Assembly: GCA_036399655.1 (NCBI GenBank)
Contig: DASWMS010000058.1
Span: forward strand, 19,043-83,042
Origin: Allosphingosinicella sp.
GTDB lineage: Bacteria; Pseudomonadota; Alphaproteobacteria; Sphingomonadales; Sphingomonadaceae
Direction of reading: 5' to 3'
Length of the DNA stretch: 64,000 bases
Part shown: in pieces, positions 1-64,000 of the stretch
Position numbering within the stretch: position 1 is the stretch's first letter
Layout of the letters: each line of letters begins with the position of its first letter
The notes under the pieces: generated by a model
Told to the model about the DNA's origin: nothing
What the model saw: the letters and a program-made list of their open reading frames with translations, nothing else
Database searches by the model: none
Made by a program: the position numbers and the translations under genes

Positions 1-121
1 CAACAGGCGCATTTCGCCGCGCCGGGAACTTGGTTTCAAAGGTTTCAGTGCCGCCCCGGCCTCTTTACGCATGTGTATTGCATGAATAGTACACGCCGCC
101 GAAACGAAGGAGGCCTCGACG

Positions 122-1222
122 ATGACGAGGAAGCTCAGCGCGGCGCTCGCTATGGCGCTGATGGCGGCTCCGGCCGCGGCGGCCGCGCAAGCCACAACCC
201 CCGCGGTGCCGGCACCGCCCGCCACGTTGCGCGCCGCTTCGATCCTGGCGGGAACGAAGGTGCCGAGCGTCGCCGTGGCGCGGATCGAAGGCGGGCGGAT
301 CGCCTGGGCGGGCGCCTGGGGCGAGCAGAGCCCGGGCGTCCCCGCGACTCTCGCCACTGTCTACAACGTGGCGTCGCTCTCCAAGCCGATCTCCGCCGAG
401 ACGGTGCTTCGCGCCGCCTCCGCCGGACGCCTGTCGATCGACGAGCCGATGCACCCCTGGTGGGTCGATCCCGATCTCGCCGCCGATCCCCGCCACCGCC
501 TGCTCACCCCGCGCATCTCGCTCACCCACCGCACCGGCTTTGCCAACTGGCGCCGGATGACCGATGGGAGGCTGCGCTTCGATTCCGAGCCGGGCACGCG
601 GGTCGGCTATTCGGGCGAGGGCTTCGAATATATGGCGCGCTACGCCGAGCGGCGGACCGGCACGCCGTTCGAGCGCCTTGCCGAAGAATTCGTCTTCGGC
701 CCCGCCGGCATGGCCGAAACGGCTTACACGCACCGGCCCTGGTTCGACGCGCGCCTTGCCCGGCCGACGGATGCGGAGGGCCGCTGGATCGAGGTGCAGC
801 GGCGGAGCGAGTACACGGCGTCCGACGAGGTCCACACCACCGTGCTCGATTACGCCCGCTTCCTGATCTCGGTCGCGCAGCGCCAGAATCTCAGCGAAGC
901 CGTCGCTGCCGACCGCGAGCGGCTCCAGGTCAGCATCCGCGACCGGCAATGCCCTCCCGAGCGCGAGGCCGTGTGCCCGAGCGAGGTCGGCTGGGGCCTC
1001 GGCTGGGACCTGGCGGTATTCGGAGCGGACCGCATCCTCTGGCACACCGGCGCCGACCGCGACGAATGGACCTTCGCCTATGTCGTTCCGCGCACCGGCG
1101 AGGGCCTCGTCATCCTCACCAACAACCAGGAAGGCTACCGCGCCGTCATCCCGCTCCTCGAGCAGGTCGGCACGCACCCGCGGTTTTTGGCGTATCTGAG
1201 GGCGCTGGCGACGGCGGGGTAA
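122..1222 (+). CDS. Serine hydrolase, beta-lactamase/PBP family, with signal peptide
   Basis: 366 aa; N-terminal signal peptide; SxxK motif (ASLSKP), YSGEGF, LGWDL and HTG motifs. Confidence 0.85.
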   Translation: MTRKLSAALAMALMAAPAAAAAQATTPAVPAPPATLRAASILAGTKVPSVAVARIEGGRIAWAGAWGEQSPGVPATLATVYNVASLSKPISAETVLRAASAGRLSIDEPMHPWWVDPDLAADPRHRLLTPRISLTHRTGFANWRRMTDGRLRFDSEPGTRVGYSGEGFEYMARYAERRTGTPFERLAEEFVFGPAGMAETAYTHRPWFDARLARPTDAEGRWIEVQRRSEYTASDEVHTTVLDYARFLISVAQRQNLSEAVAADRERLQVSIRDRQCPPEREAVCPSEVGWGLGWDLAVFGADRILWHTGADRDEWTFAYVVPRTGEGLVILTNNQEGYRAVIPLLEQVGTHPRFLAYLRALATAG

Positions 1223-1224
1223 TA

Positions 1225-1380
1225 TCCTCCCGGCGCGAAGCGGGGGGAGGGGGACCATGCGAAGCATGGTGGAGGGGTAAAAGGCGCTGGCTCGAGGGAT
1301 CGGGGGGCAACTCGGAAGCCGAGCCACTTACCCCTCCACCACCCTTCGGGTGGTTCCCCTCCCCATCTTCGATGGGGAGG
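1225..1380. repeat. Intergenic palindromic repeat (CCCTCCCC..GGGGAGGG family)
   Basis: cctcccggcgcgaagcggggggaggggaccat...ggtggttcccctccccatcttcgatggggagg between convergent genes; related copies near 16315-16484 and 26428-26457. Confidence 0.6.
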
Positions 1381-1384
1381 ATAA

Positions 1385-2737
1385 TTAGGCGTCCTCGTCC
1401 CGCGCCAGCCACTCCTCGAGCCACTTGATCGTATACTCTCCCGCGTTGAACTCCGGGTCCTTGATCAGCTTCTGGTGGAGGGGGATGGTGGTCTTCATGC
1501 CTTCGACCACGAACTCCTCGAGGGCGCGGCGCAGGCGCATGATGCAGCGTTCGCGGGTGGTGCCGTAGACGATCAGCTTGGCGATCATCGAATCGTAATA
1601 AGGAGGCACCTTGTAGCCGGCGTAGAGGCCGGAATCGACGCGCACGTGCATGCCGCCGGGCGCGACGTAATTCTTCACCAGGCCGGGCGAGGGGGTGAAG
1701 GTCTTCGGGTCCTCGGCGTTGATCCGGCATTCGATCGCGTGGCCGCGAAGCTGGACCTCGTCCTGGGTGACGGAGAGGCCCTCGCCGGCGGCGACGCGGA
1801 TCTGCTCGCGCACCAGATCGATGCCGGTGATCATCTCGGTCACCGGATGCTCGACCTGGAGGCGGGTGTTCATCTCGATGAAGTAGAATTCCCCGTTCTC
1901 GTAGAGGAACTCGATCGTGCCGGCGCCGCGATATCCCATGTCGGACATGGCGCGGCTGACGATGCCGCCCATGTGGGCGCGCTGCTCGGCCGAGATGACG
2001 GGGGAGGGGGCCTCCTCCAGCACCTTCTGGTGGCGGCGCTGGAGCGAGCAGTCGCGCTCGCCGAGATGAACGGCCTTGCCCGCGCCGTCGCCGAACACCT
2101 GGAATTCGATGTGGCGAGGATTGCCGAGATATTTCTCGATATAGACGGTCTCGTCGCCGAACGCGTTCTTCGCCTCGGAACGCGCCTGCATCATCTGCGC
2201 TTCGAGCTCGTCTTCCGAGCGCACCACCTTCATGCCGCGCCCGCCGCCGCCCGAGGCCGCCTTGATGATGACCGGGTAGCCCGCGGCGTTGGCGACTTCG
2301 CGCGCTTCCTCGAAGCCTTCGACGGGGCCGTCCGAGCCTGGGACGAGCGGCAGGCCGAGCTTGGCGGCGGTGCGCTTCGCCTCGATCTTGTCGCCCATGA
2401 TCCGGATATGCTCGGGCTTGGGGCCGATCCAGATGATGTTGTGGAGCTCGACGATCTCGGCGAAGCGGGCATTCTCGGAGAGGAAGCCGTAGCCGGGGTG
2501 GATCGCGTCGGCGTGACTGAGCTCGGCCGCCGAAATGATGTTCGGGATGTTGAGATAGGATTCGTTCGCCGGCGGCGGGCCGATGCAGATCGCTTCGTCG
2601 GCGAGGCGGACGTGCATCGCCTCGGTATCGGCCGTTGAGTGGACCGCAACCGTCTTGATCCCCATTTCATGGCAGGCGCGGTGGATGCGCAGCGCGATCT
2701 CGCCCCGGTTGGCGATCAGGACCTTCTGGATCTTCAT
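1385..2737 (-). CDS. accC: Acetyl-CoA carboxylase, biotin carboxylase subunit
   Basis: [60 protein letters not shown] motifs. Confidence 0.98.
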
Positions 2738-2766
2738 TGGGAAACCATCATTCTCTGGCTCACTCC

Positions 2767-2859
2767 GTCATTCCCGCGAAAGCGGGAATCCAGCGGGCAG
2801 CCGGCAAAGGGCGCCGCGGGCGGAGAGTCAGACTGGATCCCCGCTTTCGCGGGGATGAC
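2767..2859. repeat. REP-like inverted repeat (GTCATTCCCGCGAAAGCGGGAATCCA family)
   Basis: gtcattcccgcgaaagcgggaatcca...tggatccccgctttcgcggggatgac between accB and accC. Confidence 0.85.
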
Positions 2860-2882
2860 ATGGAGGGGGCTCGCGGCAAGCG

Positions 2883-3380
2883 TCACTCGACGATCACCAG
2901 CGGCTGGTCGAACTCGACCGGCTGGCCGTCCTGGACGAGGACCTGGACCACCGTGCCCGAACGCGGCGCGATGATGGGGTTCATCACCTTCATCGCCTCG
3001 ATGATGACGAGCGTGTCGCCTTCCTTGACCGTGCCGCCGGGCGCGACGAAGGGCCGCGCCCCGGGCTCGCCGGCCAGGTAGACGGTGCCGACCATCGGCG
3101 ACTTGACCGTGCCCGGATGGGCGGCGGGCGGGATGTCGGCGGCGGGCGCGGCGGGCGCCGGCGCGGCTGCGGCGGGAGCGGGAGCGGCCATCGGCGCCGG
3201 CGCGGCGACGGCCTGCGCCACCTGCTGCACCGTCACCTGGCGCTTGATGACGATGCGCCGGTCGCCGTCCTCGACCTCGATCTCGGTCAGGTCGTTCAAG
3301 TTCAGCATCTCGGCGAGCGAGCGGACGAGGTCGGCATCGACCCTCATGCCCCCGTTCGAGCCTTCTTTTTCCTTGGTCAT
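2883..3380 (-). CDS. accB: Biotin carboxyl carrier protein
   Basis: Ala/Pro linker, KSPMVGT, EAMKVMN biotinylation motif; upstream of accC. Confidence 0.97.
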   Translation of the reverse strand: MTKEKEGSNGGMRVDADLVRSLAEMLNLNDLTEIEVEDGDRRIVIKRQVTVQQVAQAVAAPAPMAAPAPAAAAPAPAAPAADIPPAAHPGTVKSPMVGTVYLAGEPGARPFVAPGGTVKEGDTLVIIEAMKVMNPIIAPRSGTVVQVLVQDGQPVEFDQPLVIVE

Positions 3381-3410
3381 TTCAACATTCCCCTGTTGGG
3401 GTGCGCATAC

Positions 3411-3851
3411 TCAAAGGCGGGCGGCCGCGTCCAGAGCAAGCTCGTATCCCAGCGCGCCGAAGCCCGCGATTGTTCCCCTGGCGGCGGCGGCGATGAAGCT
3501 CCTTCGCCGGAAGCTTTCGCGCGCCTGCGGGTTCGAAAGATGCACCTCGATGACGGGCACCGAGACCGACTTCACCGCATCGTGAAGCGCCACCGACGTG
3601 TGCGTGAAGCCGCCCGCGTTGAGGATCACCGCCTTGGCGCCGGTCGCCTGCGCCTCGTGCAGCCAGTCGATCAGATGCCCCTCATGGTTCGATTGGCGCA
3701 TGTCGACCATCAGGCCGAGCCCGCGCCCCCGATCCTCCAGCCGTGTGGCGATATCGTCGAGTGTGTCGGAGCCGTAGATTTCGGGCTCGCGCGTGCCGAG
3801 CAGGTTGAGATTGGGTCCGTTCAGGACGAAGATCACCGGTGGCGTCGCCAT
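3411..3851 (-). CDS. aroQ: Type II 3-dehydroquinate dehydratase
   Basis: [45 protein letters not shown]; classic aroQ-accB-accC order. Confidence 0.97.
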
Positions 3852-3892
3852 GGTCCCGCCCTATATGGGCAGCGCGAACCAAACCCAAGCTC

Positions 3893-3966
3893 GTTCGTGC
3901 CGAGCGAAGTCGAGGCGCGCCGCACCGGCGCCCGCGATGCGCCCCTCGACTTCGCTCGGGACGAAC
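3893..3966. repeat. REP-like palindrome (CGAGCGAAGTCGAG / CTCGACTTCGCTCG family)
   Basis: ttcgtgccgagcgaagtcgaggcgc...gcccctcgacttcgctcgggacgaac. Confidence 0.75.
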
Positions 3967-3982
3967 GATGCGGAGACCGGCA

Positions 3983-4198
3983 TTGAGTGACGACACTTAT
4001 TCCATTCGCGTGAACGGCCAGCACCGGCGGGTGCCGGCAGGCTCCAGCGTTGCCGACCTCGCGCTGGAGCTGGGGCTCGAGCCGACGCGCGTCGCCGTTG
4101 AGCGCAATCTGGACATCGTGCCGCGCTCCACGCTTGCGCAAGTGAAGATCGAAGACGGCGACGACTACGAAATCGTCACCTTCGTGGGCGGCGGCTGA
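3983..4198 (+). CDS. thiS: Sulfur carrier protein ThiS
   Basis: TTG start chosen; 71 aa; VAVERN..IVPRS and C-terminal IVTFVGGG; near thiG. Confidence 0.93.
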   Translation: MSDDTYSIRVNGQHRRVPAGSSVADLALELGLEPTRVAVERNLDIVPRSTLAQVKIEDGDDYEIVTFVGGG

Positions 4199-4205
4199 AG
4201 CGCGC

Positions 4206-4694
4206 TCAGACGGTGCCGCGCAGATCGACGGGTTCTGCCGACGCGGGCAGGGGTACGCCGTAAAGGGTCGCGATCCGCTCCACCTCGTCGAAGGTCGTCC
4301 CGATCGCGGCCTCGGCCTCCAGCAACTCCTCGGCGGCTCGTCTGAATGCGGCGTCGTCGCCGCCACCCTTGGCCTCCGCCGCATCGACGACGGCCTCTGC
4401 CCGCGTCACGGCCTCGCCGAGCCGTTCCCACGCTGCGACATGCGCGCGATAGGCTCCCCAGAAATCGGCAGGAGCGCCGCCGCGGGGGATCGCCCGGATC
4501 GTGGCCGCCACCTGCGCAGGCATCATGTTGCCATTGTCGATGTTGTCGGCGGCGAGGATCCGCGCGATCTCGCTCCGTTGCGCCGCCGTGCCCCGCGACG
4601 GGGCGGCGCTCTCCTGTGCTGCGGCCGGAGCCGGCGCCGCGGCGAGGCTTGCGAAACCGAGCAGTGCCGCACCTGCGATGATGAAATTGCGCAT
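4206..4694 (-). CDS. Hypothetical secreted Ala-rich helical protein
   Basis: 162 aa with clear signal peptide (MRNFIIAGAALLGFASLAAA); GGAG RBS upstream. Confidence 0.7.
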   Translation of the reverse strand: MRNFIIAGAALLGFASLAAAPAPAAAQESAAPSRGTAAQRSEIARILAADNIDNGNMMPAQVAATIRAIPRGGAPADFWGAYRAHVAAWERLGEAVTRAEAVVDAAEAKGGGDDAAFRRAAEELLEAEAAIGTTFDEVERIATLYGVPLPASAEPVDLRGTV

Positions 4695-4812
4695 GTTTTC
4701 CTCCGCTTCCCAACCAGCCTAGGCACAGCGAGGCGAAAGTAAAGCTTACGCGGCGCGCTTCCTGTCCTATATCGCGGAAACGATCACATTCCTCTTCGAT
4801 GGACTCCAGGCC

Positions 4813-5622
4813 TTGAACGCAGAAAGCCGCATCGCCGTCGCAGGCGCCGCCAATGATGATCTCTGGACCGTCGCGGGGCGGACCTTCCGCTCGCGGCTGA
4901 TCGTCGGCACGGGCAAGTACAAGTCGTTCGAGCAGAATGCGGCGGCCGTGGAAGCGTCGGGCGCGGAGATCGTCACCGTGGCCGTGCGGCGGGTCAACAT
5001 CTCCGATCCGAGCCAGCCGATGCTGACCGACTTCATCGATCCCAAACGCTACACATACCTTCCCAACACCGCCGGATGCTTCACCGCGGACGACGCGATC
5101 CGCACGCTGCGCCTCGCGCGCGAGGCGGGCGGCTGGAATTTGGTGAAGCTCGAAGTGCTGGGCGAGGCCAAGACCCTCTATCCCGACATGCGCGAGACGC
5201 TGAAGGCCACCGAGGTCCTCGTGCGCGAAGGCTTCGAGCCGATGGTCTATTGCGTCGACGATCCCATCGCGGCGAAGCAATTGGAAGAGGCCGGCGCGGT
5301 CGCGATCATGCCCTTGGGAGCCCCGATCGGCTCCGGCCTCGGCATCCAGAACCGGGTCACGATCCGCCTCATCGTCGAGGGTGCGGGCGTGCCCGTCCTC
5401 GTCGACGCGGGCGTCGGCACCGCTTCCGACGCCGCGGTGGCGATGGAGCTGGGCTGCGACGGCGTCCTCATGAACACCGCCATCGCCGAAGCCAAGGATC
5501 CAGTCCTGATGGCGAGCGCGATGAAGTCCGCGGTCGAATCCGGCCGCCTCGCCTACCGCGCCGGCCGCATGGGCCAGCGCCGCTACGCCGACCCGTCCAG
5601 CCCGCTCGCCGGGCTGATTTAG
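4813..5622 (+). CDS. thiG: Thiazole synthase
   Basis: [48 protein letters not shown]-type C-terminus; TTG start. Confidence 0.97.
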
Positions 5623-5677
5623 CGGCACGCCCGCTCGCCGGTTTGATCTGAGGCTTGGGGAGGCGTATACCCGCGCC

Positions 5678-5923
5678 ATGACCCGGATCGTCACCAGCCG
5701 AACCTTCCGCAGCGGAGACAGCGAAGCCGTTTGCCTGCCGGAGGAGTTCGCCTTCGGGGAAGGCGTCGAAGTCGAGATCGTCAAGAACGGCGATGAAGTG
5801 ACGATCCGTCGAAAGAAGATGACTCCGCGCGAACTCGTCGAGGAACTTCGCAGGATTGGGCCCCCGCCGGGCGGTGTGCAGAAGCGCGAGCCGATCGAAT
5901 TTCCGGAGCGTCCCGGCCTTTGA
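5678..5923 (+). CDS. vapB: VapB antitoxin (AbrB/MazE-type)
   Basis: FRSGDSEAVCLPEEFAF N-terminus; overlaps PIN gene by 4 nt. Confidence 0.85.
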   Translation: MTRIVTSRTFRSGDSEAVCLPEEFAFGEGVEVEIVKNGDEVTIRRKKMTPRELVEELRRIGPPPGGVQKREPIEFPERPGL

Positions 5924-6315
5924 AGCCGAGTCTGCTCGACACGAGCGTGGCGATTTCGTTGCGTGACAACGACCCTGCCGTGCTGCAGCGTTTCTCAGCA
6001 CTGACAACGCTGCCGCAGATATCTGTCCTGAGCATCGTCGAGCTGCACGGCGGAGTTGCGAACGACCCGGATCCGCAGCAGCGCCGACGCCGCGCACTGG
6101 AGCGGATGATCGAAAATTTCGAAGTCGTCGACTTCGGCGAAGCACATGCCCTCGCTTACGGCCGGATCGTTTCGGCGCTCGGGTTTTCCCGGCGCGCTAT
6201 CATCGATCGCATGATCGCCGCACAGGCGATCGAGAGGGGCGTAACATTGGTGACGCTCAACCCGCGAGACTTCCTGCAGATACCGGACCTTGCTGTTGAG
6301 GATTGGTCTCAGTGA
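5920..6315 (+). CDS. vapC: VapC PIN-domain toxin
   Basis: LLDTSV, IVEL, DRMIAAQA, LVTLNPRDF..IPDLAVEDW PIN signature. Confidence 0.9.
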   Translation: MKPSLLDTSVAISLRDNDPAVLQRFSALTTLPQISVLSIVELHGGVANDPDPQQRRRRALERMIENFEVVDFGEAHALAYGRIVSALGFSRRAIIDRMIAAQAIERGVTLVTLNPRDFLQIPDLAVEDWSQ

Positions 6316-6352
6316 AAGATGGCTGCCGCCGAAGCTTCTCCTGAGTTTGCTC

Positions 6353-6377
6353 GGAACGGTCGTTCCTTCACCTAGTT
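6353..6377 (+). promoter_or_regulatory. Candidate EcfG/SigT general-stress promoter
   Basis: GGAAC-N16-AGTT 22 nt upstream of pcm-ere start; one mismatch to GGAAC-N16/17-CGTT. Confidence 0.4.
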
Positions 6378-6399
6378 GTTGAGCAGGTGAAAGGCAGCG

Positions 6400-8376
6400 A
6401 TGACTGAATTTGAAGCAGCCCGCGAGCGCATGATCGAGCGGCAGATCGCAGGCCGCGGCATCTCCGATCCGCGCATCCTCGCCGCCTTCCGCGCCGTTCC
6501 GCGCGAAGAGTTCGTGGGGGAGAATGCCCGCGCCTCCGCCTATGAGGATATGCCGCTGCCGATCGAGGCGGAGCAGACCATCTCGCAGCCCTATATCGTC
6601 GCGCTCATGGCCGAGGCGGCGGAGATCGGGGCGGGCGACCGCGTGCTCGAAGTGGGTGCGGGCTCCGGTTACGCCGCCGCCATCCTCGCGCAGCTCGCGG
6701 ACCAGGTGTTCACGATCGAGCGGCATGAGGAACTGGCGAAGCAGGCCGGCGCTCGGATGGAGGCGCTCGGCTACGAGAACGTCTCCGTCTATCAAGGCGA
6801 CGGCACGAGCGGCCTTCCTTCCGAAGCGCCGTTCGATGCGATCGTCTGCTCCGCGAGCGGGAGCCATGTGCCGGAGGTGCTGCTCCTCCAGCTCGAGATC
6901 GGCGGACGCCTCGTCATGCCGGTCGGCGAGCCCGACCAGGTCCAGAAACTCTACAAGGTGACCCGCGTCGACGAAGACGATTTCGAGCAGGAGGAAATGG
7001 GCGCCGTCCGCTTCGTGCCGCTGATCGGCGCCCATGCGTGGGACGAGAAAGGCGGGCGCTCGCGTGCGATCGCGGAGGTGGTCGCGGAAGCCGCCGAGCC
7101 GCTGCCGGATATCGACGATCCGGAGTTTGCGGATTTCTTCGACCGCTTCGGGAGCGCCCGCGTGGTCCTCCTCGGCGAAGCGTCCCACGGCACGTCCGAA
7201 TTCTACCGCGCCCGCGCCGCCATCACCCGCCGTCTCGTCGAGCGGCACGGCTTCGACATCGTCGCCGTTGAGGCCGACTGGCCCGACGCCGCCTCGATCG
7301 ACCGCTACGTCCGCCACCGACCTGAGAGGGAAGGGGAGGAAAGCCCCTTTTCCCGCTTCCCGACCTGGATGTGGCGGAACCGCGAGGTGGACGATTTCGT
7401 GCGCTGGCTCGCCGCACACAACCAGCCGCGGGAGCCCGCCGCGCGCACCGGCTTCTACGGGCTCGATCTCTACAATCTGGGCGGCTCGATCCGCGCAGTG
7501 ATCGACTATCTGGACGAGGTCGACCCAGAGGCCGCCGCCATCGCCCGCGAACGCTACGGCTGCCTCGCCCCCTGGCGCGACAATCCGCAGGGCTACGGCC
7601 GGATGGCGATCAGCGAGGGCTATGCGCGCTGCGAAGCGAAGGTCGTCCAGGTGCTCCGCGCGCTTCTCGAAAACCGGCAGGACTATGCCGCCCGGGACGG
7701 CGACGAATGGCTCGATGCCGCCGCCAACGCCCGCCTCGTCAAGAATGCGGAGGGCTATTACCGCGCAATGTATGAAAGCTCGGCCGAGAGCTGGAACCTG
7801 CGCGACACGCACATGTTCGAAACGCTCTGCCAGATCCTCGACGCCAGGGGGCCGGATTCCAAGGCGGTGGTCTGGGCGCACAACAGCCATATCGGCAACG
7901 CCGCTCACACCGAAATGGGCCGGCAGCGCGAGGAGCTGAACATCGGCCAGCTCGTCAAGGAACGGTTCGGCGAAGCCTCGCGCCTGATCGGCTTCGGCAC
8001 GCACACCGGCACCGTGGCCGCCGCCACCGACTGGGACGGAGAGATGGAGGTGAAGCGCGTTCGCCCCTCGCTCCCCGGCTCCTACGAGCGCGTCTGCCAC
8101 GATGCGGGCGTGCCGCGCTTCCTCCTCGACATGCGCCAGGGCGTGAACGAGGAGGCGGTGGAGGCCCTGCTCGAGCCCCGCCTCGAGCGCTTCATCGGCG
8201 TCATCTACCGCCCGGAGACGGAGCGCTGGAGCCATTATGCCGAGGCCGTGCTCCCCAACCAGTTCGACGCCTTCGTCTGGGTCGACGAGACGTCGGCGGT
8301 GACCCCGCTCCCCGGCGAGACCCAGCCGGGCGAGACTTGGCCGGGCGAGGACGACATGTATCCGTTCGGCCTTTGA
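6400..8376 (+). CDS. Protein-L-isoaspartate O-methyltransferase fused to erythromycin-esterase-family domain
   Basis: N-term QTISQPY, VLEVGAGSGY, GDGTSG, PFDAI; C-term LLGEASHGTSEFY, VEADWPD, WAHNSH, ERFIGVIYRPETE. Confidence 0.9.
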   Translation: MTEFEAARERMIERQIAGRGISDPRILAAFRAVPREEFVGENARASAYEDMPLPIEAEQTISQPYIVALMAEAAEIGAGDRVLEVGAGSGYAAAILAQLADQVFTIERHEELAKQAGARMEALGYENVSVYQGDGTSGLPSEAPFDAIVCSASGSHVPEVLLLQLEIGGRLVMPVGEPDQVQKLYKVTRVDEDDFEQEEMGAVRFVPLIGAHAWDEKGGRSRAIAEVVAEAAEPLPDIDDPEFADFFDRFGSARVVLLGEASHGTSEFYRARAAITRRLVERHGFDIVAVEADWPDAASIDRYVRHRPEREGEESPFSRFPTWMWRNREVDDFVRWLAAHNQPREPAARTGFYGLDLYNLGGSIRAVIDYLDEVDPEAAAIARERYGCLAPWRDNPQGYGRMAISEGYARCEAKVVQVLRALLENRQDYAARDGDEWLDAAANARLVKNAEGYYRAMYESSAESWNLRDTHMFETLCQILDARGPDSKAVVWAHNSHIGNAAHTEMGRQREELNIGQLVKERFGEASRLIGFGTHTGTVAAATDWDGEMEVKRVRPSLPGSYERVCHDAGVPRFLLDMRQGVNEEAVEALLEPRLERFIGVIYRPETERWSHYAEAVLPNQFDAFVWVDETSAVTPLPGETQPGETWPGEDDMYPFGL

Positions 8377-8382
8377 TGCGCC

Positions 8383-8408
8383 GGAACCGCAGCCGCATCG
8401 GCGTCGTT
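8383..8408 (+). promoter_or_regulatory. Candidate EcfG/SigT general-stress promoter of csbD
   Basis: GGAAC(8383-8387)-N17-CGTT(8405-8408), exact consensus match. Confidence 0.65.
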
Positions 8409-8469
8409 TCCAACACAGGTTAGCGGCGCCCGTTCCTTGCGTGCCGGACCCTGTAGAAAGGTACGCATC

Positions 8470-8637
8470 ATGGGCGAGATGACCGACAAGCTCAAAGGCA
8501 CCGTCAACAAGACGGTGGGCGCCGCCAAGCAGAGCAGCCCCGACCCCGCCGTGCGCGAAGAAGGCGCCGCCCAGAAGACGAAGGGCCACGGCCAGGAGCT
8601 GAAGGGCGCCGTCAAGGGCGTCATCAACAAGCTCTAA
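8470..8637 (+). CDS. CsbD-like general stress protein
   Basis: MGEMTDKLKGTVNKTVG..EG.AQKTKG..QELKGAVK pattern; 55 aa. Confidence 0.8.
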   Translation: MGEMTDKLKGTVNKTVGAAKQSSPDPAVREEGAAQKTKGHGQELKGAVKGVINKL

Positions 8638-8798
8638 GGCTGCACGCCGACGCGGTCCGGAAGCCCCCGGACCGCGGCCGGCGCTCGCCCGGCGCACCTG
8701 CGACCTGTCATCTCCCCGATTGACAGCGCCCGAGTAAGGGCAGAGCGTTGCCGCGCGTCTTTCCTGGCGCCTAAGCTCTACGGCCGACGGGGGAAGGC

Positions 8799-9287
8799 AT
8801 GGCGGGCACTGTGAGATCTCTGACGCTGGGCGAAGACGAATTGCTGCGCGGCGTCTTCGGCAACATGGTCGATCGTTCGCGCGTGACATTGCGCGCCGGG
8901 CCCGGCCGCAATCCGCTCGCACGCCTCGCGCTCCGGCAGGAGATGGTCTGGGCAATGACCTACCGGTCGACAATCCACTTCAAGCAAGCGCATTACTCGG
9001 ACGATTTCTCCGCTCTCGACGCAGACGCCCGGCTGCTCGTCCACGAGATGGTGCACGTCTGGCAATATGCGAAGCTCGGCCTGCCGCTCTTCGCGCTGCG
9101 TTACGGCTGGAATTACATCGCCTGCGACTGCAATCCGGAAATGACCTACAGGCATTCGGACGCACGTCACTTCAACCAGGCGACGCTCGAAGGCCAGGCA
9201 AGCATCGTGGAGCAATATTTCCATGGCGGCGCGGCCGACCCGGCTTTGAAGGCGAAGCTCGCGCAGACCGGTTTTTTCGGCCTCTGA
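8799..9287 (+). CDS. Small HExxH metallopeptidase-like protein
   Basis: LTLGE N-terminus, YSDDFS, LLVHEMVHVWQ, LEGQASIV. Confidence 0.75.
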   Translation: MAGTVRSLTLGEDELLRGVFGNMVDRSRVTLRAGPGRNPLARLALRQEMVWAMTYRSTIHFKQAHYSDDFSALDADARLLVHEMVHVWQYAKLGLPLFALRYGWNYIACDCNPEMTYRHSDARHFNQATLEGQASIVEQYFHGGAADPALKAKLAQTGFFGL

Positions 9288-9399
9288 TCCTGTGTTCAGG
9301 CGCGTGATCTAGAGCGGCACATTCGTCAGAGAGGCAGCCGAACCGGCCGGCTATCGTCGCGTTCGACCGCGTCGGCGGCCACACCTGGAGGAAGAATCG

Positions 9400-9761
9400 A
9401 TGCCCTTGTGGGTGCCAATCACGGCCGCGCTCCTCGGCGCGCTTGCCGGCGGATTGTTCCAAGCGCTTCTGCGCCTGCTGGACAGGCAGCGAGAGCGGGC
9501 GACCACCCTTGTCGCACTGGTCAGCGAAGTCGGCGTGATCTCGGAAATCGTGCGCAACGAAAGGTATCTGGAGAAGCTGGCCGCGATCGCCGGCGCCGTG
9601 GACAGCGATCCGCGGGTTGCTACCATTTCCGCACTGCAGATGAAGATCGACCGCTTTGCGATCTTCGAGTCGCTTGCGCCGAAACTCGGGCTGTTGGGGG
9701 AGACGCAGGCCCGAAACATAGTTCAATTCTATTCGCTGTTCAGATACGCCGTAGATGCGGC
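9400..9761 (+). pseudogene. 5' part of membrane-anchored gene split by IS1595 element
   Basis: N-terminal TM helix; frame reaches the TSD (GAT GCG GC) at the IS left end; track ORF to 9948 is read-through into the IS. Confidence 0.8.
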
Positions 9762-9826
9762 GGCAATTATATACTTGACGAAACACGACCCGGCCCTAAG
9801 GTGGTTTCAACGCCAAGGGGTTTTCG

Positions 9827-10732
9827 ATGTTCGACCTTACCAATCCGATTTATCACGACGCCAACGCGGCCCGCGAACATCTGGAAGCCTTACATTGGCC
9901 GAACGGCCCGGTTTGCCCGCACTGCGGCGAGGACGAACGCGTTACTAGGTTGACGGCCGCCACGGCGCGCGCCGGGCTCCACAAGTGCAACGCCTGCCGC
10001 AAGCAGTTCACCGTCACCGTTGGAACGATCTTCGAGGATAGCAAGATCGGCCTGAACAAGTGGCTGCTCGGCTTCCGCCTGATGGCCGGATCGAAAAAGG
10101 GCGTCAGCGCCCACCAGCTTCATCGCTCGCTCGGCATCACTTACAAATCGGCGTGGTTCATGGGCCACCGCATCCGCGAGGCGATGAACATTGAAGGCGG
10201 CCCGCTCGGCGGTCCTGACACGGTAGTGGAGGCCGACGAAACCTATGTCGGCGGCAAAGCCCGCAATCGCGCCTTCCGCGCCCCCGCGCCGAAGAAAGCC
10301 GTTGTCGCGCTGGTGGAGCGCGACGGGCGCGTTGCCAGCCAGCATGTTGCGAACGTGACCGCCGCGAACGTGCGCCCGTTGGTCGTTTCGAAGGTGGAGC
10401 GCGCCAGCTACCTCATGACGGACGAAAGCATGATCTACACGCGCATGGGCCGCGAGTTCAGCGGGCACGGCACCGTCAATCACTCGGCTGGCGAGTACGT
10501 CCGCACCGCAGGTTTCCACCATACCAACACGGTCGAGAACTTCTTCTCGATCTTCAAGCGCGGCGTGATCGGCACCTATCACCACATGAGCGAGGCGCAC
10601 CTTGGCCGCTACTGCGCCGAGTTCGATTTCCGCTACAACACCCGCGCGATCGGAGACACCGAGCGCACCGACGCAGCCGTGATTGCCGCGCGCGGCAAGC
10701 GCCTCACCTATCGGCGGCCTCTTGCAGCCTGA
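9827..10732 (+). CDS. IS1595-family DDE transposase
   Basis: Zn ribbon CPHC..CNAC, EADETYVGG, MTDE, HTNTVENFFSIFKR, YCAEFDFRYN. Confidence 0.95.
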   Translation: MFDLTNPIYHDANAAREHLEALHWPNGPVCPHCGEDERVTRLTAATARAGLHKCNACRKQFTVTVGTIFEDSKIGLNKWLLGFRLMAGSKKGVSAHQLHRSLGITYKSAWFMGHRIREAMNIEGGPLGGPDTVVEADETYVGGKARNRAFRAPAPKKAVVALVERDGRVASQHVANVTAANVRPLVVSKVERASYLMTDESMIYTRMGREFSGHGTVNHSAGEYVRTAGFHHTNTVENFFSIFKRGVIGTYHHMSEAHLGRYCAEFDFRYNTRAIGDTERTDAAVIAARGKRLTYRRPLAA

Positions 10733-11003
10733 AAAGGCGCAACCGCCGCGCCGGCCCGGTACGCCGCGCAAGCGATATTATTAGGGCTGGCCCGCTTACC
10801 AGCTGACGGCTAATCAGGCCGCGCAGTCCCGATCTTAGTCGTGAGGGGCCGCCCGCATCTGCGGCGAGCATAGGGTCCTCGACTACGGTCGGGCGGCCTG
10901 CCGAATACAATACCTCCGGGAAATACGCAGGGCGCGTGTTCCTATGCTCACGCGGACTAACCGCCCCGACTGTCGGGGCGGAGCGGCAAGCATAGGAACG
11001 TCT

Positions 11004-11249
11004 ATGCGTGTTATCGCGCTTGCTGCCGTGTGCGGCCTCGCCGCCGCGTGCTCAAACCAAACATCTGAAGCCGAACGGAAATACAGGATGGCTGAGCGGG
11101 CCGGTGAAAGCCCGGCTGAGCTATGTCAACGCGCGCGGGAGGTTGCGGAAGCTTATCTCAATGCGAACCGGGATCTGGAATACCGAACCTGGAGCGCCAC
11201 GGCGGGCCTCAAGTGCAACCAGGCGCTGCTGGACGGGCTTGCGCCCTAG
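11004..11249 (+). CDS. IS passenger: small predicted lipoprotein
   Basis: MRVIALAAVCGLAAAC lipobox; 81 aa with two further Cys; AGGA RBS. Confidence 0.6.
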   Translation: MRVIALAAVCGLAAACSNQTSEAERKYRMAERAGESPAELCQRAREVAEAYLNANRDLEYRTWSATAGLKCNQALLDGLAP

Positions 11250-11386
11250 ATCAGCCGGGCAGTCTGGACTCGCCGTCCGCGGCCCGGCTAGGCCCCTGCT
11301 TTTTAGCGGGGGTGCGCAGGGCCTTGCGAAGCCCGGCCTCCATCCGCCGCTCAATTTCTTCCGGTGGGGACGGCTCGGCAACTGCC

Positions 11387-11971
11387 ATGACGAAATCCTC
11401 CGATCTGAGCGGCCTCCTGCTGGCCATGGGCGTCGGAACCGCGCTATCATCTTGGGCGGGCTTCGAGGTCCGTCTTACCCACCTTTACGCCGTCCTAACG
11501 GACATGCCCGATCAGGCCAAGGCCTGTGCGGTGTTCGACACCATCATCAGCTTCGAAGTCCGGTTGGCCCTGTGCAATCGGCTGATGGAAGCGGAGGCCT
11601 GTAGCGAGCTGGAGAAGGCGGTGTGGCGGGCCTTCAAGCTGCGCGCCGAGAAGCTCTACAAGAAGCGGCACGGCATCGCTCATTTCAGCATTGTCGAGGC
11701 AACCGGCAAGCGCGGCAAAAAGACGGTGCATCTGTCGCCCTTCCTATCGCAATCGAGGCTTGCCGAAGGTCGCGCCAGCCTGCTGTCCGCGAAGGATTTG
11801 AAGCGCCGCTCGGATGAGTTCGATGAGCTAAGGGAGGCTATAGTGTGGTTTTGGGCTCAAGCTCGAAATAGACGCGGATTGCTGTCAGAACCTGACCAGC
11901 CAAGCTCTCCGCCCCCCCTGCTGCTTCGGCTTGAAGCGACAGTATCCCAGACTCTGAAATCTCCTCGGTGA
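11387..11971 (+). CDS. IS passenger: HEPN-like protein
   Basis: 194 aa, helical; WAGFE N-terminal motif and KKRHGIAH (R-x4-H) motif. Confidence 0.55.
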   Translation: MTKSSDLSGLLLAMGVGTALSSWAGFEVRLTHLYAVLTDMPDQAKACAVFDTIISFEVRLALCNRLMEAEACSELEKAVWRAFKLRAEKLYKKRHGIAHFSIVEATGKRGKKTVHLSPFLSQSRLAEGRASLLSAKDLKRRSDEFDELREAIVWFWAQARNRRGLLSEPDQPSSPPPLLLRLEATVSQTLKSPR

Positions 11972-12079
11972 TCGCCGCGAATAGCGGCGTGTCGGGATAG
12001 AACTGGGTTGCGTCGATAGCGCCGGCCTGTCCATCCTCGGTTTGCATCTGGCACCTGTTTCGTCAAGTATATAATTGCC

Positions 12080-12724
12080 GATGCGGCGGCTCGCGAGCCG
12101 ATCGTACAGAACAGCGCATCCGAACGCGCGCGCCGCGACGAGCTTCGACGGCTCCACGAAACGTTCGAGACTCTCCTCGATCTCGCGGATCGCATCGGCA
12201 CTTATATCGACAGGGAGAGGGTGCTCACGAGCGGTGAGAGGAAAATTGCGGCATCTATATTCGGCGACGCGTCGACATTCAGAAACGCCACCATCGCACT
12301 CAGAAGGAATTCAGCGCTGCAGAGCCACAATCTCGTCCTGACCTTCAATGAACGTATCTATGTACGGCCCTCCGCGGGGCTGTGGAGCGAGGATTACGCT
12401 GCCGAGGGCCCGCCTGTACAAGGGATGTTTGTCCACCAGCTCGCGCACGTCTGGCAATTCAAGCAGCTCGGCCGGTGGCGGTTCCTCATCAATTACTTGA
12501 GAGATCTCGCACGGTGCGGGTACAATCAGAGAGCGATGTATCATTACGCGCCCGGCATTACGCTGTTCCATGAGGCAACGCTCGAGGCGCAGGCCCAGAT
12601 GCTTGGCGACCTGCGCGTGGCGCGGCTCACCAGCTCCAGGGAGCGGGCAGAACAGATCGAGGCGAGCCTAACGGGAACGCGCTTTCCGACCTCGTCAGTG
12701 CTCAGCCCTTCGCGCACGCCCTGA
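12080..12724 (+). pseudogene. 3' part of IS-split gene; HExxH-paralog domain with HQLAH
   Basis: Open frame from TSD through 12724, in frame with 9400 fragment; LTSGE, WSEDYA, MFVHQLAHVWQ, ATLEAQA resemble 8799-9287. GTG at 12221 has its own RBS-like sequence and may still be translated. Confidence 0.75.
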
Positions 12725-14366
12725 TCTTCGAGATCGTCGTCGCTGATGTGATCTGCTCCACGTCCGTCCTGAGGTGGAGGAGCCTCACGCCGCGCTCCGC
12801 CTGCGCCCGCGCCAGAGCCGGCGCGAAATCCTCGGTGCGCTCCACCGTCTCCGCCCAGCCGCCGTACGCGCGCGCCAGAGCCGCGAAATCGGGGCTGCGC
12901 AGCGACGTTCCGGAGATGCGCTCGGGATATTCCCGCTCCTGGTGCATGCGGATCGTGCCGTAGCTCGCATTGTCGACGACGATGACGAGCATGTCGGCGC
13001 CGTGCTGGACGGCGGTGGCGAGCTCCTGGCCGTTCATCAGGAAATCGCCGTCGCCCGCCACCGCGATGGCCTGGCGGCCGGGGAAGCGCAAAGCCGCGGC
13101 GACGGCGGCGGGGACTCCGTAGCCCATCGATCCGTTGGTCGGCGCGAGCTGGGAGGGCATCGCCCCGTACCGCCAGAAACGGTGCCACCAGCCCGAGAAA
13201 TTGCCCGCGCCGTTGCAGATGATCGCATCCTGGGCGCCGACCGCTTCGCGCATCGCCGCGACGCACTCGCCGAGGTCGAGCGCGGCGGCGGTCGGCTGCG
13301 GAGTCGTCCAGGCCTCATAGTCGCGGTGCGCTTCGGGGCCGGACGAGAAGGTCACGATCTCGTCCGTCTCCCAGGCGGCGGCGAGCTCGGCGAACTCGCG
13401 CATGTCGGCGCAGATCGGAAGATCGGTGCGGTAGACCCGGCCGAGCTCCTCGGGATCCGGATGGACGTGGACCAGGATCTGGTCACGATGGTCGGGGGTG
13501 ACGAGCGTATAGCCGTCGGTCGTCGCCTCGCCGAGGCGGGCGCCGACGACGAGGAGGAGGTCCGCTTCCTTGACGCGCTGGACGAGCTTCGGGTTCGGTC
13601 CGTAGCCGAGATTGCCGGCATAGACCGGGCTTTCGTTGGGAAAGCTGTCCTGGCGCCGGAACGCCGCCGCCACCGGCAGGCCGATACGCTGTGCGAACTC
13701 CGCGAAATAATGCGCCGTCCCCGCGCACCAGCCCGCCCCGCCGACGATCGCGATGGGCGCGCAGGCGTCCTTCAGCATGTTCATCAAGGCCGCGACCGCC
13801 ATCGGATCGGCCGGCTGGCAGAAGCGCGCCGCCTTCGGCCGGTCGACAGCTTCCACTTCGTCGCGCAGCATGTCCTCGGGCAGCACCAGCACCACCGGGC
13901 CCGGCCGCCCCGCCGTCGCCGTCGCAAAGGCGCGGGCGACATATTCCGGAATCCGCCGCGCATCCTCGATCCGCGCCGTCCACTTCGTGAGCGGCGCGAA
14001 CATCGTCAGGAAATCGACCTCCTGGAAGCCCTCGCGGTCCCGGTCGCCGCGCGCGACGTCGCCGACGAACAGGATCATCGGCGTCGAATCCTGATGCGCG
14101 ACATGGACCCCGACAGACGCGTTGGTCGCGCCCGGCCCGCGCGTCACGAAGGCGATCCCCGGCCGCCCCGTCATCTTCCCGTCCGCTTCCGCCATGTAGG
14201 CGACGCCGCCTTCATGCCGGCAGACGACGAGGTCGATCTCCTTCGTGTCGTGCAGCGCGTCGAGCACCGCGAGATAGCTTTCCCCCGGCACGCAGAAGAT
14301 CCGGTCGCACCCCTGCGCTACGAGATTGTCGACGAGTATCCGGCCGCCGGTCCTGAGGTTCGTCAT
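12702..14366 (-). CDS. Thiamine-pyrophosphate-binding enzyme (acetolactate synthase-like)
   Basis: FCVPGESYL, RHEGG, TRGPGATN, GSMGYG, GDGDFLMNGQELATA..DN. Confidence 0.93.
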   Translation of the reverse strand: MTNLRTGGRILVDNLVAQGCDRIFCVPGESYLAVLDALHDTKEIDLVVCRHEGGVAYMAEADGKMTGRPGIAFVTRGPGATNASVGVHVAHQDSTPMILFVGDVARGDRDREGFQEVDFLTMFAPLTKWTARIEDARRIPEYVARAFATATAGRPGPVVLVLPEDMLRDEVEAVDRPKAARFCQPADPMAVAALMNMLKDACAPIAIVGGAGWCAGTAHYFAEFAQRIGLPVAAAFRRQDSFPNESPVYAGNLGYGPNPKLVQRVKEADLLLVVGARLGEATTDGYTLVTPDHRDQILVHVHPDPEELGRVYRTDLPICADMREFAELAAAWETDEIVTFSSGPEAHRDYEAWTTPQPTAAALDLGECVAAMREAVGAQDAIICNGAGNFSGWWHRFWRYGAMPSQLAPTNGSMGYGVPAAVAAALRFPGRQAIAVAGDGDFLMNGQELATAVQHGADMLVIVVDNASYGTIRMHQEREYPERISGTSLRSPDFAALARAYGGWAETVERTEDFAPALARAQAERGVRLLHLRTDVEQITSATTISKIRACAKG

Positions 14367-14500
14367 GCGCCGCCGACTAATGAACCACGCCCCGGCTGTC
14401 GAGCCGCGGACCGCTTACTGACTCCCGTGTCAGCCTTGACCTGACGTGCGCGTAAAGTAGGGAAGGCGCTCTCATGCGTCTGAACGGAGCGACGAACACC

Positions 14501-14803
14501 ATGAACAAGACCGAGATGGCGGCAGCCTTGAAGGAGCGCAGCGCCTGGCTTCCGGGCAAGCGCGTGAAGCTGGACTTCGGCGGCGAGCAGGGCGTGATCC
14601 TGCTCGACGGCGCCGGCCAGGACGTGACCGAGGAAGACGGGCCTGCCGACACGACGATCAAGGTCGCCTGGGAAGACTGGGAAGCGATGCGCGACGGCAA
14701 GCTCGACGGCATGACCGCCTTCATGCAGGGCAAGCTGAAGGTCGAGGGCGACATGTCCAACGCCATGCAGCTCCAGGGCGTCCTCGCGAAGCTCAAGGGC
14801 TGA
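14501..14803 (+). CDS. SCP2 sterol/lipid-binding domain protein
   Basis: ADTTIKV..D..AM..GKLDGMTAFMQGKLKVEGDMSNAMQL. Confidence 0.92.
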   Translation: MNKTEMAAALKERSAWLPGKRVKLDFGGEQGVILLDGAGQDVTEEDGPADTTIKVAWEDWEAMRDGKLDGMTAFMQGKLKVEGDMSNAMQLQGVLAKLKG

Positions 14804-14826
14804 GCGGGGGAAGGGCGAAGAAGAAG

Positions 14827-14960
14827 GGCAGGGCTTCGACAGGCTCAGCCCGAACGGGTTGTGGGTCTCGAACTCCTCTGGTGACCTCCGCGGATTGGCG
14901 CGCCCACTCCCCTCTTTCAAGAACACCGTTCGGGCTGAGCTCGTCGAAGCCCTGTCCTTC
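14827..14960. repeat. REP-like palindrome (CTTCGACAGGCTCAGCCCGAACGG family)
   Basis: gggcttcgacaggctcagcccgaacggg...ccgttcgggctgagctcgtcgaagccc. Confidence 0.8.
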
Positions 14961-15028
14961 TTTCTGATTTGGAAACGGGAAGCCAGTCGTTCGAAGCCCG
15001 GTTTGCAGCACTCTGAACCCCAAACACG

Positions 15029-15063
15029 AAAAAGGCCCCGGCGATTGCTCGCCGGGGCCTTTT
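15029..15063. terminator. Bidirectional intrinsic terminator
   Basis: aaaaaggccccggcga-ttgc-tcgccggggcctttt between convergent genes. Confidence 0.85.
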
Positions 15064-15107
15064 CCTTGCCTTGTGCGCGGGCTGACGATCCGCGCGAGGG
15101 CGAATGC

Positions 15108-15335
15108 TTAGCGCGCGCCGCGGTCGTCGCCGACGCTGCCTTCCTTGCCGCCGCCGGTCTTGCCGGAACCGCCCGGCGCGGCGAGGTTGGCGTCGGCGCC
15201 GTTGCCGAAGCCGTTATTGCCCTTGCGCTGGCGGGTGGTCGGCGTGGTCGGGCAGCCGCACGGATCGGACGGGGGGGTCGGCGAGCTGCCGGCGCCAGTG
15301 ACGAAACCGAGTTCGAAAGTGTGAAGATCGCGCAT
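15108..15335 (-). CDS. Small peptide with double-glycine-like leader (candidate secreted/RiPP precursor)
   Basis: Strong AGGAGG RBS; 75 aa MRDLHTFELGFVTGAG-SSPTPPSDPCGCPTTPTT..KGNNGFGNG..; terminator downstream. Confidence 0.65.
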   Translation of the reverse strand: MRDLHTFELGFVTGAGSSPTPPSDPCGCPTTPTTRQRKGNNGFGNGADANLAAPGGSGKTGGGKEGSVGDDRGAR

Positions 15336-15448
15336 GGTGTAAGCCTCCTGTTGCGGGCCTTGGACGGGGCGGCCCTGAACCTGTTTCATCCCCGTTTGCA
15401 TGGGGTGAAAACCGGGCTGACACCGCTTCGCTCCGGGCACAATGGGGC

Positions 15449-15474
15449 AAAAAAGGCCAGTCCCGAAGTGGGAC
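15449..15474 (-). terminator. Candidate terminator after 2OG-Fe(II) oxygenase
   Basis: Minus strand gtccc-acttc-gggac hairpin then tggcc-tttttt. Confidence 0.5.
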
Positions 15475-15511
15475 GGGGAGGCGTTTCGGGTTAATCCGCG
15501 GGAGGCAGGGG

Positions 15512-16255
15512 TCAGCGTTCGCTGCGCAGCCACCCGGTGATCGCAAAACGGCGGTGGGGCGCGGCTTTCGTCACCATCGAGACGCTGTGCTGCTGCGGCA
15601 CGCGGAAGAGATCGAGCACGTTGAAGCGCGGCACGTTGCCGGAAACGGTGCGGTCGTGGGCGCCGTGGAAAAGCAGCAGGCCGCCATATTCGAGCCGCCA
15701 GTAAGGCGTCAGGCCGTAGACGTAGGCCGCGAGTCGCCCCTTGCCGGCGACGTCGTCGTCATGGCCGGTCAGGAAGTCGCCGTGGCCGTAGGCGGTCGCC
15801 TGGCCGTCGGTGAAGGCGAGTTCGTCATGGCCGGTGACGTCGCGCAGGAATGCGAGCAACTCGGCGCTCTGCATGAAGCGCGCGAAATCGGCGAGCGGAT
15901 CGTCGCGCAGCGCCTGCTCGGCCGCGTTCACCCGCACCGCCTCGTAGCGATACTGGAAATGATCCTTCACACGCGCATGCGCCGCGTCCTCGATCGCCGC
16001 CCATTCCCCGGGCGGAAGCGCGGCCTTCGCGGCCGGGTCGAGCTCGAGGATGCCCGAATCGCCGTTGATCAGGTGGATCCAGTCGGAGCGTTCGTTGAGA
16101 TGCTCGTAAAGTTGCACCGCCCCGTCCTCGAGCAGCCCGTAGACGCGCACCCGTCCCGCTTCCTCATATTCCCGCCGCAGCGCCGCCCGATCGAGCTCGG
16201 AATTGATGCGGTAGGGGGTGCGGAACGCCGCCTCGTGCTTGAGCTGCTGGAGCAT
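15512..16255 (-). CDS. 2OG-Fe(II) oxygenase (prolyl-hydroxylase-like)
   Basis: FLTGHDD (HxD), WRLEYGGLL, PRFNVL, QHSVS (distal His), RFAITGW; start set at MLQQ with GAGG RBS. Confidence 0.88.
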   Translation of the reverse strand: MLQQLKHEAAFRTPYRINSELDRAALRREYEEAGRVRVYGLLEDGAVQLYEHLNERSDWIHLINGDSGILELDPAAKAALPPGEWAAIEDAAHARVKDHFQYRYEAVRVNAAEQALRDDPLADFARFMQSAELLAFLRDVTGHDELAFTDGQATAYGHGDFLTGHDDDVAGKGRLAAYVYGLTPYWRLEYGGLLLFHGAHDRTVSGNVPRFNVLDLFRVPQQHSVSMVTKAAPHRRFAITGWLRSER

Positions 16256-16314
16256 GGTCGGTGCCTCTTGGTTCGCGCGCAGCGTAGCAGGCGCCGGTTG
16301 CGAGGCCGTTAAAC

Positions 16315-16484
16315 CCCTCTCCCCTTGCGGGAGAGGGAGGGGCCCGCGATGCGGAGCATCGTGGGAGGGTGAGGGCATGACGAAGGGGCCCCGCACCGCC
16401 GCCGACGCGAACCCGCACCCTTCGTTCCCTCACCCTCCCACCGCCTGCGGCGGCGGGCCCCTCCCTCTCCCGAAATGGGAGAGA
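16315..16484. repeat. Intergenic palindromic repeat (CCCTCCCC family)
   Basis: ccctctcccccttgcgggagagggaggg...ccctccctctcccgaaatgggagagg. Confidence 0.6.
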
Positions 16485-16573
16485 GGCAAGAAGTTGAAGC
16501 CTCATTCAGGTTAGCTTGACCCGTTCCGGCGCGCGCCGTATCGGCTGGGCCGCATCTTTCCAGCGGAGCGGCC

Positions 16574-17281
16574 ATGAAGAAGATCTATCCCGATGCCGAT
16601 GCGGCGCTCGACGGGCTGCTGTTCGACGGCATGACGATCTGCGCCGGAGGCTTCGGCCTCTGCGGCATTCCCGAGCGCCTCATCGACTCGATCCAGCGCA
16701 GCGGCGTCAAGAACCTCACCATCGCGTCCAACAATGCCGGCATCGACAATGAGGGCCTGGGCAAGCTGCTGCGCTCCCGCCAAGTCGCCAAGATGATCTC
16801 CTCCTACGTCGGCGAGAACAAGGAGTTCGAGCGGCAGTATCTCGCCGGCGAGCTCGAGGTCGAATTCTGCCCCCAGGGCACGCTCGCCGAGCGTTGCCGC
16901 GCGGGCGGCGCGGGCATTCCCGGCTTCTACACCAAGACCGGCGTCGGCACGGTCGTCGCGGAAGGCAAGGAGCATAAGGAGTTCGACGGCGAGACCTACA
17001 TCCTCGAGCGCGGCATTCGCGCCGACCTCTCGATCGTCAAGGGCTGGAAGGCGGACGAAGCCGGCAACCTCGTCTTCCGCAAGACCGCGCGCAACTTCAA
17101 CCAGCCGATGGCGACGGCGGGCCGCGTCTGCGTCGTCGAAGTGGAGGAGATCGTCCCGGTCGGCAGCCTCGACCCGGACGGCATCCATCTCCCCTCGATC
17201 TACGTGAAGCGCATGATCCTCGGCGCCCCCTACGACAAGAAGATCGAGTTTCGAATGACGAGGCAGCGGGAGACGGCGTGA
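16574..17281 (+). CDS. scoA: 3-oxoacid CoA-transferase subunit A
   Basis: [43 protein letters not shown]. Confidence 0.93.
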
Positions 17282-17826
17282 GGTTCAGGGCGTTCCACGA
17301 GCTCTTCCGTTGGGATGAACGGCAAATCTTCATTTCCCTTGAGGGTTTGAAGATGCGCGGAAACCATCCGGACGAGGCTTGGGGACCGATCCTGGCGAGT
17401 CTCAAGCCGCATCCCGTCGCCCCGCCCGTATGGGTGCGCCTCAGCGACAGCGCCATCGCGCTTCAGCCGGCGAAAAGCGCGGATCAACTGGAACTCGGCG
17501 CGATCGTGTTCGGCCTCCCGGATTGGCGCATCTCGAACCAGCGCGACGTGATCGACCCGACATTGCCGTTTCGCCTGCGCCCGGTTCTGGGGCGGGATGC
17601 CTTTACCAAGGCGAACAGCTGGCGGCGGCGGGTTTACGAGGTGCCCCTGATCATCAGGCGCGACGATCAGCGTTACGTCGCCGGGTGGGACGGCTTCCAC
17701 GCTGCCCTCGCGGAGGATCCCGACAGGCGCTACGAGGTCGGCGAGTTGCGGAGCCTCGGCGAGAAGGCGGTCGGCGCCACGCTCGCCGGCAAGGAAGCAC
17801 AAGATTTCTGGTTGGCTAGAAGGTAG
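17278..17826 (+). CDS. Hypothetical protein between scoA and scoB
   Basis: 182 aa; GTG start overlaps scoA stop (GTGA); no recognised motif. Confidence 0.65.
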
Positions 17827-17833
17827 GACGAAT

Positions 17834-18469
17834 ATGCCCTGGACACGCGATGAAATGGCCGCGCGGGCCGCGAAGGAGCTGCGCGACGGCTATTACGTCA
17901 ATCTCGGGATCGGCATTCCGACGCTCGTCGCGAACAATATCCCGGAAGGGATGGAGGTGACGCTCCAGTCCGAAAACGGGATGCTCGGCATCGGCCCGTT
18001 CCCTTATGAAGACGAGATCGATCCGGACCTCATCAATGCGGGCAAGCAGACCATCTCCGAGCTGCCCTCGTCGAGCTATTTCGGCTCCGAGCAGAGCTTC
18101 GCGATGATCCGCGGCGGTCATATCGACCTCACCGTCCTCGGCGCGATGGAGGTTTCCGAAAAGGGCGACATCGCGAACTGGATGATCCCCGGCAAGATGA
18201 TCAAGGGCATGGGCGGCGCCATGGATCTTGTCGCCGGCGTCAAGAAGATCATCGTCGTCATGGAGCACACGTCCAAGAACGGCGATCCGAAGTTCATCCC
18301 CGCCTGCACTCTGCCGCTCACCGGCCAGAACGTGGTCGACATGATCGTCACCGATCTCTGCGTCTTTCAGCGCCCCGATCACGACAGCGCTTTCCGGCTC
18401 GTCGAGCTGGCGCCGGGAGTCACCGCGGAGGAAGTCGCGGCCAAGACGACGGCGCATTACGAAGCCTGA
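17834..18469 (+). CDS. scoB: 3-oxoacid CoA-transferase subunit B
   Basis: [16 protein letters not shown] (catalytic Glu), [18 protein letters not shown]. Confidence 0.95.
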
Positions 18470-18588
18470 TCTTCATTCGACATTGCGGCTTCGCCATATT
18501 CTGTTAGCCTGACCTCTCGCGGCCCGCTCCGGCGGCCGCGTTTACATCGCCGCGGAGGCATCTCCTCTCGCGAACATGGAGGGGGGCC

Positions 18589-19704
18589 ATGGCTGACCAC
18601 AATGTGGAACATGTGAAGCTCGGCGGCACGGATCGTTCCGGCTACGACGTCACCTGCATCTATGCGCTCAATCCGCCCGAATATGCCGTCTACGGCACGA
18701 AGATCCGCACCTCGATCCAGTACGCCGACGATCCGGTGCTCGCGAAGGAGCAGCGAACGGCGATGTCGGTCTGCAGCCCGCTTCGCGGCCAGATCAACGG
18801 CCTGATCGACGGCTGGCGCGGTGACGGACGACGCGCGCGCAGCCACCGCGTCGCCGATTACGACCGCCGCGTCGCCGACGCCCTCGTCACGGGCTTCGAA
18901 GGCAGCATCTCCAATACGCTCAGCCTCTTGACGGAGATCCGCAACGACATCGTCGCGGAGCGGCGCTCACTGGCGCAGAGCGACTATCTGCTGACGGCGG
19001 TAATAACCGTCGCGGCGCTGCTGATGCTGTTCGCCGGCGTGCGCGCGGGCATCGGCGATACGGACTATGCGAACCCCGCCTGGAATGCGGCGCTGACCGG
19101 CGCGTCGGGCGGAACGCTGGGCGCCTTCTTCTCGATCGCCGTCGGCATGCGCAGCCGCACCGTCCTCGTCGACATCCAGAAGTGGGACAACCGGCGCGAC
19201 GCGATCCTGCGCGTCCTCGTGGGGACGATCGGCGGCGGCATCCTCATCTGCCTGCTCCTCACCAAGCTCGTGACGGTGCTCGGCCTCGACGTCACCCAGG
19301 ACCAGGGGCTGGGCGCCCTCAAGGCCCTGGTGATCGGCTTCCTCGCCGGCTTCTCCGAGCGCGCAGTGCCCGACATCCTGGCCAAGGCGAGTCTGGCGAC
19401 GGACGCGGCGACCGGCGAGAATGCGACCGACGTCGCCGCCGACCAGGCGCGCGCCCACGCCTCCGCCGCCGAAGACGTGCAGGACGGCGCCCCGGGCACA
19501 CGCCAGGGCACCGTCGTGGTGGTCGGCGCCCCTGCCAACGACGAGACCGCTCCGGTGGGGCAGGGCGCCCTCGAACCGGCGGAAGCCGATGCCGCCGGCG
19601 GCTCGAGCGAGGTGGCGGAAACGGCGGCCGGCGATCCCGCTCCGCAGGACGCCGGGGACCCTCCGCAGGGCGGTATGCCGCCGGATCCCGACGCTCCCCG
19701 CTAG
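18589..19704 (+). CDS. Hypothetical multi-pass membrane protein with acidic disordered tail
   Basis: About 4 hydrophobic helices; GGTLGAFFS and GFLAGFSER motifs; Ala/Asp/Pro-rich C-terminus. Confidence 0.7.
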   Translation: MADHNVEHVKLGGTDRSGYDVTCIYALNPPEYAVYGTKIRTSIQYADDPVLAKEQRTAMSVCSPLRGQINGLIDGWRGDGRRARSHRVADYDRRVADALVTGFEGSISNTLSLLTEIRNDIVAERRSLAQSDYLLTAVITVAALLMLFAGVRAGIGDTDYANPAWNAALTGASGGTLGAFFSIAVGMRSRTVLVDIQKWDNRRDAILRVLVGTIGGGILICLLLTKLVTVLGLDVTQDQGLGALKALVIGFLAGFSERAVPDILAKASLATDAATGENATDVAADQARAHASAAEDVQDGAPGTRQGTVVVVGAPANDETAPVGQGALEPAEADAAGGSSEVAETAAGDPAPQDAGDPPQGGMPPDPDAPR

Positions 19705-19761
19705 CGGCGCGCCCGACATGGCGTTAGTGGTGGCGCCCGCCTTGCGCTCAATGGGGGTGTC

Positions 19762-20643
19762 ATGCTGAAGAAACTCGCCGCCTTCGCCGGTCTCCTCGCG
19801 TTGCCGGCCTTCGCCGCGCAAGCCCAGCCCGCCGGGGCGCAGCCCGCCCGCGCGGCGCCCGCCGCCCAGGCCGCCCAGGCCGCGCTGTCGCTCTACCGGC
19901 TCGATTGCGGCGCGTTCACGATCAACCAATATGGCGCCTTCTTCTCCGACACCTTCCAATATCCGGCGGGACCGAAGGACATCGTCGGGAGCTGCTACCT
20001 GATCCGCCATGGCGATCGCTACATGCTGTGGGACACCGGCCTCACCGACGCGCTCGTCGGCCGGGGCTTCTCGAACGCGGCGCAGACGCTTCGCCTCTCC
20101 CGTTCGATCGTCGACCAGCTCCGCCAGATCGGCGTCCGCCCCGATCAAATCGAGTTCGTCGGCATCAGCCACTGGCATTTCGACCATACCGGCCAGGCCC
20201 GCCACTTCCCGGGCGCCCGGCTGCTCGTCGGCCGCGGCGATCTCGATCTCCTCCGCGCCACGCCGCCGGCCGACGCCGACTCGGCGACTGCGCTCGCCCA
20301 CTGGCTGACCGGCGGCGGTGAGGTCACCGAAACGCGCGGCGACCATGACGTGTTCGGCGACGGCAGGGTGGTGATGCTCCGCACGCCCGGCCACACGCCG
20401 GGCCACAATGCCCTGCTCGTCCGCCTGGCCTCGGGTCCGGTGCTCCTGACCGGCGATCTCTACCATTTCACCGAGCAGGTCGCGAACCGCGGCGTCCCGC
20501 CCTTCAACCACGATCGCGCCGATACCCTGGCCTCGATGGACCGCTTCGACCGCATCGCCCGCAATCTCGGCGCCCGCGTCATCATCCAGCACGAGCCGGC
20601 GGACGTCGCCAAGCTCCCGGCGTTTCCCCAGCCGGCGCGGTGA
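19762..20643 (+). CDS. Secreted N-acyl-homoserine-lactonase-family metallo-hydrolase
   Basis: Signal peptide; LWDTG, SHWHFDHTG (HxHxDH), TPGHTPGH, LTGDLYH, QHE. Confidence 0.85.
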   Translation: MLKKLAAFAGLLALPAFAAQAQPAGAQPARAAPAAQAAQAALSLYRLDCGAFTINQYGAFFSDTFQYPAGPKDIVGSCYLIRHGDRYMLWDTGLTDALVGRGFSNAAQTLRLSRSIVDQLRQIGVRPDQIEFVGISHWHFDHTGQARHFPGARLLVGRGDLDLLRATPPADADSATALAHWLTGGGEVTETRGDHDVFGDGRVVMLRTPGHTPGHNALLVRLASGPVLLTGDLYHFTEQVANRGVPPFNHDRADTLASMDRFDRIARNLGARVIIQHEPADVAKLPAFPQPAR

Positions 20644-22115
20644 AGCCGAGGGCGCTGGGGATCGCGGCCGCTGCCGCCGCGCTCCTGCTCCCGGGCGGCC
20701 TGCAGGCGCAGGACCTGACCGCAGCGGGCTGGCGGCAGCTCGCCCAGGGCGACGTCGACGCCGGTCACCGCCTGCTTGCCGAGGATCATCCCGGCGCCGC
20801 GCCGGAGGCGAACGACGCCGCCTTCCGCCGTCGCCTCGCCGAGGCTCATGCCGAAGCTCGACGGCGCGCGGCCGAGGTCGTCTCCTTCGAGGGCTATGCC
20901 GCGACCCTGCGCGGCTTCGCCGCCGCGATGGCGGACAAGCATATCGCGGCGGACCTGCTCGTCGTCCCGGAACAGATGAATTGGGCAGGGCTGGTCGTCG
21001 CCCGGCGCGGCAACGACTGGATCGTCGCCCGCGAGGAGGAAGCGGTCGACGAGTCGCCGCTCGGCGGCTCCCGCCTCGTCTCCTGCGACGGCGTCGGGGC
21101 CGAAGCCTTTGCCGAGCGGCGACTGGGCGGCTTCCGCGCAATCTGGTCGATCCCTGCCCAGCAGATCGAGGCCGCGCCCTATCTCTTCATCGATGACGGA
21201 AATCCATTCCTGACCCGCCCCGCTGCCTGCATTTTCGAACGAGGCGGGCAGCGGCGCGAGGTGGCACTGCGCTGGCGCAGCACCGAATGGTCCCGGCTGG
21301 AGCCGCGTCTGCGCGCCGCCGCCCGCCGCGGCGCCGCAGGCTTCGGCGTCCGCCGTTCCGGCGCCGGCTATTGGATCGCGCTCCAGTCGCTCGGCGAGGA
21401 CGCTGCACCGGTGGTCGAGGCGGTGCGGGCGCAGGCGGCCGACATGCGCCGCGCGCCCTGGGTCGTGCTCGACATGCGCGGCAATGGCGGCGGCAACAGC
21501 GCCTATGGGAGCTTCATCCTCGACGCCCTGCTCGGGCGGGCCGCCTCGCGCGGGGAACAGGTCGTGGGCTGCAACCCCGTCTGGCGTGCGTCGCCGCGCA
21601 ACATCGCGGTGCTCCGCTCGATCGCGGATCGCCCGAACGACCAGCTCGGTGCCGGCGCCACCGTCTACTGGCGCGCGCAGCACCGGCGCGCAGTGGAGGC
21701 GGCGGCGGCCGGACGCGCTCTGTCCGGGCCGCCGGCGTGCGGCGCAACGGCGGCTGCGGAGGCCGGCGAGGGGCCGCGCCGGAGGCCGCGCGGCAGCCTC
21801 TTTTCCGGACGGCTGATCGTGCTCACCGACCATGTCTGCTTCAGCTCCTGCGTCCTCGTCACCTCGGCCTTCCGGCGGCTCGGCGCGCTCCACGTGGGCG
21901 AAGCGACGGACGCGATGACCCGCTATTTCGAAGTCCGCTCGGACGAGCTGCCGTCCGGCCTCGCCGCCTTTTCGACGCTGCAGGCGCTGTCGCCCTCCTC
22001 ACCGGCCCAGATCGGCCCGTTCGTGCCCGACCGCCTCTACGACGGCAATATCGCCGATACCGCCGCGCTCGAGGCCTGGGTTGCAGGCCTCGCACAATCC
22101 GGAGACATTGAATGA
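20640..22115 (+). CDS. S41-family peptidase-like secreted protein
   Basis: Signal peptide; VLDMRGNGGGNS, VLTDHVCFSSC, HVGEAT. Confidence 0.7.
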   Translation: MKPRALGIAAAAAALLLPGGLQAQDLTAAGWRQLAQGDVDAGHRLLAEDHPGAAPEANDAAFRRRLAEAHAEARRRAAEVVSFEGYAATLRGFAAAMADKHIAADLLVVPEQMNWAGLVVARRGNDWIVAREEEAVDESPLGGSRLVSCDGVGAEAFAERRLGGFRAIWSIPAQQIEAAPYLFIDDGNPFLTRPAACIFERGGQRREVALRWRSTEWSRLEPRLRAAARRGAAGFGVRRSGAGYWIALQSLGEDAAPVVEAVRAQAADMRRAPWVVLDMRGNGGGNSAYGSFILDALLGRAASRGEQVVGCNPVWRASPRNIAVLRSIADRPNDQLGAGATVYWRAQHRRAVEAAAAGRALSGPPACGATAAAEAGEGPRRRPRGSLFSGRLIVLTDHVCFSSCVLVTSAFRRLGALHVGEATDAMTRYFEVRSDELPSGLAAFSTLQALSPSSPAQIGPFVPDRLYDGNIADTAALEAWVAGLAQSGDIE

Positions 22116-23110
22116 AGGCTCTTCTCTCACGCGCCCCGGGCGGCCCGGAGACGCTCGAGTTGGCCGAGCTGTCCGATCCCCGGCCCGGCCCCGGCCAGCT
22201 CCTCGTCCGGGTGCGCGCCTGCGCGATCAACTATCCCGACGTGCTGATCATCGAGGACAAATACCAGTTCAAGCCGCCCAGGCCGTTCGCGCCCGGCGGC
22301 GAGATCGCCGGCACCGTCGAAGCGATGGGAGAGGGGGTCTCCGGCTGGGCGGAGGGCGACCGCGTCATCGCCATGATCGGTCATGGCGGCCTCGCCGAAA
22401 GGGTACTGGTCGCCGCGCCGATGGCACTGAAGCTCCCGGAAGGGCGCAGCTTCGAGGAGGGCTCGGCGCTCATCCTCACCTACGCCACGTCCATCCACGC
22501 GCTGCTCGACCGCGGCCGGCTGAAGGAAGGGCAGATTCTGCTCGTTCTCGGCGCCGCGGGTGGCGTCGGCCTAGCCGCCGTGGAGCTCGGCAAGGCTTAC
22601 GGCGCCCGGGTCGTGGCTGCGGTCTCTTCGGAGGAGAAAGCCGAAGCCGTCCGTGCGGCGGGCGCCGACGCCGTGCTCGTCTACCCGCGCGGGCCCTTCG
22701 ACAAGGAGGCGTCGAAAGCGCTGTCGCAGCAGTTCAAGGACGCGGTCGGCGCGGGCGGCGCCGACGTGATCTACGATCCGGTCGGCGGCGACTATGCCGA
22801 GCCGGCGCTCCGCGCCATCGCCTGGGAAGGCCGCTACCTGGTGGTCGGCTTTCCGGCCGGTATCCCCAGGCTGCCGCTCAACCTCACGCTCCTCAAGAGC
22901 TGCGACGTCTGCGGCGTCTTTTGGGGCGCCTTCGCCGCGCGCGACCCGAAGGCGAACGCCGCCCATATCGAGACCCTCTTCCGCCTCTGGGAGGAAGGAA
23001 AGATCGCGCCCCGGGTCAGCGCCACCTGGCCTCTCGAGCGCGCCGGAGAAGCGATCGCCCACATGGCGGCTCGTGGGGCGATCGGAAAGCTCGTGGTGAC
23101 GATGGGCTGA
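22112..23110 (+). CDS. NADPH:quinone oxidoreductase (MDR family)
   Basis: AINYPD, PGGEIAG, VLGAAGGVGLAA, DPVGG, GRYLVVGF. Confidence 0.93.
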   Translation: MKALLSRAPGGPETLELAELSDPRPGPGQLLVRVRACAINYPDVLIIEDKYQFKPPRPFAPGGEIAGTVEAMGEGVSGWAEGDRVIAMIGHGGLAERVLVAAPMALKLPEGRSFEEGSALILTYATSIHALLDRGRLKEGQILLVLGAAGGVGLAAVELGKAYGARVVAAVSSEEKAEAVRAAGADAVLVYPRGPFDKEASKALSQQFKDAVGAGGADVIYDPVGGDYAEPALRAIAWEGRYLVVGFPAGIPRLPLNLTLLKSCDVCGVFWGAFAARDPKANAAHIETLFRLWEEGKIAPRVSATWPLERAGEAIAHMAARGAIGKLVVTMG

Positions 23111-23190
23111 CGGACCGGCGCCGCGCTGCTCAGTTGCGCCCTCCCGCCGCCGCGCCTATCTGAAAGGGCGAAGGCAGAAGAAGGATCGCC

Positions 23191-23508
23191 ATGACCACGT
23201 TCGACGATCGCGAAAGGGCGTTCGAAGCGAAGTTCGCACACGACCAGGAGATGCAGTTCAAGATCGTCGCGCGCCGCAACCGGCTGCTCGGCCTCTGGGC
23301 GGCGAAGCAGATGGGTCTCTCGGACGTCGAGGCGGAGACCTATGCGAGCGAAGTCATCCGCGCCGAGTTCGAGGAAGCGGGCGACGACGAGGTGGTGAAG
23401 AAGCTTCTCGGCGATCTGACCTCGGCCGGCGTCGAGTGCGACGAGGTGCGCATCCGCGAAGCGCTCGAGCACAAGAATGTCGAAGCCCGCCGTCAGATGA
23501 TGGCCTGA
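23191..23508 (+). CDS. DUF1476-family protein
   Basis: MTTFDDRERAFEAKFAHDQE..FK..ARRNRLLGLWAA. Confidence 0.9.
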   Translation: MTTFDDRERAFEAKFAHDQEMQFKIVARRNRLLGLWAAKQMGLSDVEAETYASEVIRAEFEEAGDDEVVKKLLGDLTSAGVECDEVRIREALEHKNVEARRQMMA

Positions 23509-23512
23509 TCCG

Positions 23513-23746
23513 ATGCCGATGGCTTCCGAAGAGATCGAGCGGCTGATCCGCGAGGCGATCCCGGACGCCCGCGTCGAGATCACAGATTTGCGCGGCGACG
23601 GCGATCATTATTCGGCACGCGTCGTGTCGGAGACTTTCAGGGGGCTGCCGCGCGTCCGGCAGCACCAGCGCGTTTACGAGGCGCTCGGCGGACGGATGGG
23701 CGGCGTGCTCCACGCACTCCAGCTCACGACCGCGGCGCCCGATTGA
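23513..23746 (+). CDS. bolA: BolA-family protein
   Basis: GDGDHY..VVSE.F.G..RVRQHQRVY.AL..LHALQL; precedes grxD. Confidence 0.92.
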   Translation: MPMASEEIERLIREAIPDARVEITDLRGDGDHYSARVVSETFRGLPRVRQHQRVYEALGGRMGGVLHALQLTTAAPD

Positions 23747-23757
23747 GGAGACTGTAA

Positions 23758-24084
23758 ATGACCGATGCCAAGCAGCGGATCGACGAAATCGTCCAGGGCC
23801 ACGACGTGGTCCTCTTCATGAAGGGCACCGCGCTCTTCCCGCAATGCGGCTTCTCCAGCCGCGCCGTTTCGATCCTCGACCATCTCGGCGTCGGCTTCGA
23901 GACCGTGGACGTCCTCCAGGACCCCGAGATCCGCAACGGGATCAAGGATTATTCCGACTGGCCGACCATTCCGCAGCTCTACGTCAAGGGCGAGTTCGTC
24001 GGCGGATCGGACATCATGATGGAGATGTTCCAGGCCGGCGAGCTCCAGCAGCTCGTGGACGAGAAGCAGGTCGCCAAGGCATAA
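23758..24084 (+). CDS. grxD: Monothiol glutaredoxin
   Basis: [31 protein letters not shown]. Confidence 0.96.
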
Positions 24085-24130
24085 GCGCGGGGGGCCACTC
24101 CAGCCCGGCTTCGTCGTTGGAGACCTCCAC

Positions 24131-24383
24131 CGTTCGCTCCTGAGCCTGTCGAAGGGCTGTCCTTCACTTCGGGCGCCTGAGAAAGAAAGAAGGGCAGGGC
24201 TTCGACAAGCTCAGCCCGAACGGGCGGAGGCGGCTTACCCGTTACTCAAAAGCGCCTCGTAGCACCGTTCGTCCCGAGTAGCCGTCGAGCTTGTCGAGAC
24301 GGCGTATCGAGGGACGCCTTGCGCGGGTCCTTCGATACGGCCCTCGCTACGGCTTCGCCTACTCGGTCCTACTCAGGACGAAC
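24131..24383. repeat. Two adjacent REP-like palindromic elements
   Basis: cgttcgctcctgagcctgtcgaaggg...cttcgacaagctcagcccgaacg (24131-24225) and ccgttcgtcccgagtag...ctactcaggacgaacg (24264-24383). Confidence 0.75.
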
Positions 24384-24414
24384 GCGCAGGGAATTTTCGG
24401 GAACCCACATATTC

Positions 24415-24513
24415 CAAAAAAGCGCGGGGCGGGCGGCGCGACCAGAAAAGCGCCGGCCCGCCCCTTTCGAGTGGAACCGTGTGGACGCCAATATAGATAC
24501 AAGCGCCGTGCCA
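24415..24513 (-). ncRNA. Candidate sigma54-dependent small RNA (promoter plus ~70-nt transcript)
   Basis: Minus strand TGGCAC-N5-TTGT at 24513-24499; then GC hairpin ggggcgggccggcgc..gcgccgcccgcccc and T6 tract ending near 24415. Confidence 0.4.
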
Positions 24514-24625
24514 GGGTGTGCCATCCGCAGTTTTCCGCGGGGTTCGATGGTGAAGCGAATTTAACCTCTCGCGCAGGTGTAAGCGCCTCCGACAGTTTCG
24601 GGCGTGTCGCAGATTCGTCCCCACA

Positions 24626-24730
24626 CGTCATCCCGGCGAAGGCCGGGAGAAGGGTGCAGGCGTACGTGGAGCGCTCCACAACTGCCTCCGCAACTCACCC
24701 GCTGAGATCCCGGCCTTCGCCGGGATGACG
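24626..24730. repeat. REP-like inverted repeat (GTCATCCCGGCGAAGGCCGGGA variant)
   Basis: cgtcatcccggcgaaggccgggag...tcccggccttcgccgggatgacg. Confidence 0.8.
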
Positions 24731-24804
24731 GTCTGGGCCCCATTCATCCACCGTTCACCGACTGGCTGACTACAACTGTAGCCGGAAGCAGCGGAGAACC
24801 CACG

Positions 24805-25167
24805 ATGGAGCGGATCGGCGATGCCGAGCTGGCGGTGATGGAAGTGCTGTGGGAGGACGCGCCGCTCACCGCGGCCGAAGTCGCCGACCGCGTGCCCGCC
24901 GAGCGCGGCTGGTCGGCGAGCACGGTCAAGACCATGCTGTCGCGCCTTTCGGCCAAGGGCGTTGTCGCCCATGAGGAAGAGGGCCGCCGCTACCTCTACC
25001 GCCCGATGATCACCCGGGAGGATTATGCCGCCCAGGAATCCGGCCGCCTGCTCGATCGCATGTTCGGCGGCCGCCTGACGCCGCTGGTCGCCCAGCTCGC
25101 CCGCCGCGACAAATTGACCGCCCGCGACATCGAAGAGATCGAAGCGCTCCTGAAGGCGCTGAAATAG
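24805..25167 (+). CDS. BlaI/MecI/CopY-family repressor
   Basis: IGDAELAVMEVLW..TVKTMLSRL..KG......GRRYLYRP. Confidence 0.93.
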   Translation: MERIGDAELAVMEVLWEDAPLTAAEVADRVPAERGWSASTVKTMLSRLSAKGVVAHEEEGRRYLYRPMITREDYAAQESGRLLDRMFGGRLTPLVAQLARRDKLTARDIEEIEALLKALK

Positions 25168-26417
25168 TGACCGCCTGGCTCCTTCAGAACATGGCGGCGG
25201 CAAGCGTCATGATGCTGATCGTGCTCGCCATCCGTAACCCCGTCGCCCGCGCGTTCGGGGCGGTCTGGGCCTATGCGCTCTGGCTGCTCCCGCTCGGCCG
25301 CCTGCTCCTTCCGCCGCTGCCGGAAATCGGGCCCGACCTGTCGCTGCCGACTTTCGCCGTCCTGCTCCCAGCGACCGGCGACGCCGCCGCGTCCCTGCCG
25401 GGAGGGGGCAGCATTGACTGGTTGAGCCTAGTCCTTGCCGTTTGGCTCGCCGGTGCCGCCGTCTTCCTGGCGGTGCAATTCTTCTCCTATCGCCGCTTCC
25501 TCACCCGCCTCAGCCTCGCCTCGCGAAGCGCCGGCGCCTTTCGCGGCCTGCCGCTCGTCCAAAGCGACGCGGTGGACGGCCCGATCGCCGTCGGCCTGCT
25601 CGACCGGCGCATCGTCGTCCCCGCCGATTTCGCCACCCGCTACAGCGAGACGGAGCGCCGCCTCGCCGCCGAGCACGAATATATCCACCACCGCCGCGGC
25701 GACATCTGGTGGAACCTCGCGGCCCTGCTCGTCCTGGCGCTGAACTGGTTCAACCCGCTCGCCTGGATCGCATTCATCGCCTTTCGCGCCGACCAGGAAC
25801 TCGCCTGCGACGCCGCCGTCGCCGCCCGCGCCGCGCCTGGCGAACGCGCCGACTACGCACAGGCGCTCGTCAAGTCGGCCAGCCGCCCCGGCCTGATCGC
25901 CGCTTGCCCCCTCAATCACGCCGACCAACTCAAGAGGAGACTGAAGATGATGAACACGCACAGGATTAGCCGCCTTCGCAGCATCGGCGGCGCCGCCGCC
26001 CTCGTCACCCTCGCCGCCGCCGGCCTCGCCGCCGCCGCGCCGGGCATGGCCCAGCCGCAGGCCGGCGCGGAGACCAAGCAGGAGCGGATCATCATCATGG
26101 AGCACAAGGCGGGCGAGGGCGGGCCGGACGGCCACGGCAATCGCGTCATGCGCTTCCGCGCCGGCCCGAACGGCGAGCCCGCGCTTCCGGAGAATTGCAA
26201 CGGCGGCGAGTCTCTCGTCAATGTCGACGAAGGCAGTGGCGAGCAGCGCACCCGCGTCTTCCTTTGCACCACGGGCGCCGCCGACCCGGCGACCCGCCTG
26301 CAGCGCCTCGAGCAGATCCGGGAGCGCATGGCCGCGGGCAGCGAGACCGGCGCGCACCGCGAACGCGTCCTCGCGGCCATCGACCGCGCCATCGCCGAAT
26401 TGAGGGCCGCGCAATAA
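25167..26417 (+). CDS. M56 (BlaR1-type) membrane metallopeptidase
   Basis: TM helices, HEYIHHRRGD, WFNPLAW, DQELACD, LKRRL; no penicillin-binding sensor domain seen. Confidence 0.9.
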   Translation: MTAWLLQNMAAASVMMLIVLAIRNPVARAFGAVWAYALWLLPLGRLLLPPLPEIGPDLSLPTFAVLLPATGDAAASLPGGGSIDWLSLVLAVWLAGAAVFLAVQFFSYRRFLTRLSLASRSAGAFRGLPLVQSDAVDGPIAVGLLDRRIVVPADFATRYSETERRLAAEHEYIHHRRGDIWWNLAALLVLALNWFNPLAWIAFIAFRADQELACDAAVAARAAPGERADYAQALVKSASRPGLIAACPLNHADQLKRRLKMMNTHRISRLRSIGGAAALVTLAAAGLAAAAPGMAQPQAGAETKQERIIIMEHKAGEGGPDGHGNRVMRFRAGPNGEPALPENCNGGESLVNVDEGSGEQRTRVFLCTTGAADPATRLQRLEQIRERMAAGSETGAHRERVLAAIDRAIAELRAAQ

Positions 26418-26509
26418 GCGAAGTTGCCGCTCCCCCTCCCGGTCGGGAGGGGGAGGGCTTTCCGGCCCAGCCCTTCCCTTGGGCACCGCCCAGTGCCACA
26501 TGCCCTTGC

Positions 26510-27370
26510 ATGGACGCGCACCCCACCGGCATTGCCGAACGCCCCCACGGGCTGGTGCGCCGTGTCCTCGCGCCCAATCCTTCCGCCTTCACCTTTACCG
26601 GTACGCAGACCTTCATCATCGGCCACGGCGAAGTGGCGATCATCGATCCGGGCCCGGACGACCCCACCCATGTCGCCGCGCTTCTCGCCGCCGTCGAAGG
26701 CGAGCAGGTCGCCGCCATCGTCTGCACCCACACCCACCGAGATCACAGCCCGGCGAGCCGCGCCCTCGCCGCCGCAACCGGTGCGCAGATCGTCGGCTGC
26801 GCCCCGCTCGCCTTCGAGGACGAAGGCCCCCGCGCCGACGACAGCTTCGACTTCGACTACGCGCCGGACCGCGTCCTCGCCGACGGCGAAGCCCTCGAAG
26901 GCCGCGGCTGGACCCTCGAGGCGGTGGCGACGCCCGGCCACACGTCGAACCACCTCTGCTTCGCGCTCGCCCGCACCGGGATCCTCTTCACGGGCGACCA
27001 TGTCATGGGCTGGTCGACCACCATCGTCTCGCCTCCCGACGGCGACATGAGCGCCTACATGGCGAGCCTCGACCTGCTTCTGACCCGCGAAGACGGCGCT
27101 TATTACCCCGCTCACGGCGCCGCCGTCGAGCGGCCGCAGGCGCATGTCGCCCGTCTCATCGAACACCGCCGCACGCGCGAGCGTCAGATTCTGGATGTCC
27201 TCGCCGCCGGCGGCGCGAGCGGCATCGCCGCCATGGTGCCGACGCTCTACAAGGACGTCGATCCGCGCCTGCATCCCGCCGCCGCGCGCTCCGTGCTCGC
27301 CCATCTGATCGACTTGGAAGCGCGCGGCGTCGTTCGAAGCGAAGGGGAGGAATGGAGACGAACCGCCTGA
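26510..27370 (+). CDS. MBL-fold metallo-hydrolase with C-terminal winged helix
   Basis: APNPSAFTFTGT, THTHRDH, TPGHTSNH, GDHVM, PAHG. Confidence 0.9.
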   Translation: MDAHPTGIAERPHGLVRRVLAPNPSAFTFTGTQTFIIGHGEVAIIDPGPDDPTHVAALLAAVEGEQVAAIVCTHTHRDHSPASRALAAATGAQIVGCAPLAFEDEGPRADDSFDFDYAPDRVLADGEALEGRGWTLEAVATPGHTSNHLCFALARTGILFTGDHVMGWSTTIVSPPDGDMSAYMASLDLLLTREDGAYYPAHGAAVERPQAHVARLIEHRRTRERQILDVLAAGGASGIAAMVPTLYKDVDPRLHPAAARSVLAHLIDLEARGVVRSEGEEWRRTA

Positions 27371-28077
27371 AAGCGCTCGCGATCCGCTGGGCGCCCGGGC
27401 TCCTCGCCGGCCTGATCCTCGGTGCGCTCCTCGCTTTCCTCCTGCTCCCGGGCGGCGCAGTCCGGCCGGCCGTTGCCGACCCACGCGGCATCGCCGACGC
27501 CGCCCTGGTCTCGATCCGCGAGCAGGGCCGCCTCGCAAGCTTCGACGCCCGCTTCGTGGCGGTGGTCACCTCGAGCCAGACGAGCCTCGGCCTCGAAGCG
27601 CGCAAGACCCTGATCCTCCCCGCGCGCGTCCGCTATTCGATCGACCTCCGCCGCCTTCGCAGCGAAAATATGAGCTGGGACGAGTCGACAAGGACACTCT
27701 CCATCTCATTGCCGCCGCTGGAGATTCTGGGTCCGCAAATCGACCTCGAACAGGCGCGGGAATATAGCGAGGGCGGCGTCCTGATGGCGCTGACCGGCAC
27801 CGAGGCGGAACTCGACGAGGAGAATCGCCGCCGCGCCCGCGAGGAGCTGCTGCGTCAGGCGAGGGCGCCCGGGGCGATGGCCGCGGCGCGGGAGGCGGCG
27901 ATGCGGATCGTCGCGCGCGGCTTCGCAGTGCCGCTCCGCGCCGCCGGCGTGGCGGCGAGCGTCAGCGTCCGCTTCACCGCGCCATCGGGCGAGGAGATCG
28001 CGGTCCATCTCGATCGGCCCACGCGCGTCGAAGATGCGGTCGAGCAGCGCCGCGCGGGCGCCGCCAACGGGCTCTGA
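27352..28077 (+). CDS. DUF4230-like membrane-anchored protein
   Basis: N-terminal TM; [20 protein letters not shown] pattern. Confidence 0.65.
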
Positions 28078-28232
28078 CAGGCTTGAATTCCGTCGCTCGG
28101 GAGGCGATATGGGTGCCAGCGCACGCGATCGGCCAGAGCCGGCGTGACCTGCGGGCCCTTTGCCCGACGTTTCTTCGTTCCGACCGGCGGGTACGGCCCA
28201 GGCCGGGACGAGCAGCAAGGGGTTTTCCCAAA

Positions 28233-29234
28233 ATGAACGCACCGACATCGAGCCTGCGCGGCCTCGACCTGCGCGCCGAGATCGACCGCCTCCGCAAGGA
28301 GCGCAACGCCGTCATCCTCGCCCATTATTACCAGGCGCCGGAGATCCAGGACCTCGCGGATTTCGTCGGCGACAGCCTCGATCTCTCGCGCAAGGCGGCG
28401 GCGACCGACGCCGACGTGATCGCCTTTTGCGGCGTGCGCTTCATGGCCGAGACGGCGAAGATCCTGTCGCCCGACAAGACCGTCATCCTCCCCGACATGG
28501 CGGCGGGCTGCAGCCTCGAGGACAGCTGCCCGCCGGACCAGTTCCGCGCCTTTCGCGAGGCGCATCCGGACCATATCGCGCTCACCTACATCAACTGCTC
28601 CACCGAGGTGAAAGCGCTCAGCGACATCATCGTCACCAGCTCGTCCGCCGAGACGATCCTCTCGCAGATCCCGCCGGAGCAGAAGATCATCTTCGGCCCG
28701 GACAAGAATCTCGGCGGCTATCTCGTCCGCAAGTCGGGGCGCGAGATGCTGCTCTGGCCGGGCGTGTGCATCGTGCACGAAGCTTTCTCCGAGACCGAGC
28801 TTTTGAAGCTCAAGGCGAAGCATCCGGGCGCGCCGGTTCTCGCGCACCCGGAATGCCCGCCGCACATCCTCGATCATGCCGATCTGGTCGGATCGACCAA
28901 GGCGATCCTGGATTATGCGCTGTCGTCGCAGTCGGAGGTGATGATCGTCGCGACCGAGCCGCACATCATCCACCAGATGGAGAAAGCGGCGCCGCACAAG
29001 ACCTTCATCGGGGCGCCCGGCGCCGACGGGAACTGCAACTGCAACATGTGCCCGTACATGGCGCTCAACACGCTCGAGAAGCTCTATGTCGCGCTTCGCG
29101 ATCTCCAGCCGCAGATCGTGATCGAGGAAGAGGTCCGCCTCGCCGCAAAGAAGTCGCTCGATCGGATGCTCGACATGGCGGGCCGCACGGTAGGGCAGGG
29201 CGATGTCGGCCGGCCCGTTTTCAAGGCGGCCTAG
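28233..29234 (+). CDS. nadA: Quinolinate synthase A
   Basis: [47 protein letters not shown]. Confidence 0.97.
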
Positions 29235-29241
29235 AACCCCC

Positions 29242-30087
29242 GTGGGTTTCGAGCTCCCCGGCTTCGACCTGGACGTCTTCGTCGCAGCAACGCTGGCGGA
29301 GGATCTCGGCGATTCTGGCGACATCACCTCGCAAGCCGTCATCCCCGCCGAGGCCCGTTTCGACGGGGCGATGAACAGCCGGGACGACATCGTCGTGGCC
29401 GGTCTAGGGATCGCCGAAGCCTTCTTTCGGACGCTCGATCCGGATGCGGAGGTGGAGTGCCTCGCTTCGGATGGCGACCGCGTTGCCGCCGGGGCTGCGC
29501 TGCTGCGTGTGCGGGGAAAGGCGAGGGCGCTCCTCACCGCCGAGCGCTCGGCGCTGAACACGCTGCAGCACCTTTCGGGAGTGGCGACGCTGACTCGCCG
29601 CTATGTCGACGCGATCGCCGGCACCGGCGCGACCCTCCTCGACACGCGTAAGACCATCCCGGGCCTGCGCCTGCTCGAGAAATACGCCACCCGCATCGGC
29701 GGCGCCGAGAACCACCGGATGGGCCTTTGGGACGCGGCGATGATCAAGGACAATCATGTCGGCGTCGCCGGCGGCATCGCGCAGGCCGTCCACCGCGCCG
29801 TCGATGCCGGCATCGCGCGGATCATCGTCGAGGTCGACCGCCTGGATCAGATCGCCCCTGCTCTCGAAGCGGGCGCCACCCACCTGCTGCTCGACAATAT
29901 GGAGCCGCCGGTGCTCCGCGAGGCGGTCGCCCTCGTCGCCGGCCGCGTCCCCACCGAAGCGAGCGGCGGCATCAGCCTCGAGACGATCCGCGCAAAGGCG
30001 GAGACGGGCGTCACCTACGTCTCGGTCGGCCGCATCACCCAGTCCGCGCCGGCCGCCGACATCGGCCTCGATTTCACCAGCCTCTAG
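29242..30087 (+). CDS. nadC: Nicotinate-nucleotide pyrophosphorylase (carboxylating)
   Basis: AED..DIT, ERSALN, LLDTRKTIPG, NHRMGL, MIKDNH, EASGG; start approximate. Confidence 0.96.
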   Translation: MGFELPGFDLDVFVAATLAEDLGDSGDITSQAVIPAEARFDGAMNSRDDIVVAGLGIAEAFFRTLDPDAEVECLASDGDRVAAGAALLRVRGKARALLTAERSALNTLQHLSGVATLTRRYVDAIAGTGATLLDTRKTIPGLRLLEKYATRIGGAENHRMGLWDAAMIKDNHVGVAGGIAQAVHRAVDAGIARIIVEVDRLDQIAPALEAGATHLLLDNMEPPVLREAVALVAGRVPTEASGGISLETIRAKAETGVTYVSVGRITQSAPAADIGLDFTSL

Positions 30088-30524
30088 CGGCGCGCGACGA
30101 CCTCGCCTTCGATGGTCATCGTGTCCGGGTGGTGCTTGTCGAGGTAGCGCTTCAGGATCCTGAGGTTGCGCGTGTTCGACTTGAAGGCGAAGTCGAACAG
30201 GTCGCCGACCACGGGGATCGCACCGACCAGGGTGTCGAGGCCGATATTGCCAGCCATGCGGACGAGCTGGAATTTCGACATGCCGAGGTTGCGCGCCTCC
30301 CAGACGAGCCAAGCGCCCATAGCCGTCGTGACGAGGTCGCCGACCACCGGAACGAGGCCGACGATTGCGTCGAGGCCGACGCGCATGTTCGTGCCCGGGA
30401 TCGCAAAGGCGCTTTCCAGCAGCCGCTCCATGGCCTCGACCCGGCGGCGCACCGAGGCCGGGTCGCGCCCGACCTGAAGCTGCCCTGCGACCCGTTCGAA
30501 TTCCTGCCTGTCGATCCTCGGCAT
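30084..30524 (-). CDS. DUF4112-family membrane protein
   Basis: F.IPGT..RVGLDAIVGLVPVVGD, GAIPVVGDLFDFAFKSN. Confidence 0.9.
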   Translation of the reverse strand: MPRIDRQEFERVAGQLQVGRDPASVRRRVEAMERLLESAFAIPGTNMRVGLDAIVGLVPVVGDLVTTAMGAWLVWEARNLGMSKFQLVRMAGNIGLDTLVGAIPVVGDLFDFAFKSNTRNLRILKRYLDKHHPDTMTIEGEVVARR

Positions 30525-31979
30525 CTATCTCTCTTCTGCGATGAGCTCGCCCGGCGGGTGCCGGCCGAACGGGTTGCGGCGGAAGCCGGTCATCCGCGCC
30601 GACACGAGGTTCCAACGCACGGGCGAGGCGATCGGCACGAAAGCGGCCGTGTCGCGCAGCAACGCGTCGGCAAGCGCGAGCTGCGCCCGGCGCTCCGCGA
30701 CATTCGGCGTCTCGCGCGCCAGCGTCAACGCCTGGTCGGCTTCGGGCGAGCAGACGGCCGCGCGGTCGCAGGTGAAGTTGCGCAGGTACCAGGCCGTCAT
30801 GAAGGCGGGGGCCGCGAGGTCGACGAAGCGCAGCTCGGCGTCCATGCCGAGCGCCACCCGCTCCGCCTCGACTCCGACCGCGCGCCAGTCGCGCCGCAGA
30901 TGCGCGAAGATCAGCCGGTAGCCGGGTCCCTCGGGCATCGCGACGCGCAGCCGGAGCTGCCCGCCGCCCCCGAGCGCGCCGAGCGTCCGAGCCGCCTCCT
31001 GCCGCCGCAGGACGAGAGGCGCCGCGGCCCAGTCCGGCACCGCCGGCTGCGGGACCTCCTCCAGACCTGCCGGCAGCAACGTGACCCGCCCCGCCAGCCC
31101 CGGCACCGCAAGGGCCGCGGCGATCGCATCCCGGTCCACCGCCATCGAAAGCGCCCGCCGCACGCCCACGTCCGCGACCGGGCCGTCGCCGCGCTGAAAG
31201 GCGAGTCCGAAAAGCCCGTCCACCGGATCGAACTGCACCGCCCCAGCCGGGAGGCGTGCCGCGCGGGCGACCGGCAGATCTCCCACCGTTCCGCCGGTCA
31301 CGAAGTCGGCGCCGCCCGCGGCGAACCGCGCCACCGCCAGCGATGCCCGCTCGCCGCGAAGTATCACGGGCGGCGCCTGCTCCTCGGGCTCGTCCTCGTC
31401 CTCCGCCTTCGGCACGGCGAGGAGCATCGTGCCGTCCGGCCGCGGGGTGGCGGTTCGCGGCCCGGTCCCGCGCCCGTCGAGCAGCACCGCCATCTCCGGC
31501 TGGGCGAGGAGCTGGAGGAAATGCGGACGGGGCGCCTTGAGCGTGAATTCCAGCACTTCATCGGTCATCGGCTCGATCGAGGCGACGAGGCCGATGATCG
31601 GCTTGAGCGGATTGCGGCTCGACCTGCTGACCACGGCGCGCAGTCGCTCCACCACCTGCTGGGCCGTGACCCGCCCGCCGCCGATCCATTCGGTGCGCCG
31701 GATCCGGAAGGTGTAGCGAAGCCCGTCGTCCGAGACGATCCAGCTCTGCGCCAGCGCCGGTTCGATCTCGCCCGCGGCGTCGAACCGCACCAGCCCCTGC
31801 GCCGCCGTCTCGAGCAGGATGGCCGACGGCGCGTCTAGCGCGTCGGAGAGGTTGGGGTTGGCAATCTGGGGCGGCGCGCCGATCGCGCTGACCGCCACCG
31901 GCCCCGTTTCCTCCCGCCCGCAGCCGCCGGCGAGCAGGAGAAGCAAGGCGCAGCCGCCGGTGAGCCTGCGAATCGACAT
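30525..31979 (-). CDS. ABC-type substrate-binding lipoprotein (peptide/nickel family)
   Basis: Lipobox LAGGC; GLVRFD..GEIEPALAQSWIVSDDGLRYTF.IR; no permease genes nearby. Confidence 0.85.
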   Translation of the reverse strand: MSIRRLTGGCALLLLLAGGCGREETGPVAVSAIGAPPQIANPNLSDALDAPSAILLETAAQGLVRFDAAGEIEPALAQSWIVSDDGLRYTFRIRRTEWIGGGRVTAQQVVERLRAVVSRSSRNPLKPIIGLVASIEPMTDEVLEFTLKAPRPHFLQLLAQPEMAVLLDGRGTGPRTATPRPDGTMLLAVPKAEDEDEPEEQAPPVILRGERASLAVARFAAGGADFVTGGTVGDLPVARAARLPAGAVQFDPVDGLFGLAFQRGDGPVADVGVRRALSMAVDRDAIAAALAVPGLAGRVTLLPAGLEEVPQPAVPDWAAAPLVLRRQEAARTLGALGGGGQLRLRVAMPEGPGYRLIFAHLRRDWRAVGVEAERVALGMDAELRFVDLAAPAFMTAWYLRNFTCDRAAVCSPEADQALTLARETPNVAERRAQLALADALLRDTAAFVPIASPVRWNLVSARMTGFRRNPFGRHPPGELIAEER

Positions 31980-32085
31980 GGCTGAGAGCCCTAGCCTACC
32001 GCCGCGCCCCTTTACGACCCCCCGAAATGCGGCGGAGCGCGCTCGCTTTTACCGCTCGTTCACTAATCGAAGCCTAGTACCGGCC

Positions 32086-32436
32086 ATGAACAGACGGCGG
32101 CGCGGCATCAGCCCCCCAAATGCGGGCGGCTCATCCTTTCACGAGCGTCGTGCCGAGCGCATGGCGATCGAGGAACGCGCCGCGCTCACTCACGTCTACG
32201 AAATCGAGGTCAAGGTCCGCGACCTGTCGTCGAGCGGCTTCATGGCCGAATGCGCGGAATGGGTGGCGATCGGCAGCCACGTCTCGCTCGAAGTTCCCGG
32301 CATCGGCGAAGTCCGCGCCCAGGTCCGCTGGCAGGTCGGGACGAGGATGGGCGGCATGTTCCTCGATCCGATCAGCCTCGACCTGTGCGAATGGACGGCC
32401 ACGCGCGCCGAAGCCTCGCCCCTCGAGACCTGCTGA
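32086..32436 (+). CDS. PilZ-domain protein
   Basis: RRAER (RxxxR) and DLSSSG motifs, AQVRW..G..MGG.F. Confidence 0.75.
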   Translation: MNRRRRGISPPNAGGSSFHERRAERMAIEERAALTHVYEIEVKVRDLSSSGFMAECAEWVAIGSHVSLEVPGIGEVRAQVRWQVGTRMGGMFLDPISLDLCEWTATRAEASPLETC

Positions 32437-32563
32437 AGACGCGTTCACGGCGCCGCCGCACGTTGACGGCGCTTGCTATTTCCACGCCTTTTCGCCGCCG
32501 CCTGCAACCAAGAGCAAGGCGGACGGTTGGCGCTCGAAGCGGGAGGGCTGATGGGAGGCCCTT

Positions 32564-33106
32564 ATGTTGAGTGCTCTGGTTGCCCTGTCTCTTCTCCAGG
32601 CCGCCGCGGCCGCGCCGGTCCCGGCGCCGCAGGGCTGGACCGTCGCATCGAGCGACGACGGTTGCCTCCTCCACACGGAGCAGCGCGCCGGAACGGTGCT
32701 CTCCGTCATGGCTCTGCCCGAGCAGGAGGGCATCGGCTTCCTCCTCCAGAATCCGAAATGGACGGGGCTGGAGGACGGCCAGGTCTATCCGCTCTCGATC
32801 CGCTTCGACGACGGCAGCGAATGGCCGGTCCCGGCGCTCGCCCGCACGGAGATCGACGACGACGGCCCGGGACTTTTCTTCGCGGTGCGGCCCGGACGCG
32901 AGGACGGAGGCCGCGACTTCATCGACGATTTCAGCCGTGCCCGCGGCATGCGGATCGCCAATGACGGGGTCGCCTACGGCAATCTCCGCCTGACCGACAG
33001 CCGCGCCGCGACGCTTGCGCTCGCCCAATGCCTCAGGACGATGATCGAAGGCGAGGCGAACCCCTTCTCGAACAGCGAAGGCGCGAAGTCGGCCACGCGC
33101 ATTTGA
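32564..33106 (+). CDS. Hypothetical secreted protein
   Basis: Signal peptide, two Cys, GGAGG RBS. Confidence 0.7.
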   Translation: MLSALVALSLLQAAAAAPVPAPQGWTVASSDDGCLLHTEQRAGTVLSVMALPEQEGIGFLLQNPKWTGLEDGQVYPLSIRFDDGSEWPVPALARTEIDDDGPGLFFAVRPGREDGGRDFIDDFSRARGMRIANDGVAYGNLRLTDSRAATLALAQCLRTMIEGEANPFSNSEGAKSATRI

Positions 33107-33144
33107 CCGCGCTGCCGCGATCGCTACCTTGAGCTCCGGAAGAC

Positions 33145-33507
33145 ATGTGGAAAGGCGCGCCCGCCGTGCATCCGGAGCTCACCGCCGCACTCCTGGCCGC
33201 TGCGCAGGCCGCCGCCGCAGCGCCGGTGATGCTCGCGCCCGAGCGTCCGCAGATCGTCGTTCCCCGCGCGTTGGAAGGCTGCACGGAGGCCGCGGGGAGC
33301 GAGATCGTCGTCTGCGGCCGTCGCGATGCCGATGCGCGTCACCGCCTTACGGAGAGCGTTCCCGCGCCTAACATCGACGCACCGCGGAACGTCATGGGCC
33401 TTCAAATATCCGAGAACGTGCGCGCCGAGATCGATCCCGTGCAGTACCAGCTTCCGAACGGCATGATCGCCCGCGGCCTCGTCGCGCGAGTCCGTATCGC
33501 TTTCTGA
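33145..33507 (+). CDS. Hypothetical secreted protein
   Basis: C......EIVVCGRR pattern typical of small sphingomonad exported proteins; start uncertain. Confidence 0.55.
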   Translation: MWKGAPAVHPELTAALLAAAQAAAAAPVMLAPERPQIVVPRALEGCTEAAGSEIVVCGRRDADARHRLTESVPAPNIDAPRNVMGLQISENVRAEIDPVQYQLPNGMIARGLVARVRIAF

Positions 33508-33535
33508 TCCCGGGTCGTCGGCGAACGCGCTTCGC

Positions 33536-33928
33536 TTACCGCGCGCGGCGGTACGGGACGAAGTCGCCGAGGAAAACCGCGCCCGTCTCCATCCGGGTCG
33601 ACGAATCGTAAAGGCGCACCACATCGCCGCTGCACAGCTCGTTCGAGAACTGGCGGGTCACCAGCACGTCCCACCGGTCGAGACCGCGGGCGCCGCCGCG
33701 CGGGCGATTGACCCAGAGGGTGCCGCCGGACTCGTAGACGATGGCGGTTCCGTCGATGATCCGAGTCGAGGTGAAGCGAAGATTGTTGAGGCAGCGGATG
33801 GGCTCGCCTTCGACACGGCCTTCGACCGCGCGCGCGAGCTGGACCTCGGGCGAGGCGCGCTCCGCGGAGGCGGCGGCCGGCACGGCGGCGGAAGCGAGGG
33901 CGGCAAGAGCGAGGAGGGGGGTGCGCAT
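33536..33928 (-). CDS. Hypothetical secreted protein
   Basis: Signal peptide; GRVEGEPIRC, LCSGD..G.FVPY. Confidence 0.7.
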   Translation of the reverse strand: MRTPLLALAALASAAVPAAASAERASPEVQLARAVEGRVEGEPIRCLNNLRFTSTRIIDGTAIVYESGGTLWVNRPRGGARGLDRWDVLVTRQFSNELCSGDVVRLYDSSTRMETGAVFLGDFVPYRRAR

Positions 33929-34070
33929 GATCTGTCTCCCGAGTCGATTTGCGCCATTCTAATGGCTCGCGAGGCTGAACGCACGATGACCTTGCTTGGG
34001 TGCGGTGCGTCGGGGATTGCGCTTCCCCGTGTGTTAGCTTTACACAACACCCCCAGCGGGAGGAATTCGG

Positions 34071-34568
34071 GTGCAGGATCAGAATCAACCGGGCCACGGT
34101 GCCGCGGGCGCGGCGACGCCGGCGACCACGGCCGAGATCGTCGAGCGCATGACCAGCCGGCTCGCCAACAGCCTGGTGATCGCCGCCGGCATCCTCGCGC
34201 TCGGCATCTACTGGAGCGGCGACCATGTCGAGGCGCAGACCTACCAGGCGGTGGCGACGCCGGACGGGCGCGTGATCCGCGTCAACACGGAGAGCGGCTC
34301 CATCGTCTCGTGCGACGCGACCCGCTGCGGCCTCGTCTGGCTGCAGGGCGACGATCTCGATCGCGTCGGCGAAGAGGTGGGCGAGCGCGTGCGCGAAGCG
34401 ATGGAAGGCCGCGAGCCCGGTGCGCAGGACCCTGCCGCAAAGGGCGGGCAGGCGCCACAGCAGGCGCTCCCCGCGCCCTCAGGCCAGGTCCCGCAGCAGT
34501 CGCAGCCGGCGCCCGCCCCGGCACAGCCACAGCCCCAGCTCCAGTCGCAGCCGCAACCCGAGCGCTGA
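34071..34568 (+). CDS. Hypothetical membrane protein with Gln/Pro tail
   Basis: One TM helix, RVNTESGSIVSC, QP-rich C-terminus; GGAGG RBS. Confidence 0.65.
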   Translation: MQDQNQPGHGAAGAATPATTAEIVERMTSRLANSLVIAAGILALGIYWSGDHVEAQTYQAVATPDGRVIRVNTESGSIVSCDATRCGLVWLQGDDLDRVGEEVGERVREAMEGREPGAQDPAAKGGQAPQQALPAPSGQVPQQSQPAPAPAQPQPQLQSQPQPER

Positions 34569-34572
34569 CGGC

Positions 34573-35748
34573 TCAGCCGCCGCGCGAGAGCCGGATCGCT
34601 TCCGCCGCAGTGGTCACTCCGGCGCGGACCAGCGCCCGCGCCGCCGCCCCGAGGTTCGGTGCGCCGCGAAAGGCGATGCTTGCGATCACGGCCGCATCGC
34701 CGCCGTTCATGATCAGCCGGCGGAGCGCATCGTCGGGCTCGATCGCCTCGAAGACGCCGGTGCGCCCGGCAAAGCCGCTTCCCGCACAGTCGACGCAGCC
34801 GCGCGGCGCGAAGGTGACGGTGCCGCTGTCGAAGCCGAGCAGCGAGGCGGCCGAGCCGCCCGTCTGGACGGGCTTGCGGCACGCGCACAGCTTCGCGACC
34901 AGATGCTGGCCGACGACCAGCCGAAGCGCGCCGGCCAATGCGAACGGGTCGGCCCTCAGCGCTTTCAGCCGGACGATCGCCTGCACGGCGTCGGCGGCAT
35001 CGACGGTCGCCACCACCAGCCTCCCGTCGCGCGCCGCCGCAACCGCGAGGGCGGCGATCTCCGGCGTCGCGATGGTGCCGGGAAGAACCACGTCGGGATC
35101 CTGGCGCAGAATGGCCGACAGGACGGCGGCCGGGCCGCGCCTGCGACACAGGGCACCATCCACTTCGCGTACATGAGGGGAGGGCCGCTTGCTCCAGCCT
35201 GCTGCCGCCACGATCTCGCGCCCGCTGCCGCCGAGCTGCGCGACCCCGGCCTTGAGGGTCGTGCTGCGGCCCGATCCGCCGCACCCCGCGAGCAGGATCA
35301 GCCCCTCGCGTCTCGAAAGCGCGCGCGCGTAGAGATCCGCCATATCCGCGGTCATCCCGATCTCTTCGAAGCGTGCCCGGTGGTCGTTCTCACGATGGAG
35401 GCGGAGGACAACCCGGTCTCCGCCCGCCATCGGCAGCGCCGCGACGTCGATCTCGGTATCGGCGGCGGTGGTAAAGGACCCGTCCTGCGGCAGATCATTG
35501 GCTTCCGGCGCAAGGCCGGCGATCGAGCGCAGGTGCGCCATGAACTGTGCCGGAGCCTCCCGAATGCGGACCGCCTTGCGCAGCACGCCGCCGACGCGGA
35601 GCCGCGCCGTGACCCGGTCTCCGCTCGATTCCACATGCACGGCGGACGCGCCGCGCCGCACGGCGTCGGCCACGATCGCGAGCAGCGGCTCGCCGGGCGC
35701 GTCACCCTCGGCCGCGCTGGCCGCAGGGCGGCGCTTCAGTCGGTCCAT
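34573..35748 (-). CDS. GspE/PilB-like protein with degenerate ATPase motifs
   Basis: ASAVHVE, LPQDG, DVAALP, GLILLAG.GGSGRSTT, LRQDPDVV, GFAGRTGVFE. Confidence 0.8.
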   Translation of the reverse strand: MDRLKRRPAASAAEGDAPGEPLLAIVADAVRRGASAVHVESSGDRVTARLRVGGVLRKAVRIREAPAQFMAHLRSIAGLAPEANDLPQDGSFTTAADTEIDVAALPMAGGDRVVLRLHRENDHRARFEEIGMTADMADLYARALSRREGLILLAGCGGSGRSTTLKAGVAQLGGSGREIVAAAGWSKRPSPHVREVDGALCRRRGPAAVLSAILRQDPDVVLPGTIATPEIAALAVAAARDGRLVVATVDAADAVQAIVRLKALRADPFALAGALRLVVGQHLVAKLCACRKPVQTGGSAASLLGFDSGTVTFAPRGCVDCAGSGFAGRTGVFEAIEPDDALRRLIMNGGDAAVIASIAFRGAPNLGAAARALVRAGVTTAAEAIRLSRGG

Positions 35749-35766
35749 CCGCTCAGGCTACGACCG

Positions 35767-35900
35767 GGACGTGACAAACGGGCGCAATTTTCGTGACGGC
35801 ATCATGACAGTACAAGTAGATTTATGTTACATGCCGACGCAGTACAGTCATATTTCCGCATACCGTAGTCAACAACGCACGATGTAACAATCATATCACA
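35767..35900. promoter_or_regulatory. AT-rich divergent promoter region with Pho-box-like 11-bp repeats
   Basis: Plus: TGTAAC-N5-TATCAC at 35883-35899; minus: TGTCAT-N5-CGTCAC-N16-TGTCAC at about 35808-35770. Confidence 0.35.
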
Positions 35901-35974
35901 ATCCGCATCTAGTCCGGTCCTCGGAAGGCGAATCGATCAACCCTTCGCCTCGTCATTGAATCGGGGGATCCGAA

Positions 35975-38407
35975 ATGCTCAAAGTCCGTCTGCTGCTCGG
36001 CGCAGCCACCCTGGCGCTCACCACGCCGGTTCACGCCCAGGTCGAGGCCGGCGATGCGGCTCCGTCCACCGGCGGCAATGCCGAGGCGCAGCCCTCTGGA
36101 GGCAGCGAGGAAGCCGCCGCGCCCGCCGAAGCGGCGCCCGACTCGGAAGACCAGGGACTGACCGACATCGTGGTCACCGCGCTGCGCCGCGAGACCAACC
36201 TCCAGGACACGCCCATCTCGATCTCGGTGATGAGCGATCAGGACCTCCAGAACCGGCACGTCCAAAGCCTCCTCGACCTCGGCGACGGTTCGATCCCGGG
36301 CCTGCGCGTGGCGACCTACGAATCGCGCCAGTCCGCCCTCACCATCGGCATCCGCGGCATCGTGCCGGGCGACGCCAACCAGCCTGCGCGCGAACAGGGC
36401 GTCGGCGTCTACATCGACGGCGTCTATCTCGGCCGGCAGCACGGCCTTAACGCCGCCTTGTTCGACGTCGAACGGATCGAAGTGCTGAAGGGGCCGCAGG
36501 GAACCCTGTTCGGCCGCAACACCGAGGGCGGCGCACTCAACATCGTGACGCGGGCGCCCACCGGCGAATTCGGCGGCCGCCTCACGACCGGCATCGGCAA
36601 TTACAACGCCTATAATGGCGCGCTCCATCTCGATCTGCCGGCCTTCGCGAACGTCGCGGTCAAGGTCGACGCCGTCGTCCAGCACCAGGGCGCGACGACG
36701 GACAATCCGCTCTCCGGCCAGCTCGGCTGGAATTCCTATCACCGCTACGGCGGGCGCGTCGCGGCGCGCTGGCGCCCGAACGAGGATTTCACCGCCGACA
36801 TCGCCTACGATATCGCCCGGGACGAGAACACGTCCTTCTACAGCCAGCTCATCAACTACAATCCGAACAATTATCCCGTCGCAACGCTGGCGCAGATCGC
36901 GGCCAATGGAAACCGGCTGCCCGCCGGCACCATCGCGCCGCTGCCGCCGATCGTCACCGTGTCCGACCGCCGCATGGGCACGGCCGACATCGGCGTCCCG
37001 CAGCAGCCGAGCATCGACCGCACGAACGGCGTCATGGCGCGCTTCGCCTGGGATGTCGCCGAGGGGCTGGAGCTTCGCTCGATCAGCGCGCGGCGCACCG
37101 TGGACGCGGAGCAATGGGACAATTCGGGCGGCGCGCACCGGACGCCGAGCTTCCTCCCGAACGGCAATTTCAGCCGCTACAGCCTTTCGCACCTGAAGCA
37201 GCGCCAGCTCAGCCAGGAATTTCAGGCTGTCGGCAGCTTCCCTGAGGTCGATTACGTCGCCGGCCTCTATTATTTCAACGAGCGCGTCTCCGAGCGCGCG
37301 GCGACACCGAACACCAACCGCTGGAACGCGACGGGCACCGCGTACACGATCAACGACGCGCGGACCTGGGACCCCGCCAACTGGTCCATCTCCCGGTCGA
37401 GCTATGCCCGCTCCACCAGCTATGCCGCCTTCGGCCAGTTCACCTGGACTCCGGCCGCGCTCGAGACCGTGCACATCACGGCCGGAGGCCGCATCACGCA
37501 CGACCGCAAGCGCGGCGACCTCGTCACCGTCAACAATGCGCCGACCAGCTTCCCGTTCGAGATTTCGAGCACGCGCTTCGATCCGCTCCTGACGGTCGCC
37601 TGGGATGTGATTCGCGACATCAACCTCTACGCGCGTTACGCAACGGGCTACCGCGCCGGCGGGGCGAGCTCGCGCTCGCTCACCTTCCGCACCTTCGGCC
37701 CCGAAACCGCGGCTGCCTATGAAGTCGGCGCGAAGATCGACTTCCTCGACCGCCGCGGCCGGTTCAACATCGCGGCCTATGCCATGAACCGCAGCGACAG
37801 TCAGTTCGACTTCGATTTCTACTTCATCCAGCCCAACGGCCAGATCCGCCACACGCTCGAAACCGTGAACGCGTCCGGCACGACGAAAATCCGCGGCATC
37901 GAGGCGGACTTCGCCTTCCAGGCCGCGGAAGGGCTGACCTTCGGCGCCTCCTACGCGTTTACCGACTGGCAGGTGCCGCCGACGGCCAATCCGCTCGTTA
38001 CCGGCAATCCGCTGCAGCCCCTCTTCATCGTCTATACGCCGCGCCACGCCGCGTCGGGTTCGGTGGACTATGCGATGCCGATCGGCGCCGGCGACATGGC
38101 GGTGCGCGTCCACCTCGACGGCAATTATGCGAGCAGCGCCTATTCGTTCGACAATGAGGACGTGAAGGCGGAGCCGAGCTTCATCCTGAACGGCCGCCTC
38201 TCGCTTGCCGACATTTCGATGGGCGCGGGCGGACAGACGCTCACGGTCTCGGCCTGGGCGCGCAACCTCTTGAACGAGCAGCATATCTACCGCCGCTCCA
38301 ACGCGAATCGCGATCCGATCGACGGAAATTTCGGGGCCGTGATCGGCGATTACGCCAATTTCAACGCGCCGCGCACCTTCGGCGTCGAAGCGCGCCTGGC
38401 GTTCTGA
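35975..38407 (+). CDS. TonB-dependent outer-membrane receptor
   Basis: Signal peptide; DIVVTALRRE, IRG, VYIDGVY, ERIEVLKGPQGTLFGRN; C-terminal PRTFGVEARLAF. Confidence 0.96.
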   Translation: MLKVRLLLGAATLALTTPVHAQVEAGDAAPSTGGNAEAQPSGGSEEAAAPAEAAPDSEDQGLTDIVVTALRRETNLQDTPISISVMSDQDLQNRHVQSLLDLGDGSIPGLRVATYESRQSALTIGIRGIVPGDANQPAREQGVGVYIDGVYLGRQHGLNAALFDVERIEVLKGPQGTLFGRNTEGGALNIVTRAPTGEFGGRLTTGIGNYNAYNGALHLDLPAFANVAVKVDAVVQHQGATTDNPLSGQLGWNSYHRYGGRVAARWRPNEDFTADIAYDIARDENTSFYSQLINYNPNNYPVATLAQIAANGNRLPAGTIAPLPPIVTVSDRRMGTADIGVPQQPSIDRTNGVMARFAWDVAEGLELRSISARRTVDAEQWDNSGGAHRTPSFLPNGNFSRYSLSHLKQRQLSQEFQAVGSFPEVDYVAGLYYFNERVSERAATPNTNRWNATGTAYTINDARTWDPANWSISRSSYARSTSYAAFGQFTWTPAALETVHITAGGRITHDRKRGDLVTVNNAPTSFPFEISSTRFDPLLTVAWDVIRDINLYARYATGYRAGGASSRSLTFRTFGPETAAAYEVGAKIDFLDRRGRFNIAAYAMNRSDSQFDFDFYFIQPNGQIRHTLETVNASGTTKIRGIEADFAFQAAEGLTFGASYAFTDWQVPPTANPLVTGNPLQPLFIVYTPRHAASGSVDYAMPIGAGDMAVRVHLDGNYASSAYSFDNEDVKAEPSFILNGRLSLADISMGAGGQTLTVSAWARNLLNEQHIYRRSNANRDPIDGNFGAVIGDYANFNAPRTFGVEARLAF

Positions 38408-38437
38408 CGGCACGAGCGCCCGCTTCCGCCCCGAGGT

Positions 38438-38935
38438 TCAGCCCGGACGGAAGCGGAGCGCGGCGCCGTTCATGCAGTAGCGCTTTCCGGCCGGGCGCGG
38501 GCCGTCGTCGAAGACGTGGCCGAGATGCCCGCCGCAGCGCGCGCAGTGCACCTCCGTACGCGCGCCGAGGAGGCCGTCGTCCGGGCGCGTGCGGACCGCG
38601 CCGGGAATCGGCGCGGTGAAGCTCGGCCAGCCCGTTCCGCTCTCGAACTTCGCCTGCGACCGGTAAAGAGCGTGGCCGCAGCCGGCGCAGGCATAGGTGC
38701 CGCGGCGATGCTCGCGGTTGAGCGGGCTCGATCCGGCGCGCTCGGTCGAGCCGCGGCGAAGCACCGCATAGGCGGCCGGGCTGAGCATGCGCCGCCATTC
38801 GGCGTCCGTGCGCGTGATCGCGAAGCGTCCCTGCGGCGGGGCCGCCGCGGCGGAAGCCGCGGTGCCGGCGGCGAGGCTGAGCCCCGCCGCCGCGCCGCAG
38901 CACAGCGCCTGGCGGCGCGTGAAGACCGGCGTCAT
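38438..38935 (-). CDS. msrB: Peptide-methionine (R)-S-oxide reductase, Tat-like signal
   Basis: TRRQAL leader; CAGC, KFESGTGWPSF, CARC..HLGHVFDDGP..RYCMNG. Confidence 0.93.
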   Translation of the reverse strand: MTPVFTRRQALCCGAAAGLSLAAGTAASAAAAPPQGRFAITRTDAEWRRMLSPAAYAVLRRGSTERAGSSPLNREHRRGTYACAGCGHALYRSQAKFESGTGWPSFTAPIPGAVRTRPDDGLLGARTEVHCARCGGHLGHVFDDGPRPAGKRYCMNGAALRFRPG

Positions 38936-38945
38936 CGCTTCGGCC

Positions 38946-39545
38946 TCAGCCGGGGACCGAGACGGCGTTGGTGACGTGGATGACGCCGTTCGACTGCATG
39001 ACGTCGGCCTGGGTCACGGTGGCCATGCCGCCGCGCGCGTCGGTGAGGACGATCGAATTGCCGGACATCCGCGCGGTGAGCGTGCCGCCCGACGCGGTGG
39101 TGAGCCGCGCGGTGCCGCCGCCGGCGCGGATGCGGGTCATGAGGTCCGCCGCGGTGAGACGGCCGGGCACGACGTGGTAGGTGAGAACGTTCTGCAACAT
39201 CTGCCGGTTGGCGGGCTGGAGCAGGGTGTCCACCGTGCCGGCCGGCAGCCGCGCGAAGGCGGCGTTGGTCGGCGCGAAGACGGTGAACGGCCCGGCGCCC
39301 GAAAGCGTGTCGACGAGGCCGGCCGCCTGGACCGCGGCGACGAGGGTGGTGTGGTCTCGCGAGTTGGCGGCGTTCTGGACTATGTTGCGGTTCGTGAACA
39401 TTTCGGCGCCGCCGACCATCACGGTGCCGCCGGCATTCGCCGAGGCGCCCATCGCCTCCATATCGGCTTCGGCGCCGGTCATGCATGCGGAAAGCGAAAG
39501 CGTGGAAGCGGCGGCGAGCATGAGCCCGCTGATACGGTGAACCAT
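38946..39545 (-). CDS. Fasciclin (FAS1) domain lipoprotein
   Basis: Lipobox LSAC; TLVAAVQAAGLVDTL..PFTVFAPTNAAF, YHVV, SNGVIHV. Confidence 0.92.
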   Translation of the reverse strand: MVHRISGLMLAAASTLSLSACMTGAEADMEAMGASANAGGTVMVGGAEMFTNRNIVQNAANSRDHTTLVAAVQAAGLVDTLSGAGPFTVFAPTNAAFARLPAGTVDTLLQPANRQMLQNVLTYHVVPGRLTAADLMTRIRAGGGTARLTTASGGTLTARMSGNSIVLTDARGGMATVTQADVMQSNGVIHVTNAVSVPG

Positions 39546-39592
39546 GGATTTTCCTCCTTTGGCAGCATCGGGGGGTGTGCTGCAGGAGGAGC

Positions 39593-39619
39593 TACGGAGC
39601 CGCCGCCGCGCCGGATGCA
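39593..39619 (-). promoter_or_regulatory. Candidate ECF promoter TGCATCC-N16-CGTA for fasciclin-msrB
   Basis: Identical architecture to the motif at 41040-41066. Confidence 0.6.
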
Positions 39620-39640
39620 GGCGCCGGCGCATAAAAGTCG

Positions 39641-40393
39641 TCAGACGACGAGGAGGGCGCCGGAGGCCACCACGGGACCGGTGGGCCGGCCGGTCGGCGA
39701 GCCGCCCGTCGGCTCGACGGAAAGGGCGACCGCCGACTGAGCGCGGAAATGCGGCGCGACCTCGACCGGCACCCGGAAGCGTTGCGGCTCTCCTGCGCGC
39801 ACCAGCCCGAGCGAGACCGGCGCGCCGCCCGCCGGGATGACCCACAGCTCGTGATCGTGGCCGGCGGCGCCGGTCAGCCGCCCCGGCGTCACGACCAGGC
39901 TGCGATCCTCCAAATCATAGGCGACCGACAGCGACGTCTCCTCCTCGGGCGAGGCGAGGGCGGCGACCAGCACGCGCGGCCGCTCCGGCTGAGCGGCCGG
40001 CTGGCGCTCGGCGACCGCCGGACGGTCGGTCGTGGCATCGAGGCCGACGACGAGGGCGAGCGAGGCCGCGGCCGCCAGCGCTCCCACCGCGATCGTCCGC
40101 CAGACGCGCAGGCGCCGCTTCAGCGCGACGACGTTGGCCCCCGCGGCCGGAGCCTCCCCGATCGCGCGGCGCACCCGGTCCCAGAGCGCCGGATCGGGCA
40201 CGACCGCTGGCGCTTCGCCGGCGAGCGGCATCAGCCGTTCCTGCCACTGCGCGACGGCGCGCGCGAAACCCTCGTCCGCCGCCTCCAGCCGCCGCACCTC
40301 GGCGAGCGCGCCGCCGTCCAGCAGCCCCAGCGCATATTCCGCGGCGAGCAGGTCCCTCTCGTCCTCGGGCGCGACGGGATCGTCGGCGCTCAT
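39641..40393 (-). CDS. Anti-sigma factor (RskA-like)
   Basis: LAAEYALGLL, W.ERL.PL, one TM, HELWVIP..PVSLG, ALSVEPTGGSPTG.PTGPV. Confidence 0.9.
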   Translation of the reverse strand: MSADDPVAPEDERDLLAAEYALGLLDGGALAEVRRLEAADEGFARAVAQWQERLMPLAGEAPAVVPDPALWDRVRRAIGEAPAAGANVVALKRRLRVWRTIAVGALAAAASLALVVGLDATTDRPAVAERQPAAQPERPRVLVAALASPEEETSLSVAYDLEDRSLVVTPGRLTGAAGHDHELWVIPAGGAPVSLGLVRAGEPQRFRVPVEVAPHFRAQSAVALSVEPTGGSPTGRPTGPVVASGALLVV

Positions 40394-40971
40394 CGATCGA
40401 GACAATCGCGAAGGCGCAGGAGGCCACGGCGGATCCAGCTCTTCATCGTGCCCAGCGGCACGCCTGCGCCCGCGGCGAGCTCGGGATAGGAGAGGCCGCC
40501 GAAGAAGGCGGAGCGGATCGCCGCCGCCTGCCGCGTCTCCAGCTCGTCGACGCAGCCGGTGAGGCGGGCGCGGTCCTCGCCGGCCTGGAGCCGGGCGAGC
40601 GCGTCTTCGCCGCCGTCGGCGACGTCCCGCGCCGCCTCGATCGGCTCGGCCGGCCGCGGGCGGCCGGAGGCGCGCAGCCGGTCGATCGCGCGATTGCGGG
40701 CGATGGCCGCGAGCCAGGTGACGGGGCTCGCCCGCGCGGCATCGAAGCTTCCCGCCCGCCGCCAGACGCTGACATAGACTTCCTGCAACGCGTCCTCCGC
40801 CTCTCCCCTGTCGCCCAAGATACGCAGGATGAGGCCGAACAGCTTCGCGGACGTGCTTTGATAAACTTCCTGGAGTGCGCTTTCGCTGCCCGCCGCGACG
40901 CGGGCGAGCGCTTCCGACAATCGCCGGCGCGCTTCGTTTCCGCTGCTGATGCTGCTTGCCGGCCGGTCCAC
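40390..40971 (-). CDS. ECF sigma factor (SigK/RpoT-like)
   Basis: AEDALQEVYVSVW, WLAAIARNRAIDRLR, GLSYPELA..PLGTMKSWIRRGL; start approximate. Confidence 0.93.
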   Translation of the reverse strand: MDRPASSISSGNEARRRLSEALARVAAGSESALQEVYQSTSAKLFGLILRILGDRGEAEDALQEVYVSVWRRAGSFDAARASPVTWLAAIARNRAIDRLRASGRPRPAEPIEAARDVADGGEDALARLQAGEDRARLTGCVDELETRQAAAIRSAFFGGLSYPELAAGAGVPLGTMKSWIRRGLLRLRDCLDR

Positions 40972-41039
40972 GCAAGGCGTGTCGCACGCGCGCCCGCGCC
41001 CGGCAACCCGGCCGAAAGACGGTGGCTGCATCCGTCCGG

Positions 41040-41066
41040 TGCATCCGCCGACGCCCGCACGCCGTA
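41040..41066 (+). promoter_or_regulatory. Candidate ECF promoter TGCATCC-N16-CGTA
   Basis: 29 nt upstream of small ORF at 41096. Confidence 0.6.
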
Positions 41067-41095
41067 CCTCCATCGAAAACAGCGAGGAGAGACGG

Positions 41096-41332
41096 ATGAC
41101 CTGCTTGAGCCCCCGCCACACGCCGCGCCGCGCGACCGGCCGCTTCGCCACGCGCGGCGAGCTCGTCGGCCACGTCTGGGCGATCCGCCGCCAGCAGCTC
41201 TACCCGAACCTCAGGAAGATCGCCGAAGCCTGCAACGCGACGCTCGACGTCGTGCGCACGATCCTCAATTCGGAGGAAGGCCTGGACGATTATCTGGAGC
41301 GCGGCCTCGCTTTGGGGGCGCCTGCAGCCTGA
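41096..41332 (+). CDS. Small hypothetical protein, possible HTH
   Basis: GAGGAG RBS; 78 aa; LRKIAEACNATLDVVRTIL resembles an HTH. Confidence 0.6.
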   Translation: MTCLSPRHTPRRATGRFATRGELVGHVWAIRRQQLYPNLRKIAEACNATLDVVRTILNSEEGLDDYLERGLALGAPAA

Positions 41333-41405
41333 GCTGCGGGAGCAGAAGGCCGGGATCGGGTCCGGCGCCCGGGAGCAGCCGGGCGGCCGTATTGCTGAGC
41401 TGGAA

Positions 41406-41480
41406 TGGTGACCCCTACGAGAATCGAACTCGTGTTTTCGCCGTGAGAGGGCGACGTCCTAACCGCTAGACGAAGGGGCC
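41406..41480 (-). tRNA. tRNA-Glu (CUC)
   Basis: GGCCCCT..GTCTAGCGGTTAGGAC..TCGCC-CTCTCAC-GGCGA..GTTCGATTC..AGGGGTCA-CCA; 75 nt. Confidence 0.96.
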
Positions 41481-41574
41481 ATCGGGCCATCGCGGCGCGC
41501 GAGCGAAGCGAGGAGGGCCGCATATGGGCGGGAGGGGCTTCGTGTCAAGCGCCGGGGTGGCGCCCGAGCGCCGG

Positions 41575-42018
41575 TCAGGGTGCGCACATGGGCGGGTTCG
41601 GGATGTCGGCGCCCGCCGGGGCGACGGCGAGGAGGAAGCGGTAGCGCGCCTCAGCGGGCGCGGGGCCGGGCGCCCCGCGCGACGGGCAGGCGCCGTAGAA
41701 ATGGAGGAGGCGGCCGCCCGAGAGCGGCTCGGTGCCGCGCAGGCGCAGCACCGCCTCGCGCGCCGCGCCGTTCTGGCTGAGGCGCACGGCGATGCGGACG
41801 GTGCCCGCCTGGATGCACTGCACCGACGCCGGGCAGCGGCTGTCCTCGACGAGGCGAAGCACGCGGAGCGACAGGCCGCCGAGCCGGGCCTCGCCGCCGA
41901 TGCCGACGCTCGCCTCGCCCTGCGCCGGCTGCGGCGAGACTTCACCTGCGTCCATGCCCGTCGCGGGAGCGCAGGCGGCAAGCGGGAGGGCGAAGGCGGC
42001 GGCGAGAACCCGGATCAT
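41575..42018 (-). CDS. Hypothetical lipoprotein
   Basis: Lipobox LAAC; VEDSRCPASVQCIQAG motif. Confidence 0.7.
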   Translation of the reverse strand: MIRVLAAAFALPLAACAPATGMDAGEVSPQPAQGEASVGIGGEARLGGLSLRVLRLVEDSRCPASVQCIQAGTVRIAVRLSQNGAAREAVLRLRGTEPLSGGRLLHFYGACPSRGAPGPAPAEARYRFLLAVAPAGADIPNPPMCAP

Positions 42019-42290
42019 TGGGCCTGGCCGTTGCCGCTCGGGTTCAGCATCTGGGCGTTGCCGGCGTCCTGGAGGACGTTCTGGACCTCCTGGGCCGGAT
42101 CGGCGGCGCCCTGCGCGTCGATCCGCTCGGCGCCGTTTTCGAGGACGTTGGCGGCCTCCGGCGTGCTGGCGCCGGCCGCCTCGCGGAGCTGGTCTGCGGC
42201 GTTGCTCTGCGCGGTTTCTCCGCTGCCGCCGCAGGCGGAGAGGGCGAACGCGGCGGCAAGGAGGGCGGCGGCGGCTGGGCTCGGTTTCAT
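42015..42290 (-). CDS. Small hypothetical lipoprotein
   Basis: Lipobox LSAC; polar helical body; GGAG RBS. Confidence 0.65.
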   Translation of the reverse strand: MKPSPAAAALLAAAFALSACGGSGETAQSNAADQLREAAGASTPEAANVLENGAERIDAQGAADPAQEVQNVLQDAGNAQMLNPSGNGQAQ

Positions 42291-42319
42291 CGAAAAGGCT
42301 CCTGTTCGGGTTCGCGCGG

Positions 42320-43549
42320 TCAACAAACGGCGGCAGCACGGGTTTCAGGCGGGCGCGCGCTCCGGCGCGCTGCGGCAAGGAGGCACCCGGCGAGCGCCGC
42401 GATTTCCATCGCCTGGCCGGCATTGAGGCGCGGGTCGCAATGGCTGTCGTAGCGGGCGCCGAGATCGCTCTCGGCAACGCGCGCGGCGCCGCCGGTGCAT
42501 TCGGCAACGTCGCGGCCGGTGGTTTCGACATGGATGCCGCCGGGAACCGCGCCCTCCGCCAGGATGGCGGCGAAGAAGCCGCGAAGCTCCTGCGCAATGT
42601 GGCCGAGCGGCCGGGTCTTGAGCCCCGATGCGGTCTCGATCGTGTTGCCGTGCATCGGATCGCAGGACCAGAGCACCGGGCGCCCCTCGCGGCGGACCGC
42701 GCGGATGAGCGGCGGCAGGCGGCGCGCGACCTCGCCGCGGCCCATTCGGGCGATCAGCGTGATCTTGCCCGGCTCCCGCTCCGGATCGAGCGTGTCGAGG
42801 AGGCGCAGCAGGGTGTCGGCGTCCAGCGACGGGCCGCACTTGACGCCGAGCGGGTTGGCAAGGCCGCGGGCGAGCTCGACATGCGCCGATCCGGGGAAGC
42901 GGGTGCGGTCGCCGATCCACAGGAAATGGCCGGAGCTTCCCCAGTGGCGGCCGCTCGCCGGTTCGAGGCGGACGAGCGCTTCCTCGAAGCCGAGGAGCAG
43001 CGCTTCGTGGCTGGTGTAGAGGCACGCGCGCTCGGCTTCCGCGAGGATGCGGATGTGACTCAAGGTGGCGGCCGATTGCGACCAGGCGCGGAACATGCGC
43101 TCGGGATCTGCGCGGCGCGCGGCAGGGGTGAAGGGGAGTGCGTTCACGATGTCGCCGCGATAGGCGGGTAGGGCCTCGCCCGCGCGCACCTCCGGGTCGG
43201 CGGTGCGGGGCTTGGCGAACTGCCCGGCAATGCGCCCGACGCGGACCGCCGGCACACCCGAGGCTTCGGCGATTTCGCGCGCCATGGCCATGATGAGCCC
43301 CGCGCTGCTCGCGATGGTCTCGGGCGAGAATTCGGCGAAGCTTTCGGCGCAATCGCCGCCCTGGACGAGGAAGGCGCGGCCGGCCTGCGCGTCGGCAAGC
43401 GCGGCCTTGAGTGCATCGCACTCGGCGATGGGAACGAGCGGCGGATAGGCCGCGAGCTCGCGCGCAGCCGCTTCGAAGGCCGCGCGCTCCTCGTAGGCGG
43501 GCTGCTGCCGCGCCTCGAAGCTCCGCCAGCGCGTCGGTGACCAGTCCAT
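42320..43549 (-). CDS. Class II DAHP synthase (compact form)
   Basis: QQPAY, QGGDCAESF, GRIAGQFAKPR, LWIGDRTR, CDPMHGNT, CDPRLN. Confidence 0.92.
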   Translation of the reverse strand: MDWSPTRWRSFEARQQPAYEERAAFEAAARELAAYPPLVPIAECDALKAALADAQAGRAFLVQGGDCAESFAEFSPETIASSAGLIMAMAREIAEASGVPAVRVGRIAGQFAKPRTADPEVRAGEALPAYRGDIVNALPFTPAARRADPERMFRAWSQSAATLSHIRILAEAERACLYTSHEALLLGFEEALVRLEPASGRHWGSSGHFLWIGDRTRFPGSAHVELARGLANPLGVKCGPSLDADTLLRLLDTLDPEREPGKITLIARMGRGEVARRLPPLIRAVRREGRPVLWSCDPMHGNTIETASGLKTRPLGHIAQELRGFFAAILAEGAVPGGIHVETTGRDVAECTGGAARVAESDLGARYDSHCDPRLNAGQAMEIAALAGCLLAAARRSARPPETRAAAVC

Positions 43550-43593
43550 GCCCGCGCTTTCGCGGATCAGGGGCGGCTGTGCAAGCGATCCGG

Positions 43594-43680
43594 GCTTCGA
43601 CAGGCTCAGCCCAAGCGGGCTCGGGAGCTCACAATCCCTTGCGGTTTAAACCGCCGCTAGCCCTGAGCCTGTCGAAGGGC
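43594..43680. repeat. REP-like palindrome (CTTCGACAGGCTCAG family)
   Basis: cttcgacaggctcagcccaagcgg...ccgctagccctgagcctgtcgaag. Confidence 0.75.
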
Positions 43681-43698
43681 GAGTCACCCGCACCGGCC

Positions 43699-44631
43699 TT
43701 ACGCGCCGGGCACCCCGAGCTCGCGCGCAGCGCCGCGCAGGCGTTGCTGGGCGGCCGCGTCGCCATTGAAGGCCGCCACGCCCGTGCGCAGCGCCTCCGC
43801 CGCACGCTGCGGCTCGCCAAGCATCATCCGGGAACGCATCAGCATGATCCAGCCGTCGGCATCGCGCGGGTTGGTGCCGAGGCGCGCCGCGAGGCGGTCG
43901 ACCATGCCGCGGGCCATTTCGTTCTGCCGGCTCGGCGGAATGGCGCGTGCCGCTTCGAGCTGCTCGCGGGTCGGGCCGGGAATGCCCGCGGTTGCGGTCG
44001 AGGGTGCGGGCGCGGCGGGGAGGCGGCCCGCCAGCGCGATGCCGTTCGCCGCGGCGATCCGCTCGGCGGCCTCGCGGACCTGAGGAACCCACGGCGCGGC
44101 TGCGGGGGCGGTGCGCAGAAGCGCGAGGAGATCGTCGACGGCGCCGCGATGGTCGCCCCTCATGTCGCGCATCGTGGCGAGATAATAGCGCGCCTGCGGG
44201 TGGCCGGGCTCGATCTCGAGCGCGCGGCGGAACAGCCGCTCGGCCTCCGGCGGCGGGTTCCCGCGAGACGTGAGGACCAGCGACTCGGCAAGATAGCCGA
44301 GGTAATCGGCTTTCTCGGGTCTCAGCTCCATCGCGCGGCGGAAGGCGCGTTCGGCGCCTGCCGCGTCGCCGGTTTCGCGAAGGAGAAAGCCGAGGCTGAA
44401 CCAGCCTTCGTCATTGTCCGGATCCTGCCGCAGCCGCTGCTGCAGGCCCGCAATGGTCTCCTCGACGCTCGCCGGCTGCTGCGCGTTCGAAGGCGCCGCT
44501 TCGTTCGCGCTCTCGCCGCCGCCGCTCGAGCGGACGATCGCGGTGCCGACCGCCACCAGCGCGATCAGCCCCGCCGCGGCGAGGGCGAGGGTCGCGGCGC
44601 CCGGGCGGGCGGTCTTGTTCGTGTCCGGCAT
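43699..44631 (-). CDS. Membrane-anchored TPR protein, CcmI/CycH-like
   Basis: One TM; LQQRLRQDPDNDEGW, TPR repeats, MVDRLAARL..NPRDADGWIMLMRS.MMLG. Confidence 0.8.
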   Translation of the reverse strand: MPDTNKTARPGAATLALAAAGLIALVAVGTAIVRSSGGGESANEAAPSNAQQPASVEETIAGLQQRLRQDPDNDEGWFSLGFLLRETGDAAGAERAFRRAMELRPEKADYLGYLAESLVLTSRGNPPPEAERLFRRALEIEPGHPQARYYLATMRDMRGDHRGAVDDLLALLRTAPAAAPWVPQVREAAERIAAANGIALAGRLPAAPAPSTATAGIPGPTREQLEAARAIPPSRQNEMARGMVDRLAARLGTNPRDADGWIMLMRSRMMLGEPQRAAEALRTGVAAFNGDAAAQQRLRGAARELGVPGA

Positions 44632-44750
44632 GGCGCGGATCATCGCGGCAAAAAGATCGAGGTCAAGTCTGGCGCCGCCGCCGCCTGCTGCTAGACTGCG
44701 CCGCCGGGGACTACGCACGCGGGGGCTGCGTAGACAGGGGGCCGGCGGCT

Positions 44751-47291
44751 GTGACGACTTCGTTCAAGATCGCGATCGTCGGCTCGGGTCCCGCGGGCCT
44801 CAGCGCCGCCGCGCGTGCCGCGCAGCTCGGCCTTTCCCACGTGCTGCTCGAAAAGACCGACCACCTTTCCGACACCATCTACAAATATCAGAAGGGCAAG
44901 CACGTCATGGCGACGCCGAGCCAGCTCGTGCTGCGCTCGGACATGGATTTCGAAGCCGGCAAGCGCGAGGCGATCCTCGGCACGTGGGACCGGATGGCCG
45001 CCGAGCACAAGATCAACGTGATGCTCAACGCCGAGGTTAAAGCGATCCGCGGCACAGGACCCGCCATCGAAGGCTCGGTCCAGAAGATCGTCTCGCGGGC
45101 GCGGGACGGCACGACGACGACCAAGGAAATCCAGCGCCACGCGCCGCCCTACGAGATCGTCATGACGAGCGGCGAGACGATCCTGGCCGAAAACGTCATC
45201 CTTGCCATCGGCACGCAGGGCAATCCGAACCTGATGCGCTGCGAAGGGGCGAGCCTGCCGCACGTCACCTACCAGCTCGACGATCCGTACGCGATTTTCG
45301 ACGAGCACATCCTCGTCGTCGGCACGGGCGATGCGGGGATCGAGAATGCGCGCGCGCTCGCCGAGGATCCGGCGCAGGGCAATGTCGTCACCATCCTCAA
45401 TCGCCAGCCTCGCTCGGCGAACGTGCGCGAAAGCTTCGCCACCGCCAAGGAGCCCAACGCCAAGGCGCTCATCCAGGACGACGCCGACGGCCGCCTCACC
45501 ATCCGCTACGAAACCGAGACCAAGGCGGTGGAGCCGGGCTGGGCAATCCTCAACACGCGCGACGGCGAGGAGCGCATCCGCTGCGACCGGATCATCGCCC
45601 GCATCGGCTCCGCGCCGCCGCGCGCCTTCGTCGAGAATTGCGGCATCGAGTTCGCGAGTTCGGACCGGACGGCCTTTCCCAAGCTTTCGCCGGTGTTTGA
45701 GACGACGGCGCCGGGCATCTTCGTGATCGGCGCGCTGGCCGGATACCCGCTGATCAAGCATTGCATGAACCAGGGCTACGACGTCGTCGAATTCGTCAAC
45801 GGCAACCGCGATCTGAAGCCCGCCGACGAGCCGATCCTGGAGCAGAAATTCGCAGGGCTCCCCGGCCGCCGCAGCGTCGACGAGTGGCTCGAATTCCTGC
45901 GCACCAGCGTCTCGATCCTGGAAGGCGTCTCTCCGCTTCAGATGCGCGAGTTCATGCTCGATTCGAAGGTCGAGCATTACCGCGCCGGCGAAGTCATTTT
46001 CGAGCGCAGCGACCCCGGCTCTTCCCTGTTCGGCATCGCCCAAGGCTCGGTCCTCGTCGAGGTGGACGCAAAAGACCGGAAGAAAGTCGTACCCATCGGC
46101 ACGGGCTCGATCTTCGGCGAGGTGGGACTCATCTCCGGCCGCCGCCGGGGCGCGACGGTGCGCGCCGGCGAGGATGCGATCGTCGTCGAAGTGTCGCGCC
46201 TCGCGGCGTTAAAGCTCATGTCGCAGGTCCCGGCCGCCAAGCGCGCGATCACCCGCATCTCGATCGAGCGGCAATTGCTGCAGATGTTCGGCTCAGGCCT
46301 GACGGCGGAAGACCTCACCGAAGTGATCGAAACGGCCAAGGTCGAATCGGTGAAAGCCGGCGAGGCAATCATCGAGGAAGGGGGCGAAGGCTACGACATC
46401 TTCGTCATCCGGCAGGGTTCGATGGTCGTCCAGAAGACGATCGGCGGGAAGCCGGTTTTCCTCTCCTATCTCCCGGCCGGCTCCTATGTCGGCGAAATGG
46501 CGCTGATCGACGGCGGGCGGCGCACCGCGACGGTGCGCGCCGCGGTCAAATCCGAAGTCATCCGCCTCGACGGCGACGCCTTCCGCCGCCTCCTTGGCGC
46601 CAAGCCCGATCTCCTCGCCAAGGCCGAGATCGACATGGCCGGGCGCAAGGCGATCAATGCGCTGATCGAGGAGAAGAAGCACGAATATGGCGGCGTCGTG
46701 GACATGTACTCGTCCATCGCCTCCTTCCTGGTCGAAAACGGCATCGGCGAAGCGACCGACGTGCTCCTCATCGACGAGAAACTCTGCGTCGGCTGCGACA
46801 ATTGCGAGAAGGCCTGCGCCGACAGCCACGAGGGCCTGTCCCGCCTCAACCGCGAGGCCGGCAAGACCTACGCCCACCTCCACGTGCCGACGTCATGCCG
46901 CCACTGCGAGCATCCGCACTGCATGGCCGATTGCCCGCCCAACGCGATCCACCGCGGCGCCGACGGCGAGGTCTTCATCGACGACACCTGCATCGGCTGC
47001 GGCAATTGCCAGAGGAACTGCCCCTACGGCGTCATTCGGATGGAAAAGGTGCCGCCGAGGAAGCCGCCGATGCTCTCCTGGCTGATGTTCGGCTTTGGCC
47101 CCGGCCCCGGGGAGCCGCCGAAGAAATGGACCGAGAAAAGGGTCAGCGCCGAGACTCCGAAGAAGGCGATCAAGTGCGACATGTGCGCCGGCATACGCGG
47201 CGGCCCGGCCTGCGTGCGCGCCTGCCCGACGGGCGCCGCGATCCGCGTCTCGCCGGAGCAGTTTCTTTCCGTGTCACGGCTGGGGGAGTGA
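44751..47291 (+). CDS. FAD/NAD(P)H oxidoreductase + 2 cNMP-binding domains + 4x[4Fe-4S] domain
   Basis: GSGPAGLSAA, VVGTGDAGIE, GIFVIG; FGEVGL..RGATVRA and VGEMAL..RTATVRA; CVGCDNCEKAC, CRHCEHPHCMADCP, CIGCGNCQRNCP, CDMC..PACVRACP. Confidence 0.9.
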   Translation: MTTSFKIAIVGSGPAGLSAAARAAQLGLSHVLLEKTDHLSDTIYKYQKGKHVMATPSQLVLRSDMDFEAGKREAILGTWDRMAAEHKINVMLNAEVKAIRGTGPAIEGSVQKIVSRARDGTTTTKEIQRHAPPYEIVMTSGETILAENVILAIGTQGNPNLMRCEGASLPHVTYQLDDPYAIFDEHILVVGTGDAGIENARALAEDPAQGNVVTILNRQPRSANVRESFATAKEPNAKALIQDDADGRLTIRYETETKAVEPGWAILNTRDGEERIRCDRIIARIGSAPPRAFVENCGIEFASSDRTAFPKLSPVFETTAPGIFVIGALAGYPLIKHCMNQGYDVVEFVNGNRDLKPADEPILEQKFAGLPGRRSVDEWLEFLRTSVSILEGVSPLQMREFMLDSKVEHYRAGEVIFERSDPGSSLFGIAQGSVLVEVDAKDRKKVVPIGTGSIFGEVGLISGRRRGATVRAGEDAIVVEVSRLAALKLMSQVPAAKRAITRISIERQLLQMFGSGLTAEDLTEVIETAKVESVKAGEAIIEEGGEGYDIFVIRQGSMVVQKTIGGKPVFLSYLPAGSYVGEMALIDGGRRTATVRAAVKSEVIRLDGDAFRRLLGAKPDLLAKAEIDMAGRKAINALIEEKKHEYGGVVDMYSSIASFLVENGIGEATDVLLIDEKLCVGCDNCEKACADSHEGLSRLNREAGKTYAHLHVPTSCRHCEHPHCMADCPPNAIHRGADGEVFIDDTCIGCGNCQRNCPYGVIRMEKVPPRKPPMLSWLMFGFGPGPGEPPKKWTEKRVSAETPKKAIKCDMCAGIRGGPACVRACPTGAAIRVSPEQFLSVSRLGE

Positions 47292-47315
47292 GCGCACCGG
47301 CGCCCGCTCCTCACC

Positions 47316-47409
47316 GTCATGCCGGACTTGATCCGGCATCCATGAACACCGGCCTGCGCGTTATCGCGCGGCCTCCTTGTTCATGGATCCTGACTTTCGT
47401 CAGGATGAC
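47316..47409. repeat. Composite REP-like element between oxidoreductase and membrane gene
   Basis: gtcatgccggacttgatccggcatccatgaaca...tgttcatggatcctgactttcgtcaggatgac. Confidence 0.8.
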
Positions 47410-47485
47410 TGCGGACTAGTTGTTGCGTCGGGGTAACAAACGCGCTTTGAGTAGGCGCGGGGCGACAGGGGACGACGCCGCGGCG

Positions 47486-48358
47486 ATGGCGACGGGGGCA
47501 GGCAGGACACATCTGGGGAGCGGCGGGACCCATGAGGGCTTCCTGCGGCACCGCCGATTCCGCTGGCTGAAGCTCGCCGTCCTGCTCTCGCTTATTACGA
47601 TCGCTGCCTACGCCCTTTCCGACGTCCAGCCGCGCCACAATGGCGGCTCCTGGCTCGGCTACACGCTGGGGACGATCGGCGCGCTGCTCATCCTCTGGCT
47701 GACCATGCTCGGCATCCGCAAGCGGGCGATGACCCGCGGGCGCTGGTCGCTCAAGTCATGGACCTCTGCGCACGTCTATCTCGGCCTGAGCCTCGTCGTG
47801 ATCGCGACGCTCCACACCGGTTTCCAGTTCGGCTGGAACGTCCACACGCTCGCTTATGCGCTGATGATGCTGGTGATCCTGTCGGGCGTGTACGGCATCT
47901 TCGTCTATGCGACGCTTCCCGATGCGCTGAGCGACAACCGCGCCGAGATGACACGGCCGCAGATGATCGACGCCGTCGCCAAGATCGACCAGCAGCTCCA
48001 GGCCGCCGCCCAGCCGCTTTCCGTCGAGGACGCCCGCCTCGTCACCTTGTCGCTGAAGGAGGATCCGTTCCGCGCCGGCCTCTACCGCCGCCTTTCGGGC
48101 AATCACGGCAATTGCCGCAACGGCAAGGCGCTGAAGCGGATGCGCCTGCGCGCCGCCGGGGCTTCGGGAGGGGAGAAAGAGGCGGCCGCCAGGGTCATCG
48201 AGCTGATGGAGCGCAAGGCCGCCGCGCTCGGGCGCATCCGGCGGCACCTCCGGATCAAGGCGCTGCTCGAAGTCTGGCTCTACGTCCACGTGCCGATCAC
48301 CTTCGCGACGATCGCCGCGCTCGCCGCGCACGTCGTCAGCGTCTTCTTCTACTGGTAG
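47486..48358 (+). CDS. Integral membrane protein, ferric-reductase/heme-b-like
   Basis: About 5-6 TM helices; two H-x13-H pairs (AHVYLG..TLHTG; VHVP..AAHVV). Confidence 0.75.
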   Translation: MATGAGRTHLGSGGTHEGFLRHRRFRWLKLAVLLSLITIAAYALSDVQPRHNGGSWLGYTLGTIGALLILWLTMLGIRKRAMTRGRWSLKSWTSAHVYLGLSLVVIATLHTGFQFGWNVHTLAYALMMLVILSGVYGIFVYATLPDALSDNRAEMTRPQMIDAVAKIDQQLQAAAQPLSVEDARLVTLSLKEDPFRAGLYRRLSGNHGNCRNGKALKRMRLRAAGASGGEKEAAARVIELMERKAAALGRIRRHLRIKALLEVWLYVHVPITFATIAALAAHVVSVFFYW

Positions 48359-48365
48359 CGGCGCG

Positions 48366-50213
48366 GTGGCCTATCTCCTCCGCACCGTCTCGCACAGCGC
48401 CGAAGGGCGCGAGATCGTCCGCACCGCCCGCATTGAAGGTGACGTGCTGACGGTCGGCCGCGATCCAGCCTCCAACGTCCACCTGACCGACCTTGCCGTC
48501 GCACTCCGCCACGCGACCGTCACCCGCACCTCGCCGACGCGGCTCGACGTCCTGGCGGGGGAGGGGCTTACCCTCGAATTGAGCGGCCGCAGCGTCGCTG
48601 GCGGCGCCATCCACCTCGGCCAGGGCGGCGACCTTCGCATCGGCAGCCACATCCTGCGCTTCATGCCGACGGAAGCCGGTGCGCCCGATATCGAGGTCAA
48701 TGTCGAGCGGGTGACGGAAGGCGAAACCGCGCTCGGCAAGGCCGACGAGCGCCGCTTTTCGCTCGTCTCGGTCATGCCCGGCAAGCGCCCGCTCGCCTGG
48801 CTCCTCGCCGCCGCCGTGCTGGTCGTCTTCCTCGCCTGGCCGGTGAACGAATTCTACCAGCGCCGCGAGCGCGAGCAGGCCGCCGCCGAGCGCTACAACC
48901 CAGACCGGATGTGGCTGAGCGGGCACCTCAGCGGCGTGCACAAGGGCCTCGAGAACAATTGCACCGCCTGTCACGCCGAGCCCTTCGTCGCGGTGCGCGA
49001 CACCGAATGCCAGGCCTGCCACACGCGGGTCCACGACCACGCCGACAAGGCGCGCCTCGCCCGCGCCCGGCCGGACCTCGACCGCTGGGGCCGCTTCCGC
49101 CTCGCCGTCCAGGAGACGTTCGGCGTGCCGGCGGGGCGCTGCGTCGACTGCCATACCGAGCATGAAGGCCCGCAGGAAATGACGCCGACGCCGCAGCGTT
49201 TCTGCAGCGACTGTCACACAGCGCTCACCGATCGCCTCCCCGACACGCGCCTCGGCAATGCCGGCGACTTCGGCACCGCCCATCCCGAATTCCAGCCCTC
49301 CGTGCTGATCCGCTGGGACAATGAAACGCCGGTGATGCAGCGCGTCTCGCTCGCGAACCGCCCGCCCGAGAATTCGAACCTGCGCTTCCCGCATGCGCTC
49401 CATCTTTCGCGCACCGGCGGCGTCGCGCAGATGGGGCGGCGGCTCGGCCGGCAGCACGGCTTCGGGGCAAGCCTCGTCTGCGCAGACTGCCACCTGCCGA
49501 CGCCGGACGGCACCCGCTTCCAGCCCGTCGACATGGAAGGCGACTGCGCCATGTGCCACGACCTCGCCTTCGACCGGGTCGGCGGCACCACGCGCACGCT
49601 CCGCCACGGCTCGCCCGAGCAGGTCGTCGCCGATCTTCGCGAATATTTCCGGGGGCGGGTTCCGCCACGGCCCTCGATCCTCGGCCCGGACGCGCGCCGC
49701 CGCCCGGGCGACGTCATGCAGATCCGCAACACGATCCAGTACGCCCGCGCCGTGCAGGGGGCCGGCTCGGCCGCCGACCAGGCGATCCGCGGTGTCTTCT
49801 CGCCGAACGGCGCCTGCTACGATTGCCACGTCGTCCAACTCCCGCCGCCCGGCAATTCGCACGCCTACCGGATCCGCCCCGTCGCCTTCCCGACGCGCTA
49901 CATGCAGCACGGCTGGTTCGATCACCGCCCGCATGCGCAGACCGAGTGCGCGACCTGCCACAATGCGGCGGGCTCGCAATCCGCCAACGACCTGCTCCTC
50001 CCGAGGCTGGAAACCTGCCGGACCTGCCACGGCGGCGAGAGCTCCGGCGAGGTTCCTTCCACCTGCGCCATGTGCCACGATTACCATATGGACGAAGGCA
50101 CGCCCGCCATGCTGCTGCGCCAGCGCGTCCGCGGCCGGCGGTGGGAAACGACCACCATCCCCGTCACGCCGCAGCCCGCTGCAGGCATGCCTCCGAGGAG
50201 GGCCCCGCGTTGA
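48366..50213 (+). CDS. FHA-like domain + TM helix + decaheme c-type cytochrome
   Basis: TVGRD..ALRHA; TM LAWLLAAAVLVVFLAWP; 10 CxxCH (CTACH, CQACH, CVDCH, CSDCH, CADCH, CAMCH, CYDCH, CATCH, CRTCH, CAMCH). Confidence 0.9.
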   Translation: MAYLLRTVSHSAEGREIVRTARIEGDVLTVGRDPASNVHLTDLAVALRHATVTRTSPTRLDVLAGEGLTLELSGRSVAGGAIHLGQGGDLRIGSHILRFMPTEAGAPDIEVNVERVTEGETALGKADERRFSLVSVMPGKRPLAWLLAAAVLVVFLAWPVNEFYQRREREQAAAERYNPDRMWLSGHLSGVHKGLENNCTACHAEPFVAVRDTECQACHTRVHDHADKARLARARPDLDRWGRFRLAVQETFGVPAGRCVDCHTEHEGPQEMTPTPQRFCSDCHTALTDRLPDTRLGNAGDFGTAHPEFQPSVLIRWDNETPVMQRVSLANRPPENSNLRFPHALHLSRTGGVAQMGRRLGRQHGFGASLVCADCHLPTPDGTRFQPVDMEGDCAMCHDLAFDRVGGTTRTLRHGSPEQVVADLREYFRGRVPPRPSILGPDARRRPGDVMQIRNTIQYARAVQGAGSAADQAIRGVFSPNGACYDCHVVQLPPPGNSHAYRIRPVAFPTRYMQHGWFDHRPHAQTECATCHNAAGSQSANDLLLPRLETCRTCHGGESSGEVPSTCAMCHDYHMDEGTPAMLLRQRVRGRRWETTTIPVTPQPAAGMPPRRAPR

Positions 50214-51082
50214 CCGACCAGCGCTTCCTGATCGCCCAGATCACCGACGTCCACCTCGGTTTCGACCAGGGGAATCCCGACGAATATAACCGCCAGCGGC
50301 TCGACCGCACCTTGCGCACGCTGATGGAGATGCAGCCGCGCCCGGACATGCTGCTCATCACAGGCGACCTTGCCGAGGAAGGCGACGACAGCGACTCCTA
50401 CGCGCGGCTCAAGGAGGCGATCGCGCCGCTGCCATTTCCCGTGCACATGGCAATGGGCAATCACGACAGCCGCGGCCCGTTCCTCGCCGCCTTTCCCGGG
50501 ACCGGCCACGCCGACGGCTTCATCCAATATGCGATCGAGGACGCGCCGCTGCGTATCCTCATGCTCGATACGCTGGAGGAAGGGCGGCATGGCGGCGGCT
50601 TCTGCGAAGTGCGCGCCGCCTGGCTCGCCGCGCGTCTCGCAGAAGCGCCGGAGCGCCCCACGCTCATCGTCCTCCACCACCCGCCGATCGAAACGGGCCT
50701 GAGCTGGATGACCGAGGACCCGGACGCCGCCTGGGTGCAGCGCCTGCGCGCCGTGATCGAGGCTCACACGAACATTCTCGCGATGATCGGCGGTCATCTC
50801 CACCGGCCGGTCATCACCGGCTGGGCGGGAACGATTCTGGCCGTCTGCCCGTCGACGGCGCCGCAGGTCGCGCTCGATCTCGCGCCGATCGATCCCGAGC
50901 GCCCGGACGGCCGCGCGATGATCGTGGCCGACCATCCCGCTTTCGCGCTGCACCTCTGGAACGGCCGCCAGCTCGTCACCCATTTCGACACGGCCGAGGA
51001 CCACAATGTCCTCGCGAGCTACACCCCGAAGCTCCAGCCGCTCGTGCGCCTGCTCACCGACGAGAGGAACAACCCCTCCTGA
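50210..51082 (+). CDS. Metallophosphoesterase, CpdA/Icc/GpdQ-like phosphodiesterase
   Basis: TTG overlaps upstream stop; QITDVH, TGDL, GNHD, HHPP, GHLH. Confidence 0.88.
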   Translation: MTDQRFLIAQITDVHLGFDQGNPDEYNRQRLDRTLRTLMEMQPRPDMLLITGDLAEEGDDSDSYARLKEAIAPLPFPVHMAMGNHDSRGPFLAAFPGTGHADGFIQYAIEDAPLRILMLDTLEEGRHGGGFCEVRAAWLAARLAEAPERPTLIVLHHPPIETGLSWMTEDPDAAWVQRLRAVIEAHTNILAMIGGHLHRPVITGWAGTILAVCPSTAPQVALDLAPIDPERPDGRAMIVADHPAFALHLWNGRQLVTHFDTAEDHNVLASYTPKLQPLVRLLTDERNNPS

Positions 51083-51103
51083 ACGACGGGCTGGCCGAGC
51101 TCT

Positions 51104-51367
51104 TCAGTTGGTCTTGATCCAGCTTCGAACGGCGGGCTGCATCCCGGCCTGCGGGTCGCCGGAGAGCTTCGCCACCACATAGTGGAACGTTCCTTCGACG
51201 GAGACGTGATGCTCGCCGAAATGAATGTCGGTGAACGGCCCGAGGGAGGAGCGGACGTAGGTGACCAGTTCGGTATTGATCGCGATGTTTCCGGGCTGGC
51301 CCCCGCGTTTCAATACGATGAGCGGCACCGGCGAAGCTCCCTGATCTGCATCAATTCCGGTTACCAC
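51104..51367 (-). CDS. Small hypothetical protein (FlbD-like pattern)
   Basis: LIVLKRGG....IAINTELVTYV; VSVEG....VVAKL. Confidence 0.5.
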   Translation of the reverse strand: MVTGIDADQGASPVPLIVLKRGGQPGNIAINTELVTYVRSSLGPFTDIHFGEHHVSVEGTFHYVVAKLSGDPQAGMQPAVRSWIKTN

Positions 51368-51385
51368 CCGCGGCTTAAGCGAAGG

Positions 51386-51895
51386 TTACGGTTGGAGCCG
51401 CGCGAGGATCGCCTCGACGCCCGCTTTCACGCCCGCATCGGGAGCGTGGGCGCTCATGCCGGGCAGGATCTCCATTCGGATGATCTGCGCGGCCGTTTCG
51501 TCCGGAAGCGCCTGCCTGAGACCGTCGCCGACTGCAATTCGCACGCGCCGGTCGTCCATGGCGAAGAGCAGGATGACACCGTCGTCGTGCCCGCGCCGGC
51601 CGATGCCCCAGCGGTTGCCGAGATCGCGGGTATAGTCGGCAATGCCGCGGCCGTTCGTGGTCCGGACCGTGACGAGGATGAACTGGTGCCCCGTCCGCCG
51701 CTCGAAGCCGCGGAGGCGCTCCGCGATCCTGTGCTCGTCGGCGGCGAGGAGCATGCCGGCCGAGTCGACGACATAGGCCGGACGCTCGAGAGTGGAGCTG
51801 ACCGCCGCCCGCCCCGGCGCCTGCGCATTGCCGCCGTCGGCGGCGGGCGTGCAGGCCGCGGCGACTGCGAGCGCGGCGAACAGGACGCGCCTCAA
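51386..51895 (-). CDS. TPM-domain lipoprotein
   Basis: TTG overlaps upstream stop; AAAC lipobox; VVDSAGML, TGHQFILVT, WGIGRRGHDDGVILLFA..DRRVRIAVG.GL. Confidence 0.85.
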   Translation of the reverse strand: MRRVLFAALAVAAACTPAADGGNAQAPGRAAVSSTLERPAYVVDSAGMLLAADEHRIAERLRGFERRTGHQFILVTVRTTNGRGIADYTRDLGNRWGIGRRGHDDGVILLFAMDDRRVRIAVGDGLRQALPDETAAQIIRMEILPGMSAHAPDAGVKAGVEAILARLQP

Positions 51896-54800
51896 CGCGC
51901 CGGCACCCAGTCGGCGAGGGAGCCGCGGTCGGTCACGCGGTAGGGCAGGCCGCGGCGGTTGAGGAACAGGCGCTCCATCTCGCTGCGGGTAAAGGGACGC
52001 GAGCCGAGACGGCCGAAGACGGCGATCTGGTTGCCGGTCTCGTCGACGCCGCGGTCGCGGTCGAGCCCCTTGGACAAAGCAAGGGCGGGGGAGGGGGTGC
52101 GCGCCCAGGCGATAAGCTCGGGCACCGGCCGCGGCGAGAAGCCGTAGAAATTGGGCTGGCTCTCCGGGCTGGTGAGCTGGAACAGTTTGAACCCGTTCAG
52201 CCCGTCCGCGACGTAGGCGAAGAGCGAGGCGTTGGTCGAGCCGACGATCACGTCCTGCGCGTCCGGCGCCTGCCCCGCTGGCCAGGCCACGGCAGGTCCG
52301 GCGGCGGGCCGCTCGGGATTGGTGATGTCGAGGATCACGAGCCCGTCGCGCCCGCCCGCCACGTAAGCGTAGGTGCGGGCGAGATAGAGCCGCCGCGCGT
52401 CCGCCATCCGGTGCGTCGCTTCCGGGATCAGGCGCGGCGCGCGCAGGTCGGTGACGTCGATGAGCTGCACGCCCTCGGCGCTTGTGACCCAAAGGTAGCG
52501 GAACTGGATCGCGGACGCGCGCGCGTCGCGGAGCGGGATCGTCGTCACATGCCGCGGCGCGAGCGGCTCGTTAAGATCGACGACGACGAGCCCCGCATCG
52601 GCGGCGATGTAGGCGACGGTGCCGGCAAGCGTGATGTGCCGCGCGCCCGCGAGCACACCGCCCTCGTTCCAGGCGGTACCGCCCGCCGTGAAGGTCGCGC
52701 GACGGATGAAATTGTTGCGCGGGTCGGCGTCGGCGAGGGTGTCGACGTCGACCAGGATCAGGCCTTCCTCGGCGTCGGTGACGACGGCGTAATCGTAGAT
52801 GGGGTGGAAGCCCTGCTCCTGGTTCTCGGCAAGGAGGCTGGTCGTCGTCCCGTCCGGCTGCGGCCGCGTCGTGGCGGCCATGGCGCGGTTGCGGTCCGGC
52901 GCGATCGGCTGGTTGGTGGGGAGCGCCATGCAGGTCGCGTTGCGGCTTGCGACCCGCGTGTCCTGGCCCATGGACGAGAAGGGCGCGGTGACGATCCGCT
53001 CGGACGTGCCCTTGTTGCCGATGTTCGCGACGTCGTAGACCCGGAAGCCGCCGCTTCCTTCCGCCACGAACATATATTCGCCGCGCTGCTGGAGGCAGCG
53101 GACCGCGCCGTCCGTTCCTTGCACGACGTTGCGGAATTCCTCGAGCGGCCGCGTCTCGCCGCTGCGGTTCCGGTCGAACGTGCGCCCGCGCGTCCAGTTG
53201 ACGAGCTCCCGCCGGTTCCGCTCGACATGCATCCGGTAATAATCCGGATAGGCCATGCGCTGGAGGTAGGAGCCGATCACCGCCTGCGGCTCGTCCCATT
53301 CCGTCACCCGCACCGCTTCGAAGCCTGAGTTCAGCCCGACCCACGAGTGCATGCCGACGAAGTTGACGAAGTTCGTCCCCTGCAAAAGGAGCTGCGCCAT
53401 GATCGCATTGTTGTCGTTCGCTGCCGACACATGGCAGTCGCTGCACGTCTTGGTCTCGGTGCGGCGCACGGTGTGCGGGAAGTGCGGCGCGAAGGCCTGG
53501 CTCGAAAAGCCGGACGCCGAGATCGGCGGCTGCTGGACGTAGATGCGCTCGCGATTGATGTTGGTCGACGACAGGATCAGCGCCGAGGTCGATCGGATCG
53601 GCGCGATGATGTTGCCGCGCGTCGTCATGTGGCGGCCGAGCTGGAACATGTCCTCGCGCGCCACCTGCGGATTGTAGGTTGCGAAGTTGCGCGTCTCTTC
53701 GCCGTCGTAGCGGTGCGACGTCGTCCGCCAGTTCGCCTCGATCGGGAGGTGGCAGCCGGCGCAGCTCGTCGTCCATGAAAGGTGGCAGGTGAAGCAGGCC
53801 ATCTCGTCGTCGGGATGGGCGAGCGCGTCGTCGGCGACGCCTGCTCCAAACACGAACCGCCCGGTGTCCGCGCCCTCCCGCGACATGAGCTTGGAGCGCG
53901 CCGAAAGTTCGTTGAAGCACGGGCCGGTGCTCATCCCCTGCGACGCCGGTCCGCAGGGCGGCAAGTCCCGGTCGACACTGTCGCGGACCTGGCTCACCAC
54001 CCACTCGATCTGCGGATCGACGATCGAGCGCTGGATGAGCACGCGGCGCCCCGCATCGTCCTGCATCCATTCGAAGCGCCGTCGCCCGTCCTCGTTCCTG
54101 ATCAGCTCCAGGTTCGTGCCGTTGGGGGGCGCGGCCGGTCCGGAGGTGCGCAGGTTGGCGAAGGCGCGCGCGGTGCCGTGGCAATCCTTGCAGCTGATCT
54201 CGATGGCGTTCGCGACTTCGCCGTAGATGAAGCCGGTGCCGTGGCTGTCGCGCGAGAAATGGCAGTCCGCGCATTGCATGCCGCGCTCGGCATGGATGTC
54301 CATCATGTGCACCGCGCGCCCCGGATTGGTGCCGGGCGGGACGAACAGCCCTTCATTTTCGCGGCGGAAGGTGTTCGGGTCGCCGGGCGGAATCCGCTGG
54401 CCGTCCTCGTCGACGAGATTGCCCTCGCGGTCGCGGCGGAAGATGGCGCGGAAGTTCCAGCCGTGGCCGTGATAGTCGGCGAACTGGGTGTGGCGCGCGA
54501 GCGGGTTCACCCGGTCGTACACTTCGCGAAGGAAATCGGTCTCCGCCCAAAGCCCGCGCGGGGCCGCGCCTTCCGGATTGCGGTTGAGCACTTCCAGCGT
54601 CTCCGCCGCCGTCGGATAGCGCTGCTGGCGGAAGCGCGCTTCCTCCTCGGCATTGCGCGCGGGCAGGCGGTTCTCCGGCCCCGGCCACATCAGATCGGCG
54701 TCGGATTCGTAGTCCCACATCGTGTAGCCGAGATACGAGTTCAGGAAGATGTTCGGCTGGTGCATGTGGCAGACCATGCATTGCGACGTCGGTATCGCGC

Positions 54801-56142
54801 GCGTGAAGACGTGGCGGATCGGATGCCCGCGTTCGCGCATTGCGGCGTGATTTGTGTCCGTTGGAGCGTCGCTATGCTGCGCAGCATTTTGCGGCTCTGC
54901 GCTCGCAGTTTCCGGCCCGTGAGCGCCGCGCTCAGTCAGCCCTGAGATCGTCGGATCGACCGTCGCCGTCTGCCCGTCGCGCCCGTGCTCGGCATAAGCG
55001 AGGCTGTGCCGCGGCTCGCGGTCGTTGGCGTAGACGACATGGCAGCCCGAGCAGCCGGAGTGGCGATAATCGCCCGGCTGGTCGTTCGTCCCCATGAACC
55101 ACATGAAGGGATCGTTGAGCCGCGTCTTGTGGATGTTGAGCACGGGGATGGCGACGCGCAGCCCTGTGCCGGGTCCGCGGTTCGACTGGCGGATGTCGGG
55201 CCGCCCCGCTTCCTCCAGCCGCTGGATCGATCCCGAAGGAGAGGGGAGGCCGATCTCCGGAAATTGCGTCCCGATCGTCCGCCCGCCGCGCTCGAAGACG
55301 CGGAACACGTCGCCCGGCGGAATGACGTGCCAGGTCGGCAGCGGATAGAGTTCGGCGATCACGCCGCGCGCGCGCTGCTCCGGCGTGATCTCGCCCGGAA
55401 TCGTCCCCGGCGACTGGATGCGCGCCGGCTGGCCGGAGCGCGTATAGGCCTCGCCGAACAGATAATTCTTATAAGGGACGATGCCGTTATTGTAGGCGGC
55501 CCCGCCCCACAGCATCGCGCCCGTCGCCATGAGCGAGCGCTCGGCCGCTTCGATGATCTCGATATGGCAGGCGCCGCACGCTTCGCGCGCCGCGCGGTAA
55601 TCGGACGGGTTGTTGAAGCGCACGAACTCCGGCGATTCGATGTTGAGCAGGGTGTAGCTTTGCCGCGGGTTGGCGGAGGAGGGGAAGTGCCAGGCGGCCG
55701 GATAGCGCGGCAGCACGTGAGCGAGATCGCGCGCCGCCACATAAGCGGGATCGTTCGCGGCGAGGTTTCCCGCCGGCGCGGTGACCCGCGGATTGCCGCC
55801 GTGGCAATCGACGCAGCCGAGCACCACCGCGGGCGTCCGGTGCATCGTGTGCGAGTCGCTCCCCGTGTGGCACGACACGCAGCCCGAGCTCTGCGCTTCC
55901 GCCGCCACCGGGTCCTGCGTCCGCGGCGCCGGCGCCGCGCGCACGAGGCTGTAATCCCGCGCGACCGCCTTCTCCTTTTCGGACGCACCGGCGGGCCCGG
56001 CCAGCATCCCCGCCAACTCCGTCATTCCCGCGAAAGCGGGAATCCAGGCCCAGCCTTTCCACCCGCTTCGGCGCCCCGCGGAAACGCTCGCTGGATTCCC
56101 GCTTTCGCGGGAATGACGGCGGAGGGCGAACAGGCGCCGCAT
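51892..56142 (-). CDS. Giant decaheme c-type cytochrome with C-terminal LVIVD repeats (1416 aa)
   Basis: ATG coupled to upstream TGA (TGATG); 10 CxxCH (CVSCH, CVDCH, CGACH, CSGCH, CMVCH, CADCH, CKDCH, CFTCH, CAGCH, CSDCH); about 6 repeats like YAYVAGGRDGLVILDITNP. Confidence 0.88.
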   Translation of the reverse strand: MRRLFALRRHSRESGNPASVSAGRRSGWKGWAWIPAFAGMTELAGMLAGPAGASEKEKAVARDYSLVRAAPAPRTQDPVAAEAQSSGCVSCHTGSDSHTMHRTPAVVLGCVDCHGGNPRVTAPAGNLAANDPAYVAARDLAHVLPRYPAAWHFPSSANPRQSYTLLNIESPEFVRFNNPSDYRAAREACGACHIEIIEAAERSLMATGAMLWGGAAYNNGIVPYKNYLFGEAYTRSGQPARIQSPGTIPGEITPEQRARGVIAELYPLPTWHVIPPGDVFRVFERGGRTIGTQFPEIGLPSPSGSIQRLEEAGRPDIRQSNRGPGTGLRVAIPVLNIHKTRLNDPFMWFMGTNDQPGDYRHSGCSGCHVVYANDREPRHSLAYAEHGRDGQTATVDPTISGLTERGAHGPETASAEPQNAAQHSDAPTDTNHAAMRERGHPIRHVFTRAIPTSQCMVCHMHQPNIFLNSYLGYTMWDYESDADLMWPGPENRLPARNAEEEARFRQQRYPTAAETLEVLNRNPEGAAPRGLWAETDFLREVYDRVNPLARHTQFADYHGHGWNFRAIFRRDREGNLVDEDGQRIPPGDPNTFRRENEGLFVPPGTNPGRAVHMMDIHAERGMQCADCHFSRDSHGTGFIYGEVANAIEISCKDCHGTARAFANLRTSGPAAPPNGTNLELIRNEDGRRRFEWMQDDAGRRVLIQRSIVDPQIEWVVSQVRDSVDRDLPPCGPASQGMSTGPCFNELSARSKLMSREGADTGRFVFGAGVADDALAHPDDEMACFTCHLSWTTSCAGCHLPIEANWRTTSHRYDGEETRNFATYNPQVAREDMFQLGRHMTTRGNIIAPIRSTSALILSSTNINRERIYVQQPPISASGFSSQAFAPHFPHTVRRTETKTCSDCHVSAANDNNAIMAQLLLQGTNFVNFVGMHSWVGLNSGFEAVRVTEWDEPQAVIGSYLQRMAYPDYYRMHVERNRRELVNWTRGRTFDRNRSGETRPLEEFRNVVQGTDGAVRCLQQRGEYMFVAEGSGGFRVYDVANIGNKGTSERIVTAPFSSMGQDTRVASRNATCMALPTNQPIAPDRNRAMAATTRPQPDGTTTSLLAENQEQGFHPIYDYAVVTDAEEGLILVDVDTLADADPRNNFIRRATFTAGGTAWNEGGVLAGARHITLAGTVAYIAADAGLVVVDLNEPLAPRHVTTIPLRDARASAIQFRYLWVTSAEGVQLIDVTDLRAPRLIPEATHRMADARRLYLARTYAYVAGGRDGLVILDITNPERPAAGPAVAWPAGQAPDAQDVIVGSTNASLFAYVADGLNGFKLFQLTSPESQPNFYGFSPRPVPELIAWARTPSPALALSKGLDRDRGVDETGNQIAVFGRLGSRPFTRSEMERLFLNRRGLPYRVTDRGSLADWVPAR
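56019..56119. repeat. REP-like element in frame within N-terminus of giant cytochrome
   Basis: Same family as 2767-2859; translates RHSRESGNP...WIPAFAGMT. Confidence 0.85.
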
Positions 56143-58160
56143 CAGTAAGTCACGATCGCGTTCAGGAGCACGGAATAGTATCGGTCGTGCCGGGGCTGGT
56201 TGGCGAACAGGTCGCGAAAGCCGGTGCCGGGCTGCAGCGCCGCCGCCGAGGCGCGGAAGACGAGGTTCTGAGTCATGCGCGGCCGCCAGATCGCCGCCGC
56301 CGACACGTCGAAGCCGATGTCGTTGCGGATGGTCCCCTGCATCCGCAGCGCCTCCATCGTGCCCGTCCGCGCGAACCAGAGGTGGTTCAAGTTCGCCGAC
56401 AGCCGGAAGGTCGGCGTGATGTCGAAGTCCGCGCCGGCCCCCAAGAGGATCGTTCCCGGATTGACGAAGTTCGACTGCCCCTGCTCCTTGGAGGAGCGCA
56501 GCGAATTCAGGATGCCGTTGCGCCCGCTGAGGACGATCGCCCGCCCGCCGCCGGCAAACGGGATGGACTGGCGGATCCAATAGCTCGTGTCGGCGCCTGC
56601 GAAGATCGGGTTCTCGAAGATCGAATCGAACCCGCTTTCGACATTGTCGTAAGGATCGCCGTCCCCGCTCGCGAACAGGGCGGCCCCGCGCACCCTGATC
56701 CAGTTCATGTCGTAGCTCGGCTCCGCGGCGGCGAAGAAGCTCGTAATCCGCGCATTCTCGCCGGTGAAGATGTTCTTCCGGTTGTGCCCCAGCGCCGCAT
56801 AGGTCTGCGCCGAAAGGTTCACCCGCCCGATCCGCCCGTCGGCGGCATAGCCGACGTACAGGACGTCGTAATTGCGCCCGCGCAGGTTTCCGATCAGCGC
56901 CGGCCGCACCGGAAAGCCGTTGTCGTCCACCTCGACATCGCCGCGCTCGCGGTTGACGTTCAAGGTGACGCTCGCCTGGCTCGTCATGCCGACGAAGGGG
57001 AAATCCTGGCGGTAGACGTTCGCCGCCAGGATCCAGTCGCTCCGCGGCCATTGCAGGATGTTGTTGAGGCCGGAATTCGTGTCCTTTTCCAGCCGCCAGA
57101 TCGCCATGACATTGTACTGGAACCGGTTGTTGTCCCGATTGCCGAACAGGCGGACGCCGAGCTGGTTGTCGTTGAACAGGAAGCCGCGGAAATCGAACTG
57201 GAAGGGCTGGATGCCGACGCGGACCGAGTCGAAGTCGTAGCGGTCCGACACGTTGCGCAGATGGTCGTCGACGAACAGTTCCTGGACGCCGATCGCGTAA
57301 TCGAAGCGGTTGGTGCCCTTGGACGGCTCCACGAAGAGCACCCGCCGCTCCGGCACATCGACATAGTTGGCCTGCACCGCCAGGGTGACCCGATATTCGC
57401 GGTGCGGCGGCATGTAGGCGGTCGAGCCCTCGATCAGCGCGGCGCCGACGATGAACGTCTGGGCGAGGACCAGGCTCTCGCTGCGCCCGAAGACGTCGAG
57501 GCTTCCGGGACGCTGCGTCGTCTGCACGCCGACGGGGATCGGAAAGTTGCGCGGCTCGATCACCGTGTCCGAGACGGCGTTCGCGACCAGGAACCAGCCG
57601 TCGCCGTGGAGGCCGAGCGCGCGCGTCAGCCGGCAGCCGTAGCTGCGCGGCCGCTCCTCGCCGACGCAGAGCGGCCTGTCGCCCTTCAGCGTGTTCTGGT
57701 TGTAGGGATCGAACCAGCGTTCCCGCACCACGCCCAGCGACTCGATGAGCCGCCAGCGGTCCGGAACCGGAATCTGGTCGGTTGGAAACGCTTCGGGCGG
57801 CGGCGATCGGATTGCGCCCGGATTCTCCTGCACGACCGGATCGGGAAGCTCATGCTGCGGCGTTCCGGGGCGGCGTCGGCCTTCTTCGTCCGGCGTCTGC
57901 TCCTCCGGGCGCTCGGCGGGCGGCACCTGCCCGGGCCACCAGCCCGGCTCCTGCTGCGTCGGCGGCGTCGAGGGAGGCTGCGCCGCCTGAGCCCACACCG
58001 CGTCATTCCCGCGAAAGCGGGAATCCATGAACACCGCGTGCGCAAATCTTTCCCCGCCTGTGTTCATGGATGCCGGATCAAGTCCGGCATGACGGGGAAG
58101 GGCTGCACCGCCCGGATCGAGGGCGGCGGCGAGGTGGAGGAGCGGGCCTGCAACCTGCAC
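56142..58160 (-). CDS. Predicted outer-membrane beta-barrel protein
   Basis: GTG 2 nt after upstream stop; Pro/Glu-rich N-region, then amphipathic strand patterns; C-terminus YYSVLLNAIVTY ending in an aromatic residue. Confidence 0.72.
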   Translation of the reverse strand: MQVAGPLLHLAAALDPGGAALPRHAGLDPASMNTGGERFAHAVFMDSRFRGNDAVWAQAAQPPSTPPTQQEPGWWPGQVPPAERPEEQTPDEEGRRRPGTPQHELPDPVVQENPGAIRSPPPEAFPTDQIPVPDRWRLIESLGVVRERWFDPYNQNTLKGDRPLCVGEERPRSYGCRLTRALGLHGDGWFLVANAVSDTVIEPRNFPIPVGVQTTQRPGSLDVFGRSESLVLAQTFIVGAALIEGSTAYMPPHREYRVTLAVQANYVDVPERRVLFVEPSKGTNRFDYAIGVQELFVDDHLRNVSDRYDFDSVRVGIQPFQFDFRGFLFNDNQLGVRLFGNRDNNRFQYNVMAIWRLEKDTNSGLNNILQWPRSDWILAANVYRQDFPFVGMTSQASVTLNVNRERGDVEVDDNGFPVRPALIGNLRGRNYDVLYVGYAADGRIGRVNLSAQTYAALGHNRKNIFTGENARITSFFAAAEPSYDMNWIRVRGAALFASGDGDPYDNVESGFDSIFENPIFAGADTSYWIRQSIPFAGGGRAIVLSGRNGILNSLRSSKEQGQSNFVNPGTILLGAGADFDITPTFRLSANLNHLWFARTGTMEALRMQGTIRNDIGFDVSAAAIWRPRMTQNLVFRASAAALQPGTGFRDLFANQPRHDRYYSVLLNAIVTY
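58001..58094. repeat. Composite REP-like element in frame within beta-barrel N-terminus
   Basis: cgtcattcccgcgaaagcgggaatccatgaaca...tgttcatggatgccggatcaagtccggcatgacg; translates RHAGLDPAS...MDSRFRGND. Confidence 0.85.
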
Positions 58161-58162
58161 GC

Positions 58163-60118
58163 CTATCGCCCCTGGCAGACATTCTGGTCGTTCGATCCGA
58201 GGAACGGCGTGAACGGGCAGCCGACATAGCGCAGCCGCACCTGATCGTTGCCGACCCGGCCGAATATCTGGTCCGATCGGATTGCCGGATCGGCATTGTT
58301 GACGCTCGTCGTGCGCACGCCCGCATTGTGGATGCCGAGGAACGAGATCATGTCGTCCTGGTCGATGCCGTCGCCCGAGACGCCGAGTCCGCCGATGAGC
58401 TGGTTGCCGCGATAGACGGGGACCGAGCCCGGAAAGATCTGGATGCCGTTCGCAATCCGGTTCGTGCCGGGAAGGCCGGTGCACTGGCTCGGCGCGTCCG
58501 CGCCGCCGCCGAGGATGAAGCCGACATGGGCGCGCACGTCCTGCTCGATCAGCGCCGATTGCAGCCCGGTCGAGAAGGGGTTGAACTCGGCGATGCTGCG
58601 CGACAGCGGCCCCGGCGGGCGGCCGAGCTCGCCGTCCGGGAAATAAGGGCGGTGGATGTTGCCGATGGCGCGATCGGACCAGGCGGTCTGGCCGGTGAAG
58701 ATCGCGTTCGTGCCGAAGAAGGCGCGCGACGCGGCGACGAACTGCCGCACGTCGGGATCGGCGTGCATGTCGAGCTGCGCCGCCGCCATCGGGTGGCTGA
58801 AGTACATCGCCGTGCGCGCCTTTTGCAGCGACACGTCGATGCCGAAGATGGGCGCGTCGGGCGAGCGGACGATGCCGAGCACGGCACCGTTCGTGTCCAC
58901 CAGCGAGATCGTCACTTCCGCGCGGCTGTCGAGCGGGCGGCGGATCTGCGCCCGCGCTGCTGACATGATCCGGAACGCCTCTTCGAGCAAAGCCCGCGAC
59001 TCCGCTGCGGTGATCGGCTGCGGGATCGAGTCCAGCGCGGCGCGCACCGGGAAGCGGTTGGTGCCCCCGCCGTCGGAAAGGACGAACGCGTCGGGGTTCG
59101 AGAATTCCGCCAGCGTCGCCGCGCGGATGCCGGAGCCTTCGCTCCCGTAGGCGCGGCCCGCCTGCATGCCGAAACTGGGGTCGTAATAGCCGCGCACCGG
59201 AACGAGGCTGCCCGGGATCGAGCCGAAGGCCGGCGCGCTCCCGCCCTTGAGGTCGTTCGCCTCGACGTCGCTGTAGCGCAGCAATGTGCCGTCCACGCTG
59301 ATCCGCTCTGCGCGAATGCCTTCGGGCGCTTCGAAGCCGCGCGTCGCGGCGAGCGCGATCGCTTCCTCGTCGTCCTTGTCGGTGTCGCGCACTTCGGGAT
59401 CGAAGCCGTAGACCCCGTCCGCCATGATCCCGACGCCGCCGATCAGGACTCCGTTCCGGTAGAGCGGGAAGCCTCCGGGATCGGCGGCCAGGCCGAGCGG
59501 CGAGCGCTTCGGCCCGATGAAGGCGCTGCCGCCGCCGACGCCGTTATAGCGGGTGTTGAGGTCCGAGCAGGGAAGCTGGCTGAACTGCACGCCGAACAAA
59601 GGCCCGCTTTCCAGCCCGCGCGTGGCGGCCGACGGCGGGAAATGTTCCTGCACGATCATGCTCGCCGTGCGCGTCGAAAAGGCATTGCCGCCCGAGGAGA
59701 GATAGGCGCCGGTCACCGCCTTGGCGATCGCCCCCGCCACCGCGCCCGGCACGTCGATGCCCTGGAGATCGTTCATGCTCCCGTTCGGGGCGTTCGGCAC
59801 CCGGAGCTGCTGGTTGGCCCCGGTCATTGAAAAGACGGCAAGCACGTTGCCGACCCGGTCGACCACAGCGATGTTGGCGGGCCGCCCGCGCGCCGCCGCT
59901 TCGCCGGCCGCATTGGCGATGACCTGCTGGACGTCGGCGACGCTCAGCGCTTCGGGGGCCGGCACCGAATAGAGCCTGGCGGCCGGCGGCGGGTTCGGCG
60001 GGGGAGGGGGCGAGGGGGGTGCCTCGCCGCCGCCGCCTCCGCCCCCTCCGCCGCCGCCTCCCCCGCACGAAGCTAGGAGCAGGGCCGCGATGGCGAGGGC
60101 GGAGGCGGCGCCGCGCAT
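58163..60118 (-). CDS. Lipoprotein with two GlcG/HbpS-like heme-binding domains
   Basis: Lipobox LASC, Gly13/Pro linker; IAVVDRVGNVL..AIAKA.T, ISLVDTNG..SLQKARTA, GGFPLY..IGGVG, GSVPVY..IGGLGVSG. Confidence 0.82.
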   Translation of the reverse strand: MRGAASALAIAALLLASCGGGGGGGGGGGGGEAPPSPPPPPNPPPAARLYSVPAPEALSVADVQQVIANAAGEAAARGRPANIAVVDRVGNVLAVFSMTGANQQLRVPNAPNGSMNDLQGIDVPGAVAGAIAKAVTGAYLSSGGNAFSTRTASMIVQEHFPPSAATRGLESGPLFGVQFSQLPCSDLNTRYNGVGGGSAFIGPKRSPLGLAADPGGFPLYRNGVLIGGVGIMADGVYGFDPEVRDTDKDDEEAIALAATRGFEAPEGIRAERISVDGTLLRYSDVEANDLKGGSAPAFGSIPGSLVPVRGYYDPSFGMQAGRAYGSEGSGIRAATLAEFSNPDAFVLSDGGGTNRFPVRAALDSIPQPITAAESRALLEEAFRIMSAARAQIRRPLDSRAEVTISLVDTNGAVLGIVRSPDAPIFGIDVSLQKARTAMYFSHPMAAAQLDMHADPDVRQFVAASRAFFGTNAIFTGQTAWSDRAIGNIHRPYFPDGELGRPPGPLSRSIAEFNPFSTGLQSALIEQDVRAHVGFILGGGADAPSQCTGLPGTNRIANGIQIFPGSVPVYRGNQLIGGLGVSGDGIDQDDMISFLGIHNAGVRTTSVNNADPAIRSDQIFGRVGNDQVRLRYVGCPFTPFLGSNDQNVCQGR

Positions 60119-61512
60119 CAGCGCAATCTGCGGATCGCAGTGGCCGCCCGGCCGAGCGCGGCGCGGAAGACCCTCGGATCATATTCGTTGGGATCGCGCA
60201 CCGCCTGGTAGGCGACGTTGATGTCGGCCCGGATCGTATTCGCCCGCTCGGTGGTGACGGTACCGCCCGAGACGAGCGCGGAGAGCAATGTGTCGGTCGC
60301 CATCACCGCCTGCACGCTGCCGGCATAATCGGTGAAGCGCTCGGAGATGGCGCTGGTCGTGATCGCGTCGATGATCGCGAAGGTCTGCGCCGCGCCCATG
60401 GTGGCCGACCCGAAGGCGCTGGACAGTGCCCGCGCGGTTTCGCGCAGCGCCGCCGCCGCACGCACCGCGCTGATCCGGTCGCTGGCGACGGCGCGGTGGA
60501 ATGCGCGGCTGTCCCGCTCGAAGCGCGCCGCGATCTCGGGCGAGACGACCCGCGCCGCCGCGGCGAGCATGATCATGTTCTCGTCATTGTAGGGCGGCAT
60601 GCCGAGCGGGATCGGGCGGCCGGGATTGCCGATCGCGGTCGGCTCGAAAGCCGGATTGTCCGAGATGCGTCGGTGGCAGGAGTGGCAATCGAGGAAATAG
60701 AATTCCGGGAAGATGCCCTCCGTCCCGCGCTCCGACGACGCGAACAGGGTCAGCGACCGCTCCAGCGCCATCGCCTGGCCGACCGCCCAGGTCTGGACCG
60801 GGCTCGGTCGTCCCTTGCGCGCGGCGTAGTCGGCATCTTCGGTGTGGTGCGCCTGGAGGGTCGTGAACAGGTCGAGCTCGAATGCGATGCGCGGGTGGCC
60901 GGCCGCCATCATCCGGTGGTTGACGAACTGTCCCTCGTCGGCGCTTCCGAAGTGGCAGTCGAGGCAGACGCCCGCCCGCGCGCGCGGGTTCTCGAGCGGC
61001 GTCATGCCGCGCTGGACGTTGTTGGCGTGGGTTCCGCCGACCGCATAATGGCTCGCCAGCCAGCCGCCGGCCGGCCCGTGGCAGCCTTCGCAGCCCACCC
61101 CGTCCGTCACCTGGAACCTCGGCCCCCGCCGCGAGGGCGCGGCCGGCGTCGCGTGGCAGCCGACGCACATCTCCGCCCGGGTCGCGTCGCCGCCCGCAAG
61201 CCCCAGCCGCTGCGCGATTAGCCGCGAGCGCGGAGAAGCGAGCACCGCATGGGCGCGGCTGTGGGCGCCGGCGGGACTTGCCGGGTCCTGCCAGATCATG
61301 AGTTCGTCCTGGCGCACGACCGCGCCATTGCCTTCGCTGCGCCCGTGGCAGGTGGTCCCGCCGCAGCTCGCCGTGCCGACGAAGGCGCCGCTGCTCGCGG
61401 GCGCCGTGTTCTGCGCCTCGGCGGAGGGCACGCCGGCGAGGAACAGCACCAGCCCCGCCAGGGCGAGCCCCAGCGTGCCGAACCCGATCGCAACGTCGCG
61501 ATTTCGCCCCAT
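60118..61512 (-). CDS. Multiheme cytochrome, c554-like N-domain (4 CxxCH + 1 Cx4CH)
   Basis: Signal/TM; FVGTASCGGTTCH, CVGCH, GVGCEGCHGP, CLDCH, CHSCH; helical C-terminus. Confidence 0.85.
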   Translation of the reverse strand: MGRNRDVAIGFGTLGLALAGLVLFLAGVPSAEAQNTAPASSGAFVGTASCGGTTCHGRSEGNGAVVRQDELMIWQDPASPAGAHSRAHAVLASPRSRLIAQRLGLAGGDATRAEMCVGCHATPAAPSRRGPRFQVTDGVGCEGCHGPAGGWLASHYAVGGTHANNVQRGMTPLENPRARAGVCLDCHFGSADEGQFVNHRMMAAGHPRIAFELDLFTTLQAHHTEDADYAARKGRPSPVQTWAVGQAMALERSLTLFASSERGTEGIFPEFYFLDCHSCHRRISDNPAFEPTAIGNPGRPIPLGMPPYNDENMIMLAAAARVVSPEIAARFERDSRAFHRAVASDRISAVRAAAALRETARALSSAFGSATMGAAQTFAIIDAITTSAISERFTDYAGSVQAVMATDTLLSALVSGGTVTTERANTIRADINVAYQAVRDPNEYDPRVFRAALGRAATAIRRLR

Positions 61513-61683
61513 CGTCCCCCCTCCGCGCCGCCCCCTTGAGCGGGCCGCCGGAACCTCGCTGCGACTATGGAAAATCGCCCGGAGCGGCGCAAGCGCGATT
61601 CCGGCTCCGGTCAGGCGCGGATCGGATGACATGCGAAACGAAAGCTTCTAGCCTCCTGCTGCACGCAAAGGGGGAGTAGGGCC

Positions 61684-63333
<1,650 letters not shown>

Positions 63334-63359
63334 CGGGCGCGTGGAGCAGCAAAGATTTC

Positions 63360-63483
63360 CGTTCGTCCTGAGTAGGGATCGAGTAGGCGAAGCCGTATCG
63401 AGAGCCCGTATCGAAGGACATCCGCCGCGCGCGGTCCCTCGATATGCCGTCTCGACAAGCTCGACGGCTACTCGGGACGAACG
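63360..63483. repeat. REP-like palindrome related to 24264-24383
   Basis: ccgttcgtcctgagtag...ctactcgggacgaacgg. Confidence 0.75.
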
Positions 63484-63501
63484 GACGTGGCGGAGACGAA
63501 C

Positions 63502-64000
63502 ATGACGAAGCTCAAGGACACCTACCCCCTCTACCTCGCCAACGAGGCGAAGCAGCCCAATGCCGACCTCGAAGTCACCGACAAGTACACAGGCGAAGTC
63601 GCCTTCCGCGTCGCCCTCGCCGATGCCGCCACGATCGACGCCGGAATCGCCGCCGCCGCGGCCGCCGCCGAGCCGATGGCGAGGATGGCGTCCTACGAGC
63701 GCCAGAACGTCCTCATGCACTGCGTCGCCCGTTTCAAGGAACGCTTCGACGAGCTCGCCTACGCGCTCTGCGTCGAAGCCGGAAAGCCGATCAAGGACGC
63801 GGAAGGCGAAGTCACCCGCCTGATCGACACCTTCCGCATCGCCGCCGAGGAATCGGTGCGCATGACCGGCGAAGTCCAGCCGCTCGACATCAGCCCGCGC
63901 GCCAAGGGCTACCAGGGCATCTGGAAGCGAGTCCCCATCGGCCCGTGCAGCTTCATCTCGCCCTTCAACTTCCCGCTCAATCTCGCCGCCCACAAGATCG
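63502..64000 (+). CDS. Aldehyde dehydrogenase family protein (runs off window end)
   Basis: MTKLKDTYPLY..EAGKPIKDAEGEV..ISPFNFPLNLAAHKI; GGAG RBS; absent from ORF track because incomplete. Confidence 0.9.
   Translation, partial: MTKLKDTYPLYLANEAKQPNADLEVTDKYTGEVAFRVALADAATIDAGIAAAAAAAEPMARMASYERQNVLMHCVARFKERFDELAYALCVEAGKPIKDAEGEVTRLIDTFRIAAEESVRMTGEVQPLDISPRAKGYQGIWKRVPIGPCSFISPFNFPLNLAAHKI

Follow-up and report, generated by a model that had tools for sequence, protein, structure and literature searches.

Two consecutive genes of an Allosphingosinicella genome appear to carry palindromic repeats inside their N-terminal coding regions, which raises the question of whether the repeats are translated and tolerated by the exported proteins, or whether they lie between cistrons and have been drawn into the genes by misplaced start codons. 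The locus was analyzed within a window of 64,000 nt, the whole stretch of DNA under analysis, to which all coordinates refer. G000 denotes the Allosphingosinicella genome under study, and G, L and P numbers denote the genomes, loci and database entries of relatives.

Two CGTC-tagged REP dimers lie in open frame in adjacent operon genes

The genes are read from the minus strand. An HbpS/GlcG-like lipoprotein gene (58163..60118) lies upstream of a gene for an outer-membrane beta-barrel/porin-like protein of 672 aa without a Pfam match (56142..58160), which is widespread in Sphingomonadales, and this is followed by an intact gene for a decahaem c-type cytochrome of 1416 aa with LVIVD repeats (51892..56142). 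The lipoprotein/barrel junction reads TAG-GC-GTG and the barrel/cytochrome junction is a TGATG overlap, in which the cytochrome ATG shares its A with the barrel TGA stop. Barrel and cytochrome belong to a porin-cytochrome (ptd-like) conduit that is widespread and uncharacterised.

The initial annotation had placed palindromic repeats in the N-termini of both genes with the frame intact, and both were located there on the minus strand, open in the frame of the host gene, without a stop and with translations giving exactly the peptides that it had quoted. The cytochrome repeat (56020..56118) is a head-to-head CGTC-1 REP dimer of 99 nt, equivalent to residues 9-41, with the ends CGTCATTCCCGCGAAAGCGGGAATCCAG ... 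CTGGATTCCCGCTTTCGCGGGAATGACG and perfect inverted arms of 29 nt; it begins 25 nt past the barrel stop. The barrel repeat (58001..58094) is a hybrid dimer, in which a CGTC-2-like unit (ATGCCGGA-CTTGA-TCCGGCAT) is joined to a CGTC-1 unit with a ATTCCCGC/GAAA hairpin. Bases 58002-58094 of this dimer correspond to barrel residues 23-53 (31 residues), read in a hydrophilic frame (RHAGLDP...DSRFRGND), and the TAG stop of the lipoprotein gene lies 68 nt upstream of it.

CGTC-tagged REPs, a family reported from Sphingomonas wittichii and Sphingopyxis alaskensis by Di Nocera, De Gregorio & Rocco (2013, BMC Genomics 14:522, PMC3733652), consist of units that end in a CGTC tag and have a stem of 8 bp opening with AT, a loop of 4 nt (type 1) or 5 nt (type 2) and a CCA tail. 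The units form head-to-head dimers, reach copy numbers in the hundreds and lie for the most part shortly after ORFs; no dedicated transposase is known. Both repeats are head-to-head dimers of this family. The terminal tag (CGTCAT...) is present at 56020, 56118 (minus strand), 58001 and 58094 (minus strand) and in the intergenic copies, and stem, loop and tail read ATTCCCGC-GAAA-GCGGGAAT-CCA and ATGCCGGA-CTTGA-TCCGGCAT-CCA. Copy number, dimer form and position at ORF 3' ends agree with the family: the genome holds 481 "GTCAT+hairpin" units, and its 160 clean dimers are most often 92-93 nt long; 125 of them are intergenic, and the median distance to the facing 3' end is 25 nt. As in the described family, no dedicated transposase flanks the repeats. 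The same units had been reported between genes at 2767, 24626 and 47316. These positions hold, respectively, a CGTC-1 dimer of the same family as the in-gene copies (2766..2860), a dimer of a CCCGGC-stem subfamily (24626..24730) and, on the plus strand, a further ATGCCGGA-CTTGA unit like the one in the barrel insert, where it makes up one arm (47316..47339); 100 shuffles gave no match. Three more in-frame dimers, each read in the hydrophilic frame, occupy linkers between domains of GlyS-beta, PutA and LigD; a further census item, C102:22508, proved not to be intragenic, sitting upstream of the real thiolase start.

Other origins were considered and set aside. A RAYT/REPIN origin was rejected, the tag being CGTC and not GTAG, G000 having no match to the Y1 transposase (PF01797), and no repeats flanking Y1 genes at the four loci inspected in relatives (among the 31 genomes of the genus, 17 have Y1 genes). 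A MITE with a parent IS was also rejected: long terminus pairs enclose only ordinary genes (pheS in the one inspected), and the flanks show no consistent direct repeat of the kind left by target-site duplication, so that the elements do not conform to MITEs. Rfam returned only a chance miRNA-precursor match, below threshold.

Empty and filled sites in orthologues

The cytochrome site is empty in G002, L020, L021, L033 and eight others, and sister species without inserts have clean signal peptides (e.g. MRPLFPLAAAALIAAGALFAGSVEA followed by SEKAK); the cytochrome dimer therefore splits the signal peptide, and its proposed location there is borne out by the alignment. The signal-peptide region comprises codons 1-53 (55984..56142, minus strand), as delimited by hydropathy and alignment with the REP-free G002, L020 and L021, with cleavage probably after AGA and before SEKEK. 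The barrel N-terminus does hold a repeat, as had been suggested, with the correction that it sits not in the hydrophobic core but just after it, where a hypervariable linker rich in Pro, Ala and Glu begins. The barrel gene probably starts at a GTG (58160-58158), with the putative signal-peptide core MQVAGPLLHLAAALDPGGAALP (58095..58160, minus strand); this GTG corresponds by homology to the ATG start in L027 and further orthologues, and the ancestral barrel ATG, which overlapped the upstream stop, has become ATA in G000.

In other metagenomes, relatives about 92% identical in DNA lack both inserts; in the source sample, Logan contigs are interrupted at the repeats. A REP is found at this spot of the cytochrome in 8 of ~29 loci and in ~27 of 110 database homologues (about a quarter), varying in subfamily and length and distributed patchily on the tree. 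At E <= 1e-10 the database yields ~690 homologues. These comparative data indicate that the inserts are old and have recurred throughout the genus. An argument from length modulo 3 (99-nt cytochrome and 93-nt barrel inserts versus GTCAT..ATGAC cores of 97 and 92 nt) was dropped because element boundaries are not fixable without a known insertion mechanism.

Upstream starts and probable translation through the repeats

A coding role would be lost if the repeats were extragenic, that is, RNA or DNA elements between cistrons only, with translation beginning at or after the repeat, for instance at the ATG of its terminal ATGAC. This ATG is in frame; public gene callers place the start at the REP's own ATG in 6 of ~27 database entries, a simple codon-usage start finder often begins at the ATG of the terminal ATGAC, and N-terminal CGTC-REP copies have been treated as probable misannotation, most of them being held to be annotation artefacts (PMC3733652). 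True starts downstream of the repeats, which the initial annotation had named as the finding that would overturn it, are nonetheless not supported by the orthologues. All 12 REP-bearing cytochrome loci collected irrespective of gene calls have an upstream ATG that is open and in frame, including the four of four in which the gene caller began at the REP's own ATG; in all 12 the 3' arm reads as WIPAFAGM. L107 has a strong Shine-Dalgarno sequence (AAGGGGGG-N5-ATG) ahead of the REP, and G003 has no start codon downstream of it. Downstream starts are also unlikely because they would leave the cytochromes with leaders of 8-15 residues devoid of Lys and Arg, and the barrel (MDSRFRGND...) would be left without any hydrophobic core, although a decahaem cytochrome and an outer-membrane barrel both require Sec export. 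Where barrel N-termini are read from the upstream start, the signal peptide is always in the frame of the mature protein, and nothing would hold it in frame if it were untranslated. A search for RNA runs holding the stretch found none. We infer from these sequence comparisons that translation proceeds through the repeats from upstream starts, and we regard an extragenic position as very unlikely.

Proposed origin and signal-peptide quality

The explanation that we consider probable, on the strength of the sequences, is that the REP dimers are translated in frame from upstream starts, that the proteins are exported and functional, and that the inserts are tolerated and in part co-opted. Dimers in this genome normally sit a few tens of bases past stop codons and, since genes abut or overlap in this operon, the usual REP position falls within the 5' coding region of the next gene. 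Surviving copies would be those that keep the frame, contain no stop and encode a peptide fitting the site. In the barrel, the hydrophilic frame would supply 31 extra residues beyond the signal-peptide core. In the cytochrome, the 5' arm and spacer would become a long basic extension of the n-region, and the 3' arm (WIPAFAGMT) would provide the first half of the hydrophobic core, joined to the remaining native half. Both proteins would be made from the upstream start codons and would still be exported and functional.

The signal peptides of relatives are consistent with this proposal. The uncharged run before the cleavage site spans 18-26 residues (median 22) in REP-bearing cytochromes versus 16-21 in those without. 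In the former it is formed by the REP 3' arm together with the remaining native residues, which restore a run of about 22 residues where REP-free relatives have about 21, with extra Lys/Arg ahead of it. In the eight residues preceding WIPAFAGM, Lys/Arg number 2.5 on average, whereas reading 250 intergenic copies in that frame gives 1.24 (p = 6e-4, or 2e-3 if six events are counted; both values are optimistic, since shared descent links some of the events treated as independent). Of 13 REP-bearing relatives, 12 show the traits of a Sec-type signal peptide, namely a basic n-region, a hydrophobic core unbroken for about 10 residues or more, and small residues at -3/-1; their runs span 18-26 residues, with AGA before S or LAA before E at the cleavage site. 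In L031, from the cultured strain CPCC 101701 (record NZ_JBHTDC010000002), the predicted cleavage falls between LIAA and EGEK. In P0011, a single REP unit falls entirely within a 29-aa signal peptide of textbook form that follows a TGATG start. The claim that the signal peptide lacks a clean hydrophobic core applies only to G000, in which Glu42 splits the uncharged run into 12 + 11 residues, and not to its relatives. The G000 cytochrome signal peptide is the weakest of the 25 compared (best 10-residue hydropathy of 1.21 versus 1.8-2.6 in relatives), and the barrel signal peptide has one His and an early Asp. Export in G000 itself could be impaired, because of Glu42 in the cytochrome core and of the His and early Asp in the barrel leader, although the comparison with relatives suggests that these weakened signal peptides may still permit export.

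These weak leaders, together with the loss of the ancestral barrel ATG, are what would be expected if the inserts marked early decay, with the conduit genes losing export and becoming pseudogenes in G000. The remainder of the two genes argues otherwise: their reading frames run unbroken for about 2090 codons, and none of the 10 CxxCH motifs is missing. Against relatives, dN/dS is 0.10-0.26 for the cytochrome and 0.13-0.28 for the barrel, and it is 0.10-0.18 against the nearest relatives; purifying selection is seen also between G000 and L027 (dS about 0.55), both of which carry both inserts. The terminal branch of G000 (0.072) is no longer than those of its sisters (0.057-0.093), and many species whose leaders are good retain the same inserts. 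Decay is therefore extremely unlikely. Among impaired export, early decay and tolerance, which had been left open, tolerance with partial co-option is favored, the inserts being old and recurrent and both genes being under purifying selection.

A possible role for the hairpins at the RNA level

The hairpins might be kept for a job at the RNA level, either protecting the mRNA of the upstream cistron, as REPs at 3' ends do, or tuning translational coupling and subunit stoichiometry, with the peptide as the price; this is compatible with translation through the repeats. Each dimer lies about as far from the upstream stop as REPs usually do, and their predicted RNA folds are very stable: the cytochrome dimer forms a near-perfect long hairpin (-96.4 kcal/mol, z -9.3) and the barrel dimer a four-way junction (-55.3 kcal/mol, z -4.3). 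Across eight orthologous copies of the barrel dimer, pairing in the four-helix structure amounts to 94%, with six compensatory pairs; none of 500 shuffles reaches its pairing or covariation score, and 6 of 500 attain as many compensated pairs. Spacer and encoded residues vary freely (e.g. DSRFRGND to DSGLRRND to GPGFRRDE), and the presence of a REP at the cytochrome junction in about a quarter of orthologues points the same way. Many orthologues, however, do well insert-free, and gene conversion or repeated replacement would look identical. Conserved arms around a free spacer are moreover the pattern of every copy in the genome, and need therefore not mean a local function. We accordingly treat an RNA-level job as a possibility to be held with some doubt. 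A combined reading is that the repeat is dual-coded and partly domesticated, with hairpins serving the upstream cistron, for instance by fixing the ends or the stability of its transcript or by adjusting coupling, while WIPAFAGM and the basic end of the spacer are a working and selected part of the signal peptide. We offer this only tentatively; if it were true, gene-dense operons would repeatedly draw on REPs as raw material for the cores of signal peptides.

Implications for annotation

The orthologue evidence suggests that an "extragenic" palindromic repeat at the 5' end of a gene can truly be coding rather than misannotated, and that the reading frame may decide where repeats survive, hydrophobic in a signal peptide and hydrophilic in linkers. 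Entries that start at the REP's own ATG (6 of ~27) lose the signal peptide, and such inconsistent gene-caller starts would lead to wrong localization predictions for the porin-cytochrome conduit in many genomes. Signal peptides with no repeat, a single one or a double one may also serve as a natural series on the tolerance of Sec leaders to insertion.

Comparison with known systems

The phenomenon is a known one, of which the present locus appears to be a new, well-documented and well-supported example. The closest match is to the CGTC-tagged REPs, with which the repeats share tag, stem, loops, tail, dimer form, copy number and position, and intragenic copies of which have already been reported, including some in tRNA synthetase genes (PMC3733652). 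N-terminal copies were discounted in that study, whereas comparison with orthologues here indicates a coding status. Nor does that study describe copies within signal peptides, a frame-specific contribution of the 3' arm to the hydrophobic core, or repeated occurrence at a single orthologous site. A literature search on REPs in signal peptides found nothing relevant, and one on the coded peptide motifs found nothing. The CGTC-REP superfamily, which is abundant in Alphaproteobacteria, also includes the Neisseria dRS3 element.

REPINs are GTAG-tagged REP doublets mobilized by the Y1 transposases known as RAYTs. Like the present repeats, they are inverted doublets of short palindromes whose arms are conserved and whose spacer varies, and they can form a long hairpin, but the GTAG tag and a cognate RAYT gene have no counterpart here.

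The likeness to Rickettsia palindromic elements (RPEs) that had been proposed at the outset is supported in that RPE-4 and RPE-6 belong to the CGTC-tagged REP superfamily, the shared feature being the CGTC tag described for them (PMC3733652). RPEs are palindromic repeats found in frame in unrelated genes and tolerated at surface or linker positions (Ogata et al. 2000; PMC10969869), and a comparable in-frame insertion compatible with function is suggested here by the sequences of the cytochrome, the barrel, GlyS-beta, PutA and LigD. The two differ in their sequence families, in the host, which here is a free-living soil member of the Sphingomonadales, and in size, RPE-1 being longer (about 150 bp). 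We know of no report of an RPE inserted into the core of a signal peptide, which is where the cytochrome repeat of G000 appears to lie.

Two CGTC REP dimers in consecutive genes

Three consecutive minus-strand genes, all read in the same direction, encode an HbpS/GlcG-like lipoprotein (60118-58163), a beta-barrel protein without a Pfam match (58160-56142) and a 1416-aa decahaem LVIVD-repeat cytochrome (56142-51892). The barrel stop and the cytochrome start have one A in common (TGATG), and the cluster is similar to ptd, an uncharacterised porin-cytochrome cluster (bioRxiv 10.1101/2023.11.21.568154). The 5' ends of the barrel and cytochrome genes each contain a REP dimer, in which two CGTC-tagged palindromic units stand head-to-head. 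Element 1 (56020-56118, cytochrome) has perfect inverted arms of 29 nt, and element 2 (58001-58094, barrel) combines a ATTCCCGC/GAAA hairpin unit with a ATGCCGGA/CTTGA unit; neither has a stop in the frame of its host gene. Units seen in these elements also occur between genes at 2766-2860, 24626-24730 and 47316, where none would be expected by chance. The positions, the intact frame in both genes and the sharing with intergenic copies, all proposed in the initial annotation, were confirmed.

The genome under study (G000; 3.63 Mb, 68% GC) harbors 481 "GTCAT + hairpin" units, 320 of which form 160 clean inverted dimers, most commonly 92-93 nt long. Among the copies compared, conservation in the arms is 90% or higher and the ~38-nt spacer is almost free. 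On a gene map built in this analysis (3180 genes spanning 85% of the genome), 125 of the 160 dimers are intergenic, facing a 3' end at a median of 25 nt. Three more truly intragenic dimers sit in linkers between domains of GlyS-beta, PutA and LigD, and all are read in a hydrophilic frame (RHSRESGNP...LDxRFRGxD). The glycyl-tRNA synthetase beta gene (G000:C96:30060-32708) carries two 68-nt dimers 126 nt apart, both in frame and inside the Pfam tRNA_synt_2f region. Outside the window, tandem dimer clusters that look like BIME-like arrays were observed at G000:C18:2237-2823 and C18:6478-6895 (period ~165 nt, 3-4 dimers each) and, irregularly spaced, at C17:19890-22521. The window also contains at least three other palindromic families, namely a GGGCTTCGACAGGCTCAGCCCGAACGG type, a CCCCTCTCCC...GGGAGAGGG type and an inverted pair (51 nt, 98%) whose members lie 39 kb from each other (14821-14965, 24184-24224, 43579-43693, 1244-1364, 16314-16486, 24265-24369 / 63376-63484).

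The cytochrome dimer splits a signal peptide and is predicted to be translated

Nineteen genomes of the genus, together with 80 GTDB species, supplied the orthologous loci. REP-free relatives have ordinary cytochrome signal peptides, as in genome G002 (MRPLFPLAAAALIAAGALFAGSVEA, inferred cleavage before SEKAK), in loci L020 (MRAVLILAALIAAGAIGSSQVEA, before SEKEK) and L033 (MRRLLPFSLLAAIVAAPLIAA, before EGEK), and in others. The G000 protein starts with MRRLFALR, continues for 33 residues and reaches ELAGMLAGPAGA ahead of SEKEK; alignment with the insert-free orthologues bears out the earlier placement of the insert within the signal peptide, which the dimer splits. A REP occupies this site in 8 of ~29 loci (G000, L027, L029, L031, G015, G023, G012, G003) and in ~27 of 110 database homologues, the closest ones with a locatable N-terminus. 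Stem types (ATTCCCGC, CCCGGC and, in G012, a CGTC-2 left arm), lengths and distances from the ATG (18-34 nt) vary and, in the barrel tree, carriers are scattered among REP-free sisters, which argues for several independent insertion events. The inserts of G000 and L027, both reading AGPAGA before the cleavage site and SEKEKAVARDYSLVR after it, probably derive from one common event. The 3' arm of every cytochrome-site REP is read as [W/G]-[I/V]-P-A-F-A-G-[M/K]. In three homologues a single REP unit lies entirely within a textbook leader; in P0011, the one of these checked at the DNA level, 29 residues precede SEKE after a TGATG start.

Four lines of sequence evidence indicate that the cytochrome REP is translated from the upstream ATG. 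In all eight loci, which had been found by synteny alone, this ATG shares the gene's frame and no stop intervenes across the REP. The same prediction was then tried on four database entries with a called start at the REP's terminal ATG, and all four have an upstream REP dimer and an in-frame, open upstream ATG; in the database-derived locus L107, AAGGGGGG lies five bases ahead of the upstream ATG. Without translation of the upstream codons there would be nothing to keep the frame, and its retention would have a chance of 1/3 per independent event. Given these counts (8/8 and 4/4), the alternative that the true starts lie downstream of the repeats is not borne out for the cytochrome. In G003, no ATG, GTG or TTG occurs from the REP to the cleavage site. 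A start at the REP's ATG would give a leader of only 8-15 residues with no Lys/Arg, and the cytochrome needs a Sec leader, since c-type haem attachment takes place in the periplasm. Twelve REP-free leaders have an uncharged run of 16-21 residues up to the cleavage site. In 12 of the 13 leaders with a REP this run measures 18-26 residues (median 22), of which the REP arm supplies 9-11 and native sequence the remainder. The eight residues ahead of the arm contain on average 2.5 Lys/Arg, versus 1.24 in 250 intergenic arms read in the same frame (p = 6e-4 when 8 loci are counted and 2e-3 when 6 putative events are), so that the spacer seems to have been shaped into an n-region.

In L003 (G017), L004 (G022) and L011 (G020), the cytochrome gene is not next after the barrel and other, partly repeat-rich, sequence is found there, indicating that the cluster has been rearranged within the genus. 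In L019 (G024:C1:302000-307600, from a 3-contig, 54%-complete genome), barrel and cytochrome matches fall in several shifted frames, reflecting either long-read assembly frameshift errors or real pseudogenes.

The barrel dimer lies at the head of a variable linker

In REP-free barrel orthologues, the start ATG overlaps the lipoprotein stop and opens a plain leader (e.g. MRLAALLLLASAGAPALA before QTLPPP), followed by a Pro/Ala/Glu-rich linker of 30-190 residues that ends at a conserved GRRRPG motif. At 58158-58168 the ancestral ATGA overlap is ATAG in G000, and the homologous start is probably the GTG at 58160, two codons downstream (TAG-GC-GTG). From this GTG the N-terminus reads MQVAGPLLHLAAALDPGGAALP, 31 REP residues and AVWAQAAQPP, and the alignment places the dimer behind the hydrophobic core, where the variable linker begins. 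At this position L021, L027, L022, G014, G022, L026 and L028 each have a dimer that is likewise 93 nt long and shares the left unit; there is a decayed copy in G019 and a nested one in L039. G023, G003, L030 and L035 carry a different palindromic family there, the CCCTCTCCC type, which is also present in the window and is read PLSPxGRG. In L039 (JAXDPA010000142.1), nested CCCCTCCCC-type palindromes come after the left half of the CGTC-2-type dimer and the frame is kept throughout, which hints at repeats inserting into each other, or replacing each other, at this site.

Among the eight same-length barrel copies, the spacer varies freely, with sister pairs alike (L022/G014; L026/L028), and the arms keep a four-helix junction, with 94% of cells paired and compensatory changes in six pairs. 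The observed pairing or covariation score was reached in 0 of 500 shuffles, and the number of compensated pairs in 6 of 500. Because the coded residues change non-conservatively while pairing is kept, what is conserved, judging from these aligned copies, is the hairpin and not the peptide. This pattern of kept arms and free spacer is common to all genomic copies, and alone is no proof of local function.

Both host genes are intact

The G000 leaders are the weakest of the set compared, and export in this genome may be reduced. The barrel core has a His, and the cytochrome core is split by Glu42 (GAG, 56016-56018), which immediately follows the REP-coded GMT, leaving a best 10-residue hydropathy of 1.21 versus 1.8-2.6 in the others. 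The corresponding position is uncharged (L, A, V, I or M) in the 12 other REP-bearing leaders compared, and G003 has Lys in place of the arm's final Met. A single base change at codon 42 thus makes the G000 leader the weakest of 25. The initial annotation's lack of a clean hydrophobic core therefore holds for G000 but not for REP-bearing leaders at large, given their uncharged runs. Its suggestion of early decay found no support: both genes are intact, all 10 CxxCH motifs are present, dN/dS against relatives is 0.10-0.26 for both genes, including L027 (both inserts in common, dS ~0.55), and the G000 branch is not long in the barrel tree. Contigs of the source metagenome end at the repeats; in other soils, relatives ~92% identical lack both inserts. 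A search for RNA runs containing this stretch found none.

Comparison with known palindromic elements

In-frame insertion of Rickettsia palindromic elements (RPE) or REPs is as such well known, and elements 1 and 2 are a real, well-supported case of it: in-frame, intragenic, RPE-like CGTC REPs. What this case adds is that survival of the insert is tied to its frame, with the hydrophobic arm entering the signal-peptide core and the hydrophilic frame entering linkers, and that insertion recurs at one operon junction. No mention of these peptide motifs, or of REPs in signal peptides, was found in the literature. Neither a Y1 transposase nor an autonomous parent element of the REPs was found in G000, and the four Y1 loci inspected in relatives have no flanking copies of these repeats. 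The CGTC REPs described by Di Nocera et al. (2013, PMC3733652), with hosts including Sphingomonas wittichii and Sphingopyxis alaskensis, are alike in having no dedicated transposase found and in having intragenic copies, among them REPs in S. alaskensis tRNA synthetase genes. The G000 units match the CGTC-1/CGTC-2 definition exactly (CGTC tag, 8-bp stem from AT, 4- or 5-nt loop, CCA tail, head-to-head dimers; PMC3733652). The likeness to RPE drawn initially is upheld, as RPE-4/-6, together with Neisseria dRS3, have been equated with the CGTC REP superfamily (PMC3733652).
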